DNA from: a phage
Sequence record: PZ452583.1
Reading direction: 5' to 3' (one strand)
DNA length: 64,000 nt
Shown here: positions 1-64,000 of the stretch, piece after piece
How the letters are laid out: each line of letters begins with the position of its first letter
Numbering within the stretch: the first letter of the stretch is position 1
The notes under the pieces: model-generated
Seen by the model: the letters and a program-made list of their open reading frames with translations, nothing else
Database searches by the model: none
What the model was told of the DNA's origin: nothing
Made by a program: the position numbers and the translations under genes

Positions 1-799
1 AAACTGCTTCTTGACCGATTTTATTAAATGCATCAGTCGGGTCTTCGTCTAAAACAATATTAACTAATCTTTCATTAGCTTCTTCTATTTCCGATTTTAG
101 CGTTCTAGCTTCTTTTGCCAAATCATCATACATATTTTGCAGACGAGTAAGATTGTCACCCGTTAATTTTTTCTGGCGTTCAACGTTATCATTATATATT
201 TTAATTTGTTGGATAATACTATCTTTTTTAACATCAAGCACTTGGTTTTGTGAATTTAATTCACGTATTAGTGCTTTATTAAGCTTATCCATTTCAGCTA
301 ATGTTCCTACCTCAAGCAGGTCTTCCACAAGCTTTCTTCGTGCAGGGGTCGACAAACCCATGAAAGGGGTATACCCTGCTGTACCAAGGACAACAATCTG
401 CTTGAAACTGGCATATGACATTCCGATAAGCTGTTCAAATTCTGCTTGGAAATCTTTACTGCTGGCAGATTCATTAAGACGTGTACCGTTAACGGTGATT
501 TCGAAAACGTTTGGTTTTTGTCCTCTTTTGATATAGTACTTTTTCTCATCATATTCCATCCACAGTTCAACTAAAAGTTCTTTCTTATTTGTGCTGTTTA
601 TTAATTGACCTTTCTTTACATCACGAAATGGTTTGCCAAAAAGCCCAAATGTGATGGCTTCTAACATAGTAGACTTACCACCGCCATTTCGGCCAGTAAT
701 AAGAGTTTTTTGAACCTTATCTAATTGAATGTCAATAGGATTTCCACCTACTGACATTATATTTTGATACCTAACTCGGTTTAATTTAAAATTCTTCAC
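1..799 (-). CDS. 46: Recombination endonuclease subunit gp46 (SbcC/Rad50-like ATPase), N-terminal part; gene continues past window start
   Basis: Minus-strand frame open from 799 to position 1; GTG start; N-terminus VKNFKLNRVRYQNIMSVGGNPIDIQL...GRNGGGKSTMLEAITFGLFG (Walker A) matches T4 gp46 as recalled; sits next to gene 47. Confidence 0.88.
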   Translation of the reverse strand, partial: MKNFKLNRVRYQNIMSVGGNPIDIQLDKVQKTLITGRNGGGKSTMLEAITFGLFGKPFRDVKKGQLINSTNKKELLVELWMEYDEKKYYIKRGQKPNVFEITVNGTRLNESASSKDFQAEFEQLIGMSYASFKQIVVLGTAGYTPFMGLSTPARRKLVEDLLEVGTLAEMDKLNKALIRELNSQNQVLDVKKDSIIQQIKIYNDNVERQKKLTGDNLTRLQNMYDDLAKEARTLKSEIEEANERLVNIVLDEDPTDAFNKIGQEAV

Positions 800-1059
800 A
801 AAAGATTCCTTTTAATGTATCTTTTAGACCATTCTATCATATCATCATAATCTAAAAAGTATTCATCAAATTCAGCCATGCAAACAACACCTTGTGCTGC
901 TTTTGATGTGATATAAATTATTCCAACATATCTAGAATCTTCTTCGGTATAATCAATATTTGCTATGAATTCATCATTAATGTCAAATGTCGAAAACTTC
1001 ACAGTATGCATCCTTAATACAAGATACAGCCATATCTTGTAATGATTTAGGTGTGTCAT
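796..1059 (-). CDS. Hypothetical small protein (46.1-like position); start uncertain (ATG 1059, ATG 1011 or GTG 1002)
   Basis: ORF between genes 47 and 46, stop overlaps the gp46 start; overlaps the neighbouring ORF 983..1246 in another frame so one start is over-called. Confidence 0.4.
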   Translation of the reverse strand: MTHLNHYKIWLYLVLRMHTVKFSTFDINDEFIANIDYTEEDSRYVGIIYITSKAAQGVVCMAEFDEYFLDYDDMIEWSKRYIKRNLL

Positions 1060-1246
1060 TATCTAAAATGTTGAAGTTAAAAGATACAGCCCAGTCAGTG
1101 CAGACCGTAACCTTTTTAATACAATTATCTTCAACCTCTAACGGTTCAAACCAATATTCAATAATTTCTTTATGACCAATATCATCTTTTACTTCGCATT
1201 CAAAATGCTGACTCATCATAACATTTTTAAATTCATCAAAAGTCAT
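983..1246 (-). CDS. Hypothetical protein, 87 aa
   Basis: ATG start overlapping the gene 47 stop (coupled); coding strand of operon. Confidence 0.5.
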   Translation of the reverse strand: MTFDEFKNVMMSQHFECEVKDDIGHKEIIEYWFEPLEVEDNCIKKVTVCTDWAVSFNFNILDNDTPKSLQDMAVSCIKDAYCEVFDI

Positions 1247-2262
1247 TGTGTTGCCTCTACATATAGCTGGTTTGCATATTGAATAAGTGCTTCACGGTCA
1301 GAATCAGTGATGTCTGGAATTGCATTAATGTATTCTTCCATCAACGTCTGAAGAGATTGAACTTCAACTTCTTCACTGTCATCTGACTCGACAGAGTTAT
1401 CAATCTTTGACACAACTCGTAATGAATGCACAACTTTTTCTAGTTCAGATTCGAACTTCGTCAGATTTTTGTCTACTTCAGTTACTATAACACGTACTGA
1501 TAGATTTGTAAAATCTTTATAGTCAATTTTTCCTTTAAATGGATAATGAATTCTACGATGCCAGGTAGTATTGTTTGGAATAAATTCCATTCGTTCTGTT
1601 TCTGTATCAAACATCCAGAACCCACGAGGGTCATTCTCGTCACCTGCAGTTAGTGTCCATGGTGTCCCAATATATCTGACGTTAGCAGCCTCAGAGATAG
1701 TATGGAAGTGACCAGACCACACTTCTTTATAAGTCTTAAGGAAATCAGGTTCAAGACCATGAGATTTCATTCCTTTATAAAAATAAAATCCGTTCAGTTC
1801 CCAGTGACCAACGCAAAAAGAAGCAGATGAAGTTTTGATGTGTTCAAGAATTTCACCAGTATTTTCTTCACACATCCAAGGAATTAAATCAATTAAACAT
1901 CCGTCAAAATCTACTGTAGTAGGCTTATCATATACTTTAACATTAGGATATTTAGCCAAAAGCTCAGTAGAGGCATTTGGATGCATTACATTTTTGTAGT
2001 GGAGATCGTGATTTCCTACAATAGTATGTAATGTGATTCCAGCATCATCAAGCATTTGAACTATTTCGCGAGCGAACTCCATAGTTTTATGCGTGATTGC
2101 TTTTCGCACATCAAAAATATCGCCGTATTGAATCCATGTAGTAATTCCATTTTTCTTAGAATATTCTATTGCTTGTTTAATTCCATCAATTTGAATACCG
2201 CGAATCCACTCATCATCAGCTTTAACGCCTAAATGCCAATCACCTAAATTTAAAATTTTCAT
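1243..2262 (-). CDS. 47: Recombination nuclease subunit gp47 (Mre11/SbcD-like)
   Basis: 339 aa, same length as T4 gp47; N-terminal metallophosphatase motifs (LGDWHLG, GDIFD, GNHD); ATG verified. Confidence 0.93.
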   Translation of the reverse strand: MKILNLGDWHLGVKADDEWIRGIQIDGIKQAIEYSKKNGITTWIQYGDIFDVRKAITHKTMEFAREIVQMLDDAGITLHTIVGNHDLHYKNVMHPNASTELLAKYPNVKVYDKPTTVDFDGCLIDLIPWMCEENTGEILEHIKTSSASFCVGHWELNGFYFYKGMKSHGLEPDFLKTYKEVWSGHFHTISEAANVRYIGTPWTLTAGDENDPRGFWMFDTETERMEFIPNNTTWHRRIHYPFKGKIDYKDFTNLSVRVIVTEVDKNLTKFESELEKVVHSLRVVSKIDNSVESDDSEEVEVQSLQTLMEEYINAIPDITDSDREALIQYANQLYVEATQ

Positions 2263-2399
2263 ATATCAAGAACCGTCATTGAAATGCAAAATAAAATTAT
2301 TGAAATAAACCCATCTGGTGTGCTAAAGAACCCAATCCAACATGCTCTAGTGAATAGATAAAATGCAAGAAAAAGTATCACATATCCAAGAAATATCAT
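2259..2399 (-). CDS. Small hydrophobic protein, 46 aa (below ORF-track cutoff)
   Basis: Hand-translated MIFLGYVILFLAFYLFTRACWIGFFSTPDGFISIILFCISMTVLDI; TGA overlaps the gene 47 ATG (ATGA coupling). Confidence 0.35.
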   Translation of the reverse strand: MIFLGYVILFLAFYLFTRACWIGFFSTPDGFISIILFCISMTVLDI

Positions 2400-2422
2400 T
2401 ATATCAAACTCCGTATAAAGCT

Positions 2423-2440
2423 AAAGGGCCGAAGCCCTTT
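2423..2440 (-). other. GC-rich tetraloop hairpin (AAAGGGC-UUCG-GCCCUUU on the transcript) at the a-gt stop
   Basis: Perfect 7-bp stem read in sequence; no clear U-run after it, so more likely an RNA stability/processing element than a terminator. Confidence 0.4.
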
Positions 2441-3641
2441 ATTTTGTAATAATGTCAAACTGTTCTTTAAAGCAGAAGCTTGAATCTTGATGCTGATACA
2501 AAAATTCATAAGCTTTTTCGCGTTCACGGTCATAAAGAGTTCGGTCAGATGACAGTTCTTTAATACGCTCGAATGTTGATTCCATGTCATTTTCATCAAA
2601 CCAAATGATACCGCTATCATGCGAGGTCAAAGGAGTATTATCAACACGGAATTTTAAATTTTCGCCAGTAGATTTCCAAAATACCGGAATTGTTCCACAT
2701 GCACCAAGCTCGAGATGAGTATATTCTAAAGAACGTTGTAGATATTTTTTGTCCAACTTACTCAGCTGATAACCAAAACCGGATTTACTCATGCGTTCAA
2801 GCATTTCGCTATTTACATAACGGTCAAGAATTTGCGTTGGCAAATTAGGAGCAATTTTAATTTGGTCTACTTGATGAAGACGATAATACTCGTATGGAAT
2901 TCCTTTTTCTTTAATAGGAATGAACGCTGGAGAACGTTCCAGACCTTCCATAATAGTACTTAGTCCTGCAGGTTTAAGATGTTTTTCATGAAAATCAAAC
3001 ATCTGATAAAAACCTTTCCATGTAGTCGTACGACCAATCCAACGGTTGATATTCATGTTAATTTCAGAAACATCTTTCCAGTAGGTTGACCGAACCTTCG
3101 CAATATCCATAGGAGGCTGAAAGTTATATACTGTCGGTGCTTCTTCAATATCATCAAACAGAGAAACTGTTTCAGGATACCATTCTTTCATCAGAACTTT
3201 ATTAAAATCACCATTATCAGAATGGCTAAAAATAACATCAGCTCGACGAACAGTTTCTTCTAATCCCAAATTTCGGCGCAAAGAAAGAGAAGAATGGTCA
3301 TGTTGATAAACTACAACACGAACAGAAGGTTTAATGTTATCAATAATTTTTTTATAGTTATTAATAGTGTCTTCTTCAACCGAAGTAGCAGGAACTGAAT
3401 TGATAATTAGAATATCACAATCATTTACCAGCTTAAGTGTTTTATCATATTCTTTTGCCAATAAAACCGGAATTGAAAATGATTTATAATCATGCGCGCA
3501 ATTACGAGTAAATGATTTATCTTTAGCATAAACCAAAGTTACTTCATGACCATTTTTAATAAACCAATCACGTTGCTCGAGTGAGAATTTTGTTACACCA
3601 CAACCTTCAAGACCTCGAGCCATAAAAATACATACTTTCAT
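2439..3641 (-). CDS. a-gt: DNA alpha-glucosyltransferase
   Basis: 400 aa; N-terminus ...CIFMARGLEGCGVTKFSLEQRDWFIKNGHEVTLVYAKDKSF matches T4 alpha-gt as recalled; position between 47 and 55. Confidence 0.88.
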   Translation of the reverse strand: MKVCIFMARGLEGCGVTKFSLEQRDWFIKNGHEVTLVYAKDKSFTRNCAHDYKSFSIPVLLAKEYDKTLKLVNDCDILIINSVPATSVEEDTINNYKKIIDNIKPSVRVVVYQHDHSSLSLRRNLGLEETVRRADVIFSHSDNGDFNKVLMKEWYPETVSLFDDIEEAPTVYNFQPPMDIAKVRSTYWKDVSEINMNINRWIGRTTTWKGFYQMFDFHEKHLKPAGLSTIMEGLERSPAFIPIKEKGIPYEYYRLHQVDQIKIAPNLPTQILDRYVNSEMLERMSKSGFGYQLSKLDKKYLQRSLEYTHLELGACGTIPVFWKSTGENLKFRVDNTPLTSHDSGIIWFDENDMESTFERIKELSSDRTLYDREREKAYEFLYQHQDSSFCFKEQFDIITK

Positions 3642-3692
3642 TTAATATCCTCTTTGTTTTGGTTTATTTTACCAAAAATTTATAAAGCAATA

Positions 3693-3710
3693 TAGGAGCC
3701 GAAGCTCCTA
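3693..3710 (-). terminator. Tetraloop hairpin (UAGGAGC-UUCG-GCUCCUA) followed by a U-rich tract, upstream of a-gt
   Basis: 7-bp stem read in sequence; U-rich run downstream on the minus strand. Confidence 0.45.
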
Positions 3711-3821
3711 TCCACATAATACGCCATACAGAGGCTCATTAGAACTTTTAAATTTTATGCGCTTATATTTTATAGTTCCTTCTGCTTTAGCTTTATCATG
3801 AGACTCTTTAAAGAGTCTCAT
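3708..3821 (-). CDS. Possible 37-aa basic small ORF starting inside a 30-bp palindrome
   Basis: Hand-translated MRLFKESHDKAKAEGTIKYKRIKFKSSNEPLYGVLCG; SD GAGGAA 3 nt upstream; could be non-coding. Confidence 0.25.
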   Translation of the reverse strand: MRLFKESHDKAKAEGTIKYKRIKFKSSNEPLYGVLCG

Positions 3822-3824
3822 GAT
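3795..3824. repeat. Perfect 30-bp palindrome ATCATGAGACTCTTTAAAGAGTCTCATGAT, followed at 3825-3840 by a second inverted repeat TTCCTC-TTTA-GAGGAA
   Basis: Read directly; both 15-nt halves are exact reverse complements. Confidence 0.8.
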
Positions 3825-3884
3825 TTCCTCTTTAGAGGAACGAATTTTATTATAATCTATTTCAGAAGTCTGGGTGTTCATCTT

Positions 3885-4088
3885 TCATAACTGCCACCAT
3901 TTTTTGACTTGATAAGAATCAACCCACACTTTCATATTAGGGTCTGCTCTTACAATAGGAGGATTAACTTCTTTAATTGAACTATCATGGTATTCTTTTT
4001 CAGAAATTTTCACACAAAGATGACCATTCAAAGATTCAGTAAATCCTGCATTAATTTTAAGACGCTTGAATTTTACGTGTGTAAGCAT
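3885..4088 (-). CDS. Hypothetical protein, 67 aa
   Basis: ORF-track start is TTG at 4091; first ATG is 4088. Confidence 0.45.
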   Translation of the reverse strand: MLTHVKFKRLKINAGFTESLNGHLCVKISEKEYHDSSIKEVNPPIVRADPNMKVWVDSYQVKKWWQL

Positions 4089-4374
4089 CAATCATATCCT
4101 CAATTTGCGATCTAGTAGTCTTCCAAAGAATACTGATGAGTTCATCGTTATATGGCTGTTTTAGAATATCCCGACTTTTCTTGATAGCATATTCGTATTG
4201 AGCAAAATTATTGTTTTCAGCTGCGATCTGAGCGTGCTTATAAAGACGATTCAGTTCGCGTTTGTTTTTAGACAATAACTTATTTGCTTTTCTTTCTGCT
4301 TCAAGACGGTTCTTTTCTTCAATAGAAGAAATAAGCTTTTCCACTTCATCATTAATTTCGGGTTTATCAGTCAT
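4057..4374 (-). CDS. Hypothetical protein, 105 aa, helical/charged
   Basis: ATG verified; coding strand between a-gt and 55. Confidence 0.55.
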   Translation of the reverse strand: MTDKPEINDEVEKLISSIEEKNRLEAERKANKLLSKNKRELNRLYKHAQIAAENNNFAQYEYAIKKSRDILKQPYNDELISILWKTTRSQIEDMIDAYTRKIQAS

Positions 4375-4375
4375 A

Positions 4376-4594
4376 TTATTTCTCTAATATAAAATAAAAA
4401 TCATCATCTGTTAAATGATACCTGTAATTTAATTCTACACCATTAGATTTAAAAGCGGTATCATACGGATTTTCTGGATCAATATCAATGTCAAGAGCTA
4501 AAACTTCCCTGAGATACATTTTAAGTAAATAGGGAATAGCTTCAACTTCAGGTATTTCTTCCAAGAATCCGGAGAGGTTAATCGTTAGCCTCAT
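4376..4594 (-). CDS. Hypothetical protein, 72 aa
   Basis: ATG verified; short overlap with gene 55 stop. Confidence 0.5.
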
Positions 4595-5135
4595 ATAAAA
4601 AATCCAAACTAGGAGAATCGTCTACAACACTTTTCTTTTCAGCCCCCGGTGTTCTATAGGTTGATTCTTCGTAATGCGTCATTTTATCGTAGATGTCTTG
4701 AATAAAAGTTTCATCTACTAACGCAACCATATCGTCGTCACGACTGTCATAGACATTGTGAACGAAGTAACTATATTTCTTTGCAACTTCCTTACGTTCT
4801 TTTTTAATACGCTGGACGAATGCATTAAAACAAGCTTGAGTTATATATGCATGTGGGTTTTTATATTTCGTTTCATCAAAATTATGAAGCCCCTTAATAG
4901 AAGCTTCTATACCATCTGCAATCATTTCTTGTTTCCAAGACTGGGTGTATCCTGAAAAGTTGAAACGTTTAGATAAGCCTTCTGCAATAAGCATAATGGC
5001 TAATCCGATAGTATCATTCTGACGAACTACTTTATTTGGGTCTTTATTATTTGCTAATTCTGTTTTCCAATCAATAATAGCTTGTAAAAGCTCTTTATTG
5101 TTTACGTAATTATATTTAGGCTTAGTTTCTGACAT
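4578..5135 (-). CDS. 55: Late-transcription sigma factor gp55
   Basis: 185 aa from ATG 5135 ([23 protein letters not shown]...YEAND) matches T4 gp55 as recalled; the ORF-track start at 5141 is an upstream GTG. Confidence 0.93.
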
Positions 5136-5213
5136 TTTCACCTCTTAGCTCAATTCATAGATCTATTATATCATAATATTTGAAGATCTATCTTAAAGCA
5201 TAGAGGATATCAG

Positions 5214-5483
5214 TTATCTAAGTAAACAGTATGCTTGGAACACTTTCTCCATCATCTTTTTAAATTCATGAATATCTATATAATGACTAGTTAAATCAGC
5301 ATGATATAAAAAGTCTAAAAACTTTTCATGTGTGCTAACATATTCACTTTCATTTAATTCAGAAACATGACTTTCCCAATATCCAACACCAGTCTTATTT
5401 GGGAAAAATGAAATTTTCATGTATTGGTCAACATAGAAAATGCCATAATTTTCAATAGTAATAGAAATATTAATAAATTTCAT
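5214..5483 (-). CDS. Hypothetical protein, 89 aa (55.x region)
   Basis: ATG verified; ATGA coupling with upstream ORF. Confidence 0.55.
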   Translation of the reverse strand: MKFINISITIENYGIFYVDQYMKISFFPNKTGVGYWESHVSELNESEYVSTHEKFLDFLYHADLTSHYIDIHEFKKMMEKVFQAYCLLR

Positions 5484-5695
5484 ACATTCATCAACTTAGC
5501 CGCTTCAAGAGCTGCATCTAGTGAATCAAATTGGTCAACATATTCAATCAATTCGCCATAATTGGCATATAACCACCATTGGCTAAATTCATACTCAAGG
5601 ATGAATCCGTTTCCTTCAATTTGAGTTAAACCAATGCCATTTGTATTTACTTCATACCCAGCAAGACGTAAATCGTTAATAAGAGCTTCGTTCAT
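5480..5695 (-). CDS. Hypothetical protein, 71 aa
   Basis: ATG verified; coupled to neighbours. Confidence 0.55.
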   Translation of the reverse strand: MNEALINDLRLAGYEVNTNGIGLTQIEGNGFILEYEFSQWWLYANYGELIEYVDQFDSLDAALEAAKLMNV

Positions 5696-5697
5696 AA

Positions 5698-6024
5698 TTA
5701 TACCTTAGTAATTTTCAGGTCTGCAAATTTTTTCTTGCGTTGATTTTTCATACGACGAATAGTTTTATCGGAAATTTCATGCTTTTGATAAGCTTTAGAT
5801 TCTACGCCAAAAGCTTTAACATCAAATTCTGACAAGATATATTGAACCAACAATTCACGGACAGTATTGCGTCCAATCTTCTGATCATTCTGTTTCATCG
5901 TCTGATGAAGCTCTTTTTCCCATTTATCCAAAATTTGAGGAGTTACAATATCGCCTTTTTCTAGCAAAGAAACTACTTTATCATATGCGTAAGAATTGAT
6001 GGCGTTTTTAATTTGAATAGTCAT
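5698..6024 (-). CDS. Hypothetical protein, 108 aa
   Basis: ATG verified. Confidence 0.6.
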   Translation of the reverse strand: MTIQIKNAINSYAYDKVVSLLEKGDIVTPQILDKWEKELHQTMKQNDQKIGRNTVRELLVQYILSEFDVKAFGVESKAYQKHEISDKTIRRMKNQRKKKFADLKITKV

Positions 6025-6061
6025 ACATTATCCTCAATTGCATTAAAATTTTATTATCCAA

Positions 6062-6077
6062 AAGGGCCGAAGCCCTT
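6062..6077 (-). terminator. Tetraloop hairpin (AAGGGC-UUCG-GCCCUU) with downstream U-rich tract
   Basis: 6-bp stem read in sequence between ORFs 6076..6276 and 5698..6024. Confidence 0.4.
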
Positions 6078-6276
6078 AGCTAAACTTTTTGGCACCCTTC
6101 CAGCCTTCGTACATCATTGCGGCTGATATTAATATTGCTCCTGAGCAACTTGAATATTTGTGATTCCAAAACCAGTTTAGAAAAACTTCATCATCAATAC
6201 CTTGGGCTATCATATTTTCAAAGAACTGACGACGAGCTTCGGCAATTCGTTGTGATAATTTAGATTCAGGATTCAT
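6076..6276 (-). CDS. Hypothetical protein, 66 aa
   Basis: ATG verified. Confidence 0.5.
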   Translation of the reverse strand: MNPESKLSQRIAEARRQFFENMIAQGIDDEVFLNWFWNHKYSSCSGAILISAAMMYEGWKGAKKFS

Positions 6277-6408
6277 TTAAATTTTCCAGTTACCATTTTC
6301 ATCAATAAATTTAATCCAGTCATTTACTGACCACTTAGTTGTATCGCCTTTTGGAGTAACATTTAAAGTGTATAACCCCTGCTTAAAAAGCATTCGTTTA
6401 ATATTCAT
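6277..6408 (-). CDS. Hypothetical small protein, 43 aa (trimmed from ORF 6277..6492)
   Basis: ORF-track start is TTG and overlaps ORF 6416..6754; internal ATG 6408 has SD GAGG upstream. Confidence 0.35.
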   Translation of the reverse strand: MNIKRMLFKQGLYTLNVTPKGDTTKWSVNDWIKFIDENGNWKI

Positions 6409-6415
6409 ATTTTCC

Positions 6416-6709
6416 TCAGCTGTAACGATAACATTCGTTTGATTTGCGCTTAGCAACTCGTTGAGATGTATTATAATCAAAATCATCGTCAATGTAAACT
6501 GATTTTTTCAACTTTCTTACTTCACCACGCAGTTGACGATTCAATTCATTCTTAACCTCTGAATCAACACCTCGCATACGTCGCCATTTATCTGAACGAA
6601 AAATGTTTTCAACCATATCTTTATGACTTACCCCATCAGGAGCTTTACGCTTTCCGAAATAGTCATAATCACGAACTTTCAAGTCTTTACGACGATACGT
6701 TTTACCCAT
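6416..6709 (-). CDS. Hypothetical basic protein, 97 aa
   Basis: ORF-track start is GTG at 6754; ATG 6709 has SD AAGGA. Confidence 0.5.
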   Translation of the reverse strand: MGKTYRRKDLKVRDYDYFGKRKAPDGVSHKDMVENIFRSDKWRRMRGVDSEVKNELNRQLRGEVRKLKKSVYIDDDFDYNTSQRVAKRKSNECYRYS

Positions 6710-6884
6710 GGAGTTTAATTTCCTTAGCAACTGAACTAAATACAGCACGATCACAAATCATGTGTTTATGTAACTTAAGTATAAGATAATAAACATCATA
6801 ACCATTTACGTAAGTAACACGAACAACATTACCATTAATAAAATAATATTGTCCCTTTTTAATTTCTTTATCAACCACAACCAT
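6702..6884 (-). CDS. Hypothetical protein, 60 aa
   Basis: ATG verified with SD GAGGA; first gene downstream of early promoter 6915..6944. Confidence 0.5.
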   Translation of the reverse strand: MVVVDKEIKKGQYYFINGNVVRVTYVNGYDVYYLILKLHKHMICDRAVFSSVAKEIKLHG

Positions 6885-6914
6885 ATCAAATCCTCAAAGG
6901 CAATTCATATGTTA

Positions 6915-6944
6915 ATAATACCACGGTTTGAACTTGTTGTAAAC
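6915..6944 (-). promoter_or_regulatory. T4-type early promoter (-35 GTTTAC, 18-bp spacer, -10 TATTAT)
   Basis: Read on minus strand; conserved upstream block TTTCACAAAGTT-GTTTAC shared with other copies in the window. Confidence 0.6.
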
Positions 6945-7042
6945 AACTTTGTGAAAATTATTTTAGGGAATGATAAGAAGGGAACGATAGCTTAGAATGG
7001 TAATATACAGAATGTAAGAAAGAAAGGCCCAGAAGGCCCGTC

Positions 7043-7366
7043 TTAGTCTTCTATGATATCTCTATCATATCCAAGTGAAATGAGAGTTTCTTTGAAGTGT
7101 TTAATGTTCTTTTGTCTAGAATCATTAATGAAAATGACTGGATAACGAATGTTAAGAGATGTGAATCCAGCGCGTTTAGCAAGAGATACAATCAGCGGAC
7201 GATCATACTCAATCTTACCATTATTTGTAAGAACTTTATAGAAAGTAAAAGGAGCATTGAGCTCCTTTAGAAGTTTTGTAACTGATTGACATCCAGGACA
7301 ACGACCAACTTCATCTGGAATTCCGTAGACTTCAATCTTATTCTTTAAGTTCGAGTTTTGTTCCAC
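7043..7366 (-). CDS. nrdH: Glutaredoxin/thioredoxin-fold protein (NrdH-like), about 107 aa
   Basis: CPGC redox motif after a KIEVYG strand; ORF-track N-terminus is hydrophobic read-through; start placed at in-frame GTG 7366 (no ATG available), start uncertain. Confidence 0.55.
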   Translation of the reverse strand: MEQNSNLKNKIEVYGIPDEVGRCPGCQSVTKLLKELNAPFTFYKVLTNNGKIEYDRPLIVSLAKRAGFTSLNIRYPVIFINDSRQKNIKHFKETLISLGYDRDIIED

Positions 7367-7649
7367 GAGAAATAATTCCTTGGTAAGCCCAATAAGGAGG
7401 ATTAACAGAATCCTCACCAGAGTTTTCTTCAGGAAAATAAACCTGGATAACGAAGCCGGATTCATCAAAGGTGAAATAAGTAGTAGGCAGTTCACCTAAC
7501 AAATCGGCACGAGCGTTGATTTCTTCGAGGTCTTGTTCACGTCCAGCCCAGAAGCTTGGGTTCAGACTACATTCATAGAAATAATAGTCATTACCGAACA
7601 TATCAAAACCATTCCAACTCTCTACTACATACCGCTCAAAACTAATCAT
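7338..7649 (-). CDS. Hypothetical protein, 103 aa, aromatic-rich
   Basis: ATG verified. Confidence 0.55.
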   Translation of the reverse strand: MISFERYVVESWNGFDMFGNDYYFYECSLNPSFWAGREQDLEEINARADLLGELPTTYFTFDESGFVIQVYFPEENSGEDSVNPPYWAYQGIISRGTKLELKE

Positions 7650-7651
7650 AA

Positions 7652-7867
7652 TTAAGCCTTTTTATCAAGAACAGCATTCAGCTTGTTAGTAATTTTATCC
7701 AGACGCTTATTGAACTCACTAGAAGATAAGCCCTTTTCTGGAGAAATTAAACTAATCACGAAAAATATAGCAATAAAAGGAATAAGGAAAATAGCTCCAA
7801 CTGCCATAAACAGAAAGAATGTTACAGTTGTAAGAAAATCAGCTAAACCTTTACGAAATTTATACAT
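7652..7867 (-). CDS. Small membrane protein, 71 aa
   Basis: ATG verified; one long hydrophobic segment (FLFMAVGAIFLIPFIAIFFVISLI). Confidence 0.5.
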   Translation of the reverse strand: MYKFRKGLADFLTTVTFFLFMAVGAIFLIPFIAIFFVISLISPEKGLSSSEFNKRLDKITNKLNAVLDKKA

Positions 7868-7981
7868 ATTTACCCTTAATTAATTAACCAAGCATTGATA
7901 AGCACTAAACTATATTGCGAATAAAATTCTGGACCAAAATGAAAAATCATATCATTTATAGTATCCATAATGTAATTCAAT

Positions 7982-8452
7982 TTAATCATGTGTCCACACC
8001 CCATCGGTATTTGACCAAAGTCGCTGATTATCTGATCCTCGCCACAGCTTTTTGGTCGGAAGATTTTTCTCATACTTCCCATCAATAATAACATCAACAT
8101 ATTTAAGCATTTCTAGTTGTTTAATATCTTCAAACTTATATCCTGTCCACAACCAAATGCTTTTATTGGGATAAAGATTTTTAATAGTTTGAACCACAGA
8201 GTGAATCACGTCTCTGTTATCAGGATAAAGAGGGTCACCTCCGGTTATAGTTAATCCTTCTATATAATCATTATTCAAACATTCAATCAATTGTTCTAGT
8301 GTTTCACCAGTGAATGGAATACCATTTCTAGCATTCCATGTTGATTTATTATAACACCCTTCGCATTTATGCAAACAACCTGTAACGAAAAGAACGACCC
8401 TGCATCCAGGGCCATTCACAAAATCACAGGGATAAAATCTATCATAATTCAT
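7982..8452 (-). CDS. nrdG: Anaerobic ribonucleotide reductase activating protein (radical SAM)
   Basis: 156 aa; matches T4 NrdG as recalled; Cys cluster CLHKCEGC; ATGA coupling with nrdD. Confidence 0.93.
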   Translation of the reverse strand: MNYDRFYPCDFVNGPGCRVVLFVTGCLHKCEGCYNKSTWNARNGIPFTGETLEQLIECLNNDYIEGLTITGGDPLYPDNRDVIHSVVQTIKNLYPNKSIWLWTGYKFEDIKQLEMLKYVDVIIDGKYEKNLPTKKLWRGSDNQRLWSNTDGVWTHD

Positions 8453-10266
8453 TGGTGTTTAACCCTATGCATGATTTCTTTATTTTTACCGAGATTAAAT
8501 CCGCGCTCGTTCGGATTTCCCAAATAACCACATGTTCTTCTTATGGTATTCATCTTTTTAGGATCAGTTTCTCCACAAATAGAACAAACAAATCCGTTTT
8601 CAGTAGGAGTCATTTCATGGGTACTTCCGCATGTAAAACACTTATCTACTGGCATGTTAACACCAAAATAATCTAAATGTTGTGCAGCATAATCCCACAC
8701 GGCCTCAAGACCTTTTAAGTTATTTTTCATATCAGGAAGTTCAACATAAGAAATGTGACCACCTGTCGCAATGAAATGATATGGTGCTTCACGAGAAATC
8801 TTTTCAAACGGAGTAACATTTTCTTCTACTGAAACGTGGAAACTGTTAGTGTACCAGCCTTTATCAGTAACATCCTTTACACTTCCATATTTTTCGGTAT
8901 CAAGTTTACAGAAGCGATAACACAAGTTTTCAGCAGGAGTAGAATACAAACTAAAAGCAAATCCGGTTCTTTCAGTCCATTGTTTAAGATGAGTATTCAT
9001 TTTAGTTAAAATTTCTTGTCCAATATCACGACCGACAAGAATATTCAATTCGTGAATACCAATGTATCCTAGAGACACTGAACTTCTACCGTTTTTAAAT
9101 AACTCAATTATGTCGCCATCAGGTTTAAGACGAACCCCGAATGCACCTTCTTGGTAAAGAATAGGAGCAACAGTTGCTTTAACTCCTTTTAAGGAACTAA
9201 TTCTACACATCAAAGCTTCAAAACATAAATCCATTCGTTCATTGAACAATTCAACAAATTTCTGTTCATTGAATTGTGTTCCAATATAAGAATCTAACGC
9301 GATGCGAGGAAGATTCAATGTTACAACACCAAGATTATTACGTCCATCAAGAATTTCATTGCCAGTCGAATCTTTCCATACGCTCAAGAAACTACGGCAA
9401 CCCATCGGAGAAACAGGAACAGATGAACCAGTGATAGCTTTATTGTTCTTAGCTGAAATAATATCAGGATACATCCTTTTGCTTGCACACTCTAGAGCAA
9501 GCTGCTTAATATCATAGTTCGGATCATCTTTATAAAGATTAACACCTTCTTCGACGAACATAACAAGCTTAGGGAAAATAGGAGTTATCCCATCACGACC
9601 GAGACCTTTAATACGATTTTTCAGAATTGCTTTCTGAATCATTCGTTCAGTCCAGTCAGTTCCCGTACCAAATGTAATTGTTACAAAAGGAGTCTGTCCG
9701 TTTGAACTAAAGAGAGTATTTACTTCATATTCATACGCTTGGAATGCATCGTATACATCTTTTTCTGTTTTAGATTGAGCATAATTTAACGCATCAGCGA
9801 TTTGCCATTTTTCTGCATCCTCAATATGTTTTGCATAGGTGCGTTTAACATAAGGAGAAAGTACTTTATCTACATTAGCAAAAGTCGTTCCGCCATATTG
9901 ATGGGAAGCAACTTGCGCAGTAATTTGTGCCATAATTGCAGTAGCAACACCGATTGATTTAGGAGTTTCAATCTGCGCATTACCAAGCTTAAATCCTTTC
10001 TCAAGCATTCCTTTTAAATCTACTAAACAACAATTAGTAAATGGAAGAGCAGGGGAATAATCAATATCGTGGAAATGGATAATTCCGCTTTCATGCGCTT
10101 TCATAATAAAAGACGGGACCATATTTTTGGCAATGTGTTTAGACACAATACCAGCCATAAGGTCCCGTTGAGTTGGAAAAACACGAGAATCTTTATTAGC
10201 ATTCTCGTTTAAAAGGTCTTTATTAGTTTTATGAATCAATCCTTCAATTTCTTTTTCAATTGTCAT
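8449..10266 (-). CDS. nrdD: Anaerobic ribonucleoside-triphosphate reductase, uninterrupted
   Basis: 605 aa continuous ORF; C-terminal glycyl-radical and Zn-Cys region (CFTCGSTHEM...CSICGE); no intron present. Confidence 0.95.
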   Translation of the reverse strand: MTIEKEIEGLIHKTNKDLLNENANKDSRVFPTQRDLMAGIVSKHIAKNMVPSFIMKAHESGIIHFHDIDYSPALPFTNCCLVDLKGMLEKGFKLGNAQIETPKSIGVATAIMAQITAQVASHQYGGTTFANVDKVLSPYVKRTYAKHIEDAEKWQIADALNYAQSKTEKDVYDAFQAYEYEVNTLFSSNGQTPFVTITFGTGTDWTERMIQKAILKNRIKGLGRDGITPIFPKLVMFVEEGVNLYKDDPNYDIKQLALECASKRMYPDIISAKNNKAITGSSVPVSPMGCRSFLSVWKDSTGNEILDGRNNLGVVTLNLPRIALDSYIGTQFNEQKFVELFNERMDLCFEALMCRISSLKGVKATVAPILYQEGAFGVRLKPDGDIIELFKNGRSSVSLGYIGIHELNILVGRDIGQEILTKMNTHLKQWTERTGFAFSLYSTPAENLCYRFCKLDTEKYGSVKDVTDKGWYTNSFHVSVEENVTPFEKISREAPYHFIATGGHISYVELPDMKNNLKGLEAVWDYAAQHLDYFGVNMPVDKCFTCGSTHEMTPTENGFVCSICGETDPKKMNTIRRTCGYLGNPNERGFNLGKNKEIMHRVKHQ

Positions 10267-10736
10267 TTTAAACTCTTTCTAAGCTGCTTCTTAAATGAAG
10301 CTATTAATTGTGTTTTAGTGTCAGATTCATTATATTCAAATCCTCTTTGAAGCATCTCAGCCATCATTTCCTCTTTTCCTAAACGAGAAAATTCCTTTGA
10401 TTTATCTCCAACAAAGTTAGGGTGAATATTATTTTGGGTGTAATCGGATTTTAAATAAGTAAGTAAATTTTCTAACCATTCAAGATAATCAACACCTTGC
10501 CCCTTTAAGCCAGAACGATTAAATTTATGTTTCATTTGACCTTCTGCGGCATTGCAGAGATTACAAAGCAATCCACGTACCTTTCCTGCTTTTGGTCCAT
10601 TTAATTCATGGTCATGATCAAGATGATTAGCTTGAACATCAGGATTTAGTTCTCGTTGGCAAATTAAACATTTACCATTTTGTGCATCATAAAATTTCTG
10701 TTTTTCTTCTTTATATAATTTGCCAGTCAATAACAT
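10263..10736 (-). CDS. 49: Endonuclease VII (Holliday junction resolvase)
   Basis: 157 aa, MLLTGKLYKEEKQKFYDAQNGKCLICQREL...; matches T4 gp49 as recalled. Confidence 0.93.
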   Translation of the reverse strand: MLLTGKLYKEEKQKFYDAQNGKCLICQRELNPDVQANHLDHDHELNGPKAGKVRGLLCNLCNAAEGQMKHKFNRSGLKGQGVDYLEWLENLLTYLKSDYTQNNIHPNFVGDKSKEFSRLGKEEMMAEMLQRGFEYNESDTKTQLIASFKKQLRKSLK

Positions 10737-10777
10737 AATAAACCCTTACCTTAAATAGATAAGGGTATTTATTATTT

Positions 10778-11263
10778 TCAAGTATTGTAAAACACTTGAT
10801 TCAATCGCTTATATTGCCGAATCTTTTGGTCAGAAAAAGAAATTTGGGTTTCAAGCCATTCAATATATTCTGCCGCAGCTTGCATCAAATTTCCTTCATA
10901 GCCATCGTTATTTTCTTGTGCAGCTAATTTAGCTAATGCATATGAAATACGTTCACCTTGAAAATCGGCTTTAGGCTTCTGAACAACTTGATTAGTTCTA
11001 TCTACAACTTCTTCAATTTCGCCATTTTCTACTGATTCAGTATTCCACAAGCACCAATACGTAATTGGCTTATCGTAGATGTTAATAATCTTTCCATCAG
11101 AAAGTTCAATTTCAATAATTCCAGTATCAGGCTCTATATCATCTTCACATTCTTTTGCAAGTTCACGAACTTTAAAGACAGTACCTGCACTAAGTTCCGG
11201 CCAGTAATTACACAGCCCTGTATCAGCACGATTAATTCTAAACCACTTATCTACTGTAATCAT
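10778..11263 (-). CDS. pin: Protease inhibitor Pin-like protein, 161 aa
   Basis: Adjacent to gene 49 as in T4; ORF-track start is TTG at 11281, first ATG 11263 gives 161 aa; identity by synteny and size only. Confidence 0.55.
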   Translation of the reverse strand: MITVDKWFRINRADTGLCNYWPELSAGTVFKVRELAKECEDDIEPDTGIIEIELSDGKIINIYDKPITYWCLWNTESVENGEIEEVVDRTNQVVQKPKADFQGERISYALAKLAAQENNDGYEGNLMQAAAEYIEWLETQISFSDQKIRQYKRLNQVFYNT

Positions 11264-11386
11264 GTCCCATCTCCATATCAATTAAGTCATTTATCGTTGG
11301 TTCATTATATATTGTTTCTTCATCAGTGTAAACCGGTTCTTCCGGCTCTGGCTCTACAGTTTCCCATCTAGCCGCCCACCAAGGTT

Positions 11387-11707
11387 TTATAGCGTAATCC
11401 ATTCTCGTACTGTCTGAGTTACTACACGTTCACGGGGCTCGACTAGTTCAACAGTCGGAACTGCATAATACCAATCAGAATGATAAGAACCTGACCGAGA
11501 TTCATTTACAGCCACATGTACATTATGTTTTGGACTAAAGTAAACACACTGACGATATTGACATTTACCATCTTGCACCCAGTCTTCTATTTCGACAGGT
11601 TTAAGATAATCGGAAAAATCGAAATCATAGTTTTCCGAAAATGCATCATGGTCTTCAATGATTTCGCTCAGAACTGCATCAACATCTAATTTATTTTCAA
11701 TAGTCAT
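11387..11707 (-). CDS. Hypothetical acidic protein, 106 aa
   Basis: ATG verified. Confidence 0.55.
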   Translation of the reverse strand: MTIENKLDVDAVLSEIIEDHDAFSENYDFDFSDYLKPVEIEDWVQDGKCQYRQCVYFSPKHNVHVAVNESRSGSYHSDWYYAVPTVELVEPRERVVTQTVREWITL

Positions 11708-11717
11708 TTTTCACCAA

Positions 11718-11888
11718 TTAATTTCGCAATTTATTAAGTTCTTCATCATCAATCCAGGATTCTAGTCCTGATGGCAGGTCACATTCAATTTCCCAAAGAA
11801 GTTCTTCAATTTTCTGAAGACGATCTAGTTCTTCGGCTGGAATAGTAACCATTGACGGAGCTCGTGATACATTAATATCGTAAATCAT
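11718..11888 (-). CDS. Possible small acidic ORF, 56 aa
   Basis: Hand-translated MIYDINVSRAPSMVTIPAEELDRLQKIEELLWEIECDLPSGLESWIDDEELNKLRN; fills gap between ORFs. Confidence 0.3.
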   Translation of the reverse strand: MIYDINVSRAPSMVTIPAEELDRLQKIEELLWEIECDLPSGLESWIDDEELNKLRN

Positions 11889-11890
11889 AT

Positions 11891-12106
11891 TTACCCCAAT
11901 TTAACCATACAATCGCCGTATTTCCACTTAGAAATAGACTTTTCACCATTAGAATAATAAACTTCGAGTTTAGCACGATTATTTTTAATTTGAATAACCT
12001 TGGCTGTCATCAAAGTTCCATACCCATAATAAACTGCAACTTCATCACCTACATATACCGCGCTTCCGCGGTAATCATGAATATAGTCATTTCCTTCGAG
12101 CATCAT
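11891..12106 (-). CDS. Hypothetical protein, 71 aa
   Basis: ATG verified; coupled with nrdC. Confidence 0.5.
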   Translation of the reverse strand: MMLEGNDYIHDYRGSAVYVGDEVAVYYGYGTLMTAKVIQIKNNRAKLEVYYSNGEKSISKWKYGDCMVKLG

Positions 12107-12366
12107 TTAAAATATTCTCGCAGCTGGTCAAATCCACCAATATGACTTCCATCAGGAGCAAATACCTGGGGCATTGTCAAGCCGATTTGAGTATCACGAC
12201 CTAGTTTAGTCAGAAGCTCAGCGATTTTCTCATCATCAAAAACACCTTTTTCCGGCATAATGTTGATAAATTCAAACGGCTGTTTCTTCACGGTCAAAAG
12301 ACGTTTTGCATTATCGCAATACACACATTTATGAATGTTGCTATCATAACCATATACTTTAAACAT
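12103..12366 (-). CDS. nrdC: Phage thioredoxin/glutaredoxin
   Basis: 87 aa, MFKVYGYDSNIHKCVYCDNAKRLL... with CVYC; matches T4 NrdC as recalled. Confidence 0.92.
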   Translation of the reverse strand: MFKVYGYDSNIHKCVYCDNAKRLLTVKKQPFEFINIMPEKGVFDDEKIAELLTKLGRDTQIGLTMPQVFAPDGSHIGGFDQLREYFK

Positions 12367-12367
12367 A

Positions 12368-12610
12368 TTATTCCTTAATTCCTAGTACTTGTTTAAAAGT
12401 CTCGTCGTAATCAAGACTTTGGCCCGTTTGTTCTTTATGTTTGTATATAATATCACTTACTTCTGATAGCATATTTTTATATGAACGAGTTAAAGCAGAT
12501 TTAAGCACGCTGTATCTATCAGGAAATTTACCATGTTCATTATAATAAGCTATTGCTAATTCACGGACTGCCTTTTCAGCAGCCTCCATATATTCTTTAC
12601 GCTTGGTCAT
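12368..12610 (-). CDS. Hypothetical protein, 80 aa (nrdC.1 position)
   Basis: ATG verified. Confidence 0.55.
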
Positions 12611-12612
12611 TT

Positions 12613-13002
12613 TTAATCCAAAATATTATTAGGCATTGGTTGAACACTCACAAGTTCTTTAAAGAACTCAGTAGAGTCAGGCAATTTAACCATTTCCGGA
12701 GCATGCTTACTGAATTTATGTTTACATTGACGGCATTTATATTCAAGCTCTGGTTTACGCCAGTTAATCAATTGAACTTGTTCAGTACCGCATTCAGGGC
12801 AATTAGGAACGTTTTTAGAAGCTCTTTCACGTCGTTCAACCATAGCCATAATAGCATCCCATGCTGGAGGTTTAAAATCTAAATCGTCGCAGCCGTGAAT
12901 CTTTCCACGCATTTCCATATCATCTTCCTCACCAGCCATAATAATTTTAATTAAACTAGAATTACTTGAAGCTGCAATGTCTTCTAATAAACGCTTTTTC
13001 AT
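12613..13002 (-). CDS. Zn-ribbon protein, 129 aa (nrdC.2 position)
   Basis: CPECG...CRQC Cys pairs; ATG verified. Confidence 0.6.
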
Positions 13003-13928
13003 TTCAATACCTCAATAGCATTACGTAAACCATTTGCTTTTGCATTAAGAGCTTTTAACAATTTGGTGTGTTCTGCAATTTGGGCTTCAACTTCAATCAA
13101 ACGGGCATTGAGATATTCACGTTCTTCACTCAGATTATCAACCTTTTCTACTTTAGGCTCTTTTACAACTGTCTTATATGTATTAGGGTTCTTCAGTTTA
13201 ATTAGAATGCGTGAACTGTATAACATTGAACCATTATCTTCGGTTTCGTCATACATTTCCACTACGTCCATAATTTTTAACATCATGCGGAGTTTATAAG
13301 ACAACGAACGAATAGTTTTGTTGTGCTTATTAATTTCTTTAGCTGTCATGGTGCCAAGATTACGTGAGTAATAATAAGGAACCTGGATATTAATTAATAC
13401 TGATGAACCACCTGGCTTGTGTGTTACTTCATCAGCAATAACCCAGTCCTTAACATGAACTGTATTTGTACGGTCATCGCCCGCGGTAAATAGTTTGCGA
13501 GCATGCTTAAAAAGCATATTCACTTGGTCATTGAATTGACAAGCAAATTTATCAGCAAATTTAGTTTCAGGAATGGTAGAAAACCAATCAGCCAAATGAG
13601 TCTTTTTAACATCATTAACAATAGTAAATTCAACCAAATCGGTTATAGATGTCTCAGATTTAATGAAGCTCGGCTTCATAAAGTTTTTAATGTTCTCATG
13701 AGCTACAGTAGAAGATAACATACGAGAACGTTTAAACCATTCAAGCAAATTGCCTAACGAATGAGAATAAGCGTTTTGAGTATCTTTACAGATATGATTT
13801 TCCTGACCAACATATTGAAGGAAATCACGAAGAATATTATTGATTACTGCTCTGTGCCCGATCTGATAATTACGGTGTTTAGTAATAAGACTGTCAAAAT
13901 AATCAATATAATGTTTACGAGTTTTCAT
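12999..13928 (-). CDS. Hypothetical protein with C-terminal coiled coil, 309 aa
   Basis: ATG verified; last ~50 aa heptad-like ([42 protein letters not shown]). Confidence 0.65.
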   Translation of the reverse strand: MKTRKHYIDYFDSLITKHRNYQIGHRAVINNILRDFLQYVGQENHICKDTQNAYSHSLGNLLEWFKRSRMLSSTVAHENIKNFMKPSFIKSETSITDLVEFTIVNDVKKTHLADWFSTIPETKFADKFACQFNDQVNMLFKHARKLFTAGDDRTNTVHVKDWVIADEVTHKPGGSSVLINIQVPYYYSRNLGTMTAKEINKHNKTIRSLSYKLRMMLKIMDVVEMYDETEDNGSMLYSSRILIKLKNPNTYKTVVKEPKVEKVDNLSEEREYLNARLIEVEAQIAEHTKLLKALNAKANGLRNAIEVLK

Positions 13929-13980
13929 ATTCTTCTCACTTGGTTAATGGTTTATACTCCGAGCCATCCTTGGCTTTAAA

Positions 13981-14982
13981 TTACTTAATTAACTGTAAAG
14001 CTTGTTCAAGACGATCAAGACGATTAACAGATTCTTCCCAAATCCTTTTAGCCTGCTCATATTCTTTCTGCGCTTTATTAGAAATTTCTAGAACTTCTTT
14101 ATAAGCTTTTTCTAGTGCAATAACTTCTGGACGAATTTCTACCGGTTCAGGTGAATCGTCAAGATTATCCATTAGTTCCTCAAGGGTAGTTTCTTCTTTA
14201 GAAGTATTCACAATTTCCTCACATTTTTGTTGATAAATTTCTTTATCAGTAGGTGAATAAGCACATTTCACTTCACGAAGACTAATTACAATTTTATATC
14301 CTTCCCATCCGCATATATTCTTAAAAGGATATGTATGAATATTTTCTACTGTTTCCATACAAAGTAGTGCAGTCTCTAATTGTCGAGTTATATCACTAGC
14401 AATTGAGAAAAATTTATTAATATTCTTTTGGTTAGCGTTTGGTGTAAAAAATCCATAATTCACAAAAATAGCTACTTTATTTTCATCAAGCTCATATTCT
14501 TTTACGATAATCATATCAGAAGCCAAAGGATGAATTTGACGATAATCGCCATAACATAATTTAGAAGCTGATTTTAGAATTTGTCCTTTGAAAAGTCTGA
14601 AATTACTAATCCAACGACGAGTAAAAATATTCTCAGGGTCTTCTTTATTATTAAGATGATAAGAATTAACATCACCGAACCAATTATATCCTACTACATC
14701 TTTAGTTCGTTTAATTTCTTTCCCAAATTTACTAAGAATATCTCTGTTGACTAAGTATGAAAGAAGACGAGACCCTTTAAAGGTTTTCTTAATGTCATCT
14801 TTATCTGTACGACTAGAAATTTCACGAACTTCATGAATAAATTTGCCGGAAGAAACAATACTTGCATTAGTATTATTGAGCCATTGATTGATAATAGAAA
14901 TCACACTATTCTTACTAGACATAGGTTTAACTTTATCATCAATAACGCTGTTGAACGATTTAATATATTCGTTGCGAGTCAT
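13981..14982 (-). CDS. Hypothetical protein with C-terminal coiled coil, 333 aa
   Basis: ORF-track 5' end runs through early promoter 15011..15040; start set at ATG 14982 with SD GAGGAG. Confidence 0.65.
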   Translation of the reverse strand: MTRNEYIKSFNSVIDDKVKPMSSKNSVISIINQWLNNTNASIVSSGKFIHEVREISSRTDKDDIKKTFKGSRLLSYLVNRDILSKFGKEIKRTKDVVGYNWFGDVNSYHLNNKEDPENIFTRRWISNFRLFKGQILKSASKLCYGDYRQIHPLASDMIIVKEYELDENKVAIFVNYGFFTPNANQKNINKFFSIASDITRQLETALLCMETVENIHTYPFKNICGWEGYKIVISLREVKCAYSPTDKEIYQQKCEEIVNTSKEETTLEELMDNLDDSPEPVEIRPEVIALEKAYKEVLEISNKAQKEYEQAKRIWEESVNRLDRLEQALQLIK

Positions 14983-15010
14983 ATTAATCTCCTCAGTAGA
15001 AAGTAAGAAC

Positions 15011-15040
15011 ATTATACCACATCCTTGTGGCAAAGTAAAC
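15011..15040 (-). promoter_or_regulatory. T4-type early promoter (-35 GTTTAC, 18 bp, -10 TATAAT) with CCACAAGGATGTGG just upstream of -10
   Basis: Read on minus strand between the two coiled-coil ORFs. Confidence 0.6.
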
Positions 15041-16044
15041 TAGTTCAGTGCATTTAGTGCATTGTTCAATTTAGAACGTTGCTTCGTGAGATTTTTTACT
15101 TTTTCTTGAGCTTTTTCTAGCATCTTTTCAGCTTCTAACACTTCATTAGTTGCTTTAACGAGTTCATCATCTACTGCCTTAAGGGACTTCTCAATCGCAT
15201 CCGCGTGCCATTTTTCAACAGGTTTAAGACTCGGATTTTCAACAGGAAGAAAATTCACTTTATTGAATTTCCATGCATCTTTATTACCTGAACTATACAT
15301 CCAAAATTTAGGATCGTTTGATGAGTAATTAGTTTGGGGTTCAGGTTTTTTCTCTTGTGTAACTTCGTCCTTTCTCAAAAAATCATATTTAAATGAAACG
15401 ATCATATCAAGTTCATATGTTGTCGTATCTAATTTAAATCGTTCGAAATGCTGCGAAATCTTAGATTGAACAGCATCAACAACATCCATATACTTAAATG
15501 CTTCTGTCAACTGTGATTTAAGGCATTCACAAATTGAAAGAGAATTTTTTGTATTAGGTTTAAAGCTAATTCGTGCAGTTCTATTATTTTCTTTTAACGG
15601 TCTTACTTCCATCTGAAGAGTATAACCATCAAATTTCAGATTCTTTAAGTTAATATCAGAACCTTTTAATCGACTAGCCGTAGACAAAATTTGCTTTAAT
15701 TGTTTACGGAATAGAGCAATAAATCTCCATTCAAGACGATAATGATTTGGATTAAAAAATCCTGTTGATAAATCAACCTTACTCTGACCAACGCCTTGAA
15801 CAAATAGAGGATTTTTATAATCAATAGTTTTACAGAAATCGGTGAGCTGCTCACGAGCAGTCATTTGAGTAATATACCCTGCTTCATTAAAATGACGTAA
15901 CCATTCACTGCTATTCATATACTTAAAGTGAATATCACGATTAACTTTATCAGGGTCTAAATTATTTTGGCACAAAAATGTCATAACATTACGGGTATAG
16001 CTGGCATTACGAACCATATCTTCAATTTGAGAACGAGTTTTCAT
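15040..16044 (-). CDS. Hypothetical protein with C-terminal coiled coil, 334 aa
   Basis: ATG verified; C-terminal helical/charged tail. Confidence 0.65.
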   Translation of the reverse strand: MKTRSQIEDMVRNASYTRNVMTFLCQNNLDPDKVNRDIHFKYMNSSEWLRHFNEAGYITQMTAREQLTDFCKTIDYKNPLFVQGVGQSKVDLSTGFFNPNHYRLEWRFIALFRKQLKQILSTASRLKGSDINLKNLKFDGYTLQMEVRPLKENNRTARISFKPNTKNSLSICECLKSQLTEAFKYMDVVDAVQSKISQHFERFKLDTTTYELDMIVSFKYDFLRKDEVTQEKKPEPQTNYSSNDPKFWMYSSGNKDAWKFNKVNFLPVENPSLKPVEKWHADAIEKSLKAVDDELVKATNEVLEAEKMLEKAQEKVKNLTKQRSKLNNALNALN

Positions 16045-16052
16045 AGTGTTCC

Positions 16053-16940
16053 TTAAGATTTAAGTAAATCAACAATTTTAATTAATTTTTCACGCTCAGA
16101 TTTAGCTTTACTACTCAATCCAGATAGTCTGAAAATTTCATCGTCATACTGTTGAATAGAAATATTCAGCTCTTCAATTTGCTTATTAAAATAATCAATT
16201 TGTTCAGAATGTTTTTCGTTACTACGAACTGGTACAGGTTTTGTAGGAAATTTAGTTAAACTGGATTCATCCGGGCGATAAATTAAAATGCAATTTGAAC
16301 CAATCGAGCATTTAGCACCAGATGAATATTCTAACGTTCCAGCTTCTTTTAAAACTTCAAAAGCTAAACAGAGATGATGCCCCATATTAACATAATCAGT
16401 AGAGCGAGCTCTGATATAATAATCATCGCCGCGAATACTAAATTTAAAGCATTTAAGGTCTTCTGTATTATTGGTCTTAAAAATCATTTGTTTATCTAGA
16501 CCTTTAGCTAATCGAGCGCCTAATGCTAATAATCGTCGTTGATTTTCCCACAAATCTGCGATCATTTGGTCAAATGATAATTTCGGCATTAGTCGACCGT
16601 AAAGATCATAGCCTTTATTATAATTGCGAAGAATTTCACTTGCATTAATACGAGACAATGCTCCAATTTTATTAAGGGCTTTCATAATGCGATTAGATAA
16701 ACCCATTCCAGACCCGTTTGTTCGCTGTAAATGTTTTTCTAATCCAAATCCAATATCAACTTTAAACTTATCTAAAATTTCTGCATGAACATCTCTGTCA
16801 ATAACATTCAAATCCAAAGTTGGGTTAAATCTATGAAAAAATTTATCTGGCTCTCCACGACGAAGTACAGTCCATTCATTCAATTTTTTATTAACTAAAG
16901 ATTTAATTACTGCATTGACATTATTAATTACTACTGACAT
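16053..16940 (-). CDS. Hypothetical protein with C-terminal coiled coil, 295 aa
   Basis: ORF-track start is TTG at 16961; ATG 16940 has SD GAGGA. Confidence 0.65.
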   Translation of the reverse strand: MSVVINNVNAVIKSLVNKKLNEWTVLRRGEPDKFFHRFNPTLDLNVIDRDVHAEILDKFKVDIGFGLEKHLQRTNGSGMGLSNRIMKALNKIGALSRINASEILRNYNKGYDLYGRLMPKLSFDQMIADLWENQRRLLALGARLAKGLDKQMIFKTNNTEDLKCFKFSIRGDDYYIRARSTDYVNMGHHLCLAFEVLKEAGTLEYSSGAKCSIGSNCILIYRPDESSLTKFPTKPVPVRSNEKHSEQIDYFNKQIEELNISIQQYDDEIFRLSGLSSKAKSEREKLIKIVDLLKS

Positions 16941-16947
16941 ATTTTCC

Positions 16948-17355
16948 TCACTCAATTTCAATTTTACTAAATACGCAGAATATGATGGAAAAGACTATAT
17001 AAGCACCGCATACAGATTGAACTAATACCATTCCAAAGAACCAAACAATATTATCAAACAATGTCTGTTTTACGTCGAAAGGACGTAAACTTACAGTAAT
17101 ATTATCGCCTTTTTCTATTGATGAATACATCTCTGGGGAAATATATTCGCTAAATCTATAACCGTCTTTGAGTTCATATACGGCAATAAACGATAAACTA
17201 GACCCCTTTCCTTGAGTTCCTGTAAGGGTATTAACTACAGTAACATCATAATCTTTATAATGCATATAATCATTAATTGCGTAATAACCATATGCAACTA
17301 CTACGCATAAACAACATATCAATAAATTCAATCTTTTAATTATCAACTGTTTCAT
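16948..17355 (-). CDS. Membrane protein, 135 aa (N- and C-terminal hydrophobic segments)
   Basis: ATG verified; hydrophobic stretches at both ends. Confidence 0.55.
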   Translation of the reverse strand: MKQLIIKRLNLLICCLCVVVAYGYYAINDYMHYKDYDVTVVNTLTGTQGKGSSLSFIAVYELKDGYRFSEYISPEMYSSIEKGDNITVSLRPFDVKQTLFDNIVWFFGMVLVQSVCGAYIVFSIIFCVFSKIEIE

Positions 17356-17410
17356 AATAATCTCAATTAAAAGGGCTTAGAACCATTATACCATCCTTGG
17401 TATAAAGCGG

Positions 17411-17938
17411 TTATGCGAGTACCGTCTTTAACCGTTCTTCAAACTTCCGAAGAGTATTCTGGCGTTCAGCTCTTTGCTTTTTGTAAGTTTCAATACGCTC
17501 TGAAATGAGAGTGTATCGTTCATTTACTGATTCTTTCATAAAATCAGGAATTTCACGAGAAGCTTTAATCTCGTCAAATTTATCAATAACAGCTTGCTCT
17601 TCAGCAATTAAGTTATCATACATCAAAATATCTTTCTTGATGAACTCAATATCTTCTTGAGTTACACGAGATAATTTAGATGCTTTATCCTTTTTGTACT
17701 GTTCGTTAGTATCACGAGACCAGTGTAATGTACGATTTTTATTCGTATTCTTGTAAATTTCTACAATACCAATCTCATCGATAATAACGATCCAATTCCA
17801 ACGGGATTTGTAAATTTGTCCTCCATCAACCGTGATTTCACCACCGATTGAGACATCATTAAAGAACTTGCTTTGAGCTTCAGATTTAAATTTACCATCA
17901 TTGTAGTTTACCAAGTTGAAAATATCTTTAGCATTCAT
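17411..17938 (-). CDS. Hypothetical protein with C-terminal helical tail, 175 aa
   Basis: ORF-track 5' end is promoter read-through; ATG 17938 with SD GGAGG just downstream of early promoter. Confidence 0.6.
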   Translation of the reverse strand: MNAKDIFNLVNYNDGKFKSEAQSKFFNDVSIGGEITVDGGQIYKSRWNWIVIIDEIGIVEIYKNTNKNRTLHWSRDTNEQYKKDKASKLSRVTQEDIEFIKKDILMYDNLIAEEQAVIDKFDEIKASREIPDFMKESVNERYTLISERIETYKKQRAERQNTLRKFEERLKTVLA

Positions 17939-17966
17939 TTTCTGTTCCTCCGTAGTTGATAGTTGT

Positions 17967-17996
17967 ATAATACCACAGAGGAACAGTCTTGTAAAC
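17967..17996 (-). promoter_or_regulatory. T4-type early promoter (GTTTAC, 18 bp, TATTAT) inside a hairpin whose 3' arm is the downstream SD
   Basis: 9-bp inverted repeat CTGTTCCTC (17942-17950) / GAGGAACAG (17978-17986) brackets the -10. Confidence 0.65.
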
Positions 17997-17998
17997 AA

Positions 17999-18313
17999 CT
18001 AAAAGAAACTTCTTTCACAATTTTTTCCACTGAACCAAGCGCTCACTGCTTTCTTAGTCTCAGGAGCAGTGTTATCCATAAACCATTCAAAGGCAGCCTT
18101 TTTATGATTCTGGAGGGCTTCTCGGGCTTTAATCTGCTCACGGTCTATTAACACTAACATATGAGCCTTTCTTGTCACCAAGGGCTTCTTATGATTTTTT
18201 GAATACTCCCAATCATTTGTCCAACGCATTGTCGTTGCGAACTGATGAACCGCGTCTTTAATTTTAGTTTCATAAATTTCACGAGCTTTTGAGTATAACA
18301 TCTTTACCTCCAT
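17999..18313 (-). CDS. Hypothetical protein, 104 aa
   Basis: ATG verified. Confidence 0.55.
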   Translation of the reverse strand: MEVKMLYSKAREIYETKIKDAVHQFATTMRWTNDWEYSKNHKKPLVTRKAHMLVLIDREQIKAREALQNHKKAAFEWFMDNTAPETKKAVSAWFSGKNCERSFF

Positions 18314-18402
18314 TTACTAGTTTAATTCTAGTCATCTTTTTAATGGCAGTCCATATAATCTATTTCTGAACTGCCTTTTTGTCTTAGAAGTCCTCTTATG
18401 AA

Positions 18403-19371
18403 TTATTTCAGAAGAGTAACCTCAGCGATTTCTTCCCAACCGTTTTTGTCGGTCATAATAAAGTCAGCAAGATAAAGCGCAGTACGCAGTGAAACATTGC
18501 GTAAACGATTAACATTGACTTTCATCCATGATAATGCTTTATAAGTTTCTTCATCAGAAAGACCGCGCTTTTGCATCATGTCAGTTGAAAGAATAACATC
18601 TTCAACCCTGACCATAATTTCTTCATTAGTGTGAACACCCAAATCCAAATAAACTGAGCGGGACACTAATGCTTGTAAATGTGGAGCAAGTTTAGTACCA
18701 CGGTCTAATTCGCGGTCAATGTCAACGTTTGTGATAAAAACAATCGTTCCTTTAAATTCAAACTCACGCTCAATGCCTTTTTCTTCTAAGTAAGAAGATG
18801 CGGTGCTCCAGCAGACTTTACGGGTCTCTCCGGTGTCCAGAGCAGCTTTCAGAAGATTAAGAATGTCCATATCAGAGAAAACATCCACATCATCAATCAA
18901 AAGGACAGAATTCTCTTCACGATTATTCCAAAGCTGTTCATAAAGACCGATACCAGAGATTTTACCATTAATGCTTTTATATTCAATGTATCCAATATCA
19001 TTTGCTTTATTTAAAGCTTTATCTAAAGAATATGTTTTACCTATACCTGCCGCGCCAGAGATAATTAATGAACGAATATTTCCATTAATAATACCATTCG
19101 TCATCATTCCCATAACATTAAATCTTTTATTAATGCGGGTTTTCATATCTTCATATGATTCTTTAACTTCTTCAACTTTTACACCATCATATGAAATGTC
19201 TGATTTGTAAACCCAAACACCGCGACGTTTACCATCAATTTCAACAAAAACTTTACCATCTCCTTGTGCATCTACCGGAGCATTATCTGGGAACCATTCA
19301 CCTAAGAGCTCAAAAGTTCCAGAGATTTCTTTACCGAAGTAGATACCCTTATTGATAGTTACAGTTTTCAT
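18403..19371 (-). CDS. AAA+/P-loop ATPase, 322 aa
   Basis: Walker A GAAGIGKT and Walker B LLIDDVD in translation; ORF-track 5' extension is promoter read-through; ATG 19371. Confidence 0.75.
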   Translation of the reverse strand: MKTVTINKGIYFGKEISGTFELLGEWFPDNAPVDAQGDGKVFVEIDGKRRGVWVYKSDISYDGVKVEEVKESYEDMKTRINKRFNVMGMMTNGIINGNIRSLIISGAAGIGKTYSLDKALNKANDIGYIEYKSINGKISGIGLYEQLWNNREENSVLLIDDVDVFSDMDILNLLKAALDTGETRKVCWSTASSYLEEKGIEREFEFKGTIVFITNVDIDRELDRGTKLAPHLQALVSRSVYLDLGVHTNEEIMVRVEDVILSTDMMQKRGLSDEETYKALSWMKVNVNRLRNVSLRTALYLADFIMTDKNGWEEIAEVTLLK

Positions 19372-19405
19372 TTTATTCTCCAAATCCGTATCAGTTGATA
19401 GTTGT

Positions 19406-19435
19406 ATAGTACCATAAAGCTTTATGCTTGTAAAC
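19406..19435 (-). promoter_or_regulatory. T4-type early promoter (GTTTAC, 18 bp, TACTAT)
   Basis: Read on minus strand immediately after terminator 19466..19483. Confidence 0.6.
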
Positions 19436-19465
19436 AACTTTGTGAAAAATTTTTGAAATAAAAAA

Positions 19466-19483
19466 GGGAGCCCGAAGGCTCCC
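19466..19483 (-). terminator. Rho-independent terminator (GGGAGCC-UUCG-GGCUCCC then UUUUUAUUU)
   Basis: 7-bp GC stem and U-run read in sequence just after the stop of ORF 19486..20499. Confidence 0.7.
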
Positions 19484-19485
19484 TA

Positions 19486-20499
19486 TCATTTATAATAACT
19501 TCGATGGTTTTCAAGATAGACCTTCTCAAGGAAGTCATCCCAGAAACCCATGTCTACTGTTTTAGGCATACCATTCTTAGAAGCGTCAGTAGATGCTGCT
19601 TCTACTTGATCGACCACATCTTCCAAAAACTCTTGAACTGTTTTAAATGGATGTTTACCCAACTTCACGTCGAGAATAAATGGAGCATCTTGGAGTGGAT
19701 AAACCAAGTCACCAGTTTTGTAAATTTCCAATAGTTGAAGTCCACCACGACAAGCATGACTCAGAGCTTTCCAGTCAATACCTTCATTGGCTTCGGCCTT
19801 ACGAGCACGTTCACCATATTCAGCATCTAATTTGTTCAGTGACTGCTTAAGCTCAATAAGAGAAAGCGTTGTCTGATATTTACGACCCAACACAGTGTAG
19901 AACGTTTGTGGGCCTGTTTTCTCATGATTATGGAACACCCATTCACAGAATTCGTTTTCTGGAAGACGATGCTTAATATCTTCAACTTTAGTGCGACGCT
20001 GCTTAATGGAACCGTCTTCTTGGTAATCAACCCATTGCTCAGGGATTTGATTAACTACTTTCAATACATCACGTAATGCAGCCAAACGAGAACCCTTGAC
20101 ACCGTATTTAGAAGCTTGCTTGCGGACATATCCTAAATATGATTTCATGTTAGTCGTATAAAAACGAGAACGGTTGTCTTGAATAAACTTCCACACATCA
20201 GGCAAATCTGATTTAACTACTAGTTCAGGTGGAGTGTGAAGCATATCTAATGCTACGGTTTCACCATCTGCTGCTAATTTAAAGAAATATTTAAGACTGT
20301 ATAGTTCATGGTCAATATCATCTTTAGTGTTTTTAGATGATGTGTTGTTAGTGTTTTTACTCATGTGCTCTTTGACATTTCCGATAAGAATATCGCGAGC
20401 AGGAGGAACAAAGATTTCTTTAAAATCTACATCAGATTCTGGGGTAGAAGTTCCATAAAGATGACTACCAAAATAGCTTTTCATTACTGTTTTCATCAT
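19486..20499 (-). CDS. Nucleotidyltransferase-fold protein (pol-beta superfamily motif), 337 aa
   Basis: N-terminal GS-x10-DVD (FGSHLYGTSTPESDVDF) with a further Asp in VALDML; long helical C-terminal domain; ATG verified. Confidence 0.7.
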   Translation of the reverse strand: MMKTVMKSYFGSHLYGTSTPESDVDFKEIFVPPARDILIGNVKEHMSKNTNNTSSKNTKDDIDHELYSLKYFFKLAADGETVALDMLHTPPELVVKSDLPDVWKFIQDNRSRFYTTNMKSYLGYVRKQASKYGVKGSRLAALRDVLKVVNQIPEQWVDYQEDGSIKQRRTKVEDIKHRLPENEFCEWVFHNHEKTGPQTFYTVLGRKYQTTLSLIELKQSLNKLDAEYGERARKAEANEGIDWKALSHACRGGLQLLEIYKTGDLVYPLQDAPFILDVKLGKHPFKTVQEFLEDVVDQVEAASTDASKNGMPKTVDMGFWDDFLEKVYLENHRSYYK

Positions 20500-20957
20500 T
20501 CAGCCTTATATTCAATAACAGGACATACTTTAGCTTTACGAGCTTTTAAAAATTCAACGATAACCGATTTCTTGGGTTGAATAGGAGGTAAACCTTTATA
20601 CGCCCTATCAATATTTTCTACGTGTAAAGCATAATCCTTTTTCCATTTATAATCTTTATATTTTTCACGCAAATGTGCAGGAATAACAAATGAACCGATA
20701 ATAAGTAAAACAACCAAAAGCGCAAGTATAAATGCTGATGGAAGCAAAGTCCATAAACTACCAAAAATAAGCCAACGTTGTAGGCTTTCTGCACAAATAA
20801 TTGTTAGCCCTACGAGTATAGCACATCCAAAAATAGAAACGAAAAATGTAGGAATGGCAATAGACCAAAAATATGCGCATAGTGTCTTAGGTCGTTGCCA
20901 TTCATCGTTAAACAATTTGAATAATTTATAGTGCCAAGAGTTTTCATTAATAATCAT
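20496..20957 (-). CDS. Membrane protein, 153 aa
   Basis: ATG verified; two or three hydrophobic helices. Confidence 0.55.
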   Translation of the reverse strand: MIINENSWHYKLFKLFNDEWQRPKTLCAYFWSIAIPTFFVSIFGCAILVGLTIICAESLQRWLIFGSLWTLLPSAFILALLVVLLIIGSFVIPAHLREKYKDYKWKKDYALHVENIDRAYKGLPPIQPKKSVIVEFLKARKAKVCPVIEYKAE

Positions 20958-20959
20958 AA

Positions 20960-21481
20960 TTATCCTCTCATTGAAGGCGTAACAGTTGTTAAATACTTAA
21001 TCATAGCTTCAGCTTCTGATTTTGATAATGAAATTTCTCCATTGTTTTGACGAATAGAAATAAAATCCGGATGACGGTCACCACCAGCTTTTAAAACACA
21101 CATATAAGTATCAACTTCATCTTCAATATTTGAAATGATTGAAGCAGTTCCACATGAATGCGGTTTTTGATAAATCAATGCAGCTTTTCTTCCGCCATTT
21201 GACTGTTCATAAACTTTTAATACATCAAACAAATCACTTCTTTTATCAATAGCTAAAATGTTATTTTCATCTTCAATGTTAAATCCTTCGGATACTTCAT
21301 AAAGTGTCACCCATAAATCGCCAATATCAATAACAGCGTTCACTTTTCCATGACTTTCAAGAGCATGACAAATTTTCTTGATTTCGTCATAACTCATTTT
21401 AATAATATCATCTCCTTGAATAAGAAAGATGTCATTTTTAAATTCAACACGAATTAAACCACTTCCACTTGAAATAAACAT
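20960..21481 (-). CDS. Hypothetical protein, 173 aa (paralogue of next ORF)
   Basis: ATG verified; C-terminal KSEAEAMIKYLTTVTPSM resembles the neighbour's KDEAIALKTYLDSVIPTM. Confidence 0.55.
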   Translation of the reverse strand: MFISSGSGLIRVEFKNDIFLIQGDDIIKMSYDEIKKICHALESHGKVNAVIDIGDLWVTLYEVSEGFNIEDENNILAIDKRSDLFDVLKVYEQSNGGRKAALIYQKPHSCGTASIISNIEDEVDTYMCVLKAGGDRHPDFISIRQNNGEISLSKSEAEAMIKYLTTVTPSMRG

Positions 21482-21487
21482 ATTTCC

Positions 21488-22030
21488 TCACTTTGAAATC
21501 ATAGTTGGAATGACAGAATCAAGATAAGTCTTTAGCGCAATAGCTTCGTCTTTGGTAAATGTGACAATATGTGCTCGAGAATCATCATTTTGGCGAACAA
21601 GTACGACATCGCCATCTTCATAAGAAGTCTTGACATCCAAAGTCGTAGTATAATTTGCAGCTACTGGATTAATAATGTTAGCACCGCGATCTTTAGCCCA
21701 TTGAAGTTTAGCCTTTTCAGGTGTTTCGACTGTTTCAGATTCCAAGAATTCTTTCACCTTGGCAACGAATGTTGCCCAATTGTTAATAGAAAGACACATA
21801 AATTCAGTTTCAATATTACCGCCGTAAAGGCCACGATAAAAACGAACTTGGAGGTCGTCTGTAATATTAGTTACACCGGTAACTCCTGAGGGAGCATAAG
21901 ATAAAATCGCAGCCAGTTCCATAGGAAGAATAGTAATACTATCGTCTTCCTGCGTCAGAACGTATACATTACCGCGTTTTTCGATAACTAGGTCACCGAA
22001 CAAATCAGTTGTTTCAATTACAGCTTTCAT
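21488..22030 (-). CDS. Hypothetical protein, 180 aa (paralogue of previous ORF)
   Basis: ORF-track start is TTG at 22042; first ATG 22030. Confidence 0.55.
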   Translation of the reverse strand: MKAVIETTDLFGDLVIEKRGNVYVLTQEDDSITILPMELAAILSYAPSGVTGVTNITDDLQVRFYRGLYGGNIETEFMCLSINNWATFVAKVKEFLESETVETPEKAKLQWAKDRGANIINPVAANYTTTLDVKTSYEDGDVVLVRQNDDSRAHIVTFTKDEAIALKTYLDSVIPTMISK

Positions 22031-22031
22031 A

Positions 22032-22217
22032 TTATTTACCAATTAAAGTTTCAATATAAGAATCGAGATTTACTTTAGCTTCTTCCATAAGAGTTTTGTA
22101 TTTAATCTTGTTGGCATGTCCGGAAAAAGCTGATTCATCAATAATTGTTGATGTATGAACAGCTTTACTATACGTCTCAATTAATTCTCTTAATTTAAAA
22201 GCCTGCTCACTTGTCAT
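22032..22217 (-). CDS. Hypothetical protein, 61 aa
   Basis: ATG verified. Confidence 0.45.
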   Translation of the reverse strand: MTSEQAFKLRELIETYSKAVHTSTIIDESAFSGHANKIKYKTLMEEAKVNLDSYIETLIGK

Positions 22218-22321
22218 TACATACTCCTCTGAATCATATCAATAATGTTATTCACCAAATTATAAGTAAACATTGGGTAATTATATTGAATCATTACATA
22301 CACAACAAACAAAACTTTCAT
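22217..22321 (-). CDS. Possible 34-aa hydrophobic ORF downstream of an early promoter
   Basis: Hand-translated MKVLFVVYVMIQYNYPMFTYNLVNNIIDMIQRSM; SD AAGGAG; stop overlaps next ATG. Confidence 0.3.
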   Translation of the reverse strand: MKVLFVVYVMIQYNYPMFTYNLVNNIIDMIQRSM

Positions 22322-22349
22322 TCTCTTCTCCTTGACAGTTGACAAGATT

Positions 22350-22379
22350 ACTATACCATAACCTTGCCAACTTGTAAAC
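22350..22379 (-). promoter_or_regulatory. T4-type early promoter (GTTTAC, 18 bp, TATAGT)
   Basis: Read on minus strand. Confidence 0.55.
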
Positions 22380-22381
22380 CG

Positions 22382-22537
22382 TTAAATGTTGTTTTCAATA
22401 AAATTTTGAAGCTTTGTGTGAGCATCAACCATGATTTTCATTTCTTCCTTTGCGAAAGCTGTACCTCTTTCCCGAGAAGAACACTCATAGTCAGAAACTG
22501 CATTAGCATATTCTTCAATTAGTTTCATTAAAAACAT
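22382..22537 (-). CDS. Possible 51-aa ORF
   Basis: Hand-translated MFLMKLIEEYANAVSDYECSSRERGTAFAKEEMKIMVDAHTKLQNFIENNI; below ORF-track cutoff. Confidence 0.35.
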   Translation of the reverse strand: MFLMKLIEEYANAVSDYECSSRERGTAFAKEEMKIMVDAHTKLQNFIENNI

Positions 22538-22544
22538 CTGCTTT

Positions 22545-22739
22545 TCAGTTTTCATTATTCCACCTAATCATTTCAAGATATTGAACTAACTTAGCTTTAG
22601 ATTTGTCCAAATCCTTTTTAGCTGCTTCTATACCGTCGTATGAATATCCTTCACAATGCTCAACTGCTAATTGGTATGAATCTATTTCAATATCATGCGC
22701 TAATTTAATGATTTTTTCAAACTGTTCGCGTGTTAGCAT
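22545..22739 (-). CDS. Hypothetical protein, 64 aa
   Basis: ATG verified. Confidence 0.45.
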   Translation of the reverse strand: MLTREQFEKIIKLAHDIEIDSYQLAVEHCEGYSYDGIEAAKKDLDKSKAKLVQYLEMIRWNNEN

Positions 22740-22741
22740 AA

Positions 22742-22945
22742 TTAAACTCTCGTATTATGATCGATAATTTCATCAAGAAACATATCTAACGCTTCTAAAG
22801 CATTATCAACTTTAGCTTCAAGTTCATCAATGCCTTTATTTGCAATGCCTGACGAAAACCAAGCAAAGTCACTAAGTTCCTCGTCTGCTTTACGAATTAA
22901 AGCTACCAATTCCTTAATTTTATCCGCTTGTTCGATACTAATCAT
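22742..22945 (-). CDS. Hypothetical protein, 67 aa
   Basis: ORF-track start is GTG at 22981; ATG 22945 overlaps upstream stop (TAATG). Confidence 0.45.
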   Translation of the reverse strand: MISIEQADKIKELVALIRKADEELSDFAWFSSGIANKGIDELEAKVDNALEALDMFLDEIIDHNTRV

Positions 22946-23133
22946 TATTCCACCACATATGAAAGAGAGAATATTGCACACGCCATGTGAGTTGCAACTT
23001 CATCACACATATTATAACGTTTCTTAAGAAGTTCTACAAGTTCTTCACTAGTAACTTCATCCATGTCGACGAAAAAATCACCATTAATGATGACGTAGAT
23101 ATTTCCTTCTTGATTAAGTGCTTCAATTTTCAT
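22945..23133 (-). CDS. Hypothetical protein, 62 aa
   Basis: ORF-track 5' end is promoter read-through; ATG 23133 with SD GAGGAG. Confidence 0.5.
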
Positions 23134-23161
23134 GATGTTCTCCTCTTTATCCGATGGTTGT

Positions 23162-23191
23162 ATAGTATCACAGCTCAAATGGAAAGTAAAC
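23162..23191 (-). promoter_or_regulatory. T4-type early promoter (GTTTAC, 18 bp, TACTAT)
   Basis: Read on minus strand directly after terminator 23202..23223. Confidence 0.6.
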
Positions 23192-23201
23192 CGGTAAAAT
23201 G

Positions 23202-23223
23202 AAAAAAGTCTCCCGAAGGAGAC
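23202..23223 (-). terminator. Rho-independent terminator (GUCUCC-UUCG-GGAGAC then UUUUUU)
   Basis: 6-bp GC stem and U6 run read after the stop of ORF 23229..23615. Confidence 0.7.
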
Positions 23224-23228
23224 TAACG

Positions 23229-23615
23229 TTATTCGAGGGAAAGAAGATATTTACTCTGGTAAAACATTCCAGTAATATCATCTATCGTGCTTTGAATGGC
23301 TGGAGGCATTTCTTTGTAAATGCTGTTAGATTGGTCTAGTATGCGATCAATCATTTTAATTGTGTCGGTAGGAAGTTTACTGGCATCTGGAATTGAAGGT
23401 GTGTATTTTCTACCAGAATACCCCAAATATTGCTCACCAAATTTATCAATCAAATCTGGCAACTCGGAGAAAATAAAATCGTATGCTTTGTGTCTAGCAT
23501 AACTTTTAGTTTCAAAATGTGCAGAATGAAAATAAGTTTGTGCAGCCATTAATAAACCTAAGTATTCATCTGCCTTTGAAGGTTTTCCACTTTGTGAAAA
23601 GTCGCTGAATTTCAT
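23229..23615 (-). CDS. Hypothetical protein, 128 aa (rI.1 position)
   Basis: ATG verified; ATGA coupling with rI. Confidence 0.6.
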
Positions 23616-23905
23616 TCAGTCTCCAATTTAATGTTCATAATTCTAGCGTATGATTGTGCCATCTCCGCGCATCGCTCTATACATTCAAAATCAGAAGAGC
23701 ACGGGTCATTTTTATAGGTCGTTCTCATAAAACTATAGAATTGTTCAGACGATTCTACGCTTTTATTTTCAAAAAGCATATAAACGTGCCTAATACCAGA
23801 TTCCATAAATTTATCAAAATGAGGATCGACATTCGCTTCAATCGATGGAGATAAAACAAATGACAATCCTAGCATGGCAAATAGTGCCGTTGCTTTTAAG
23901 GCCAT
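23612..23905 (-). CDS. rI: Lysis-inhibition regulator RI (periplasmic antiholin-binding protein)
   Basis: 97 aa, MALKATALFAMLGLSFVLSPSIEANVDPHFDKFMESGIRHVYMLF...; matches T4 RI as recalled; signal-anchor N-terminus. Confidence 0.9.
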   Translation of the reverse strand: MALKATALFAMLGLSFVLSPSIEANVDPHFDKFMESGIRHVYMLFENKSVESSEQFYSFMRTTYKNDPCSSDFECIERCAEMAQSYARIMNIKLETE

Positions 23906-23917
23906 AAAGGCCTCCTA

Positions 23918-24130
23918 TCATTTTTGTCCTGTATTTACTTTATGCCGGTGCACGGCCTTAACTTTATCAAGGTATTTTTCAAAATTTCGCAATCTAGTAT
24001 AGTCTGCCGGAGATTGGTTGAGCGATACTTCTCGACGCAAAGCTGAAATGATATTTCCAACTTCCCTACGAATTTCATCTAATTGAAGCACAGTAAGATT
24101 GCGAAGTTGCTTTTCAGTTAATTGTAGCAT
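23918..24130 (-). CDS. Hypothetical protein, 70 aa
   Basis: ATG verified. Confidence 0.5.
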
Positions 24131-24172
24131 ATATACCCCTTTAGTTAGATAAACCTATTTATAACTTTTGCA

Positions 24173-24754
24173 CTAACCAAGCTTTTTAGTTAATTCATTC
24201 CAATGTTTTCTGCACAAAGAAACATAAATTTCATCACCAATACAGATTTGATTACCTTCTTTAACTGGTGTTCCATCTTCCATTAATCGAGCTGTCATAA
24301 TCGCTTTTTTGCCGCAATGACAAACTGCCTTTAGTTCAATAAGTTTATCTGCAATCGCTAAAAGTTCTTTAGAACCTTCAAACAATTTTCCAGCGAAATC
24401 AGTCCTTAATCCATAAGCCATAACAGGAACATTATATGTATCAACAATTCGGCTTAATTGGTGCACCTGTTCAGTTTTTAAAAACTGAGCTTCATCTACA
24501 AATACGCAATGAATATCTTTTTGTGCTTCAGCCCATTTATAGAACTCGAAAATATCCATATCATCTGTAATAATATTCGCTTCCTGTTTAATTCCAATGC
24601 GAGAAACAACTTCACAGACAGAATCGCGAGTATCAATAGCAGGCTTAAGAACTAATACACTCATTCCACGTTCTTTATAATTATGTGCAGCAGTCAAAAG
24701 AGAAGCAGATTTTCCAGCATTCATTGCTGCATAAGTAAAAATTAAACTCGCCAT
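24173..24754 (-). CDS. tk: Thymidine kinase
   Basis: 193 aa; P-loop AAMNAGKS; Zn-ribbon CHCGKK...C; matches T4 Tk as recalled. Confidence 0.95.
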   Translation of the reverse strand: MASLIFTYAAMNAGKSASLLTAAHNYKERGMSVLVLKPAIDTRDSVCEVVSRIGIKQEANIITDDMDIFEFYKWAEAQKDIHCVFVDEAQFLKTEQVHQLSRIVDTYNVPVMAYGLRTDFAGKLFEGSKELLAIADKLIELKAVCHCGKKAIMTARLMEDGTPVKEGNQICIGDEIYVSLCRKHWNELTKKLG

Positions 24755-24763
24755 ATCACCTTC

Positions 24764-24949
24764 TTAAAGCGTATTCACATAAGCTATTAATTCATTTTCT
24801 TTCTTATCAAACCGATCAGCAAATTCTTCCTGCTGTTCGGGAGATAGCGGGCCGTATTCATCATAAAAGGTGTTTGCTTCTGCATGCTCATCTAGAAGTT
24901 CATGGATAAGCTCAAACAATTTATCTTTTTGTTCTTTGCTTAGGCTCAC
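24764..24949 (-). CDS. Hypothetical acidic protein, 61 aa (GTG start)
   Basis: Only available start is GTG at 24949. Confidence 0.45.
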   Translation of the reverse strand: MSLSKEQKDKLFELIHELLDEHAEANTFYDEYGPLSPEQQEEFADRFDKKENELIAYVNTL

Positions 24950-25118
24950 AGTATGTCAATCCCCAAAAGTTTTAAAATGACTCGTTTCTGATTCATAACC
25001 GCTACGATTGAATGACCGTTGGGGTCTTTTTGACCCGATCCAATTATAAATCCTTTTTGTGCAGAAAGTTCAATCAAAACATCAAGTTCACGTAATAATT
25101 GATATTTTAAATCATCAT

Positions 25119-25331
25119 TCATTTTGGTTTACCTTCTTTAACGAAATCAGGATAAGGATAAAATCCCGAATAAAATCCTTCACCTTTATGATTGATGCAT
25201 CCTTTATTAGAACAATAGCACCAATAATCGAAATCACAAGCCATTTCATCATTACATAAAGCAAAAACAACAGGCCACTTACACTTTTCACAGTGGGCAT
25301 TTTTAAGAATACTAGTTTGGCTCATAACCAT
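25119..25331 (-). CDS. Cys-rich small protein, 70 aa
   Basis: ORF-track start is TTG; first ATG 25331; Cys pairs CEKC...C..CNDEMAC...CYC..KGC. Confidence 0.45.
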   Translation of the reverse strand: MVMSQTSILKNAHCEKCKWPVVFALCNDEMACDFDYWCYCSNKGCINHKGEGFYSGFYPYPDFVKEGKPK

Positions 25332-25534
25332 GTAACCTTTAAGCAATATTCTTCTACATGTTGTTTACGACCTTTCTTATCAATAAAGGTATATTCAACG
25401 AATGTTCCAATGTAGTCTTTATCTACATCATGTGGACTATTAATTGGACATTTAGTACGGCAAATGCGTTCCCATTGACGAATAATTACTGCTTTGTTTT
25501 TAGGATCAAACGGATGCGGGTAATGTACTTTCAT
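25322..25534 (-). CDS. Hypothetical protein, 70 aa
   Basis: ATG verified. Confidence 0.45.
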   Translation of the reverse strand: MKVHYPHPFDPKNKAVIIRQWERICRTKCPINSPHDVDKDYIGTFVEYTFIDKKGRKQHVEEYCLKVTWL

Positions 25535-25985
25535 AATCCACCACTATTAAATCAATATCAGGAGTAAACATGTCGATTAATTTAGAAACCTTATCCCAAT
25601 CGCCGCCAGCAATACCACAACCTATGCGTGGAATGTAAATTACCGGTTTAAACAAAAGGGTTTCTGCCTGTAGATTTAATTCTATCATGCAGTTTACTAA
25701 AGCACCATAATCAAGATTAGGACCTGGTTCGTATTGCGTATACAAGTTATAACATATGCCAAAACCATTAGGTTTATGTTTAAAAACAATAGACATATCG
25801 CCTAATTTATCACGAGAACCGTACTCAGTAGTGGTTTTATCTATTTCTAAAATTTTGGGATAGGCTCTTGCTAATTGACCCGCTACACCTGAACCCATAG
25901 TATGAAAACAATTGCACCCGTGCGCAATAATATTACCTTGAAGAAATAGGGCGACAATATCGCCCTTGATATATTTTACAATCAT
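25506..25985 (-). CDS. Macro-domain-like protein (putative ADP-ribose binding/hydrolase), 159 aa
   Basis: Macro-domain-like elements in translation: N-terminal GDIVAL, glycine-rich MGSGVAGQL, C-terminal IPRIGCGIAGG; assignment by motif pattern only. Confidence 0.6.
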   Translation of the reverse strand: MIVKYIKGDIVALFLQGNIIAHGCNCFHTMGSGVAGQLARAYPKILEIDKTTTEYGSRDKLGDMSIVFKHKPNGFGICYNLYTQYEPGPNLDYGALVNCMIELNLQAETLLFKPVIYIPRIGCGIAGGDWDKVSKLIDMFTPDIDLIVVDYESTLPASV

Positions 25986-26323
25986 CTAGTACTCAATCCT
26001 CGATTATAAGAATCTACCAAACGGTCAACCATTGAATGACAAGCGGCTTTATCTTTCTCCTCCGCAACTGAACATTCTAAGGTATTCCACTTTTTAGCAT
26101 ATCGTTTTAACAGTGTATCATTTTTGTATCTGCTTGATTTATCTCTTTCTCCGTCTTTATATGCATATATTAATTTCTGCGCAAATTCAGCTTGGCATGC
26201 TTTATTTTTCCCGCAATAATCCGCTGCAGTACGGTTTACATACTCTCTAATTTCAGTATATGATGTATCTGCTAACGCAGAAAATGAAATTAATCCTATA
26301 CATAAAACCAAAATTTTAGTCAT
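25982..26323 (-). CDS. Secreted Cys-containing protein, 113 aa
   Basis: N-terminal signal peptide MTKILVLCIGLISFSALA; four Cys in mature part; T4 vs slot by order only. Confidence 0.55.
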   Translation of the reverse strand: MTKILVLCIGLISFSALADTSYTEIREYVNRTAADYCGKNKACQAEFAQKLIYAYKDGERDKSSRYKNDTLLKRYAKKWNTLECSVAEEKDKAACHSMVDRLVDSYNRGLSTR

Positions 26324-26861
26324 TTACTATTTCCAAAAGTTTATTATTTTTAAGGTAATTAGCCTTTTCTAGGACTTCAGAAGCATATTTAGAACCTGCT
26401 TTAACATTCCATCCCGAATTATAAGAGGATATTGCTTTTCTTATATCGCCCTTATGTATATTTAACCAATAAGAAAGTTCAATGTACGCCCAGGAAGCTG
26501 AATTGGACCGTTTATTCAACATTCTTTTTATTTCAGCATCGGTCATATTATAACCAAGTTCCTTAACTCTTGCTCGCATAGTAGGCAAATAATTTTGGAA
26601 CATTCCATAAGCGTGATGCTTTGGTTTAGATTTTAAATTAACTCCGCCAGAGCTTTCTTGCCATAAAATAGCAGCCATTATATGACCTAATCCGCTCTTG
26701 TGGATATTTTTGTGTGTTTTATATTTTCCATCCTTAGAAAATTGTTCCCCGAATTGATACGCGTAACGCATGTTATCGAGTTGGACATTACTGAAAGTAT
26801 GCTCGGAGCTATGTGCCATCATTGAAATGGCCAATAGACCAGCGAGTAGTGCTTTTCTCAT
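26316..26861 (-). CDS. Secreted lytic-transglycosylase-like protein (GH23/SLT fold), 181 aa
   Basis: Signal peptide MRKALLAGLLAISMMAHS; catalytic-type ILWQESSGG and YGMFQ motifs. Confidence 0.65.
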   Translation of the reverse strand: MRKALLAGLLAISMMAHSSEHTFSNVQLDNMRYAYQFGEQFSKDGKYKTHKNIHKSGLGHIMAAILWQESSGGVNLKSKPKHHAYGMFQNYLPTMRARVKELGYNMTDAEIKRMLNKRSNSASWAYIELSYWLNIHKGDIRKAISSYNSGWNVKAGSKYASEVLEKANYLKNNKLLEIVND

Positions 26862-26868
26862 GCTTACC

Positions 26869-27330
26869 TCATTGAGTTTTAATTACTGCTTTAGAAGCCT
26901 TTCCTGGTAAACGACGACTGTTGATAATTGCCATCCTGCATTGAAGTGACGGGTTTTTGAACTTCTCATTAGGCTTACAAACCGTAAATCCAAGCCAAAG
27001 ATTTCCATCTGTGATTTCTAAACGTCCAGGACGATATTCAACCCCATCAATAAAATCCTCGTCAATGTCAGGACGCGGAGGCATACTCAGGAATTCATTA
27101 ACTTCTAAAACATGGTCTTTTATTTTATGGAATAATTCAAAAACATATGTCTCATCAATCTCCCGTTGAATTGCACGATCAAGAAGATGCTGAGAATATT
27201 TTAGATGAAACGATGAGACCCCTGCTGCTTTTGATGCCTCACGAATCTCATTGTTAATTTGACGAAACTCCGACTCAAAGTGACGACGAAGCTTATTTCG
27301 ACGGATAAAAACTTCTGTATTGATAGTCAT
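26869..27330 (-). CDS. regB: RegB site-specific endoribonuclease
   Basis: 153 aa, MTINTEVFIRRNKLRRHFESEFRQINNEIREASKAAG...; matches T4 RegB as recalled. Confidence 0.92.
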   Translation of the reverse strand: MTINTEVFIRRNKLRRHFESEFRQINNEIREASKAAGVSSFHLKYSQHLLDRAIQREIDETYVFELFHKIKDHVLEVNEFLSMPPRPDIDEDFIDGVEYRPGRLEITDGNLWLGFTVCKPNEKFKNPSLQCRMAIINSRRLPGKASKAVIKTQ

Positions 27331-27338
27331 GTTATTCT

Positions 27339-27377
27339 CCTCTTAACTGATAGAAAAATTATACCACAGTCAAGAGG
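27339..27377 (-). promoter_or_regulatory. regB: Hairpin enclosing the regB early promoter -10; its 3' arm contains the regB SD (AAGAGGAG)
   Basis: Arms CCTCTTGACTG / CAGTTAAGAGG pair at 11 positions including one G-U; loop carries TATAAT. Confidence 0.6.
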
Positions 27378-27387
27378 AAAAGTAAAC
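27358..27387 (-). promoter_or_regulatory. T4-type early promoter for regB (GTTTAC, 18 bp, TATAAT)
   Basis: Read on minus strand 28 bp upstream of regB ATG. Confidence 0.65.
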
Positions 27388-27389
27388 AG

Positions 27390-27668
27390 TTATTCTTTAA
27401 ATCTAATCAATTTATTCATAGACTTTGAAACTTCTGCACGAACCTCATGTAAGTTTTTAAGCTGTTCAAGACGCTGCTCATAGTAAGCAATTTCATCTTC
27501 TTCGAGACAGTCCTGTGAATCTTCTTTAAGATAACGTGCATAGTCCTGAAAAGCTTTACGGACTACTTCCTGGAAGTCATCAAGACTTTGAATTTTCTTA
27601 GGAGCGGCAGATACACGACGAGGTGCAGTATAATACTCATAACCAAACCCTGCACTTAATTGAGCCAT
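27390..27668 (-). CDS. Hypothetical protein, 92 aa (vs.3 position)
   Basis: ORF-track start is GTG at 27710; ATG 27668 overlaps upstream stop (TAATG). Confidence 0.5.
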
Positions 27669-27934
27669 TAGTATTTTTCCTCTGGTTGGAACACTGCACG
27701 ACAAGCCCACATACTGGCTTCTTTGAGTTTCGTTTTAGCAATAGTTAACTGATCGAGGCTTTCAGCATAATTCTTCGCGAGTTCATCATCTTCACAATTA
27801 TCTAGTGCTTCCCAGAATTCATCGTATAAAGCGTCAAAGATAAGTCCTAAACGAACTTCAGCGTCTTTAATAGCATTCACTTTACCGATTTTCTCTTCAG
27901 TATGCGGCTTATAACCTTTAATGTCTTCAATCAT
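27668..27934 (-). CDS. Hypothetical helical protein, 88 aa, at the T4 vs.4 position (possible Acb2-like)
   Basis: ORF-track start is TTG at 27970; ATG 27934 has SD GAGGA; Acb2 suggestion is synteny-only and rests on my recollection that T4 Acb2 is vs.4. Confidence 0.45.
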
Positions 27935-28148
27935 ATTTGACTTCCTCACCAGTACATAAATCATATTCAACTAAACGAATAGGTTCATGAATGCCATATC
28001 CTTGAACAGAAATTTCTGTCGTAGGATAAATTCCATCAATATCACCCATATTCCAGGCTTCATTAAATTGCTGTTCGCCTGAATTACTAAACCACTCGGC
28101 GAAAGCATTTAGCACATCTTTAGAACCTTCAATAATTATCTTTGCCAT
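27927..28148 (-). CDS. Hypothetical protein, 73 aa
   Basis: ATG verified. Confidence 0.5.
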   Translation of the reverse strand: MAKIIIEGSKDVLNAFAEWFSNSGEQQFNEAWNMGDIDGIYPTTEISVQGYGIHEPIRLVEYDLCTGEEVKYD

Positions 28149-28510
28149 TACAAACTCTCAGTAAAGGTACGAGCAATAACGTCGCGCTGCTGTTCCGGAG
28201 TCAGAGAGTTAAAGCGAACTGCATAACCTGATACACGGATGGTCAGCTGCGGATATTTTTCCGGATGCTTAACTGCATCTTCCAGAGTTTCACGACGCAG
28301 AACGTTAACGTTCAGGTGTTGACCACCTTCAATTTTAACTGTAGGCTGTTGCTCAATTTCAATTTCACGGGCATGCAAACCATAGAAAATTTCTGGGTCT
28401 ACAAAAGAGTCCTCTTTAAAGGTTTTAGAGACAATAATTCGTGCTTGAATACCATCTTCAAAATAAATAGTACCTTTATGTGTGCCTTCAAGAATTTGAT
28501 ATGCTTTCAT
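28148..28510 (-). CDS. Autonomous glycyl-radical cofactor (GrcA/YfiD-like; T4 Y06I-like)
   Basis: 120 aa; C-terminal glycyl-radical signature RVSGYAVRF; a T4 YfiD homologue (Y06I) is known. Confidence 0.85.
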
Positions 28511-28517
28511 ATAAACC

Positions 28518-28847
28518 TCAATTAGAAAATAAATTTATCCAAGATTGTTCTTTAATTAAAAATGGCTCAGAATCATATGCCATTAAACTTTGGGTGATTA
28601 GTCCTTTAAAAGGCCCATCAATAAATTCCATGGTAAAATATGGAATTTTATTCATTAGCCGTGCATTAGGAGCAGTACACAAAACTCTGCATCCTTTGAA
28701 TACGCCTTTTTGTAATTTGTATTGCTTGGGATAAAATTCGCTCAAAATGTTATTATTTGCTAAAATTTCAAAATGATTCACCAATTTATTTTTAATAGTT
28801 TTTGGCGAAAAATAAAGATATTCGAAAAGCTGAGTGTCTGTCATCAT
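28518..28847 (-). CDS. Hypothetical protein, 109 aa
   Basis: ATG 28847 forms ATGA overlap with upstream stop; alternative ATG 28898 would overlap the upstream gene by 55 nt. Confidence 0.45.
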
Positions 28848-29440
28848 TGCATTCCGATTACGAAAAACTGTGGACGAGTAATACCACCAATGCAACATTT
28901 ACTATTGCAGCAGTGTTGCACAGTTTCAATATGAATATCGTAAATTTTATCCATATCAGGAGATTTAACAGGCTCATCAATTATATACAAAATTCGTGAA
29001 AGCGATAAACCTCTGAACTTGCTACCTCTATTACCAATAAAACTGCGCACAGAATCAGTAAATAAACGAAAACGTATATCATCATTAGAATAACGCGAAA
29101 ATTCCTTTTTAATGTTATTTGCAGAAATTTTAGCGTAAGCTGAAGTATTAGATAGAACAATAACTGTTCCGCCATCATACAGCCAATTAGCAGCAAAGTT
29201 AGTCACAGCAATTGATTTACCGGATTGACGTCCACCATCTATACGAAGTGTACAGTACTGTTTAAGTAATTCTTCAAATGGCGGGATATATTCGTTTTTA
29301 CAAATTTCTTCTACTCTAGCATCAGAATGGTGTGTAAAAGCATTCATCAGGGATAGATACGGGCCAGTTAAAAATGTTCTCATATTTTCTCTCTTAATTT
29401 TTGGGCCATTCCATGGCACATGAGTTGTCCATTCCTGCAT
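28844..29440 (-). CDS. Small P-loop NTPase-like protein, 198 aa (alternative start ATG 29383)
   Basis: Walker A GGRQSGKS and Walker B-like YIIDEP. Confidence 0.55.
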   Translation of the reverse strand: MQEWTTHVPWNGPKIKRENMRTFLTGPYLSLMNAFTHHSDARVEEICKNEYIPPFEELLKQYCTLRIDGGRQSGKSIAVTNFAANWLYDGGTVIVLSNTSAYAKISANNIKKEFSRYSNDDIRFRLFTDSVRSFIGNRGSKFRGLSLSRILYIIDEPVKSPDMDKIYDIHIETVQHCCNSKCCIGGITRPQFFVIGMQ

Positions 29441-29518
29441 TACCCATTACCGCGCTTTGGCTCGACCTTATCACAGGTTGGCGGGAATACCTCAAATGAG
29501 GTCCAGGCTGTTCCCATA

Positions 29519-29992
29519 TTATTTGAACGATTTAACGTACTGAATAGAACCCTTACTATTCACAAAGGCAATTTTACCATTTTTATTATACATGGTAGCA
29601 GTACGCTGATAACCATAGGTTTGTTTACCAGATTGATAACCAACTAATGCAAAATTATCTTCACCCATTTTATTCTGTTTAGCGCGAATGCGTTCATGAC
29701 CATGTGCCATAAGAACCTTAGCATCACCAGTTGCAATGGATCGACGAGTTTTTTCATCTTCAACTGTATTAACAAAGTCGTCAAATGAATCAAATTTAGC
29801 ATGAGATTTATTATACAGTTTTCCATCTACTGCATAATTATATCCTTGTACATCCATCTCAACTTCTGTACCATCATCCAATACAGCAGTGATTTTTTGA
29901 CCTTTTTTAAATTTCAAAAGATCAGTAAAAGATTCAGCAATAATTTGAGAATTAATAGCTGCTTCAGTAATAAATTCTTGATATGTTTTCAT
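29519..29992 (-). CDS. Internal-protein-like capsid-packaged protein, 157 aa
   Basis: N-terminus MKTYQEFITEA is the T4 IP capsid-targeting sequence with a gp21-protease-type cleavage motif; 9 bp downstream of denV. Confidence 0.7.
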   Translation of the reverse strand: MKTYQEFITEAAINSQIIAESFTDLLKFKKGQKITAVLDDGTEVEMDVQGYNYAVDGKLYNKSHAKFDSFDDFVNTVEDEKTRRSIATGDAKVLMAHGHERIRAKQNKMGEDNFALVGYQSGKQTYGYQRTATMYNKNGKIAFVNSKGSIQYVKSFK

Positions 29993-30001
29993 GGGTTTCC
30001 T

Positions 30002-30418
30002 TTAAATGTAAATATTTTTACCGTAATACTTATACCAATGTGGTTTCATTAAAATTTTTTCATCAAGTCGTTGTTGACTCAATTTAATAGCTGATTTGCA
30101 TGGATTATAATCATTTTTCCATTCTACTGGAATATCGCTGATGTCAGGAACTTCAGTATCTTTTATACTGAACCCGCGTTTTAAGCATTCCGTTATAATG
30201 TCTAATTGACGCTTTCGCAAAAATTCTAACTTATCGTAAAAGAACGTAACATGACCAGAACCTAAAATAAACTCGGAAGATATTTTAAAATCTTTAACGC
30301 GCTTACCGTTTGCCACATGCTTACGAACTATACCAAAAACACGCGGCAATTCACGGTATTCTGCGATTAAATGTTGATCAGCAAGTTCAGATACTAAAGT
30401 CAAATTAATACGAGTCAT
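30002..30418 (-). CDS. denV: Endonuclease V (pyrimidine-dimer DNA glycosylase), diverged from T4
   Basis: 138 aa; [29 protein letters not shown]... matches T4 DenV N-terminus, C-terminal half diverged. Confidence 0.9.
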
Positions 30419-30443
30419 TTTATCCCTCCAATTAACTGTGAAT

Positions 30444-30473
30444 ATACTATCACAATTCTAGGAGAAAGTAAAC
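30444..30473 (-). promoter_or_regulatory. T4-type early promoter upstream of denV (GTTTAC, 18 bp, TAGTAT)
   Basis: Read on minus strand; -10 flanked by TGTGA / TCACA inverted repeat. Confidence 0.55.
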
Positions 30474-30477
30474 AACT

Positions 30478-31446
<969 letters not shown>

Positions 31447-31465
<19 letters not shown>

Positions 31466-31935
31466 TCAGTGATAAAGTTATTTAAATTTTGAGTATATTT
31501 CTTTTCATCAAAAATCTTTTGCTGTCTGCGTAACCGCCATGGCATTTCAATGAACACGCACCATATCCCAGATAATATTGCTGCTGTAAAAATATTAACA
31601 AGTATGGTTAAAAGAATCCAATCTCCTATTCTGTCCATTGGATTTTTTATAAAAAAGTAAAATACGAATGATGTCACAGGAAGACTAATAATATACCACA
31701 GAATCATAATTTTATCTGTGAACCAATCAGCGTTCGTTAACTTAGCGCGACCATTATGAATACATACGAACTTATCATCTGTTATAGTAGATGGCTTAGC
31801 TGCTTGATATCCCATTCTAAACTCCCTAATTAACATTTTTTTCATATCTTCGGAACAGCCACTCCAGTCAACTCTATCAACTGAAATGCCATCATCCCCA
31901 TCATCTAAATCATACCAGCGAGTTTTTAAAATCAT
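31447..31935 (-). CDS. Membrane protein, 162 aa; first of four tandem ORFs sharing a C-terminal F-x-x-E-C-R-K-type motif
   Basis: ATG verified; two hydrophobic helices; C-terminus NNFITECRKLK. Confidence 0.55.
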
Positions 31936-32306
31936 TTAATTTTCCTACAATCACTCACAAACTCTTCCATTGATTCTTTTTCAATATAAGACATGTAGCT
32001 ATTATATTCCTTTAATTGTATTTTGTAATCCTTTTTTCTTTGCCAATTTATTTTAAAATTATCATAATGAAAATATAACATTGTACCAAAGAATGAAAAT
32101 AATGAAATCGCTATAGTATAATGAAGTTCACTCCAAACTTCTATTATATCTATTATACCGCTGACGTTACTACGGATGTTTAAAATAAAACAGTCAATTA
32201 ACAATCCAATAAGACTACCTGCAAGAGCTGCAAATGCTGATACGGCAAGAATTAATAGTGCCTCTGGAAACGAATATTTAACTTTATTTAGTTTTGGCTT
32301 TTGCAT
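31932..32306 (-). CDS. Small membrane protein, 124 aa (family member)
   Basis: ATG verified; TM hairpin; C-terminus EEFVSDCRKIK. Confidence 0.55.
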   Translation of the reverse strand: MQKPKLNKVKYSFPEALLILAVSAFAALAGSLIGLLIDCFILNIRSNVSGIIDIIEVWSELHYTIAISLFSFFGTMLYFHYDNFKINWQRKKDYKIQLKEYNSYMSYIEKESMEEFVSDCRKIK

Positions 32307-32680
32307 CGTGATTCCTTAACAAATTTCATAATTTCATCAAATTCATACGCAGCAAGTTTAAGCTGGTGTTCATTTTTAATCTTTTTACACTGAGCTTTCC
32401 ATTCGCGTACGCGTTTACGATAATGTCTTCCTTGATACCAGTATCCTACCCAATTTATAGGTACTAATAAAAATGGAACTACTAATGGAAGAATTAATAC
32501 TAACAGAAATATTACGCCAGATTCAATATCAGTCATAAAGTCTATAATCATTCCAACAATCAATAGAATTACAAATGATATAGCTGTCACAGGACCTATT
32601 AATACATCAGTAGAAATTAGCTGGCGCTTTAATTCATACTTTAAGGGTTTACTTGGAAGATACATTGATGGCTTTGACAT
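32288..32680 (-). CDS. Small membrane protein, 130 aa (family member)
   Basis: ATG verified; TM hairpin; C-terminus MKFVKESRCKSQN. Confidence 0.55.
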   Translation of the reverse strand: MSKPSMYLPSKPLKYELKRQLISTDVLIGPVTAISFVILLIVGMIIDFMTDIESGVIFLLVLILPLVVPFLLVPINWVGYWYQGRHYRKRVREWKAQCKKIKNEHQLKLAAYEFDEIMKFVKESRCKSQN

Positions 32681-33257
32681 ATTCTCTGCATTCCTTCACA
32701 AATTTTTCTAGTAATAAATCGCTTTCAAAATTGGGATTTTCTACGAATTTATCAAAAAGATCATCAACAATAGTTAAGATATTCTTTTTACTAAGAATAC
32801 GTTTATTTTCATGCTTCGTTTCAGAATCAACTATAAGAGTAAAGAAATATTTCTTGCCCTGAAATTTTACAGTAGTATCAATATAAAATAAATTTGACTT
32901 TTGTAAATTACGTTTAAACCGTGCATCACTTAAACTATAAACGCCAAGATAATCATAATCGTCGTTTAAATAACAGACCGTCCATTCAGGAGAAACAAAA
33001 TCAGTAAATTCAACGTCAAAATCGCATGTTAATAAATGAATTGATTCAATACTGTTAATAAGTATTCCAGGACGTATTAAAGACTTTTTACCTCTAGAAA
33101 ATCCTCTAGAAAGACTTTCATCAGTTTCATATGAAGAACCCCAATAATAATTACGTCCTTCTGCCATACGTTTAAGAGCATTTAATAATTGATCTGGAAC
33201 ATCAACCTGTCTTTGGAACTCTTCAAACATTGAATTGAAATCACTTTGCATTTTCAT
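32649..33257 (-). CDS. Hypothetical protein, 202 aa (family member by C-terminus)
   Basis: ATG verified; C-terminal EKFVKECREYVK. Confidence 0.55.
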   Translation of the reverse strand: MKMQSDFNSMFEEFQRQVDVPDQLLNALKRMAEGRNYYWGSSYETDESLSRGFSRGKKSLIRPGILINSIESIHLLTCDFDVEFTDFVSPEWTVCYLNDDYDYLGVYSLSDARFKRNLQKSNLFYIDTTVKFQGKKYFFTLIVDSETKHENKRILSKKNILTIVDDLFDKFVENPNFESDLLLEKFVKECREYVKAINVSSK

Positions 33258-33277
33258 TCCTACTTACTCCAAGTAAT

Positions 33278-33293
33278 AGGGGCCGAAGCCCCT
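33278..33293 (-). other. Tetraloop hairpin (AGGGGC-UUCG-GCCCCU) between ORFs
   Basis: 6-bp stem read in sequence; no U-run. Confidence 0.4.
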
Positions 33294-33298
33294 TATCA

Positions 33299-33892
33299 TT
33301 ATTTCAGAGAATTAATATATTCCTGAACATCGGCAGAGGTAGTTTCAACCCCAGAAATATTGCCATTAAAGGTTTCAACTCGGGCAAGAGTATCTTCAAT
33401 ATCAACCTTAGTCAGCGCTGCAATTTCAACTACATCATCAGCAGTACTAATTCCGAGGGCATTCGCAGCACGAGTTTCACGGATATATTCCAATTTAACT
33501 GCAAGTTCTTGGCGAGCATCATCTAACTCAACTACTTTCTTGGCAATTTCAATTCGCATTTCAGCATAACCATCAGCTTTAGTAGTCAACTGCTCAGCTG
33601 TTCGACGATATAGTAAACCGAGTTTAGCATGCATTGTTACATCTTGACCTTCAGAAAGAAGCTTGCGAATTTCACGCTCTTTTGATTCGGCCTGCTTATT
33701 CTTTTCGACAATAAGTTCACGAATACGCTTTTCTTCATTAATAGATTTAACAGAAGCAGTTTTTAGATCTTTAATCTTATCAAGTAGTTTTGCTGCCGCA
33801 GCAGTATACTGTTCTTCAACAGATAGATTTTTAGCCATAGCAGAACCAAGTTTAGTGCGAATAAACTCAACAATTTTCTTCAGCATGTTCAT
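33299..33892 (-). CDS. Coiled-coil protein, 197 aa, possible PspA/IM30-like fold
   Basis: All-helical heptad-rich sequence; local resemblance to E. coli PspA ([12 protein letters not shown] vs DDTLARMKKEI); weak. Confidence 0.55.
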
Positions 33893-33966
33893 AGCATTTC
33901 CTTTAGTTAATTAAGGGTTTTATAATCCGTGGGAGTATTATACTCTACTCCCAAGAGTTTGTAAAC

Positions 33967-34299
33967 TTATTCTTCGTCCAATTCATCAATAAATTTATCG
34001 ATACTACTATTAATAGACTCATCAATGATTAACAAAGCATCATCATCCATAATATTAATATTTTCTAAAGCATCAATATAAGCTTGATTGACTGTAGACC
34101 ATGCCCTTTGAAAATATGGGGCTTCATCATCAGGACTGAACCAACGCACACCTTCAAAGATACGTTTGGCATAATCTAACACCCATTGTACAGGCATGTT
34201 TTGAGAGCGTTCATTAAACTCTTCAAAGTCCTTAGATTCAAAAAGCTCTTCAGGATAATAATTTCTATTACAAAAAGCTTTACTAAAGTTGCGTTTCAT
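33967..34299 (-). CDS. Hypothetical acidic protein, 110 aa
   Basis: ATG verified. Confidence 0.5.
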   Translation of the reverse strand: MKRNFSKAFCNRNYYPEELFESKDFEEFNERSQNMPVQWVLDYAKRIFEGVRWFSPDDEAPYFQRAWSTVNQAYIDALENINIMDDDALLIIDESINSSIDKFIDELDEE

Positions 34300-34355
34300 A
34301 ATGTTCTCCTCAAAGTTATAGGCTCATAATATCTCAATCATGAGCCTGTGTAAAC

Positions 34356-34619
34356 TTATTTCATATTATTGAAATATTCTTCAGCAATTTCATCATTATC
34401 ATGATAAACTTTAGAAGACAGTTTAACATAACTTTCAGCAGTGAACATGTTAATCACAACCTTTACAGTATACCACTGACCGTCTTCATTACCCATTACT
34501 GCGTAAGTTTCAAACATCGGATGATCAGGACCGATAACTTTAATATCATTCACTGTACGACCAAAATCTTCTGAAACACATTTCATAAAGAAGTTGAACA
34601 GTTCACCATAATTATCCAT
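34356..34619 (-). CDS. Hypothetical protein, 87 aa
   Basis: ORF-track 5' extension is promoter read-through; ATG 34619 with SD GGAG. Confidence 0.5.
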   Translation of the reverse strand: MDNYGELFNFFMKCVSEDFGRTVNDIKVIGPDHPMFETYAVMGNEDGQWYTVKVVINMFTAESYVKLSSKVYHDNDEIAEEYFNNMK

Positions 34620-34662
34620 TTCATTCTCCAAGTTGTTTTCTGTATCAGTAGTTGATAGTTGT

Positions 34663-34692
34663 ATAGTACCATGGAAGGACAAGGATGTAAAC
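34663..34692 (-). promoter_or_regulatory. T4-type early promoter (GTTTAC, 18 bp, TACTAT)
   Basis: Read on minus strand; same downstream ACAACTATCAACTAC block as the 17967 and 19406 copies. Confidence 0.6.
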
Positions 34693-34824
34693 CGTTTTGT
34701 GAAAAAAATTTTTAAAAAGTTTTGGGGAATTCTAGGGCAGGGAGGGGAAATCAAAGGATAGGATAATATATTATAAAGGGTAGAAACTAAATGATGTCTA
34801 GAGAGGCCTGGAAAGGCCTAGATA

Positions 34825-34853
34825 CCAAAAAGCCCCAACCTTTCGGCTAGGGC
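34825..34853 (-). terminator. Rho-independent terminator (AGCCCUA-loop-UGGGGCU then UUUUU) downstream of the IP-like gene
   Basis: Stem and U-run read in sequence; part of a ~36-bp direct repeat with 35377-35412. Confidence 0.65.
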
Positions 34854-34861
34854 TAAGAATG

Positions 34862-35335
34862 TTATTTGATTTGTTTAGCAGACCAAATGCGGTCTTTAAT
34901 AATTTTTTGGATGTCTTCAACATACTCAAGAGAGTGAGCATGTGGGTTATCTTTGAAACTATAAGCACGAGCTAGCTTTTGGCCTTCAGTTTTGATTACT
35001 AAAAGCTCTTTAAGGATAGCTTCATATTTGGAGATAATTCCTTTAACAATATTTTTCTCTTGTGCGACTTTAGGATCTGCTTTAGGAGCAGGTTTACCTG
35101 AAGCCTTTGCAAAAGCAGCGCCAGTAGCAACTAAACTTTTCCAGGCCATACTAACAGCATTCCCCGTAAATCCTTCTGCTTTCATGTCGCGAGCAAATTG
35201 GAATCGTGATTCATCAGAAGCATCTTTATAGGAATATTTACCCGCTGCAATGGCTGCTTTTGCGACAGCTTGAATTTCGGTGCTAGACGCTTCATTTAAC
35301 ACCGCTTCATTTAAAAATTGAGCATATGATTTCAT
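34862..35335 (-). CDS. Internal-protein-like capsid-packaged protein, 157 aa, in a repeat-flanked cassette
   Basis: N-terminus MKSYAQFLNEA resembles the IP capsid-targeting sequence; own late promoter; near-identical terminator hairpins on both sides. Confidence 0.65.
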   Translation of the reverse strand: MKSYAQFLNEAVLNEASSTEIQAVAKAAIAAGKYSYKDASDESRFQFARDMKAEGFTGNAVSMAWKSLVATGAAFAKASGKPAPKADPKVAQEKNIVKGIISKYEAILKELLVIKTEGQKLARAYSFKDNPHAHSLEYVEDIQKIIKDRIWSAKQIK

Positions 35336-35371
35336 CTTATTTCCTGTTTTAATTTGTAGATTTAATATACT

Positions 35372-35379
35372 TATTTATA
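35372..35379 (-). promoter_or_regulatory. Late promoter TATAAATA for the IP-like gene
   Basis: Exact TATAAATA on minus strand about 37 nt upstream of ATG 35335. Confidence 0.6.
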
Positions 35380-35380
35380 C

Positions 35381-35409
35381 TAAAAAGCCCCAACCTTTCG
35401 GCTGGGGCT
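35381..35409 (-). terminator. Rho-independent terminator (AGCCCCA-loop-UGGGGCU then UUUUU) upstream of the IP-like gene
   Basis: 7-bp stem and U-run read in sequence; near-identical to the 34825-34853 copy. Confidence 0.65.
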
Positions 35410-35439
35410 AAGCCTTGCGGCAACCTTGTCGGGGTTCCA

Positions 35440-35610
35440 CCTGCTAAGGCAAGTGTTTGTACGAAACGCCGGGATTCGAACCCGGTTATCAAGCAGTTGA
35501 CGCTACTCAATATTTTTAAAAGGCCATATCTCGACCATATCCGAACGTTCCGTCAAAAACGCTACTCGGCTTACGGCAAAGATATTTCCTCGAATCGATA
35601 ATTCGGTGCG
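35440..35610 (-). ncRNA. Candidate structured small RNA with a tRNA-like T-arm (possible counterpart of T4 stable RNAs rnaC/rnaD); boundaries approximate
   Basis: About 300 nt without an ORF; contains CCGGG-TTCGAAT-CCCGG followed by a 7-nt strand complementary to upstream AGAAACG; no canonical cloverleaf could be drawn. Confidence 0.3.
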
Positions 35611-35720
35611 CCGTTTCTGCTGTGATATAAGGGGACATTAACAAAACATAAAGATTTATTAATGCCAGTCCTTAAACAGGGAACATCAGTCCGACGACTT
35701 ACCGGTAGCGACCCGGTTTC

Positions 35721-36071
35721 TTAATATTCTTTTAAAGCATCAATCTGTTCACGGCGTTTACGCCATAAATCAATTGCTTCATACGCAGATTCAGCATTTC
35801 GAATTAGCCGGCATTTATGTAAAGACTTATGATTTTGATATTGTGTAGATAATGGAATTGTATCTAAAAGGTCTTTACGATCAAAGTATTCGTAACCATC
35901 TAAACCAAATGAACGATTTTTGAGAAATTGCCAATGGCCAAATTCATTTTCAACATAAACATAATCTGCATGCTGATAAAGTAAATTAATTACACGTTCA
36001 GAAATAACAGTATCATTATGATTAAAATAGAATGTTAAATCATGAACTACTAAATAAACATTACCTTTCAT
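35721..36071 (-). CDS. Hypothetical protein, 116 aa
   Basis: ATG verified; between tRNA-Arg and the candidate small RNA. Confidence 0.55.
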   Translation of the reverse strand: MKGNVYLVVHDLTFYFNHNDTVISERVINLLYQHADYVYVENEFGHWQFLKNRSFGLDGYEYFDRKDLLDTIPLSTQYQNHKSLHKCRLIRNAESAYEAIDLWRKRREQIDALKEY

Positions 36072-36089
36072 ATTTTCCTCACTTATAAT

Positions 36090-36165
36090 TGGTCGAGGCA
36101 GTAGGGATCGAACCTACGACCTAGGACTTAGAAGGTCCTTGCTCTTCCTTCTGAGCTATGCCCCG
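36090..36165 (-). tRNA. tRNA-Arg (anticodon TCT)
   Basis: Hand-folded cloverleaf, 76 nt, CCA encoded; anticodon loop CTTCTAA; T-loop GGTTCGATCC. Confidence 0.85.
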
Positions 36166-36169
36166 TAAT

Positions 36170-36245
36170 TGGGGTGACCGATGGGAGTCGAACCCATGAC
36201 TACGAGAATCACAATCTCGAGTTCTACCAACTGAACTACGGCCAC
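36170..36245 (-). tRNA. tRNA-His (anticodon GTG); no encoded G(-1)
   Basis: Hand-folded cloverleaf, 76 nt; anticodon loop TTGTGAT; CCA encoded. Confidence 0.8.
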
Positions 36246-36359
36246 ATTAATATCTACTCCAACAATCATGATGTCTTCACACGAAATTAAGAGAAGAGTG
36301 ATCAGTTAAACCCTTATAATCGCGTCAAGTAGATATTAATGTGACAGTTGTCACAAATT

Positions 36360-36434
36360 TGGCGGACGTGATAGGATTCGAACCTATAACCAATCGCTTA
36401 ACAGGCGATCGCTCTGCCATTGAGCTACACATCC
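36360..36434 (-). tRNA. tRNA-Asn (anticodon GTT)
   Basis: Hand-folded cloverleaf, 75 nt; anticodon loop CTGTTAA; CCA encoded. Confidence 0.8.
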
Positions 36435-36438
36435 AAAT

Positions 36439-36525
36439 TGGTGGGGAGTGGTGGAGTCGAACCACCCGAGTCGCAATGACAATGAATTTACAGTCCACAC
36501 CGCTACCTCTACGGGATAACTCCCC
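36439..36525 (-). tRNA. tRNA-Tyr (anticodon GTA), long variable arm
   Basis: 87 nt; acceptor GGGGAGT/ACTCCCC; anticodon loop CTGTAAA; CCA encoded. Confidence 0.75.
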
Positions 36526-36537
36526 TAATTCATAATT

Positions 36538-36612
36538 TGGTGGCCCTGGGTGGAATTGAACCACCATCTGGCGATTATGAGTCGCTTGCTTGAACCTTCC
36601 AGCTACAGGGCC
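36538..36612 (-). tRNA. tRNA with anticodon CAT (elongator Met, or Ile if lysidine-modified as in T4 tRNA-Ile)
   Basis: 75 nt; acceptor GGCCCTG/CAGGGCC; anticodon loop CTCATAA; CCA encoded. Confidence 0.75.
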
Positions 36613-36613
36613 T

Positions 36614-36689
36614 TGGTGCTGATTGACGGAATCGAACCGCCGACCTTCTCATTACAAGTGAGTTGCTCTACCTACTGAGCTAAATCAGC
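36614..36689 (-). tRNA. tRNA-Thr (anticodon TGT)
   Basis: 76 nt; anticodon loop CTTGTAA; CCA encoded. Confidence 0.85.
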
Positions 36690-36694
36690 AAAAC

Positions 36695-36784
36695 TGGCGG
36701 AGGCGATAGGATTTGAACCTATGAGTCGCCGGAGCGACTGCCGGTTTTCAAGACCGGTGCATTAAACCACTCTGCCACGCCTCC
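36695..36784 (-). tRNA. tRNA-Ser (anticodon TGA), long variable arm
   Basis: 90 nt; anticodon stem-loop CCGGT-CTTGAAA-ACCGG; CCA encoded. Confidence 0.85.
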
Positions 36785-36786
36785 AG

Positions 36787-36860
36787 TCTCCATACAAGGA
36801 TTTGAACCTTGGACCTCCTGATCCCAAATCAGGCGCTCTACCAAACTGAGCTACACGGAG
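36787..36860 (-). tRNA. tRNA-Pro (anticodon TGG); 3' CCA not encoded, 2 nt from tRNA-Ser
   Basis: 74 nt; anticodon loop TTTGGGA; Pro-Ser dimeric arrangement as in T4. Confidence 0.8.
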
Positions 36861-36870
36861 TAAATTAAAT

Positions 36871-36944
<74 letters not shown>

Positions 36945-36949
36945 AAATT

Positions 36950-37036
36950 TGGTGCGAGAAGTGGGACTCGAACCCACAAGGAAATCATTCCGCAGCATTT
37001 TAAGTGCTGTGCCTTTACCAATTTGACCATTCTCGC
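36950..37036 (-). tRNA. tRNA-Leu (anticodon TAA), long variable arm
   Basis: 87 nt; anticodon stem-loop CAGCA-CTTAAAA-TGCTG; CCA encoded. Confidence 0.85.
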
Positions 37037-37042
37037 GTTATA

Positions 37043-37651
37043 TTATTTATTACGTGAAAAAGACTGTTCTATCAATTCTGGACACTTTCGTTCTATCCAT
37101 TTTCTAGCTTTTTGTGGGCTTATACCTATTATTTTAGCAGCTTTACTAACCCATCCAAATTTAGAATAATCGATTTTAACTAATTCTTCGTAAATTTCAT
37201 TAGTTAAAATCTTTTCATTAATATTTACCAGTAAATGATATAATTTGTTATCATTAGCAATTTTAATGAATCTTTTATAGTTTCCGCCTTTACTTAAACC
37301 TAATGAAGTAATTGCAGATGATATAGTAGCCGAATTTAATAATGCGTTTAAAATTTCTTCATCACTAACATTATAACGCTTTTTATTATTTTTAATATTT
37401 TTACCAGCAAAAGTATCAGTTTGCGAATGACAGTTTGGACATAATAATCTTAAATTTGATTTAAGATGATTTTTGTTATTTCCATCAATATGGTCTAATT
37501 GCAGAACAATATGCTTATTTTGCCATTTTGAAATTTTACAAATTGCACACTCATATGGAAAAATATTTTCTTTTATTATTTTGTCTTTCAGCTTTCCTGT
37601 ACTAAAATTTGGATGTTTTCCTTCAAAAATTTCAGCTAATTTAGTATCCAT
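37043..37651 (-). mobile_element. HNH homing endonuclease, 202 aa, 7 nt upstream of tRNA-Leu
   Basis: HNH core CAICKISKWQNKHIVLQLDHIDGNNKNHLKSNLRLLCPNCH plus C-terminal helix-turn-helix-like region; ORF-track start is TTG at 37675, first ATG 37651. Confidence 0.8.
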
Positions 37652-37750
37652 AATATGATTCCCAATTATTAACAAAGGCTCTCAAATAAGAACCCTTGAT
37701 GATAGAGGGTATTAATCAGTGCGGTATGAGTTAATAATAACAAATAATTC

Positions 37751-38266
37751 TTAAAGCAAATCAACCATTTTAACAGTCGGCAAAACAATTTCTTCTTCGA
37801 TATAAGCAAATTCTACATGTTCAACTACACGCAAGAAATCATATTCATAGTATTCAGAAGCATGACCAAGAATATCAATGAGGCCTTCAGATATCTTATT
37901 ACCATTCACAAAGAATAAATCAAATACACGTTCTTCATCTTCTTCGGATTTATTACCAAGGTCAACTTCTATATCAAAGACCTTTTTAATGAATTCTGGA
38001 TAAAGTTGGTCTGAGAACAGTCCTTCAACCAAATATTCATATATAAAAAGCTCTTGCTCGCTGAACAACCCATTACCACAATAACGGTCAGCTTTAGTGC
38101 TAGAATGACGACTCTTAAACTTCTTCAAAAGATATTTAAATTGTTGGAGCTCATGCTCTTCTACGCCAAACAGTGTTTTGGTTTTATAGTTATCACCATC
38201 ATTTTCCCAGGTAGTGACATCAATTACGTAACCCTTAGGAATTGTGCTGCCTAAACGAATATTCAT
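37751..38266 (-). CDS. Hypothetical acidic protein, 171 aa
   Basis: ATG verified. Confidence 0.55.
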   Translation of the reverse strand: MNIRLGSTIPKGYVIDVTTWENDGDNYKTKTLFGVEEHELQQFKYLLKKFKSRHSSTKADRYCGNGLFSEQELFIYEYLVEGLFSDQLYPEFIKKVFDIEVDLGNKSEEDEERVFDLFFVNGNKISEGLIDILGHASEYYEYDFLRVVEHVEFAYIEEEIVLPTVKMVDLL

Positions 38267-38556
38267 TTGCTCACCATATTAATGTAAGTATATTCAATAC
38301 ATTCAAGACCCAAAGGATTCTTGAAAATATCATATTCAAGAGGACCTTTTTCTGTTTCAATAAAGAAATCAAAATTTACTGTATTAAATTTACGGTCTTC
38401 CTTCACTAATTTAACTTGAGAAGATGAACGGTCAACATAAACCTTTTCAACTTCAAAACACGTTAAAACGCCATAATCATCAATCAAGGCTTTAGCCGCG
38501 TCTTGATCATATTTATATCCATTTTCAATGGATGATACTTTTGCATAAAGAATCAT
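38263..38556 (-). CDS. Hypothetical protein, 97 aa
   Basis: ORF-track start is GTG at 38562; ATG 38556 (MILYAKVSS...); its 5' end is duplicated at 38991-39016. Confidence 0.5.
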   Translation of the reverse strand: MILYAKVSSIENGYKYDQDAAKALIDDYGVLTCFEVEKVYVDRSSSQVKLVKEDRKFNTVNFDFFIETEKGPLEYDIFKNPLGLECIEYTYINMVSK

Positions 38557-38561
38557 TATCA
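38536..38561. repeat. 26-bp direct repeat, copy 1 (24/26 identical to 38991-39016); spans the start of ORF 38263..38556
   Basis: Read directly: TACTTTTGCATAAAGAATCATTATCA versus TACTTTAGCATAAAGAATCATTGTCA. Confidence 0.7.
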
Positions 38562-38939
38562 CACTCCGTAGTCTATCTTGACCAATCTACCTTTGTAGTA
38601 GCCAAAGTTCTTTGGAAAGGCATCATACTCAAAGAAATCACGGTCAAGCGTTCTACATTCATCACCATCAACATCATTATAGAGCTTTTGCAAATCAGAT
38701 TTAAAAAGCTCCTTATCCTCAACTGGCTCTGCTTTGTGCATCACAACCATGAGACCAAATCTGTTTGAGTATGCTATTGGGCATAGGTGCTTGTTATCAT
38801 ACCCCTTCCACTGACCTTCTGTAAGATTGCTGAGCATACCCTGCACGAAGTATTTCCATGTCTTGGGGATAGGGAACTTAATAGCATACTTACGTGTTAG
38901 TAGTACCCATCTGGTTCCACCCGATTTAATTAATTTCAT
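38559..38939 (-). CDS. Hypothetical protein, 126 aa, between the two 26-bp direct repeats
   Basis: ATG verified. Confidence 0.55.
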   Translation of the reverse strand: MKLIKSGGTRWVLLTRKYAIKFPIPKTWKYFVQGMLSNLTEGQWKGYDNKHLCPIAYSNRFGLMVVMHKAEPVEDKELFKSDLQKLYNDVDGDECRTLDRDFFEYDAFPKNFGYYKGRLVKIDYGV

Positions 38940-38990
38940 AGTCTCAGCTACCTCAATATTAATTTAAGCAATATCATTCCTATAAGGTAG

Positions 38991-39016
38991 TACTTTAGCA
39001 TAAAGAATCATTGTCA
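38991..39016. repeat. 26-bp direct repeat, copy 2; encodes a vestigial 14-codon duplicate of the MILYAK start
   Basis: Minus strand reads ATG ATT CTT TAT GCT AAA ... then stop after 14 codons. Confidence 0.7.
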
Positions 39017-39424
39017 GCCTCTATCAACGATAGCATGAGTATGGGCATTTACGATTTGCCACCAGTCGAAACGATTGGAACCATAATCTGGTTTATTTTC
39101 ATTTTCTTTAATGATATCACGCAGCTTATCTTCTGTTTCAGCATACGCAATTAAATCATCATATCCACCGCAAGGATAATAATTATCACCTGCGAATAAA
39201 AGAAAATTTACCTTAGATGGATTTACGTAATAATGGTCTTTAGGATATTTAGTTCCTCTCCAATCAGTTACTTCAACATAACGGTAAGAAAATCCATTTT
39301 TACTTTCAATCCAACTCCACGCTTCAAAAGGAGTATTAAAAACTTTATCAGGTATTAAATTACCTTCAAAATGAGAAGGATTTGCATAATCCCCGGCATA
39401 AACATAATATTCGTTAATACTCAT
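39014..39424 (-). CDS. Hypothetical protein, 136 aa
   Basis: ATG verified. Confidence 0.55.
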   Translation of the reverse strand: MSINEYYVYAGDYANPSHFEGNLIPDKVFNTPFEAWSWIESKNGFSYRYVEVTDWRGTKYPKDHYYVNPSKVNFLLFAGDNYYPCGGYDDLIAYAETEDKLRDIIKENENKPDYGSNRFDWWQIVNAHTHAIVDRG

Positions 39425-39610
39425 TTATTCACCTTTAGAAATTTTATCCATAACGATAGCGATTAAACCAATTAAAAATGCTACTACAAGCGAAAACACA
39501 TTTTCTGCTGTAGTTAATAATCCGCATATAAATCCAACAAACATTGAAAAACTAAAAGCGGAAGCAGAAATTGCAATAGCAACATTTCGAATTAATTCAC
39601 AACGTTTCAT
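39425..39610 (-). CDS. Small membrane protein, 60 aa
   Basis: ORF-track 5' extension is promoter read-through; ATG 39610 with SD GAGGAG; one TM helix. Confidence 0.5.
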   Translation of the reverse strand: MKRCELIRNVAIAISASAFSFSMFVGFICGLLTTAENVFSLVVAFLIGLIAIVMDKISKGE

Positions 39611-39634
39611 TTTATTCTCCTCAGTAGTTGATAG

Positions 39635-39690
39635 GGTAATAGTATCACTACTAAAACCCCGTGTAAACAACTTTGTGAAATTATTTTAAA
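39635..39690. repeat. Promoter-plus-stem-loop direct repeat, copy A (47/56 identical to 39966-40021), downstream flank of the IPI-like gene
   Basis: Shares GGTAATAGTATCACTAC and GTGTAAACAACTTTGTGAAATTATTTTAAA with copy B; contains early promoter 39639..39668. Confidence 0.7.
39639..39668 (-). promoter_or_regulatory. T4-type early promoter (GTTTAC, 18 bp, TACTAT)
   Basis: Read on minus strand; -10 flanked by AGTAGT/ACTACT inverted repeat. Confidence 0.6.
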
Positions 39691-39938
39691 TCTTCTAATC
39701 GTTTCTTCATCTTAGAACCATTTTTAGCGATTTCTCCTGCGTCAGAGCATAATGCTAAAAGTGCTTTAACTTTAGTTTGGTCTCCTTTAAAAGACGAAGG
39801 ATCGACTGCAGCAGCAAGTTCTTTAATACGAGAGAAAAGACGCTCAGCTTCAGCTAAAGCCATTCCAAGCTTTACTTCCATACCATGAGAAGATTCAGTG
39901 ATAATAGTTTCTGTAGCAAACTCTTTATAAGTTTTCAT
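39681..39938 (-). CDS. Internal-protein-like capsid-packaged protein, 85 aa, at the T4 ipI position
   Basis: N-terminus MKTYKEFATE matches the IP capsid-targeting consensus; adjacent to 57B; flanked by promoter-containing direct repeats. Confidence 0.65.
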   Translation of the reverse strand: MKTYKEFATETIITESSHGMEVKLGMALAEAERLFSRIKELAAAVDPSSFKGDQTKVKALLALCSDAGEIAKNGSKMKKRLEDLK

Positions 39939-39965
39939 TTTATTTTTCCTAATTAATTTTGATGA

Positions 39966-40708
<743 letters not shown>

Positions 40709-40709
<1 letters not shown>

Positions 40710-41434
40710 TATAGTACCTTTAGTGTATTTTTAATTTTAGAAAAAAGTTCTTCAAGAGAACCATCGTTTGTAATTACTAAATCGCCATCACGAATTGGCA
40801 ATCCAGCTTCTGTAATATGTGTATCATTGGATTTTTGACCAGGACGAACTACATGAATTACTGTAGCACCCATCGCCCTAGCCGCATCCATTTCATGATC
40901 TTGACGAGTATCAGGAACGATATAATAATCATAACCTGAGTTAAATTTATCAAGATAATCTAAAGCAAATAATTTTACCCAGTACATGCGGTCGAAGTTA
41001 TTAACAATCAAATCCGTACCTAGGGCTTGCATCAGACGACGGACTGACCATTGATCTTCAATATTATTTATAACGTCAATAATCTTGTTAAATGCTACGG
41101 AATTAACTGATTCTTGTCCTTCGTCATCAAAAACAAACACACCTTTAATCGGGCTTTTACCATTAAGATAGCAAAATGCTTGTTCCATAATCGTGATTAC
41201 TTCTAATTTAGTCAGATTTAAATTAGTCTCACGATCATAGTCAATTCCTTCAAACTCTTTACGAGTTAAGCAAGGATAGTCAGTGTTTGCTGCAAATACT
41301 CCCCATGCATAAGCCAATGCATCCTTAATAGGACCAGCAAGTTGGTATTTAACTGCAGAATAATTGCTCATGATAAAATCAGCAGTAGTATCTTTTCCAC
41401 TACGCTTTACACCGCTTAAAAAGATTAGTTTCAT
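40709..41434 (-). CDS. 1: Deoxynucleoside monophosphate kinase gp1
   Basis: 241 aa from ATG 41434 (MKLIFLSGVKRSGKDT...); P-loop; ORF-track 5' extension removed. Confidence 0.92.
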
Positions 41435-41483
41435 GTGTTTCTCCTCAAATTTAATTAAGATTATAACACACAAAACTGAAGCA

Positions 41484-42014
41484 TTAAACTTCTGCTATAA
41501 TTTTTCCATCTTTTTCTACTTGAAAATAGGTGTAAGGAATCGTTGCAGTACATACTAAAGCCGGGTCTGAATCTTCCGTATAGCTAAATTCTACTTCAGA
41601 TAGGTCAGAAACCCAAGGCTTATAAAAATTTATTGACATCACGATTTCAGTTTTGCTATTATCTAAGATGTAAAGCGTAATGTACTCAGGACCTGTTTTT
41701 TGGGCAGTATTTTCACCTGTAAGATAGTTGCTAGTTCCTAGCATCCATTCATACATTCCTATCCACGACTTAAGTTCTTCATCAACTATAAATCTCACAA
41801 TGAGTGGATCATACTCAAATGTAACACCTGGACGTTGTGCTCGACCCAGTCCAAACGGCCCAGTCACGGTATCAGTAACAGGTATTCTAATTCCTGGAAT
41901 AGGAACTGACTGAGCATTTAAAGTAAAAGCAGATGTAGTATTACTATGTGGTATTGATACTACAAAGTTAGTTGTATTTGCTTGGTTAAAAATTTGTTGC
42001 AGAGCTTGCGACAT
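41484..42014 (-). CDS. 3: Tail completion / sheath stabiliser gp3
   Basis: 176 aa from ATG 42014 (MSQALQQIFNQANTTNFVV...); position between genes 1 and 2. Confidence 0.85.
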   Translation of the reverse strand: MSQALQQIFNQANTTNFVVSIPHSNTTSAFTLNAQSVPIPGIRIPVTDTVTGPFGLGRAQRPGVTFEYDPLIVRFIVDEELKSWIGMYEWMLGTSNYLTGENTAQKTGPEYITLYILDNSKTEIVMSINFYKPWVSDLSEVEFSYTEDSDPALVCTATIPYTYFQVEKDGKIIAEV

Positions 42015-42120
42015 ATATTCCTCATAATGCTTTATAACTGTTGGTGGTATAATGGGTCTAAGTCCCTTCCATTCAATTCCATTTAGAACAAACAACAGAA
42101 AAGAATGGAAGATAATAGAA

Positions 42121-42945
42121 TTAGATATTTGACCAGACTTTGTTTGCAGAGAAACGTTTTCCTTTTGAAACGAACTGCTGAAGTGGCATCAACACAACGT
42201 TCGCCCAGTCTTTCGGGGCGATTTCAACAAGACTACCCATAATATTACCGGGTATATATGCCTTAATCATTTGGTCTGCACCCCTAAATCCTTTCACTTG
42301 ACTCCAATCAATTTTTAATTTCGTTTTATTAGTAATAGTAGGTGTATTTGAATATTGCTTTAAAAGCTCTTCTAGAAATTGCTGACGAGCTTTAGGTGGA
42401 ATATAGTGCAAGTTCAATCCGTACATTAAATTATGCTTACCTAAACCAAGGTAAATTATCAAAGGAAATTTATCCCAGTAAGGAAGAGTTTCCTTGTGTT
42501 TAGCATCATAAGCAAAAGCATATATTCGTCCCGGCTGCGGGCGAACAACTTTATGTCCTTTTACTTGCTTAATAGTTTCAGCAAACCATTTTCTGGTTTT
42601 ATTATTAATTGCTGCGCCTTCATTACGAATTTTATCGCGCAATGTTTGTCTGAATGAATTTATCATAAGCAGTTGTCTTTCTTGCTTATTGAGCTTATTC
42701 ATTGGTTTTGATTCAAGCTTTTGAATCTTTTCAGCCGTTTTAATTCCTGAAGCATATTTTGACATTGCCGAAGTAAACGTAGAGTATTTGATTCCTCTTT
42801 CTTCAGCAAATTGTTTTCCTGTCATTCCTTTTGCTTTGGCCTTTTTATATTCAAGACCTATCTGAATCCATTTCTTTTCGTTTAATGATTGCTTAACCTT
42901 TGGAACTTGGGGAGTGCTTTCATTAATTATTTGAAAAATAGCCAT
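42121..42945 (-). CDS. 2: DNA end-protector protein gp2
   Basis: 274 aa; position and size as T4 gp2; coupled to gene 4 stop. Confidence 0.85.
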
Positions 42946-43397
42946 TATGCCCCCTTAAAGCCAAGAGCTCGTAATCCATCTTCTGTTAGAATTCTAAATT
43001 TTATTCCACGCTTTTCAGCTAAAGATTGTGCTGCTTTCCATTTGTCAGTGTTCACAGACCAGGTATAAATTTCATTCATAAATCTTTTCTTCGCTGCGGT
43101 TGTTAGATGTGCTGGTTTAACTGGTGGTTGTGTTTCTTTTTTAGGTTTTATTTCAATAAAAAATTCTTGTCCAGAAGAATCTTTCATCCAAATATCCATG
43201 AAGTATCTACGTTTTTTCCCTTCTGCATTACAAAAATAAGGAATTACTGCTGTTTCACTACCCCATGCAATAATTTCTGGATTTTTATCTAACCATTCAA
43301 AAAAGAATTTTTCCCAATTTGATCTATACGTAATTTTTTTAGGGTCACCTCTATACTTTGATATATTTTTAGGAACCCATTTTCCAGAATATGCCAT
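42945..43397 (-). CDS. 4: Head completion protein gp4
   Basis: 150 aa; first gene of the minus-strand 4-2-3 unit, divergent from gene 53. Confidence 0.88.
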
Positions 43398-43408
43398 TGG
43401 ATTCTCCT

Positions 43409-43416
43409 TATAAATA
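43409..43416 (+). promoter_or_regulatory. Late promoter TATAAATA for gene 53
   Basis: Exact TATAAATA 29 nt upstream of the gene 53 ATG. Confidence 0.65.
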
Positions 43417-43423
43417 GATAATA

Positions 43424-43431
43424 TATTTATA
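43424..43431 (-). promoter_or_regulatory. Late promoter TATAAATA for gene 4 (divergent from the gene 53 promoter)
   Basis: Exact TATAAATA on minus strand 27 nt upstream of the gene 4 ATG. Confidence 0.65.
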
Positions 43432-43444
43432 AACAGGAGGGCCC

Positions 43445-44035
43445 ATGCTCTTTACATTTTTTGATCCGATTGAATATGCGGCCAAAACGGTGAATAAAAA
43501 CGCGCCGACTATTCCTATGACAGATATTTTTAGAAACTATAAAGACTATTTTAAACGCGCTCTTGCGGGATACCGCTTACGTACTTATTATATTAAAGGT
43601 TCACCACGCCCGGAAGAATTAGCAAATACTATATATGGAAATCCACAGTTGTATTGGGTTTTATTGATGTGTAATGATAATTATGACCCGTATTATGGAT
43701 GGATTACTTCACAAGAAGCTGCTTATCAAGCATCTATACAAAAATACAAAAACGTAGGTGGAGACCAAATAGTATATCATGTGAATGAAAACGGTGAAAA
43801 ATTTTATAATTTAGTATCATACGATGATAATCCATATGTTTGGTATGATAAAGGCGATAAAGCTAAAAAATATCCTCAATATGAAGGAGCGCTTGCTGCG
43901 GTCGATACGTATGAAGCTGCTGTTCTTGAAAATGAAAAACTTCGTCAAATAAAAATAATAGCAAAATCAGACATCAATTCATTTATGAACGACCTTATAC
44001 GTATAATGGAGAAATCTTATGGAAATGATAAGTAA
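43445..44035 (+). CDS. 53: Baseplate wedge protein gp53
   Basis: 196 aa; first plus-strand late gene; precedes gene 5. Confidence 0.9.
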   Translation: MLFTFFDPIEYAAKTVNKNAPTIPMTDIFRNYKDYFKRALAGYRLRTYYIKGSPRPEELANTIYGNPQLYWVLLMCNDNYDPYYGWITSQEAAYQASIQKYKNVGGDQIVYHVNENGEKFYNLVSYDDNPYVWYDKGDKAKKYPQYEGALAAVDTYEAAVLENEKLRQIKIIAKSDINSFMNDLIRIMEKSYGNDK

Positions 44036-45746
44036 TAACCTTAATTGGTTTGTTGGTGTTGTTGAAGATAGAATGGACCCATTAAAATTAGGTCGTGTTC
44101 GTGTTCGTGTTGTTGGTCTGCATCCACCTCAAAGAGCACAAGGTGATGTAATGGGTATTCCAACTGAAAAATTACCGTGGATGTCAGTTATTCAACCTAT
44201 AACTTCTGCAGCAATGTCAGGAATTGGAGGTTCTGTTACTGGACCAGTAGAAGGAACTAGAGTTTATGGTCATTTTTTAGACAAATGGAAAACTAACGGA
44301 ATTGTCCTTGGCACGTATGGTGGAATAGTTCGCGAAAAACCGAATAGACTTGAAGGATTTTCTGATCCAACTGGACAATATCCTAGACGTTTAGGAAATG
44401 ATACTAACGTACTAAACCAAGGCGGTGATGTAGGATATGATTCCTCTTCTAATGTTATTCAAGATAGTAACTTAGACACTGCAATAAATCCTGATGATAG
44501 ACCACTATCAGAGATTCCAACTGATGATAATCCAAACATGTCAATGGCTGAAATGCTTCGCCGTGATGAAGGATTAAGACTAAAAGTTTATTGGGATACT
44601 GAAGGATATCCGACAATTGGTATTGGTCATCTTATCATGAAGCAGCCAGTTCGTGATATGGCTCAAATTAATAAAGTTTTATCAAAACAAGTTGGTCGTG
44701 AAATTACAGGAAATCCAGGTTCTATTACAATGGAAGAAGCGACGACTTTATTTGAGCGTGATTTGGCTGATATGCAACGTGATATTAAATCACATTCTAA
44801 AGTAGGACCAGTCTGGCAAGCTGTCAACCGTTCTCGCCAAATGGCATTAGAAAATATGGCATTTCAGATGGGTGTTGGCGGCGTAGCTAAATTTAACACA
44901 ATGTTAACTGCTATGTTAGCAGGAGATTGGGAAAAAGCATATAAAGCCGGTCGTGATTCATTGTGGTATCAACAAACAAAAGGCCGTGCATCCCGTGTTA
45001 CCATGATTATTCTTACGGGAAATTTGGAATCATATGGTGTTGAAGTGAAAACTCCGGCTAGGTCTTTATCGGCAATGGCTGCGACTGTAGCTAAATCTTC
45101 TGATCCAGCTGATCCTCCTATTCCAAATGACTCAAGAATTTTGTTCAAAGAACCAGTTTCTTCATATAAAGGCGAATATCCTTATGTGCATACAATGGAA
45201 ACTGAAAGTGGACATATTCAGGAATTTGATGATACCCCTGGGCAAGAACGATACAGATTAGTTCATCCAACTGGAACTTATGAAGAAGTATCACCGTCAG
45301 GAAGAAGAACAAGAAAAACTGTTGATAATTTGTATGATATAACCAACGCTGATGGTAATTTTTTGGTAGCCGGTGATAAAAAGACTAACGTCGGTGGATC
45401 AGAAATTTATTACAACATGGATAATCGTCTTCACCAGATAGATGGAAGCAATACAATATTTGTACGTGGCGATGAAACTAAGACGGTTGAAGGTAATGGA
45501 ACTATCCTAGTTAAAGGTAATGTTACTATTGTAGTTGAAGGTAATGCTGACATTACAGTTAAAGGAGATGCTACCACTTTAGTTGAAGGTAATCAAACTA
45601 ACACAGTAAATGGAAATCTTTCTTGGAAAGTTGCTGGGACAGTTGATTGGGACGTTGGTGGTGATTGGACAGAAAAAATGGCATCTATGAGTTCTATTTC
45701 ATCTGGTCAATACACAATTGATGGATCGAGGATTGACATTGGCTAA
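44019..45746 (+). CDS. 5: Baseplate hub / cell-puncturing protein gp5 with lysozyme domain
   Basis: 575 aa; internal lysozyme domain (MAEMLRRDEGLRLKVYWDTEGYPTIGIGHLI); C-terminal beta-helix VxGN repeats. Confidence 0.95.
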   Translation: MEMISNNLNWFVGVVEDRMDPLKLGRVRVRVVGLHPPQRAQGDVMGIPTEKLPWMSVIQPITSAAMSGIGGSVTGPVEGTRVYGHFLDKWKTNGIVLGTYGGIVREKPNRLEGFSDPTGQYPRRLGNDTNVLNQGGDVGYDSSSNVIQDSNLDTAINPDDRPLSEIPTDDNPNMSMAEMLRRDEGLRLKVYWDTEGYPTIGIGHLIMKQPVRDMAQINKVLSKQVGREITGNPGSITMEEATTLFERDLADMQRDIKSHSKVGPVWQAVNRSRQMALENMAFQMGVGGVAKFNTMLTAMLAGDWEKAYKAGRDSLWYQQTKGRASRVTMIILTGNLESYGVEVKTPARSLSAMAATVAKSSDPADPPIPNDSRILFKEPVSSYKGEYPYVHTMETESGHIQEFDDTPGQERYRLVHPTGTYEEVSPSGRRTRKTVDNLYDITNADGNFLVAGDKKTNVGGSEIYYNMDNRLHQIDGSNTIFVRGDETKTVEGNGTILVKGNVTIVVEGNADITVKGDATTLVEGNQTNTVNGNLSWKVAGTVDWDVGGDWTEKMASMSSISSGQYTIDGSRIDIG

Positions 45747-45756
45747 TATACTTCCA

Positions 45757-46275
45757 ATGAGCGCTGATTTAGGAGAATCCATGGAAGGTTCTTCTATCGA
45801 CGTCACCTTTACCGCTCAATTAGAAACAGGTGAAACGTTAGTATCTATAAATATAACTAGTTACGAAGAAACTCCTGGGGTTTTAGTAGAAGAAAATCGC
45901 TTATACGGAACATATGAATCTGTGTTTGGATTTGGAAATGACGCGTTGAAATATCGTTTAGGTGATGAATTTAAAACTGCTGCTTCATGGGAAGAACTTC
46001 CTACTGATTCTGACACTCAGTTGTATTTGTGGAAAGCTCCTAAAAACCTCCAGAAGACATTCACTTACGAAGTAACATTAATATATGACTACCAAGAACA
46101 AAGTGAATCTGGAGGTTCTGGCAGTAATTCTAGGTCATCTTCTGATACTACTGAACCAACGGATCCTCCTGCTCCAATAAGAAAAACTCTCGTTAAAAAT
46201 TATACTAAAACTATAGTTGGAAATTGGAGTCGTTGGGCTAATAAATTGAGAAGCTATGTGTATGAGAGGCCATAA
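45757..46275 (+). CDS. 5.1: Hypothetical protein gp5.1-like, 172 aa
   Basis: ORF between genes 5 and 5.4; start placed at first ATG after the gp5 stop. Confidence 0.6.
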
Positions 46276-46569
46276 ATGTCAGGATTAAGTTATGATAAGT
46301 GTGTTACTGCTGGCCATGAAGCGTGGCCTCCAACAGTTGTGAATGCTACACAAAGTAAAGTATTCACTGGAGGAATTGCTGTTCTAGTAGCAGGCGATCC
46401 AATTACAGAACATACAGAAATTAAAAAGCCATATGAAACACATGGCGGAGTGACACAACCTAGAACTTCTAAGGTATATGTCACAGGAAAGAAAGCTGTT
46501 CAAATGGCTGATCCAATATCATGCGGTGATACTGTGGCTCAGGCATCATCTAAAGTATTCATTAAATAG
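46276..46569 (+). CDS. 5.4: PAAR-repeat spike-tip protein gp5.4
   Basis: 97 aa; position and size as T4 gp5.4. Confidence 0.85.
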
Positions 46570-46577
46570 GATTTAAA

Positions 46578-48560
46578 ATGGCAAATACCCCTGTAAATTA
46601 TCAATTAACAAGAACAGCAAATGCTATTCCCGAGATATTCGTCGGGGGTACGTTTGCTGAAATAAAACAAAACCTCATTGAATGGCTTAATGGCCAAAAT
46701 GAATTTTTGGATTATGATTTTGAAGGCTCAAGATTAAACGTTCTGTGTGACCTTTTGGCTTATAATACGCTGTACATTCAGCAGTTTGGTAATGCTGCTG
46801 TGTATGAAAGCTTTATGCGTACTGCTAACTTACGAAGTTCAGTTGTTCAAGCTGCACAAGATAACGGATATTTACCTACTTCAAAATCCGCTGCGCAGAC
46901 CGAAATTATGTTAACATGCACCGACGCATTGAATAGGAATTACATTACTATTCCTCGCGGAACTCGCTTTTTAGCATATGCAAAAGATACTTCTGTTAAT
47001 CCATATAACTTCGTTTCTACCGAAGACGTTATTGCTATTCGTGATAAAAATAACCAATATTTTCCACGTTTAAAATTGGCCCAGGGACGTATAGTAAGAA
47101 CTGAAATCATTTATGATAAATTAACACCTATTATCATTTATGATAAAAATATTGATAGAAACCAGGTTAAATTATATGTTGATGGAGCGGAATGGATTAA
47201 CTGGACGAGAAAGTCAATGGTTCATGCTGGTTCAACATCAACGATTTACTATATGCGTGAAACTATTGATGGAAACACTGAATTCTATTTTGGCGAAGGT
47301 GAAATTTCTGTTAATGCTTCTGAAGGAGCTTTGACCGCTAATTATATCGGAGGTCTTAAACCTACCCAGAACTCTACGATTGTTATTGAGTACATCAGTA
47401 CTAACGGTGCAGATGCGAATGGCGCAGTCGGATTTTCATATGCAGATACATTAACAAATATAACTGTCATCAATATTAATGAAAATCCAAACGACGACCC
47501 AGATTTTGTCGGAGCAGATGGCGGCGGTGATCCAGAAGATATTGAACGTATTCGCGAATTGGGTACTATTAAACGCGAAACTCAGCAACGATGCGTAACT
47601 GCGACTGACTACGATACATTCGTTTCAGAGAGATTTGGTTCTATTATTCAAGCTGTTCAGACTTTCACTGATTCTACTAAACCTGGGTATGCATTTATTG
47701 CTGCTAAACCTAAATCAGGTCTGTATTTAACTACTGTGCAACGTGAAGATATTAAAAATTATCTCAAAGACTATAATTTAGCTCCTATTACGCCATCAAT
47801 TATTTCTCCTAATTATCTTTTTATTAAGACTAATTTAAAAGTCACATATGCTTTAAATAAGCTGCAAGAATCCGAACAGTGGCTCGAAGGTCAAATAATT
47901 GATAAAATTGATCGTTATTATACCGAAGATGTAGAAATTTTCAACTCGTCTTTTGCCAAGTCTAAGATGTTGACATATGTAGATGATGCAGATCATTCTA
48001 TCATTGGTTCATCAGCGACAATTCAAATTGTTCGTGAAGTACAAAACTTCTATAAAACGCCTGAAGCGGGTATTAAATACAATAATCAAATAAAAGATCG
48101 TTCTATGGAATCTAATACGTTTTCATTTAATTCTGGACGAAAGGTTGTAAATCCTGATACTGGTTTAGAAGAAGATGTATTATACGATGTTCGTATAGTA
48201 TCAACAGACCGAGATTCTAAAGGAATTGGTAAAGTTATTATTGGTCCATTTGCTTCTGGCGATGTTACAGAAAATGAAAACATTCAGCCGTATACAGGCA
48301 ACGATTTTAACAAATTAGCAAATTCTGATGGACGCGACAAATACTATGTTATCGGTGAAATAAATTATCCAGCTGACATGATTTATTGGAATATCGCTAA
48401 AATTAATTTAACATCTGAAAAATTTGAAGTTCAGACTATTGAATTATATTCTGACCCAACCGATGATGTTATCTTTACTCGCGATGGTTCACTGATTGTA
48501 TTTGAAAATGACTTACGTCCACAATACTTAACTATCGATTTGGAGCCTATATCACAATGA
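46578..48560 (+). CDS. 6: Baseplate wedge protein gp6
   Basis: 660 aa, T4 gp6 size; synteny 5.4-6-7. Confidence 0.93.
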   Translation: MANTPVNYQLTRTANAIPEIFVGGTFAEIKQNLIEWLNGQNEFLDYDFEGSRLNVLCDLLAYNTLYIQQFGNAAVYESFMRTANLRSSVVQAAQDNGYLPTSKSAAQTEIMLTCTDALNRNYITIPRGTRFLAYAKDTSVNPYNFVSTEDVIAIRDKNNQYFPRLKLAQGRIVRTEIIYDKLTPIIIYDKNIDRNQVKLYVDGAEWINWTRKSMVHAGSTSTIYYMRETIDGNTEFYFGEGEISVNASEGALTANYIGGLKPTQNSTIVIEYISTNGADANGAVGFSYADTLTNITVININENPNDDPDFVGADGGGDPEDIERIRELGTIKRETQQRCVTATDYDTFVSERFGSIIQAVQTFTDSTKPGYAFIAAKPKSGLYLTTVQREDIKNYLKDYNLAPITPSIISPNYLFIKTNLKVTYALNKLQESEQWLEGQIIDKIDRYYTEDVEIFNSSFAKSKMLTYVDDADHSIIGSSATIQIVREVQNFYKTPEAGIKYNNQIKDRSMESNTFSFNSGRKVVNPDTGLEEDVLYDVRIVSTDRDSKGIGKVIIGPFASGDVTENENIQPYTGNDFNKLANSDGRDKYYVIGEINYPADMIYWNIAKINLTSEKFEVQTIELYSDPTDDVIFTRDGSLIVFENDLRPQYLTIDLEPISQ

Positions 48561-51500
48561 CAGTAAAAGCACCTTCAGTCACTAGTCTCAGAATTTCCAA
48601 GTTATCCGCAAATCAGGTGCAAGTACGCTGGGATGACGTTGGTGCTAATTTCTACTATTTTGTAGAAATCGCTGAGACAAAAACAAACTCGGGGGAAAAT
48701 CTCCCGAGTAATCAATACAGATGGATTAACTTAGGATATACTGCAAATAACAGCTTCTTTTTTGATGATGCTGATCCATTGACATCATATATTATCAGAG
48801 TAGCTACAGCTGCGCAAGATTTTGAGCAGTCTGATTGGATTTATACTGAAGAGTTTGAAACTTTTGCTACGAATGCTTACACATTTCAAAACATGATTGA
48901 AATGCAATTAGCCAATAAATTCATTCAGGAAAAATTTACTCTTAATAATTCTGATTATGTTAATTTTAATAATGACACTATAATGGCTGCATTGATGAAT
49001 GAATCATTTCAATTCAGCCCATCGTATGTTGATGTCTCATCAATCAGTAATTTTATTATTGGTGAAAATGAGTATCATGAAATACAAGGTTCTATTCAGC
49101 AAGTATGTAAGGATATTAACCGAGTTTATTTGATGGAATCAGAAGGAATTCTATATCTTTTTGAGCGCTATCAACCTGTAGTTAAAGTATCCAATGATAA
49201 AGGACAAACCTGGAAAGCTGTAAAGCTCTTCAATGACCGTGTAGGATATCCTCTATCTAAGACAATATATTACCAATCTGCGAACACAACATACGTTCTA
49301 GGATACGACAAGATTTTCTATGGCCGCAAATCTACTGATGTTAGATGGTCAGCCGATGATGTCAGATTTAGTTCTCAGGATATAACATTTGCTAAACTTG
49401 GCGACCAACTTCATTTAGGATTTGATGTAGAAATTTTTGCCACTTACGCGACTTTGCCAGCGAATGTATACCGCATTGCAGAAGCTATTACTTGCACCGA
49501 TGATTACATTTACGTTGTCGCCAGAGACAAAGTTAGATACATAAAAACGAGTAATGCACCTATAGATTCTGATCCATTATCTCCAACATATTCGGAAAGA
49601 CTTTTTGAACCTGATACTATGACTATAACCGGAAATCCTAAAGCGGTATGCTATAAAATGGATTCTATCGGTGATAAAGTTTTTGCTCTTATTATTGGTG
49701 AAGTTGAAACATTAAATGCTAATCCTAGAACATCAAAAATAATTGATTCCGCTGATAAAGGAATATATGTTTTAAATCATGACGAAAAAACATGGAAAAG
49801 AGTTTTTGGTAATACCGAAGAAGAAAGAAGACGTATTCAACCCGGATATGCGAATATGTCAACTGATGGTAAATTAGTTTCTCTGTCTTCGAGTAATTTT
49901 AAATTTTTAAGTGATAATGTTGTTAATGACCCTGAAACTGCAGCAAAATATCAGTTAATTGGTGCTGTCAAATATGAATTTCCTCGTGAATGGCTAGCTG
50001 ATAAGCATTATCATATGATGGCATTTATAGCGGATGAAAAATCTGATTGGGAGACTTTTACTCCTCAACCAATGAAATACTACGCAGAACCGTTCTTTAA
50101 CTGGTCTAAAAAATCTAACACACGCTGTTGGATAAACAACTCCGATAGGGTTGTAGTAGTTTATGCTGATTTAAAATACACTAAAGTTATAGAAAATATT
50201 CCGGAAACATCACCAGATAGATTAGTTCATGAATACTGGGATGATGGCGATTGTACTATAGTAATGCCAAATGTTAAATTCACTGGATTTAAAAAATATG
50301 CATCTGGGATGCTTTTCTATAAAGCCTCTGGTGAAATAATTTCTTACTATGATTTTAACTATCGTGTGAGAGATACAGTAGAAATTATTTGGAAGCCAAC
50401 TGAAGTATTTTTAAAAGCATTTTTACAAAACCAAGAGCGTGAAACTCCTTGGTCACCAGAAGAAGAACGTGGATTAGCTGACCCTGATTTAAGACCATTA
50501 ATTGGCACAATGATGCCTGATTCTTATTTGTTACAAGATTCTAATTTTGAGGCATTTTGTGAAGCATATATTCAATATCTTTCTGACGGATATGGAACTC
50601 AGTATAACAATTTACGAAATTTAATTCGTAACCAATATCCACGAGAAGAGCATGCGTGGGAATATTTGTGGTCAGAGATATATAAAAGAAACATTTATTT
50701 AAATGCTGACAAACGTGATGCTGTTGCAAGATTTTTCGAATCACGTAGCTATGATTTTTATTCTACTAAAGGAATTGAAGCATCATACAAATTTCTTTTT
50801 AAAGTTCTTTATAATGAAGAAGTCGAAATTGAAATTGAATCGGGAGCAGGTACTGAATATGATGTAATCATTCAATCTGATTCTCTTACAGAAGATTTAG
50901 TAGGACAAACGATTTATACAGCTACAGGAAGATGTAATGTTACTTATATAGAAAGAAGCTATTCTAATGGTAAATTGCAATGGACCGTAACTATTCATAA
51001 TCTTTTGGGACGATTAATTGCTGGCCAAGAAGTTAAAGCAGAAAGACTTCCTAGTTTTGAAGGCGAAATTATTCGTGGGGTTAAAGGAAAGGATTTGCTT
51101 CAAAATAATATAGACTATATTAATAGAAGTCGATCATATTATGTAATGAAAATTAAATCCAATTTACCTTCTTCTCGTTGGAAATCTGACGTTATTCGTT
51201 TTGTTCATCCAGTAGGATTTGGATTTATAGCAATTACCCTTTTAACGATGTTTATTAATGTCGGTTTAACTCTTAAACACACAGAGACAATAATTAATAA
51301 ATATAAAAACTACAAATGGGATTCTGGATTGCCTACTGAATATGCTGATAGAGTAGCTAAATTAACTCCTACCGGTGAAATTGAACACGATTCAGTAACA
51401 GGCGAAGCAATTTATGAGCCTGGCCCAATGGCTGGTGTAGAATATCCTCTTCCTGATGACTATAATGCTGAAAATAATAATTCAATATTTCAAGGTCAAT

Positions 51501-51655
51501 TGCCGTCTGAACGACGTAAATTAATGAGTCCTTTATTTGATGCATCTGGAACAACATTTGCGCAATTTAGAGATTTAGTTAATAAACGTCTAAAAGATAA
51601 TATAGGAAATCCAAGAGACCCTGAAAATCCAACACAGGTTAAAATAGATGAATGA
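48557..51655 (+). CDS. 7: Baseplate wedge initiator gp7
   Basis: 1032 aa, T4 gp7 size; ATGA coupling with gene 6. Confidence 0.93.
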   Translation: MTVKAPSVTSLRISKLSANQVQVRWDDVGANFYYFVEIAETKTNSGENLPSNQYRWINLGYTANNSFFFDDADPLTSYIIRVATAAQDFEQSDWIYTEEFETFATNAYTFQNMIEMQLANKFIQEKFTLNNSDYVNFNNDTIMAALMNESFQFSPSYVDVSSISNFIIGENEYHEIQGSIQQVCKDINRVYLMESEGILYLFERYQPVVKVSNDKGQTWKAVKLFNDRVGYPLSKTIYYQSANTTYVLGYDKIFYGRKSTDVRWSADDVRFSSQDITFAKLGDQLHLGFDVEIFATYATLPANVYRIAEAITCTDDYIYVVARDKVRYIKTSNAPIDSDPLSPTYSERLFEPDTMTITGNPKAVCYKMDSIGDKVFALIIGEVETLNANPRTSKIIDSADKGIYVLNHDEKTWKRVFGNTEEERRRIQPGYANMSTDGKLVSLSSSNFKFLSDNVVNDPETAAKYQLIGAVKYEFPREWLADKHYHMMAFIADEKSDWETFTPQPMKYYAEPFFNWSKKSNTRCWINNSDRVVVVYADLKYTKVIENIPETSPDRLVHEYWDDGDCTIVMPNVKFTGFKKYASGMLFYKASGEIISYYDFNYRVRDTVEIIWKPTEVFLKAFLQNQERETPWSPEEERGLADPDLRPLIGTMMPDSYLLQDSNFEAFCEAYIQYLSDGYGTQYNNLRNLIRNQYPREEHAWEYLWSEIYKRNIYLNADKRDAVARFFESRSYDFYSTKGIEASYKFLFKVLYNEEVEIEIESGAGTEYDVIIQSDSLTEDLVGQTIYTATGRCNVTYIERSYSNGKLQWTVTIHNLLGRLIAGQEVKAERLPSFEGEIIRGVKGKDLLQNNIDYINRSRSYYVMKIKSNLPSSRWKSDVIRFVHPVGFGFIAITLLTMFINVGLTLKHTETIINKYKNYKWDSGLPTEYADRVAKLTPTGEIEHDSVTGEAIYEPGPMAGVEYPLPDDYNAENNNSIFQGQLPSERRKLMSPLFDASGTTFAQFRDLVNKRLKDNIGNPRDPENPTQVKIDE

Positions 51656-52652
51656 TTCAAGTGTTATCTATCGTGCGATAGTTACTTCAAAATTTAGAAC
51701 AGAAAAAATGTTGAATTTTTATAATTCAATTGGAAGTGGTCCGGATAAAAACACTATCTTTATCACATTTGGAAGATCAGAACCGTGGTCATCAAATGAA
51801 AATGAGGTGGGCTTTGCCCCACCTTATCCTACCGATTCTGTATTAGGTGTAACTGACATGTGGACTCATATGATGGGAACAGTAAAAGTTCTTCCATCAA
51901 TGCTTGATGCTGTTATTCCTCGCAGAGATTGGGGAGATACTAGATATCCGGATCCATACACATTTAGAATTAACGATATTGTAGTGTGTAACTCAGCTCC
52001 TTACAACGCTACTGAATCAGGCGCAGGCTGGTTAGTATATCGTTGTTTAGATGTTCCTGATACCGGAATGTGTTCAATCGCATCTTTAACTGATAAGGAT
52101 GAATGCCTTAAGTTAGGTGGAAAATGGACTCCTTCTGCTAGGTCAATGACTCCTCCTGAAGGTCGAGGAGATGCTGAAGGAACAATTGAACCTGGGGACG
52201 GGTATGTGTGGGAATATCTATTTGAGATTCCGCCTGATGTATCTATAAATAGATGTACGAATGAATATATCGTGGTTCCTTGGCCTGAGGAATTAAAAGA
52301 AGACCCGACTAGATGGGGATATGAAGATAATCTCACTTGGCAACAAGATGATTTTGGATTAATTTACCGTGTTAAGGCAAATACTATCCGTTTTAAAGCA
52401 TATTTAGATTCAGTTTATTTTCCTGAAGCTGCATTGCCAGGAAATAAAGGATTTAGACAAATATCAATAATCACGAATCCTCTTGAAGCTAAAGCTCATC
52501 CAAATGACCCAAACGTTAAAGCTGAAAAGGATTATTATGATCCGGAAGATTTAATGAGGCATTCGGGCGAAATGATTTATATGGAAAATAGGCCACCTAT
52601 TATTATGGCAATGGATCAGACAGAAGAAATCAATATTCTGTTTACATTTTAA
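51648..52652 (+). CDS. 8: Baseplate wedge protein gp8
   Basis: 334 aa, T4 gp8 size; overlaps gene 7 end. Confidence 0.93.
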   Translation: MNDSSVIYRAIVTSKFRTEKMLNFYNSIGSGPDKNTIFITFGRSEPWSSNENEVGFAPPYPTDSVLGVTDMWTHMMGTVKVLPSMLDAVIPRRDWGDTRYPDPYTFRINDIVVCNSAPYNATESGAGWLVYRCLDVPDTGMCSIASLTDKDECLKLGGKWTPSARSMTPPEGRGDAEGTIEPGDGYVWEYLFEIPPDVSINRCTNEYIVVPWPEELKEDPTRWGYEDNLTWQQDDFGLIYRVKANTIRFKAYLDSVYFPEAALPGNKGFRQISIITNPLEAKAHPNDPNVKAEKDYYDPEDLMRHSGEMIYMENRPPIIMAMDQTEEINILFTF

Positions 52653-52657
52653 ATTAA

Positions 52658-52680
52658 GGGAGCCCATGGGCTCCCTTTTT
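52658..52680 (+). terminator. Rho-independent terminator after gene 8 (GGGAGCC-CAUG-GGCUCCC then UUUUU)
   Basis: 7-bp GC stem, 4-nt loop and T5 run read in sequence. Confidence 0.75.
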
Positions 52681-52683
52681 CTT

Positions 52684-52691
52684 TATAAATA
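52684..52691 (+). promoter_or_regulatory. Late promoter TATAAATA for gene 9
   Basis: Exact TATAAATA 25 nt upstream of the gene 9 ATG. Confidence 0.65.
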
Positions 52692-52715
52692 CTATAAACT
52701 CATAAGGAAACCGCT

Positions 52716-53582
52716 ATGTTCATTCAAGAACCAAAGAAATTGATTGATACCGGCGAAATTGGTAACGCTTCTACTGGTGATATCTTATTCGACGGTGGTA
52801 ATAAAATTAATAGTGATTTTAACGCAATTTATAATGCGTTTGGCGATCAACGTAAAATGGCAGTAGCAAATGGCACCGGAGCAGATGGTCAAATTATCCA
52901 TGCTACTGGATATTATCAAAAACACTCTATTGCAGAGTATGCAACTCCAGTAAAAGTTGGCACTAGGCATGATATTGATACCTCTACTGTAGGTGTTAAA
53001 GTTATCATTGAAAGAGGCGAACTCGGCGATTGTGTTGAATTCATTAATTCTAACGGATCAATATCAGTTACTAATCCTTTGACAATTCAAGCTATTGATT
53101 CAATTAAAGGTGTTTCAGGTAATTTAGTAGTAACTAGCCCATATAGTAAAGTTACTTTACGCTGTATTTCATCTGATAATTCTACGTCGGTTTGGAATTA
53201 TTCTATTGAAAGTATGTTTGGACAAAAGGAATCACCAGCTGAAGGTACATGGAATATTTCTACATCTGGATCAGTTGATATTCCACTATTTCATCGCACT
53301 GAATACAATATGGCTAAATTACTAGTTACATGCCAATCGGTAGATGGAAGAAAAATTAAAACAGCAGAAATAAATATTCTTGTGGATACTGTCAATTCAG
53401 AGGTAATTTCTTCTGAATATGCTGTCATGCGAGTTGGGAATGAAACCGAAGAAGACGAAATCGCTAATATTGCATTTAGTATTAAAGAAAATTACGTAAC
53501 GGCGACTATAAGTTCTTCAACTGTCGGTATGAGAGCAGCAGTTAAAGTTATCGCTACGCAGAAAATCGGGGTGGCTCAATAA
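52716..53582 (+). CDS. 9: Baseplate wedge / long-tail-fibre socket protein gp9
   Basis: 288 aa, T4 gp9 size. Confidence 0.93.
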   Translation: MFIQEPKKLIDTGEIGNASTGDILFDGGNKINSDFNAIYNAFGDQRKMAVANGTGADGQIIHATGYYQKHSIAEYATPVKVGTRHDIDTSTVGVKVIIERGELGDCVEFINSNGSISVTNPLTIQAIDSIKGVSGNLVVTSPYSKVTLRCISSDNSTSVWNYSIESMFGQKESPAEGTWNISTSGSVDIPLFHRTEYNMAKLLVTCQSVDGRKIKTAEINILVDTVNSEVISSEYAVMRVGNETEEDEIANIAFSIKENYVTATISSSTVGMRAAVKVIATQKIGVAQ

Positions 53583-55390
53583 TGAAACAAAATATTAATA
53601 TCGGTAATGTTGTAGATGATGGTACCGGTGACTACCTGCGTAAAGGTGGTATAAAAATAAATGAAAACTTTGATGAGCTTTATTATGAACTCGGTGATGG
53701 TGATGTTCCATATTCAGCCGGTGCCTGGAAAACTTATAATGCTTCATCAGGACAAACATTAACAGCAGAATGGGGAAAATCATACGCTATTAATACATCT
53801 TCTGGAAGAGTGACTATAAATCTTCCAAAGGGCACAGTTAATGATTACAACAAGGTAATTAGAGCTAGAGACGTATTTGCTACATGGAACGTCAACCCAG
53901 TTACACTAGTAGCTGCTTCCGGAGATACGATTAAAGGGTCTGCAGTACCAGTTGAAATTAATGTTCAATTCAGCGATTTAGAACTAGTGTATTGTGCCCC
54001 AGGACGTTGGGAATATGTCAAAAATAAACAAATTGACAAAATTACCAGTTCAGACATTAGTAATGTAGCTCGTAAAGAATTTTTAGTCGAAGTCCAAGGA
54101 CAAACAGACTTTTTAGATGTTTTCCGTGGAACCAGTTATAATGTAAATAACATCAGAGTAAAACATCGTGGTAACGAATTGTATTATGGCGATGTGTTTA
54201 GCGAAAACAGTGATTTTGGCTCTCCAGGTGAAAATGAAGGAGAACTGGTTCCTCTTGATGGATTTAATATTCGATTAAGACAGCCTTGTAATATTGGTGA
54301 CACTGTTCAAATTGAAACATTTATGGATGGTGTATCGCAGTGGAGAAGTTCATATACAAGACGTCAAATTAGATTGTTAGATTCAAAATTAACGTCAAAA
54401 ACTTCTTTAGAAGGAAGCATTTACGTTACTGATTTATCAACAATGAAATCAATTCCATTTTCTGCTTTTGGATTAATTCCAGGAGAACCTATTAATCCTA
54501 ACTCTCTTGAGGTTCGTTTTAACGGGATTTTGCAGGAATTGGCTGGCACAGTTGGAATGCCATTATTTCATTGTGTTGGTGCCGATTCAGACGATGAAGT
54601 AGAATGCTCTGTTTTAGGTGGAACTTGGGAACAATCTCATACCGATTATTCAGTTGAAACTGATGAAAACGGCATACCGGAAATTTTACATTTCGATAGA
54701 GTATTTGAGCATGGTGACATTATCAATATCACCTGGTTTAATAATGATTTGGGTACATTATTAACAAAAGATGAGATTATTGATGAAACTGATAATCTCT
54801 ATGTATCGCAAGGACCAGGGGTAGATATTTCAGGTGATGTAAATTTAACAGACTTCGATAAAATTGGTTGGCCAAATGTAGAAGCAGTTCAATCTTATCA
54901 ACGCGAATTTAATGCTGTTTCAAATATCTTTGATACGATTTATCCTATTGGAACTATATATGAAAACGCTGTTAATCCAAACAACCCTGTTACATATATG
55001 GGATTCGGCTCATGGAAATTATTTGGGCAAGGAAAAGTTTTAGTTGGATGGAATGAAGATATTTCGGATCCGAATTTTGCTCTAAATAACAACGATTTAG
55101 ATTCTGGCGGAAATCCTTCGCATACTGCAGGTGGAACAGGTGGTTCTACTTCTGTTACATTGGAAAATGCTAATCTTCCTGCAACTGAAACAGATGAAGA
55201 AGTTCTAATAGTTGATGAAAATGGATCAGTCATTGTTGGTGGGTGTCAATACGATCCAGATGAATCCGGTCCAATTTACACTAAATACCGTGAAGCTAAA
55301 GCATCTACTAACTCTACTCACACTCCGCCAACATCAATAACTAACATTCAACCATATATTACAGTTTATCGTTGGATAAGGATTGCATAA
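53582..55390 (+). CDS. 10: Baseplate wedge and tail-pin protein gp10
   Basis: 602 aa, T4 gp10 size; TAATG overlap with gene 11. Confidence 0.93.
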
Positions 55391-56049
55391 TGAGTTTACT
55401 TAATAATAAAGCGGGAGTTATTTCCCGCTTAGCCGATTTTCTTGGTTTTAGACCTAAAGCTGGTAATATAGATGTAATGAATCGTCAATCAGTTGGGTCA
55501 GTGACAATTTCTCAATTAGCGAAAGGATTCTATGAACCAAACGTAGAATCAGCTATTAATGATGTTCATAATTTTTCTATAAAAGACATTGGTACAATTA
55601 TTACTAATAAAACTGGTGTTTCTCCTGAGGGTGTTTCTCAAACTGATTATTGGGCATTTTCTGGAACTGTAACAGACGATTCTCTTCCTCCGGGTTCTCC
55701 TGTCACAGTATTAGTATTTGGTCTTCCAGTTTCAGCAACAACTGGAATGACGGCAATTGAGTTTGTTGCAAAAGTTCGTGTTGCCCTTCAAGAAGCTATT
55801 GCGTCATTTACTGCTATCAACTCATATAAAGACCATCCGACAGATGGTAGTAAATTAGAAGTTACTTATTTAGATAATCAAAAACATGTATTAAGCACAT
55901 ATTCTACATATGGAATAACTATTTCACAGGAAATTATTTCTGAGTCTAAACCTGGCTACGGTACATGGAATTTATTAGGCGCACAAACTGTAACTTTAGA
56001 TAATCAGCAGACTCCTACAGTACTTTATCATTTTGAGAGAACAGCATGA
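55390..56049 (+). CDS. 11: Baseplate wedge / short-tail-fibre attachment protein gp11
   Basis: 219 aa from ATG 55390 ([20 protein letters not shown]...); ORF-track start 55372 is an upstream alternative. Confidence 0.9.
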
Positions 56050-57629
56050 GTAATAATACATATCAACACGTTTCTAATGAATCTCGTTATGTAAAATTTG
56101 ATCCAACTGGTACAAATTTTCCGGAAGAGATTACTGATGTTCAGGCTGCTATAGCAGCCATTTCTCCTGCTGGCGTAAATGGAGTTCCTGATGCATCGTC
56201 AACAACAAAGGGAATTTTATTTCTTGCCACTGAACAGGAAGTTATAGATGGAACTAATAATACCAAAGCAGTTACACCGGCAACGTTGGCAACAAGATTA
56301 TCATATCCAAATGCTACCGAAGAAGTTTATGGACTTACACGTTATTCAACAGACGATGAAGCTGTAGCTGGTGTTAATAATGAATCATCTATAACTCCGG
56401 CTAAATTTACTACAGCAATTAATCACATTTTTGATACACGAATTTCTTCTGAAAGTTCACTTGGCGTTATTAAGTTATCATCTCTACCGCAAGCATTAGC
56501 TGGTGCAGATGATACTACTGCAATGACTCCATTAAAAACGCAGCAGTTAGCTATTAAATTAATTGCGCAAATTGCTCCTTCTGAAACCACAGCTACCGAA
56601 TCGGACCAAGGTGTTGTTCAATTAGCAACAGTAGCTCAGGTTCGTCAGGGAACTTTAAGAGAAGGCTATGCAATTTCTCCTTATACGTTTATGAATTCAT
56701 CTGCTACTGAAGAATATAAAGGCGTAATTAAATTAGGAACACAATCAGAAGTTAACTCGAATAATGCTTCTGTTGCTGTTACTGGTGCAACTCTTAATGG
56801 TCGTGGTTCTACAACGTCAATGAGAGGCGTAGTTAAATTAACTACAACTGCCGGCTCACAGAGTGGAGGTGATGCTTCATCAGCACTAGCTTGGAATGCT
56901 GACGTTATCCATCAAAGAGGCGGTCAAACTATTAATGGAACACTCCGCATTAATAACACGCTTACAATAGCTTCAGGTGGAGCAAATATTACCGGAACAG
57001 TTAACATGACCGGTGGTTATATTCAAGGTAAGCGTGTCGTAACACAAAATGAAATTGATAGAACTATTCCTGTCGGAGCTATTATGATGTGGGCCGCTGA
57101 TAGTCTTCCTAGTGATGCTTGGCGTTTTTGCCACGGTGGAACTGTTTCAGCATCAGATTGTCCATTATATGCTTCTAGAATTGGAACAAGATACGGCGGA
57201 AGTTCATCAAATCCTGGATTACCTGATATGCGTGGTCTTTTTGTTCGCGGCTCTGGTCGCGGCTCTCACTTAACAAATCCAAATGTTAATGGTAATGACC
57301 AGTTTGGTAAGCCTAGATTAGGTGTAGGTTGTACTGGTGGATATGTTGGTGAAGTACAGAAACAACAGATGTCTTATCATAAACATGCTGGCGGATTTGG
57401 TGAGCATGATGATTCTGGAGCATTCGGTAATACCCGTAGATCAAATTTTGTTGGTACACGTAAAGGACTTGACTGGGATAACCGTTCATACTTCACCAAT
57501 GACGGATATGAAATTGACCCGGCATCACAACGAAATTCCAAATATACATTAAATCGTCCTGAATTAATTGGAAATGAAACACGTCCATGGAACATTTCTT
57601 TAAACTACATAATTAAGGTAAAAGAATGA
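56046..57629 (+). CDS. 12: Short tail fibre gp12
   Basis: 527 aa, T4 gp12 size; ATGA coupling with gene 11. Confidence 0.93.
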
Positions 57630-59089
57630 CAGATATTGTACTGAATGACTTACCATTCGTTGACGGCCCTCCTGCGGAGGGCCAGAGCCGCATTTCCTGG
57701 ATTAAAAACGGCGAAGAAATATTAGGAGCTGACACACAGTATGGAAGCGAAGGTTCAATGAATAGACCTACAGTTTCTGTACTAAGAAATGTTGAAGTTC
57801 TTGATAAAAACATTGGAATACTTAAAACATCTTTAGAAACCGCAAATAGTGATATTAAAACCATCCAGGGCATCTTAGATGTATCTGGTGATATTGAAGC
57901 TTTAGCGCAAATAAGTATCAATAAAAAGGATATTTCTGACCTCAAAACGCTAACCAGTGAACATACAGAAATATTAAATGGAACTAATAGTACTGTTGAC
58001 AACATTCTTGCTGATATTGGTCCATTTAACTCCGAGGCCAACTCTGTATACAGAACAATCAGAAATGATTTACTGTGGATAAAGCGTGAACTTGGACAAT
58101 ACACTGGTCAAGATATTAATGGTCTTCCTGTTGTAGGAAATCCTAGTAGTGGAATGAAGCATCGCATTATTAATAATACTGATGTCATTACTTCACAGGG
58201 AATACGTTTAAGCGAATTAGAAACAAAATTTATTGAATCTGATGTAGGTTCTTTGACTATTGAAGTTGGTAATCTTCGCGAAGAGCTTGGACCGAAACCG
58301 CCGTCTTTTTCACAAACTGTTTATAGTCGTTTAAATGAAATTGACACTAAACAGACAACAGTTGAGTCTGATATTAGTGCTATTAAGACCTCAATAGGAT
58401 ATCCGGGAAATAATTCGATTATTACGAGTGTTAATACAAACACTGATAATATTGCATCTATTAATTTAGAGCTAAATCAAAGTGGAGGTATTAAACAGCG
58501 TTTAACCGTTATTGAAACTTCTATTGGTTCAGATGATATTCCTTCGAGTATTAAAGGCCAAATCAAAGATAATACAACTTCAATCGAATCTTTAAATGGA
58601 ATCGTCGGTGAAAACACTTCATCTGGTTTAAGAGCGAATGTTTCGTGGTTAAACCAAATTGTTGGAACTGATTCTAGCGGTGGACAACCTTCTCCTCCTG
58701 GGTCTCTTTTAAACCGAGTTTCTACAATTGAAACTTCTGTTTCAGGCTTGAATAACGATGTTCAAAACCTACAAGTAGAGATTGGTAATAACAGCACAGG
58801 AATTAAAGGGCAAGTTGTAGCGTTAAATACTTTAGTAAATGGAACTAACCCAAATGGTTCAACTGTTGAAGAACGCGGATTAACCAATTCAATAAAAGCT
58901 AACGAAACCAACATTGCATCAGTTACACAAGAAGTGAATACAGCTAAAGGCAATATATCTTCTTTACAAGGCGATGTTCAAGCTCTCCAAGAAGCCGGTT
59001 ATATTCCTGAAGCTCCAAGAGATGGGCAAGCTTACGTTCGTAAAGACGGCGAATGGGTATTGCTTTCTACCTTTTTATCACCAGCATAA
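57626..59089 (+). CDS. wac: Fibritin (whisker antigen control)
   Basis: 487 aa; C-terminal foldon [27 protein letters not shown]. Confidence 0.95.
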
Positions 59090-59092
59090 CAT

Positions 59093-59108
59093 GGGGCCGC
59101 AAGGCCCC
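59093..59108 (+). other. GC hairpin after wac (GGGGCC-GCAA-GGCCCC); no clear U-run
   Basis: 6-bp stem read in sequence. Confidence 0.4.
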
Positions 59109-59120
59109 AAAGGATTTTAA

Positions 59121-60822
<1,702 letters not shown>

Positions 60823-60863
60823 TAAATATTATAAACTAATTAAAGCCCAGATTAGGAGAAATC

Positions 60864-64000
<3,137 letters not shown>

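Follow-up and report, generated by a model that had tools for sequence, protein, structure and literature searches.

The stretch of DNA analyzed here, referred to below as the window, comprises 64,000 nucleotides (64 kb) of a T4-like (Tequatrovirus) phage genome, sequence record PZ452583.1. Its closest records are RB51, RB68, AR1, SHBML-50-1, and the BASEL phages, at 96–99% identity. On the minus strand the genes follow the order 57B, Ip5, tRNA.4-.2-like genes, a cluster of 10 tRNAs, rnaD, rnaC, the open reading frame (ORF) that is the subject of this analysis, e.8 to e.2, nudE, e, denV, and Ip4. The ORF encodes a 157-residue precursor of 17.2 kDa with the N-terminus MKSYAQFLNEAVLNEA… (MKSYAQFLNEAVLNEASS). 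Two stable RNAs, rnaC and rnaD, precede it; no Rfam family covers either of them, and both were identified by homology. The features of the locus, together with the internal proteins (Ips) Ip4 and Ip5 of the window, are listed below; within peptide sequences a slash marks a cleavage site of the prohead-protease type.

29519–29992: Ip4, N-terminus MKTYQEFITEA
34356–34619, minus strand: e.8 homolog of 87 aa, the downstream neighbor, 96.2% identical to T4 e.8 over 264 nt
34663–34691, minus strand: sigma-70-like early promoter for e.8 (TTTACA-17-TACTAT, with TG), in a flank conserved with T4
34822–34857, minus strand: downstream repeat copy, an intrinsic terminator (stem 34854–34831; -19.3 kcal/mol) that ends the cassette
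34862–35335, minus strand: coding sequence of the ORF, a phrog_2280 member and ortholog of RB32ORF132c, RB68_138, and fD1 g140
35291–35335, minus strand: leader MKSYAQFLNE/AVLNE/A, codons 1–15, of capsid-targeting type, with two tandem L-x-E sites of prohead-protease type
35341–35345, minus strand: Shine-Dalgarno sequence AGGAA, read from the sequence, 5 nt 5' of the ATG
35372–35379, minus strand: T4-type late promoter motif TATAAATA, overlapping the repeat end, 36 nt upstream of the ATG
35377–35412, minus strand: upstream repeat copy, an intrinsic terminator (stem 35409–35386, T tail) that closes the tRNA/rnaD/rnaC unit
35460–35598, minus strand: homolog of rnaC (species 1 stable RNA), 97.8% identical to T4 rnaC over all 139 nt and 100% identical to RB68 rnaC
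35604–35724: rnaD, by homology
39681–39938: Ip5, N-terminus MKTYKEFATET

The ORF is located between rnaC and e.8, which places it outside the classical Ip loci, namely tRNA.4–57B (ipI) and denV–e (ipII/ipIII). Residence at a classical locus is a positional habit of the Ip class rather than a functional requirement.

Terminator repeats and the promoter motif

The ORF, the pair of direct repeats that flanks it, and the terminator hairpins that these repeats form are all present as a preliminary description had claimed, and were recovered by repeat search, terminator scoring, and folding. The repeat is 36 nt long with 2 mismatches, as had been described (94% identity), and the copies are 555 nt apart, start to start; the downstream copy occupies 34822–34857, and not 34821–34856 as first given. 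Terminator scoring calls each copy as intrinsic on the minus strand, its G/C-rich stem of 10 bp being capped by a GAAA loop and followed by a T tail; the upstream hairpin has a folding energy of -25.2 kcal/mol (z = -3.6). With three mismatches allowed, the hairpin sequence is found at only these two sites in the 64-kb window, where none is expected. Since rnaD and rnaC map directly before it, the upstream hairpin is the terminator with which the tRNA/stable-RNA unit normally ends. The possibility had been raised that the repeats are ordinary terminators found at the same place in all relatives; this is true of the upstream copy, which follows rnaC in all of them, and only the second belongs to the cassette.

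The motif TATAAATA directly follows the T tail of the upstream hairpin. What had been called an exact late promoter is indeed present and well placed, being intergenic, on the correct strand, and just past a terminator that, with no promoter after it, would deprive the ORF of transcription, but within this AT-rich window the motif occurs at chance frequency, with 11 found against 10.5 expected. As the motif alone is no rarer than expected by chance, its support comes from its position and from the conservation of the junction that it forms with the hairpin. This junction, GGGGCTTTTTAGTATAAATA, is conserved before the homolog in Klebsiella Jiaodavirus KEN39, where the surrounding DNA has diverged, and also in BW-1 and RB68. 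The nearest early-type promoter lies around 140 nt beyond the downstream hairpin.

The leader and the predicted protein

[quoted passage not shown] The motif MK[ST][YF]x[EQ]F has exactly three matches in the six-frame translation of the 64-kb window, all of them at ORF starts; its bearers are Ip4, Ip5, and the present ORF, and no match was obtained in 100 shuffled controls. In T4, IPII and IPIII both begin MKTYQEFIAE/A, and IPI begins MKTFKEFTSTTTPVSTITE/A. The leader of the ORF is close to that of IPII and IPIII, yet 5 of the 10 positions differ, including the change of E6 to Q in the window allele. At the sequence level, the L/I-x-E plus small residue with which such leaders end is present in the ORF as LNE/A.

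M1, F7, L8, and the leader Glu do not vary in the family alignment, which includes members with as little as 26% identity; the F-L-x-E core of the leader is thus invariant. This core is kept where the DNA has long diverged (26–38% amino acid identity), which indicates selection on the peptide and not merely shared DNA. Relatives carry shorter leader alleles, such as MKSYAEFLTE/Q, MKTYNEFLMTE/A, and MKFKEFLAE/A. The window allele harbors a 5-residue duplication that results in two L-N-E/A sites, at residues 8–11 and 13–16. The predicted mature product would accordingly contain 142–147 residues; its pI of 9.5 falls inside the range of 8.8–9.65 computed for IPI*, IPII*, IPIII*, Ip4*, Ip5*, and B*.

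The ORF is a constrained protein-coding gene. The ratio dN/dS is 0.02–0.09 in all informative pairs, and between the Tequatrovirus and Mosigvirus alleles dN is 0.13 and dS about 1.6. The N-terminal domain of the body, with the motif GKYSYKDxSDESRFxFxRDMKxxGF, has been retained in the Klebsiella and Yersinia homologs as well. It is followed by a Pro/Lys-rich linker and then by a long helical hairpin, which differs more from genus to genus. An AlphaFold2 model of the product is all-helical (pLDDT 71, pTM 0.40).

That the body is without a recognizable motif, as was stated at the outset, is still the case after the profile searches and structure prediction that had been proposed: Pfam, PADLOC, the PDB, and Foldseek gave nothing useful, and the profile searches led only to the protein's own phage family. 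A full-length profile match (residues 1–157, E = 2e-60) assigns the product to phrog_2280, which is labeled 'unknown function'. IPI, IPII, IPIII, Ip4, and Ip5 each have a PHROG of their own, labeled internal virion or head protein and separate from phrog_2280. Pfam returned sub-threshold noise only, and no match was found in the PADLOC defence library. The single match in a PDB sequence profile search, to a designer PPR protein, is of low complexity and was rejected as spurious. Foldseek found no match below E = 0.8 in the PDB, where there is also no IPI* fold or sequence match; the structural matches of the model are generic helical hairpins only, and a viral structure library returned only the protein's own family. 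An exhaustive profile search of 1.84 billion representatives retrieved 13 proteins, all from one phage family. The family is confined to T4-like phages.

In the PHROG, PDB, Foldseek, and PADLOC comparisons the body has no similarity to the characterized Ips or to anti-defence proteins. This neither helps nor harms the inference of an anti-restriction role, because the known inhibitors have the leader alone in common. With two exceptions, the approximately 130 named cluster members are all called 'hypothetical' or 'uncharacterized'. The UniRef entry of the Klebsiella homolog, from phage KPKp, is named 'Internal head protein', and a member of the cluster of gene B (described below) is labeled a dioxygenase, which is evidently wrong. 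A literature search found no paper naming RB32ORF132c, RB69ORF148c/149c, or RB14ncORF136c.

Locus states among relatives

The locus was read across 737 phage records that share its flanks, and four states were found, in keeping with the initial view that the cassette is an exchangeable module. The ORF and its homologs are here referred to as gene A, and a second gene of the locus as gene B.

Empty, no gene: T4, T2, T6, RB6, ACG-C40, and PST
A, homolog of ORF 34862–35335: 404 records covering at least 80% of the query
B only, 187-aa gene RB14ncORF136c: RB14, EP01, and HY03
A and B in tandem, with three hairpins: BW-1, HP3, and Mosigvirus PhAPEC2

The ORF had been described as extra relative to T4, and it is missing from T2 and T6 as well. 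PST, which was annotated by the Krisch laboratory with ipIII–ipVI, is empty at this locus, and this may explain why the locus has gone undiscussed. Using tblastn, gene A was found in 512 phage records, including 468 near-full-length copies across four genera, and the Tequatrovirus alleles are 95–100% identical in most records. Gene B was found by the same method in 165 records; its N-terminus is MKTYAEFLTEAAKL, with the leader MKTYAEFLTE/A. In the PHROGs collection, phrog_2280 takes in A, B, and the Klebsiella homolog alike. When A is compared with B by BLASTP and hhalign, only the first 11–12 residues, which is to say the leader, align; paralogy of the two bodies, suggested by the PHROG clustering, is thus no more than putative.

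In T4, a single hairpin is all that separates rnaC from the region upstream of e.8, and there is no ORF between them. A 110-nt segment across this T4 junction matches the window twice: T4 positions 26–110 correspond to 35377–35461, and positions 2–60 to 34798–34856. The two matches overlap by 35 nt, the overlap being the repeat, and this indicates the gain or loss of one repeat plus a 519-nt insert via recombination within the repeat. The T4 junction is exactly the crossover product predicted, and on this sequence evidence homologous recombination between the two hairpin copies accounts for gain or loss of the cassette. The empty state of T4 is plausibly a deletion. In the Klebsiella Jiaodavirus the order is tRNAs, stable RNA, hairpin-TATAAATA, and a 177-aa homolog (MKFKEFLAEAS), after which come a hairpin unlike the first and an early promoter of e.8 type; this shared layout implies that the occupied state is old and spans several genera.

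Proposed role and comparison with known systems

We consider it likely that the ORF encodes a previously unannotated internal protein of the T4 type, carried as a cassette at a third Ip locus and probably acting as an injected restriction inhibitor. Late transcription of the gene, and packaging, cleavage, and injection of its product, are inferred with considerable assurance. The last three of these steps rest on the motif tests and on the established sufficiency of the leader, as approximately 10 residues of it suffice to have a protein packaged and processed (Mullaney and Black 1996, as cited in PMC3012670).

The process may be envisaged as follows. The upstream hairpin would stop the tRNA/rnaD/rnaC transcript. 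Late in infection, TATAAATA would drive a monocistronic mRNA, which the second hairpin would end before the early promoter of e.8, leaving that promoter undisturbed. The leader MKSYAQFLNE would recruit the precursor into the scaffolding core of the prohead, where the prohead protease (a gp21 homolog) would cut LNE/A after Glu10 and/or Glu15, removing 10 or 15 residues and generating a predicted N-terminus of Ala11 (AVLNEASSTEIQAVAK) or Ala16 (ASSTEIQAVAK). The basic mature protein (about 142–147 residues, pI 9.5) would then stay with the packaged DNA and be ejected with it into the next host. There, it would most likely block a restriction nuclease of the modification-dependent kind (type IV, GmrSD/McrBC-like) whose target is glucosyl-hmC DNA.

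The anti-restriction role is put forward tentatively, by analogy with precedent. Ip1, Ip2, and Ip3 are mutually unrelated proteins, each of which inhibits one distinct GmrSD variant without cross-protection (PMC12373910), and Bas37_0260 inhibits McrBC (10.1101/2025.11.20.689424). With more reserve still, it may be suggested that the rnaC–e.8 interval represents a third Ip locus of the Tevenvirinae, which holds zero to two phrog_2280 cassettes and whose product neutralizes a defence unpaired with any Ip, thereby helping to set the host range of the carrier. In such a case, the unpaired defence could be a GmrSD/type IV clade outside the targets of Ip1–3 and Bas37_0260, or a non-restriction system.

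The main rival to the anti-restriction reading is a protein that is packaged by means of its leader and has a purely structural or physical role, such as charge neutralization, DNA condensation, or assistance with ejection. We regard this as unlikely, even though several properties of the protein would suit it. The product is basic, with its pI of 9.5, and the predicted fold is a plain helical domain plus a long helical hairpin without distinctive features. The strong purifying selection (dN/dS 0.02–0.09) contrasts with the diversification that arms-race genes are often expected to show, and the near-identity of the Tequatrovirus alleles, at 95–100% in most records, likewise fits a physical role somewhat better than a fast arms race. 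However, the gene is dispensable, as T4, T2, T6, and PST are without it, and such patchy occurrence between nearly identical genomes is what host-range accessory genes typically show. Moreover, all four Ips of known function are restriction inhibitors.

A second alternative is that the product is a late cytoplasmic protein that is never packaged, its Ip-like N-terminus being a by-product of the recombination that spreads shared 5' ends (ribosome-binding site and first codons) through late accessory genes. The 5' ends of A and B are 76% identical in DNA along a 42-nt stretch that takes in the ribosome-binding site and the leader, and conserved 5' sequences have been proposed as recombination substrates at the Ip loci (Repoila 1994, as cited in PMC3012670, PMC12373910, and PMC4122927). 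Yet the F-L-x-E core is kept at the protein level in relatives of 26–38% amino acid identity, a sign of selection on the peptide, and a 10-residue leader of this kind is sufficient to package even foreign proteins, according to the same citation of Mullaney and Black (1996); the alternative is, in our view, improbable.

Virion proteomics bears on this alternative through the Yersinia phage fD1 (= phiD1), which has a 157-aa ortholog, g140. LC-MS/MS places this protein among those associated with the particle (PMC8309999 Table S3), but the preparation was only ultracentrifuged and impure, and the non-specific character of its mass spectrometry leaves room for an unpackaged protein. Between 113 and 137 of the 277 phage proteins were present in it, including DenV, lysozyme, NudE, thymidine kinase, and an HNH endonuclease, along with 672 host proteins (PMC8309999). 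The detection of g140 proves expression and, as weak evidence, is compatible with packaging. The virion proteome of SH7, at 13 proteins only, is too shallow to inform, and the publication on fPS-90 contains no proteomics. Finally, the notion of a chance ORF or pseudogene between ordinary terminators draws on the missing annotation and domain match and on nothing else, and its probability is negligible given full-length copies in 468 records of four genera, PHROG membership, and, above all, the dN/dS of 0.02–0.09 and the fD1 LC-MS/MS peptides, which together rule out a spurious ORF.

An injected anti-restriction protein at this locus would be of some consequence, as Ips have recently been shown to be a main T-even counter-measure against modification-dependent restriction, with only four of them having known targets, in each case a single GmrSD or McrBC variant (PMC12373910; 10.1101/2025.11.20.689424). 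The present family, which appears to add a third Ip locus and two more leader-bearing proteins, is recorded as 'hypothetical' in hundreds of therapeutic-candidate phage genomes that infect E. coli, Shigella, Yersinia, Salmonella, and Klebsiella. If its product does counter a defence unpaired with any Ip, it would help to set the host range of roughly 500–650 sequenced carrier phages. The leader motif also provides a simple annotation rule for finding further injected effectors.

The T4 Ips are the closest point of reference for the ORF. In common with them, it has a leader of MKTY-EF type ending L/I-x-E/A, a small basic mature protein as predicted, a body unrelated to the others (the bodies of the Ips being mutually unrelated), its own regulatory signals within a polymorphic locus, and a presence that varies among close relatives. 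It differs from them in being found at rnaC–e.8, in belonging to its own family, phrog_2280, in its standing as a candidate Ip by sequence, and in the Ser3, Gln6, and duplicated LNEA of the window allele. Bas37_0260 offers a parallel, as an uncharacterized protein that was recognized as an Ip by its N-terminal signal only and whose gene lies at a variable position that is filled by another gene in T4. However, Bas37_0260 is encoded at the ipI locus, its body is unrelated, and its target has been demonstrated experimentally. Cassette B (RB14ncORF136c, 187 aa) shares with the ORF its locus, a leader (MKTYAEFLTE/A), a pI of 9.5, terminator flanks, and membership of phrog_2280, but only the leader aligns with A, and B is absent from the window.

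The architecture of the cassette also has precedents. Repoila et al. (1994) described both T-even Ip loci as hypervariable, with unrelated ORFs that share a leader and regulatory flanks, as reported in PMC3012670, PMC12373910, and PMC4122927. In the PeSL systems, single ORFs are shuffled between repeated stem-loop terminators and excised as mini-circles (Arbiol et al. 2010, PMC2839356; Comeau et al. 2014, PMC4122927). The ORF cassette resembles these in comprising a single accessory ORF between repeated G/C-rich stem-loop terminators, in having its breakpoints inside the repeats, and in being transcriptionally insulated. In contrast, PeSL combines the stem-loop with a sigma-70-like early promoter (a middle promoter in PmSL), whereas in the ORF cassette the stem-loop is joined to a late-promoter motif. 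Silas et al. (2025) speak of "the two Ip loci" (PMC12373910), and Petrov (2010) contains no discussion of Ips. The mechanism class and the cassette architecture are thus already known; what is new is the locus, together with an unannotated and widely distributed gene.

Leader-bearing proteins

Two genes in the window lie at the loci that classically carry internal proteins in T4-like phages, both on the minus strand:

29519-29992, minus: Ip4, 157 aa, before denV
39681-39938, minus: Ip5, 85 aa, before 57B

Neither ipII nor ipIII is found at the Ip4 locus, and ipI is absent from the Ip5 locus. Together with the product of the present ORF, the leader-bearing candidate of the rnaC/e.8 locus, this phage would carry three leader-bearing proteins, none of them common to T4. 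The rnaC/e.8 locus of relatives also encodes a second leader-bearing product, the protein of gene B, which has a computed pI of 9.5. Gene B (187 aa; leader MKTYAEFLTE/A) occupies the following positions in the locus segments of three relatives:

L003:900-1463: RB14
L004:900-1463: BW-1
L005:834-1397: PhAPEC2

In 165 phage records B is found at rnaC/e.8, either by itself or paired in tandem with gene A (the present ORF), and like A it is annotated only as hypothetical.

Surroundings of the cassette

Two further features lie in the same region of the genome:

33276-33296, plus: short G/C hairpin, AGGGGCCGAAGCCCCT
35721-36071, minus: 116-aa ORF between rnaD and tRNA-Arg

The hairpin, which the terminator scan returned as terminator-like, was called on the plus strand, yet it is located in the minus-strand intergenic gap between e.5 and e.6; it may represent a further PeSL-type stem-loop, PeSLs being the mobile stem-loop and early-promoter cassettes of T4-like phages. 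The 116-aa ORF is a further single-gene indel adjoining the cassette: T4 lacks it, its tRNA-Arg there abutting rnaD, and the counterparts are RB51ncORF141c and RB68_139. A Pfam search with this ORF gave no match.

The tRNA region

36090-37036, minus: tRNA cluster, 10 tRNAs
36235-36258 / 36328-36351: 24-nt inverted repeat, 88% complementary, arms 69 nt apart
37043-37675, minus: 210-aa ORF, HNH-type motif HIDGNNKNH…CPNCH
37751-38939, minus: three small ORFs (171, 99 and 126 aa), between the 210-aa ORF and a tRNA.3-like gene

The cluster holds 10 tRNAs against 8 in T4, with the addition of His, Asn, Tyr and Met and without the Ile and Gln of T4. The inverted repeat spans the gap from tRNA-His to tRNA-Asn. 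No Pfam match was obtained for the three small ORFs, which may be either counterparts of T4 tRNA.2-.4 or extra genes. The tRNA cluster lies directly downstream of the 210-aa ORF, which scores 17.3 bits, below threshold, against Pfam HNH, and whose ortholog in Yersinia phage fD1, g141, carries the annotation HNH endonuclease. Through this ORF the tRNA region is likely occupied by a homing endonuclease other than that of T4, in which this position is gene-free and the GIY-YIG endonuclease segB is found within the tRNA cluster.

Follow-up and report, generated by a model that had tools for sequence, protein, structure and literature searches.

The small stable RNAs of bacteriophage T4, rnaC (species 1, or species I, RNA) and rnaD (species 2, or species II, RNA), have been known since the 1970s. 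The acceptor/T-arm minihelix is a recognition element for RNase P, for 3′ trimming enzymes and for the CCA enzyme, and in tmRNA, YrlA, mascRNA and the tRNA-like structures of plant viruses an acceptor/T-arm module engages tRNA enzymes without decoding. T4 transcription runs through the whole tRNA cluster and stops after the species I gene (PMC2330249). Both rnaC and rnaD have been classed as late RNAs, and for T4 the accumulation of rnaC as a discrete stable RNA of about 140 nt has been reported, with a northern probe for RNAC (PMC9697503).

Here we describe a locus at positions 35413-35720, minus strand, of a 64,000-nt stretch of phage DNA (PZ452583.1, referred to below as the window). An earlier note, made by reading the letters, had marked it as a candidate for a single tRNA-like stable RNA, comparable to T4 species 1 and 2, or for a tRNA remnant.

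Identity and setting of the locus

The window is a Tequatrovirus (T4-like) genome. A blastn search with positions 35336-35720 matched 806 GenBank phage records, nearly all from Tequatrovirus and close relatives. The best match was Shigella phage ESH35 with 100% identity, and across hundreds of T4-like phages the interval is 88-100% identical. The annotated features under the matched stretch in T4 GT7, RB10 and RB68 are the ncRNA genes rnaC and rnaD, and the order tRNA-Arg, rnaD, rnaC, terminator agrees with that in records where the two genes are annotated. As judged from homology and synteny, the interval very probably holds the orthologues of T4 rnaD and then rnaC, on the minus strand at the 3′ end of the tRNA operon. 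These are exactly the genes with which the earlier note had compared its candidate, and the alignment with T4 rnaC and rnaD that it had proposed recovered both. The locus is a rediscovery of known genes, not a new element. It encodes two RNAs, where one had been envisaged, and the tRNA-like T-arm that was noticed belongs to rnaC only.

The coordinates of both genes were carried over by alignment from the T4, RB10 and RB68 annotations, so that their ends may be off by 1-2 nt. The rnaC orthologue (139 nt) lies at 35460..35598 on the minus strand, as placed by the T4 GT7, RB10 and RB68 annotations and the family profile; it differs from T4 rnaC at three of 139 aligned positions and is scored by an nhmmer profile of the rnaC family at 156 bits (E 9e-46). 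It shares with T4 rnaC its length, T-arm, acceptor strands and location between rnaD and the operon terminator. The rnaD orthologue (121 nt, minus strand, 35604..35724), placed by the RB68 and RB10 annotations, occupies the same position as in T4 and matches 736 phage records. It is 97-99% identical to rnaD of RB7 and RB51 and about 88% identical to that of T4; almost no variation is seen in the first 45 nt and the last 25 nt, the centre varies, and the 3′ terminus is CCG in place of the CCA of T4. The interval folds far better than shuffled sequences, with z-scores of -3.81 for rnaC, -2.44 for rnaD and -5.7 for the precursor; the minimum free energies (MFE) of rnaC and rnaD are -49.3 and -34.2 kcal/mol.

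Ten tRNA genes were found at 36090-37036 by ARAGORN and confirmed by Rfam. The last RNA gene of this operon is rnaC, located between rnaD and an intrinsic terminator. A conserved 3′ trailer (35410..35459, minus strand), for which the precursor fold predicts small hairpins such as CACUUGC-CUUA-GCAGGUG, leads into the terminator at 35386..35409, a 10-bp G+C-rich stem followed by a U run. This element had been read as the terminator of an internal-protein (IP) cassette. It lies on the minus strand, upstream of the gene for a 157-aa protein, and hence ends the tRNA-rnaD-rnaC transcript, in agreement with termination of the T4 cluster after the species I gene (PMC2330249). Between the terminator and the 157-aa gene the late-promoter consensus TATAAATA is found at 35379..35372.

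The surroundings of rnaC in the window differ from those in T4 by two genes, the 157-aa gene beyond the terminator and a 116-aa gene between tRNA-Arg and rnaD. The former (34862-35335, minus strand, phrog_2280) is present at this place in RB68 and G4507 and absent there in T4 and RB10; its N-terminus, MKSYAQFLNEA, resembles the capsid-targeting signal with which T4 internal proteins begin. The 116-aa ORF (35721-36071, minus strand, phrog_3355) is an insertion common to RB68 and T2, while tRNA-Arg and rnaD are adjacent in T4 and RB10; VR20 has a different ORF at this site. The UAA stop codon of the 116-aa ORF (35723..35721) falls within the annotated 5′ end of rnaD.

Two further differences were observed at the tRNA genes. 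Directly upstream of tRNA-Leu, an HNH homing-endonuclease gene (37043-37675, minus strand, phrog_14736, E 3e-123) occupies the site of tRNA-Gln in T4 and RB10, and ARAGORN found no tRNA-Gln anywhere in the window. A 114-nt spacer (36246-36359, minus strand) separates tRNA-Asn from tRNA-His; it contains the palindrome GUGACAACUGUCAC and a TTGACG motif, and neither a tRNA (ARAGORN) nor an Rfam match was detected in it. RB10 and RB68 lack tRNA-His, and in them tRNA-Asn is followed by tRNA-Arg within a few bases.

The interval had been described as free of credible ORFs, and this description held: only TTG-start ORFs of 20-53 aa are present, and they are unstable among relatives. The candidates are a 42-aa TTG-start ORF (35516..35644, minus strand), a 53-aa ORF (35349..35510, minus strand) and a 34-aa ORF (35497..35601, plus strand). 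The presence of such ORFs, and of "hypothetical protein" features over the homologous stretch in several GenBank records, could be taken to mean that one or more very small proteins are translated here from non-standard start codons. We consider this exceedingly improbable. Among close relatives the sense ORF changes its start codon, frame or end, or vanishes, and it spans the boundary between rnaD and rnaC; 1-nt indels occur in RB68, G4507 and one further sequence of our set (L015). Across the rnaC family there is no conserved ORF on either strand, and it is base-pairing rather than codons that shapes the substitutions in rnaC. Coding potential of the interval was rejected on these grounds, and with it the small protein gene with a non-standard start that had been named earlier as a finding that would speak against a stable RNA.

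Fold and covariation of rnaC

To obtain a comparative model, 28 distinct rnaC sequences were aligned by MAFFT with no structural input. They came from Tequatrovirus, Kagamiyamavirus, Kanagawavirus, Karamvirus, Moonvirus, Winklervirus, Tegunavirus, Marfavirus, Gelderlandvirus and unclassified Straboviridae; further BLAST matches fell on records labelled Mosigvirus, Dhakavirus and Gaprivervirus. Pattern scans of IMG/VR and JGI metagenomes gave mostly chance matches; after filtering by nhmmer only L029, L365 and the partial L070 were left as additional true homologues, and the diversity of rnaC was therefore taken from the GenBank phage collection. In a model of 49 pairs, 93.0% of the alignment cells form standard pairs, as against 37-43% when the partners are slid. 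Compensatory changes were found at 27 of the 49 pairs, a number reached by none of 500 shuffles. RNAfold applied to the window rnaC alone yielded the same four-way junction. Overall, the comparison supports a tRNA-like four-way junction for rnaC, with the topology of the tRNA cloverleaf, and the compensatory changes indicate that this structure is under selection. The term tRNA remnant, if taken to mean a decaying pseudogene, is thus the wrong description of rnaC.

In the model the acceptor 5′ strand CGAUUCG (35591..35597, minus strand) pairs with CGUUUCG (35468..35462), leaving two central U.U mismatches. The 3′ strand together with a discriminator-like U (35461) makes up 35461..35468 on the minus strand and is followed by ACA, not CCA. 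The third acceptor pair is G-C in 17 sequences and A-U in 11, the A-U form being that of the T4-like phages and the G-C form that of the others. The acceptor of Yersinia phage TG1 is CGGUCCG/CGGACUG, where seven standard pairs (six Watson-Crick and one G.U) can form and both U.U positions have become Watson-Crick pairs. Directly 5′ of the acceptor 3′ strand lies the T-arm CCGGG-UUCGAAU-CCCGG (35469..35485, minus strand), which can be read directly from the sequence and is exactly as had been claimed: CCGGG at 35485..35481, UUCGAAU at 35480..35474 and CCCGG at 35473..35469. Its stem is paired in 100% of the sequences, and the middle pair is G-C in 13, U-A in 13, A-U in one and U-G in one. In this model, as in tRNAs, the acceptor stem of rnaC stacks on the T-arm, and the T-loop is canonical.

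A 3-bp "D-stem", AGG/CCU, adjoins the acceptor stem, and a long irregular hairpin grows from it. The tip of this long arm (35545..35562, minus strand) consists of the stem GCGUUU/GAACGU and the loop UUGACG (35556..35551); compensatory changes were found at five of its six stem pairs. A 10-nt linker then precedes arm H2 (35488..35511, minus strand), which takes the position of the anticodon arm and has a 9-bp stem with compensatory changes at all nine pairs. H2 carries the loop CGUCAA (35502..35497), and two A residues separate it from the T-arm.

The loops UUGACG and CGUCAA are exact reverse complements and hold steady while both stems that support them covary freely. UUGACG is invariant except in TG1 (UUGAUG) and in Klebsiella phage P545 (UUGGCG). 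In both cases the other loop has changed with it, giving two independent double changes at different positions, UUGAUG/CAUCAA and UUGGCG/CGCCAA, and all six loop-loop pairs can form in each of the 28 sequences. The exact complementarity combined with this joint covariation, which comes from two lineages only, indicates that the two loops most likely kiss in a loop-loop tertiary contact. A second contact may form at the elbow, like G18-psi55 and G19-C56 in tRNA: the GG just 5′ of the CCU strand covaries with the T-loop at one position (G.U in 24 sequences, C-G in 4) and pairs invariably as G-C at the neighbouring one. This signal is the weaker of the two, since it reflects one or two events, in each of which the whole T-loop has changed.

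It had been stated earlier that a standard cloverleaf could not be folded, and ARAGORN indeed called no tRNA or tmRNA in the interval, and no tmRNA in the whole window. The Rfam covariance-model search that had been suggested returned nothing significant for the interval, even at a permissive threshold. RF00005 gave no match at E up to 10, and the best tRNA-type score was that of tRNA-Sec, 16.4 bits (E 2.8) against a gathering score of 47. The YrlA model (RF02553) had no match in 35300-36100 at E up to 10, its weak matches in the window falling on real tRNAs, and the mascRNA model matched only the 17-nt rnaC T-arm (E 9). Rfam 15 contains no family for either rnaC or rnaD.

The tRNA-Sec model aligns, at this low score, exactly with 35553..35461, and in the record of phage G4507 a 94-nt "tRNA-Lys(ttt)" spans the equivalent stretch. 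These observations could be explained if the 3′ 93 nt of rnaC were a degenerate class-II-like tRNA or pseudogene with the acceptor ACGGAACG/CGUUUCGU and with H2 as its long variable arm. An 8-bp acceptor pairing of this kind is indeed possible in T4-like sequences. However, the helix shows no compensatory change and one of its pairs is broken in 13 of 25 sequences; the acceptor cannot form at all in TG1, KaAlpha, KLB31 and P545. The tip stem of the long arm, where U.G gives way to U-A, accounts for the G/A variation in the 5′ strand of this acceptor, and, as stated above, neither ARAGORN nor RF00005 detects such a tRNA. With an acceptor helix that is broken in half of the sequences and never compensated, the 93-nt fold was rejected as very unlikely.

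The four-way junction of rnaC thus remains the model to be compared with described RNAs. Like a canonical tRNA, rnaC would have four arms that meet at a junction, an acceptor stem of 7 bp that runs on into a T-stem of 5 bp, and a T-loop UUCGAAU closed by a G-C pair, and its gene lies in a tRNA gene cluster. Unlike a canonical tRNA, it measures 139 nt, lacks a 7-nt anticodon loop, does not encode CCA, carries a hairpin of about 60 nt inserted in the equivalent of the D-loop and has the 10-nt linker between the D and anticodon arms. It differs from tmRNA in having no tag reading frame, and the kissing loop proposed between its D arm and anticodon arm is absent from tmRNA, YrlA, mascRNA and plant-virus tRNA-like structures.

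Two further sequence features of rnaC were noted. The duplicated 9-mer reported earlier, GAGTAGCGT, is present at 35567..35559 and 35508..35500. We considered the duplicated GAGUAGCGU as a structural repeat and rejected it: its copies stand in different hairpin registers, and it is absent in TG1, KaAlpha and P545. On the DNA level, the T-arm contains GGTTCGAATCC (35473-35483), which matches the 11-bp core GGTTCRANTCC of the site recognised by the homing endonuclease SegB in T4-type tRNA genes (PMC2330249), which would make rnaC a potential SegB-type target, as the neighbouring tRNA genes are.

rnaD and alternative pairing in the precursor

For rnaD, 21 distinct sequences were compared and a consensus was computed by RNAalifold. 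The 5′ 45 nt are almost invariant and the 3′ end, UCACAGCNGAAACGGCGCAC, is invariant, whereas the centre occurs in three unrelated types. The 5′ part contains the hairpin ACCGG-GUCGCUA-CCGGU (35701..35717, minus strand; consensus RCCGG-GUCGCUA-CCGGY), the closing pair of which covaries (A-U in 15 sequences, G-C in 5). AACCGGGU is common to this hairpin and to the rnaC T-arm, forming a direct repeat. Complementarity of 5 nt was also seen between CGCUA of the rnaD loop and UAGCG in rnaC, which is too short to be meaningful. A few covarying pairs were detected at the base of the variable centre. The 3′ segment AGAAACGGCGCAC (35606..35618, minus strand) holds both AGAAACG (35618..35612) and CGGCGCAC (35613..35606), the latter being the 3′ strand of a predicted long-range stem, GUCGUCG/CGGCG(C)AC, with GUCGUCG at 35698..35692. 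Every pair of this stem is invariant, so that covariation speaks neither for nor against it.

We also considered rnaD as a second tRNA-like RNA. It has no T-arm beside its 3′ end and matches no tRNA model. The terminal trinucleotide is CCG in the window, CCA in T4 and RB10, and CAG, CCU or CCC elsewhere, which means that CCA is no conserved feature. The possibility was rejected.

AGAAACG of rnaD had been put forward earlier as the 5′ partner of the 7-nt strand CGUUUCG that follows the T-arm. The complementarity is real, although it extends over six of seven positions and not all seven. It is part of an inverted repeat, 35463-35471 and 35609-35617, complementary at eight of nine positions, one half of which belongs to the T-stem and acceptor 3′ strand of rnaC and the other, GAAACGGCG, to the 3′ end of rnaD. 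As an acceptor partner, however, AGAAACG is misplaced: it lies in the 3′ end of rnaD, and the conserved partner is CGAUUCG at the 5′ end of rnaC. In T4-like phages both partners are invariant and comparison within this group favours neither; in the genera that lack rnaD, tRNAs border rnaC and AGAAACG is absent, yet rnaC retains its internal acceptor stem, which covaries. In the MFE structure of the precursor the 3′ strand of rnaC pairs with GAAACG of rnaD instead of with the 5′ end of rnaC, indicating that the fold may differ before processing. On this prediction, the helix between rnaD and rnaC may be an alternative conformation of the unprocessed precursor.

Occurrence in other phages and possible role

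The annotation of rnaC and rnaD is uneven. Both are annotated in T4, RB3, RB10, RB68 and others, and rnaC is unannotated or mis-annotated in nearly all non-Tequatrovirus records examined. In EcS1, KaAlpha, Kc304, Virsaitis27, fGh-Ecl04, Melville and ABTNLPp2, rnaC occupies about 150 nt left without annotation from one tRNA gene to the next. In EcS1, KaAlpha, Kc304, Melville and others it starts 3-5 nt past the CCA of the upstream tRNA, and in tRNA-cluster phages its 3′ end lies a few nucleotides before the next tRNA. Homologues were located at 1499-1652 in L004, 1500-1647 in L006, 397-545 in L023, 193-347 in L398 and L399 and 404-497 in L390 of our sequence set. Some records cover them with "hypothetical protein" features, and the "tRNA-Lys(ttt)" of G4507 lies over the 3′ part of rnaC. 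In P545 (Marfavirus; L388, 402-545) the acceptor stem is followed by U-CCA instead of U-ACA, and rnaC does not adjoin annotated tRNAs. Taken together, eleven named Tevenvirinae genera conserve rnaC in their tRNA clusters.

Some relatives, namely VR20 and TH44 (Gaprivervirus), CUA3 and IME08 (L026, L028, L027 and L393, in this order), keep rnaD and the trailer, and rnaC is absent from them or replaced by an ORF. The terminator is also kept in these four phages. In CUA3 and IME08 the junction GCACCGAA|CACUUGCC corresponds to a clean absence of the rnaC unit, and in VR20 a 384-nt ORF stands at the rnaC site. It follows that rnaC and rnaD are separable modules, and that rnaC is dispensable in the phages that keep rnaD without it.

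In T4-like phages rnaD and rnaC sit between the last tRNA and the terminator, and the precursor fold links the two. Together with the loss of rnaC in the relatives just described, this would agree with structures that act in cis only, as a 3′ processing and stabilising module of the tRNA operon transcript whose excised RNAs are inert by-products. We regard this as rather unlikely. In at least seven other genera rnaC is found, with its complete fold, in the interior of tRNA clusters instead of at the 3′ end. Loops that do not vary from genus to genus, combined with a covarying tertiary contact, exceed the needs of a processing spacer. Furthermore, mature RNAC accumulates late in T4 infection (PMC9697503).

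Action in trans by base-pairing has also been contemplated for these RNAs. Regulatory roles have been speculated upon (PMC12685909), and rnaC and rnaD have been named small regulatory RNAs (PMC9697503). When the T4-like phage BW1 was evolved experimentally, all lines that adapted to ECOR34 as host gained the same rnaD SNP (PMC12685909), a convergence that suggests a host-dependent function. That rnaC or rnaD is a regulatory sRNA pairing with host or phage mRNAs nevertheless seems to us quite unlikely. The most conserved unpaired hexamers of rnaC complement each other and so are not free seeds, no significant match to an Rfam sRNA was obtained, and no target has been reported (PMC3014915).

A role based on the tRNA-like fold of rnaC is the one we tentatively put forward. 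In such a scheme rnaD and rnaC would be cotranscribed with the tRNAs and cut out by host tRNA-maturation nucleases. Since rnaC offers the acceptor/T-arm minihelix by which tRNA-maturation enzymes recognise their RNAs, the host machinery would excise and stabilise it, and its compact fold would give it stability; the cuts that free tRNA-Arg and rnaC would release rnaD. With the 6-nt loop of its anticodon arm occupied by the kissing partner, rnaC is unlikely to decode or to be recognised by anticodon-loop nucleases, while the acceptor/T-arm half, and perhaps the elbow, would stay tRNA-like. Our guess, and it is a doubtful one, is that rnaC mimics a tRNA without decoding and occupies or titrates a host factor that binds tRNAs, for instance a processing enzyme or a tRNA-targeting defence. 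In its full form, a tRNA-derived cloverleaf in which the D-loop hairpin locks the anticodon-arm loop by a 6-bp kiss and which titrates such a factor, the proposal is possible but not likely.

Reading of the sequence alone recovered a real stable-RNA locus. In most deposited T4-like genomes rnaC and rnaD are unannotated or lie under spurious "hypothetical protein" or "tRNA-Lys" features. The covariation-backed model of rnaC offers concrete mutants, namely loop swaps and acceptor changes, with which its role may be approached.

Follow-up and report, generated by a model that had tools for sequence, protein, structure and literature searches.

A foreign-looking gene between two copies of the trna.2 start in a T4-like phage: probable scar of one horizontal acquisition

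Why should a small phage gene be flanked by two copies of the translation start of its neighbor? This question is raised by a 64,000-nt stretch of DNA (hereafter, the window) from a Tequatrovirus (T4-like, Straboviridae) genome, in which a 26-nt direct repeat brackets a single open reading frame. The initial annotation took the arrangement for a footprint of recombination between short homologous start regions, which would leave a cassette that can be gained or lost. Here, we compare the locus with T4-like and unrelated phages, starting from a 2-kb query around it that matched 849 phage records, nearly all of them T4-like coliphages. We estimate a probability of roughly 60% that a T4-like phage acquired the gene horizontally in a single event, of which the structure is the scar.

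All genes at the locus are read from the minus strand. In reading direction, the genes for dNMP kinase, gp57A, and 57B are followed by an internal-protein (ip) gene (39681..39938), trna.4 (39425..39610), a homolog of trna.3 (39014..39424; 136 aa), the bracketed gene, here called the cargo (38559..38939; 126 aa), a homolog of trna.2 (38263..38556; 97 aa), a 171-aa ORF, an HNH-like ORF (37043..37675), and then the tRNA cluster. The trna.3 homolog, which is the upstream neighbor of the insert, belongs to PHROG 1411 (E 9e-51) and is 97-99.8% identical at the nucleotide level to the trna.3 genes with which it aligns, including those annotated in T4 and RB32. The trna.2 homolog belongs to PHROG 2023 (E 1e-47), aligns to the annotated trna.2 of the same two phages, and is intact; it is the gene whose 5' end is duplicated. 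The names trna.2, trna.3, and trna.4 are taken over from the T4 and RB32 annotations, and searches of PHROGs, Pfam, and NCBIfam returned no function for any of the three. Homing endonuclease genes are frequent in this region, with segB in relatives and the HNH-like ORF in the window.

The repeat copies lie exactly where they were first reported, at 38536-38561 and 38991-39016, 455 nt apart from start to start and identical at 24 of 26 positions; weaker similarity reaches 31 nt (87%). With up to three mismatches allowed, the pattern occurs at just these two sites in 64 kb, compared with 0.00 sites expected from dinucleotide-preserving shuffles. On the minus strand, both copies read TGA-NN-ATG ATT CTT TAT GCN AAA GTA, i.e., a stop codon, 2 nt, and the ATG plus six further codons of trna.2. 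The upstream copy (38991..39016; TGACAATGATTCTTTATGCTAAAGTA on the minus strand) begins with the TGA stop of trna.3 (39016..39014), which is followed after 2 nt by the severed first seven codons of trna.2. The downstream copy (38536..38561; TGATAATGATTCTTTATGCAAAAGTA on the minus strand) begins with the TGA stop of the cargo (38561..38559), followed after 2 nt by the functional start of trna.2, the ATG at 38556, from which ORF 38263..38556 opens with MILYAKV. The assignment of the downstream copy to the start of this ORF and the placement of ORF 38559..38939 between the copies therefore both stand. On the 5' side of the TGA, the copies have weak similarity, GAGGC in the Arg-Gly end of trna.3 and GAGTG in the Gly-Val end of the cargo, which we regard as outside of the duplication; the Gly-Val end is conserved in cargo homologs from other phages.

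In the upstream copy, the duplicated ATG leads into a dead end. Translation from 39011 agrees with the initial annotation that the same ATG opens a short frame here, and corrects its length from 14 codons to 15 sense codons plus a stop. This mini-ORF (38964..39011, minus strand; MILYAKVLPYRNDIA) enters unrelated sequence after the seven shared codons and ends 24 nt before the cargo ATG, about 10 nt before a GAGGT motif that precedes the cargo. Because the upstream copy holds just the cut-off 5' end of trna.2 and opens no complete gene, an empty arrangement, in which trna.3 directly adjoins trna.2, must be the ancestral one on this sequence evidence, and the occupied arrangement the derived one.

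Such empty sites are common among relatives. In T4, RB32, and LF82-9, trna.3 directly adjoins trna.2 with a single repeat copy, and the RB32 match to the window is shorter by exactly 455 bp. A synthetic empty junction, made by deleting 38562-39016 from the window, found matches that cover 80% or more of it in 501 records; 10 of these are carriers of the insert, matched in two pieces, while approximately 490 records have the junction contiguous and empty. The 429-bp insert itself was found in 10 records, representing eight distinct phages (ESh17, QOTSP, EL, PhiZZ30, PaulHMueller, G4507, G10400, and ECP52), and its identity to the window is 98.6-99.5%. Each of these genomes has it at one place, the trna.3/trna.2 junction, and all eight carriers share with the window both repeat copies and identical joints. 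The carriers, about 2% of the records with this junction, are independent isolates from several countries; with nine independent assemblies having the same structure, it is not an assembly artifact. The comparison of relatives that had been proposed as a check therefore shows one copy in the phages that lack the ORF (T4, RB32, LF82-9, and the approximately 490 records) and two copies in every phage that bears it. The opposite pattern, in which both copies are present and an intact second gene follows the upstream one, was looked for in relatives and not found. Since the structure is limited to eight phages and the window, at one locus and with identical joints, it is best read as one insertion and not as a conserved overlapping start.

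These counts also bear on a reverse history, in which the three-gene arrangement is old and most Tequatroviruses have lost the cargo by deletion between the copies. Repeats that match at 24 of 26 positions and lie 455 bp apart are good substrates for deletion in T4 (PMC9391042), the carriers have diverse neighbor contexts, and the diversity of the insert among carriers (98.4-100% identity) is no lower than that of trna.3 (97-100%). Yet eight carrier phages stand against some 490 empty-junction records, and the remoter empty sites have a single copy as well: this is the case in each of four T4-like contigs (L014-L017) detected by a repeat scan of IMG/VR, and in W143, which lacks trna.3. No diverged version of either the insert or the second repeat copy was found in any T4-like phage searched. 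In addition, the upstream copy is a fragment, which would place the empty state first in any case, and the GC content and nearest relatives of the cargo point outside of the T4 group. We consider loss from an old arrangement decidedly unlikely.

By composition and by homology, the cargo looks foreign to the T4 group. Its GC content is 40.7% versus 30-34% in the neighbor genes; same-size windows of the stretch have 35.2 ± 3.4% GC, and 4.9% of them reach the cargo value. The closest gene is on a metagenomic, Schitoviridae-like contig (L024) with a Moonfish-like gene context (86% nucleotide identity), followed by genes on two contigs of about 48 kb that were not assigned to a group (L022 and L025; 80-84%), in the Vequintavirinae A7_1 and A5-4 (78%), in the Schitoviridae phi G17 and Moonfish (73-74%), and in the Drexlerviridae phage GaoY1-9D (66%). 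Remoter protein homologs occur in Felix-O1-like, jumbo, and Aeromonas phages and in an Escherichia coli lambdoid prophage. The foreign sequence includes a 51-nt leader upstream of the cargo (38940..38990, minus strand), which contains the Shine-Dalgarno-like GAGGT and aligns without gaps, at about 70% identity, with the sequence ahead of the homologous gene in phi G17. Among the cargo homologs compared, phi G17 alone shares this leader. Because the leader homology and the closest gene both point to the Schitoviridae, the donor lineage was probably among these N4-like coliphages. Searches for a closer donor returned no relative from IMG/VR, one locus (73% amino acid identity) from JGI metagenomes, and none from GTDB genomes, while the best non-T4 match among 5.8 billion proteins (85% amino acid identity) comes from an 821-bp contig that lacks the leader; none of these sets yielded the true donor.

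Comparison with phi G17 helps to locate the joints between foreign and resident DNA. When the window is aligned with phi G17 by blastn, the match starts within the upstream copy, at its final 6 nt (AAAGTA), covers the leader and the gene, and stops within the downstream copy, at ATGATT (base 11). With the two sequences compared without gaps from the cargo ATG, 6-9 positions match per 10-nt block over most of the leader, and only 2-4 per block upstream of AAAG. At the other end, the cargo homologs of phi G17 and several other phages finish in Gly-Val-TGA-NN-ATG, with the ATG belonging to the next gene. This stop-start junction reads TGACTATGATT in phi G17, TGACTATGAAT in A7_1 and contig L025, and TGATTATG in contig L021. 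Between the phi G17 junction and the empty T4-type target, TGACAATGATT, 10 of 11 positions agree (TGAC[T/A]ATGATT), and 9 of 5000 shuffles of the 86-nt target region equal this match, which is in part the generic "stop-NN-ATG" architecture of gene junctions. The 6-nt patch on the left (AAAGTA versus AAAGCA) is equaled by 2283 of 5000 shuffles and by itself is indistinguishable from chance. Both microhomologies are read from a proxy, as identity to phi G17 is just 74% and contig L024, which has the closest gene (86%), does not include the leader. In the non-T4 relatives compared, the full 26-nt sequence is absent, and just its 6-nt and 11-nt patches are found. The two copies differ at two positions, both of which are polymorphic among empty sites; therefore, the original target sequence cannot be reconstructed.

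Based on these alignments, two independent microhomology joints at staggered target positions probably made the 26-nt duplication and left trna.2 intact. In the ancestral state, trna.3 - TGA NN ATG - trna.2, translational coupling would link the two genes. A linear foreign fragment, most likely contributed by an N4-like (Schitoviridae) coliphage during co-infection, would have consisted of the 51-nt leader, the gene for the 126-aa kinase-like protein (see below), and its own TGA NN ATG junction. The ends of this fragment would then be joined to the phage DNA separately, each where a few nucleotides are shared: the right end at TGAnnATGATT (trna.2 positions -5 to +6) and the left end at AAAGTA (positions +16 to +21). 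Since the left joint would be downstream of the right joint in the target, the 26 nt between them would be kept on both sides as a direct repeat. The outcome would be a whole trna.2 coupled to the stop of the new gene, and an upstream copy reduced to a 15-codon dead-end ORF. The two ends could have engaged different genome copies in the branched recombination network of a T4-infected cell; alternatively, replication with template switching would lead to the same structure. The layout is one that selection would tolerate, with trna.2 complete and its start 2 nt past a stop as before. Regarding the initially proposed recombination between short homologous start regions, the role of short homology thus finds support, as it appears to link the phage target to a foreign donor (TGAnnATGATT and AAAGTA). 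The notion of two pre-existing starts does not, because a single start region was duplicated together with the preceding stop.

The kind of event is well precedented, as microhomology-mediated acquisition of an accessory gene in a plastic T4-like region. T4 recombines at microhomologies of 6-10 bp, giving duplications and deletions within a few infection cycles (PMC9391042), and microhomology-mediated duplications, amplifications, and deletions have been described in this phage (Srikant et al. 2022, PMC9391042; for earlier T4 work, Wu et al. 1991 and Kumagai et al. 1993, as cited there). The locus would resemble these events in having joints at 6-11 nt of identity, no need for a dedicated recombinase, and direct repeats with insertion or deletion of accessory genes. 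In contrast to the laboratory events, which took place within one genome, it would represent a natural joint between genomes, with foreign DNA and two staggered joints, and so set a natural between-genome case beside the laboratory evidence for microhomology-driven evolution of T4. Such a record of a virulent phage gaining a gene from an unrelated phage is unusually legible here: both joints, the pre-insertion site, and donor-like sequence can be read. It suggests that gene-boundary sequences (Shine-Dalgarno, stop, and start) can act as recombination patches, and that the 26-nt duplication keeps an insertion in the 5' end of a resident gene harmless, since the stop-NN-ATG junction is rebuilt.

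In formal terms, Campbell-type integration would be the simplest way to place an insert between direct repeats of its target: a mini-circle carrying the cargo and one 26-nt copy would enter by a single crossover at the trna.2 start. Empty sites have exactly one copy, as this route predicts, the single copy of LF82-9 is an exact chimera of the two copies in the window, and experiments on T4-type phages have revealed circles of such a size (PMC2839356). However, the origin of the circle would be left unexplained, given that non-T4 relatives have the 6-nt and 11-nt patches and not the 26 nt. Moreover, the cassette is found at one locus only, no other docking sites are seen in the 64-kb window, and flanking homology of >97% already permits an ordinary double crossover. 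Mini-circle integration is therefore an unlikely explanation of the insert; it is a possible route for spread between T4-like genomes.

We also looked for signs of a dedicated mobile element, either a transposase that makes a target-site duplication or a homing endonuclease. The insert is bracketed by a direct target duplication, and homing endonuclease genes are common nearby. Nevertheless, the insert encodes the kinase-like protein only, with no transposase, integrase, or endonuclease, and it occupies one site only, without terminal inverted repeats at its ends. Transposon target duplications are far shorter than 26 bp. We rejected a transposon based on the lack of transposase and recombinase matches (Pfam and NCBIfam), the lack of inverted repeats, and the single site, and a homing cassette of the seg/mob type based on the lack of GIY-YIG, HNH, and LAGLIDADG matches (Pfam and NCBIfam) and the kinase-like fold. 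Altogether, a dedicated element is a very improbable source of this structure. Homing co-converts flanking markers (PMC2330249), and we offer as a suggestion that the nearby homing endonuclease genes could promote spread of the allele by co-conversion.

Another possibility is that selection has kept the duplicated start, with the 15-codon mini-ORF serving as a leader that couples translation of trna.3 to expression of the cargo. The mini-ORF does begin 2 nt past the trna.3 stop, which is the coupling geometry of the original junction, its end lies shortly ahead of the GAGGT motif and the cargo ATG, and it is intact in 9 of 9 carriers (the window included). Still, the carriers are too alike for this conservation to count, as their mini-ORFs are identical save for one synonymous change (TAT>TAC), and the phi G17 homolog has the same leader without such an ORF. 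There is also no significant RNA structure for translation to open: the duplicated start plus leader folds at -13.9 kcal/mol (z = 0.39 versus shuffles). As the fold is no better than that of shuffled sequence, we dropped structure-based regulation, and a selected leader ORF seems quite improbable compared with a passive remnant of the insertion.

What did the phage acquire? The cargo protein falls into PHROG 4301 (function unknown), and curated kinase models did not detect it: there was no match in Pfam (E ≤ 1) or NCBIfam, and the family profile had no sequence match in the PDB (E ≤ 10). Among the attempts at annotation, just the comparison of folds was informative. The AlphaFold2 model (mean pLDDT 91, pTM 0.80) predicts a bilobal, kinase-like ATP-binding fold, and a Foldseek comparison with viral models retrieved phage proteins annotated as protein kinases. 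In an alignment of 34 homologs (52-85% identity to the window protein), G7, T9, R10, K21, E41, D106, and N111 are invariant, and D123-Y-G is near-invariant, with D123 at least 90% conserved. Judged by residue order and spacing, and not by residue-level superposition, these positions would correspond to the glycine-rich loop, VAIK lysine, helix-C glutamate, DxxxxN catalytic loop, and DFG motif of kinases. The cargo would then be a very small protein-kinase-like domain that ends three residues past the DFG-like motif. In contrast to members of the PKL superfamily (Bud32, RIO, ArkI, and OspG) and the phage kinase T7 gp0.7, it lacks an activation segment and C-lobe helices, and its 126 aa are roughly half the length of the smallest characterized kinases. 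No promoter of its own was found. The cargo is presumably transcribed together with trna.4 and trna.3 from an early-promoter-like site at 39667..39639, which would make it an early gene.

A bolder reading, which we regard as doubtful, is that the cargo is an active 126-residue phosphotransferase, a "mini-kinase" that moves between unrelated phage families as an early host-takeover or counter-defense factor, with the duplicated trna.2 start co-opted as a leader ORF. If true, the cargo would be the smallest protein-kinase-like enzyme known, the families involved would include N4-like, rV5-like, T1-like, Felix-O1-like, jumbo, lambdoid, and now T4-like phages, and the leader ORF would tie the new gene to the translational coupling already present in the operon. 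Whether or not it is an enzyme, the locus points to a family of tiny kinase-like phage proteins that is widespread but has gone unannotated, the most promising lead from this analysis. Its function is testable in natural carriers and non-carriers that are 96-98% identical over the compared 24-kb stretches; among the carriers is the BASEL phage Bas45 PaulHMueller.

After the acquisition, ordinary homologous recombination in the flanks would have let the allele spread or persist among Tequatroviruses. At least three different trna.2 3' ends and downstream contexts accompany the insert, i.e., with the 171-aa ORF, without it, and the QOTSP variant. The best matches to the 24-kb flanking stretches (96-98.5%) include both carriers (ESh17, QOTSP, PhiZZ30, and EL) and non-carriers (Some, teqsoen, SHBML-50-1, AndreasVesalius, and MLF4). 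This is the usual Tequatrovirus mosaic, with the allele shuffled by homologous recombination in flanks of >97% identity. We also considered whether differing trna.2 alleles force crossovers at the repeat, and concluded nothing from them, as the allele differences are concentrated in the 3' end of the gene, too far (>240 nt) from the repeat.

Loss of the cassette is plausible by analogy with T4, in which recombination between such copies is expected; the 24/26-nt repeats could mediate a precise deletion back to the empty state. The initial view of a cassette that can be gained or lost is thus borne out for gain, through the empty and occupied sites, while loss via the repeats is plausible and mobility, with the cassette at one locus, is conjectural. 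Of the empty sites, the one in LF82-9 is closest to the window, with identities of 99.8% in trna.3 and 98.9% in trna.2. A crossover between the upstream (TGACA...GCT) and downstream (TGATA...GCA) copies of the window should yield exactly the single copy that LF82-9 has, TGACA...GCA. However, empty sites in general vary at both of these positions, and LF82-9 could just as well stand for the ancestor before the insertion. PaulHMueller has two identical copies; this is compatible with conversion or allele exchange but proves neither.

Two further repeat systems of T4-type phages invite comparison. In RB49 and phi1, PeSL (promoter-early stem-loop) cassettes flank ORFans and form mini-circles, for which integration by crossover has been proposed (Arbiol et al. 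2010, PMC2839356; Comeau et al. 2014, PMC4122927). Like these cassettes, the locus has an accessory ORF in a plastic T4-type region between two short direct copies that include the downstream start codon; close relatives without the ORF have one copy, and recombination between copies would excise a circle of ~450 bp. Unlike PeSL, the repeat has no sigma-70 promoter and no stem-loop, is present in two copies in 64 kb, and would be a one-off duplication of target coding sequence by insertion, not a pre-existing regulatory module. No promoter was found in the upstream copy, and a weak 9/12 match overlaps the downstream copy; the nine promoter-like sites of the region are below the shuffle mean of 10.8, and 37600-40100 has no terminator-like sites. 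We therefore rejected a PeSL identity, as the repeat has neither promoter nor stem-loop/terminator and shows no PeSL-type dispersal, even with three mismatches. The second system is the ip locus of T-even phages, which the RB32 annotation describes as "flanked by 43 bp direct repeat." It is in the same neighborhood and likewise has presence/absence variation bracketed by direct repeats. In contrast to the ip repeats, which are a shared early promoter/leader of many alternative genes, the repeat described here consists of a stop-start junction and seven codons of one gene. In the window, the ip gene is bracketed by 69-nt repeats.

The ORF inserted between trna.3 and trna.2 (38559-38939, minus strand) encodes a 126-aa protein that no sequence model in Pfam, NCBIfam or PDB recognizes. 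A protein-kinase-like fold is predicted for it with high confidence, and its conserved residues include Lys, Glu, DxxxxN, and DYG. Phages of six or more unrelated groups have homologs in a scattered distribution, and so does one lambdoid prophage.

Some T4-like phages lack trna.3 itself. The gene is absent in W143 (locus L019, positions 1919-1925, compared with 38556 and 39424 of the window) and apparently also in SV76 and LYE-01. In W143, trna.4 leads directly into trna.2 through the same stop-NN-ATG junction (…AAAGGT TAATA ATGATTC…); SV76 and LYE-01 are apparently alike. This arrangement suggests that the Shine-Dalgarno/stop/start sequences at the trna.4/trna.3/trna.2 boundaries are recurrent breakpoints. 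The gene with the duplicated start, trna.2 (38263-38556), may interact with a host defence, since a 2026 study of the DRT1 defence system reported that just two phage proteins were enriched with active DRT1 in pull-downs, T4 Trna.2 being one of them (PMC13275509).

About 700 bp from the 26-nt repeat locus lies a second repeat-bracketed variable gene, an internal-protein gene (39681..39938). It is surrounded by a 69-nt direct repeat (39628-39696 and 39959-40027; 86% identity), both copies of which contain a T4 early-promoter-like site on the minus strand (TTTACA-17-TACTAT). This arrangement agrees with the annotation of RB32, in which ip genes are described as “flanked by 43 bp direct repeat.”

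The tRNA cluster spans 36090-37036; ARAGORN identified 10 tRNAs, with no tRNA-Gln among them. The position held by tRNA-Gln in T4, RB32, and LF82-9 is instead occupied by a 210-aa ORF (37043-37675, minus strand), with tRNA-Leu on one side and a 171-aa ORF on the other. This ORF has a weak Pfam match to HNH endonuclease (E 0.005), and G10400, which also carries the 126-aa protein gene, has a similar ORF at the same position. The 210-aa ORF looks like a homing-endonuclease gene in, or in place of, the tRNA-Gln slot.

Upstream of the tRNA region, a 36-nt direct repeat (34822-34857 and 35377-35412; 94% identity) with an internal GC-rich hairpin (AAAAAGCCCCAACCTTTCGGCTAGGGC) flanks a segment of 555 bp. 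Its two copies may be terminator-like elements on either side of another small variable segment. Farther away, a 62-nt direct repeat (17954-18015 and 19393-19454; 74% identity, copies spaced 1439 bp apart) contains a T4 early-promoter-like sequence (TTGTAAACAAC… / TATAATAC) and may mark another promoter-bracketed module, similar in kind to the promoter-early stem-loop (PeSL) cassettes of T4-type phages. The baseplate gene region contains a coding repeat with a 24-nt period (45462-45629), which is present in six in-register copies and encodes V-x-G-x-x-x-x-x; it probably encodes an ordinary beta-helix, like, for example, the C-terminal helix of T4 gp5.
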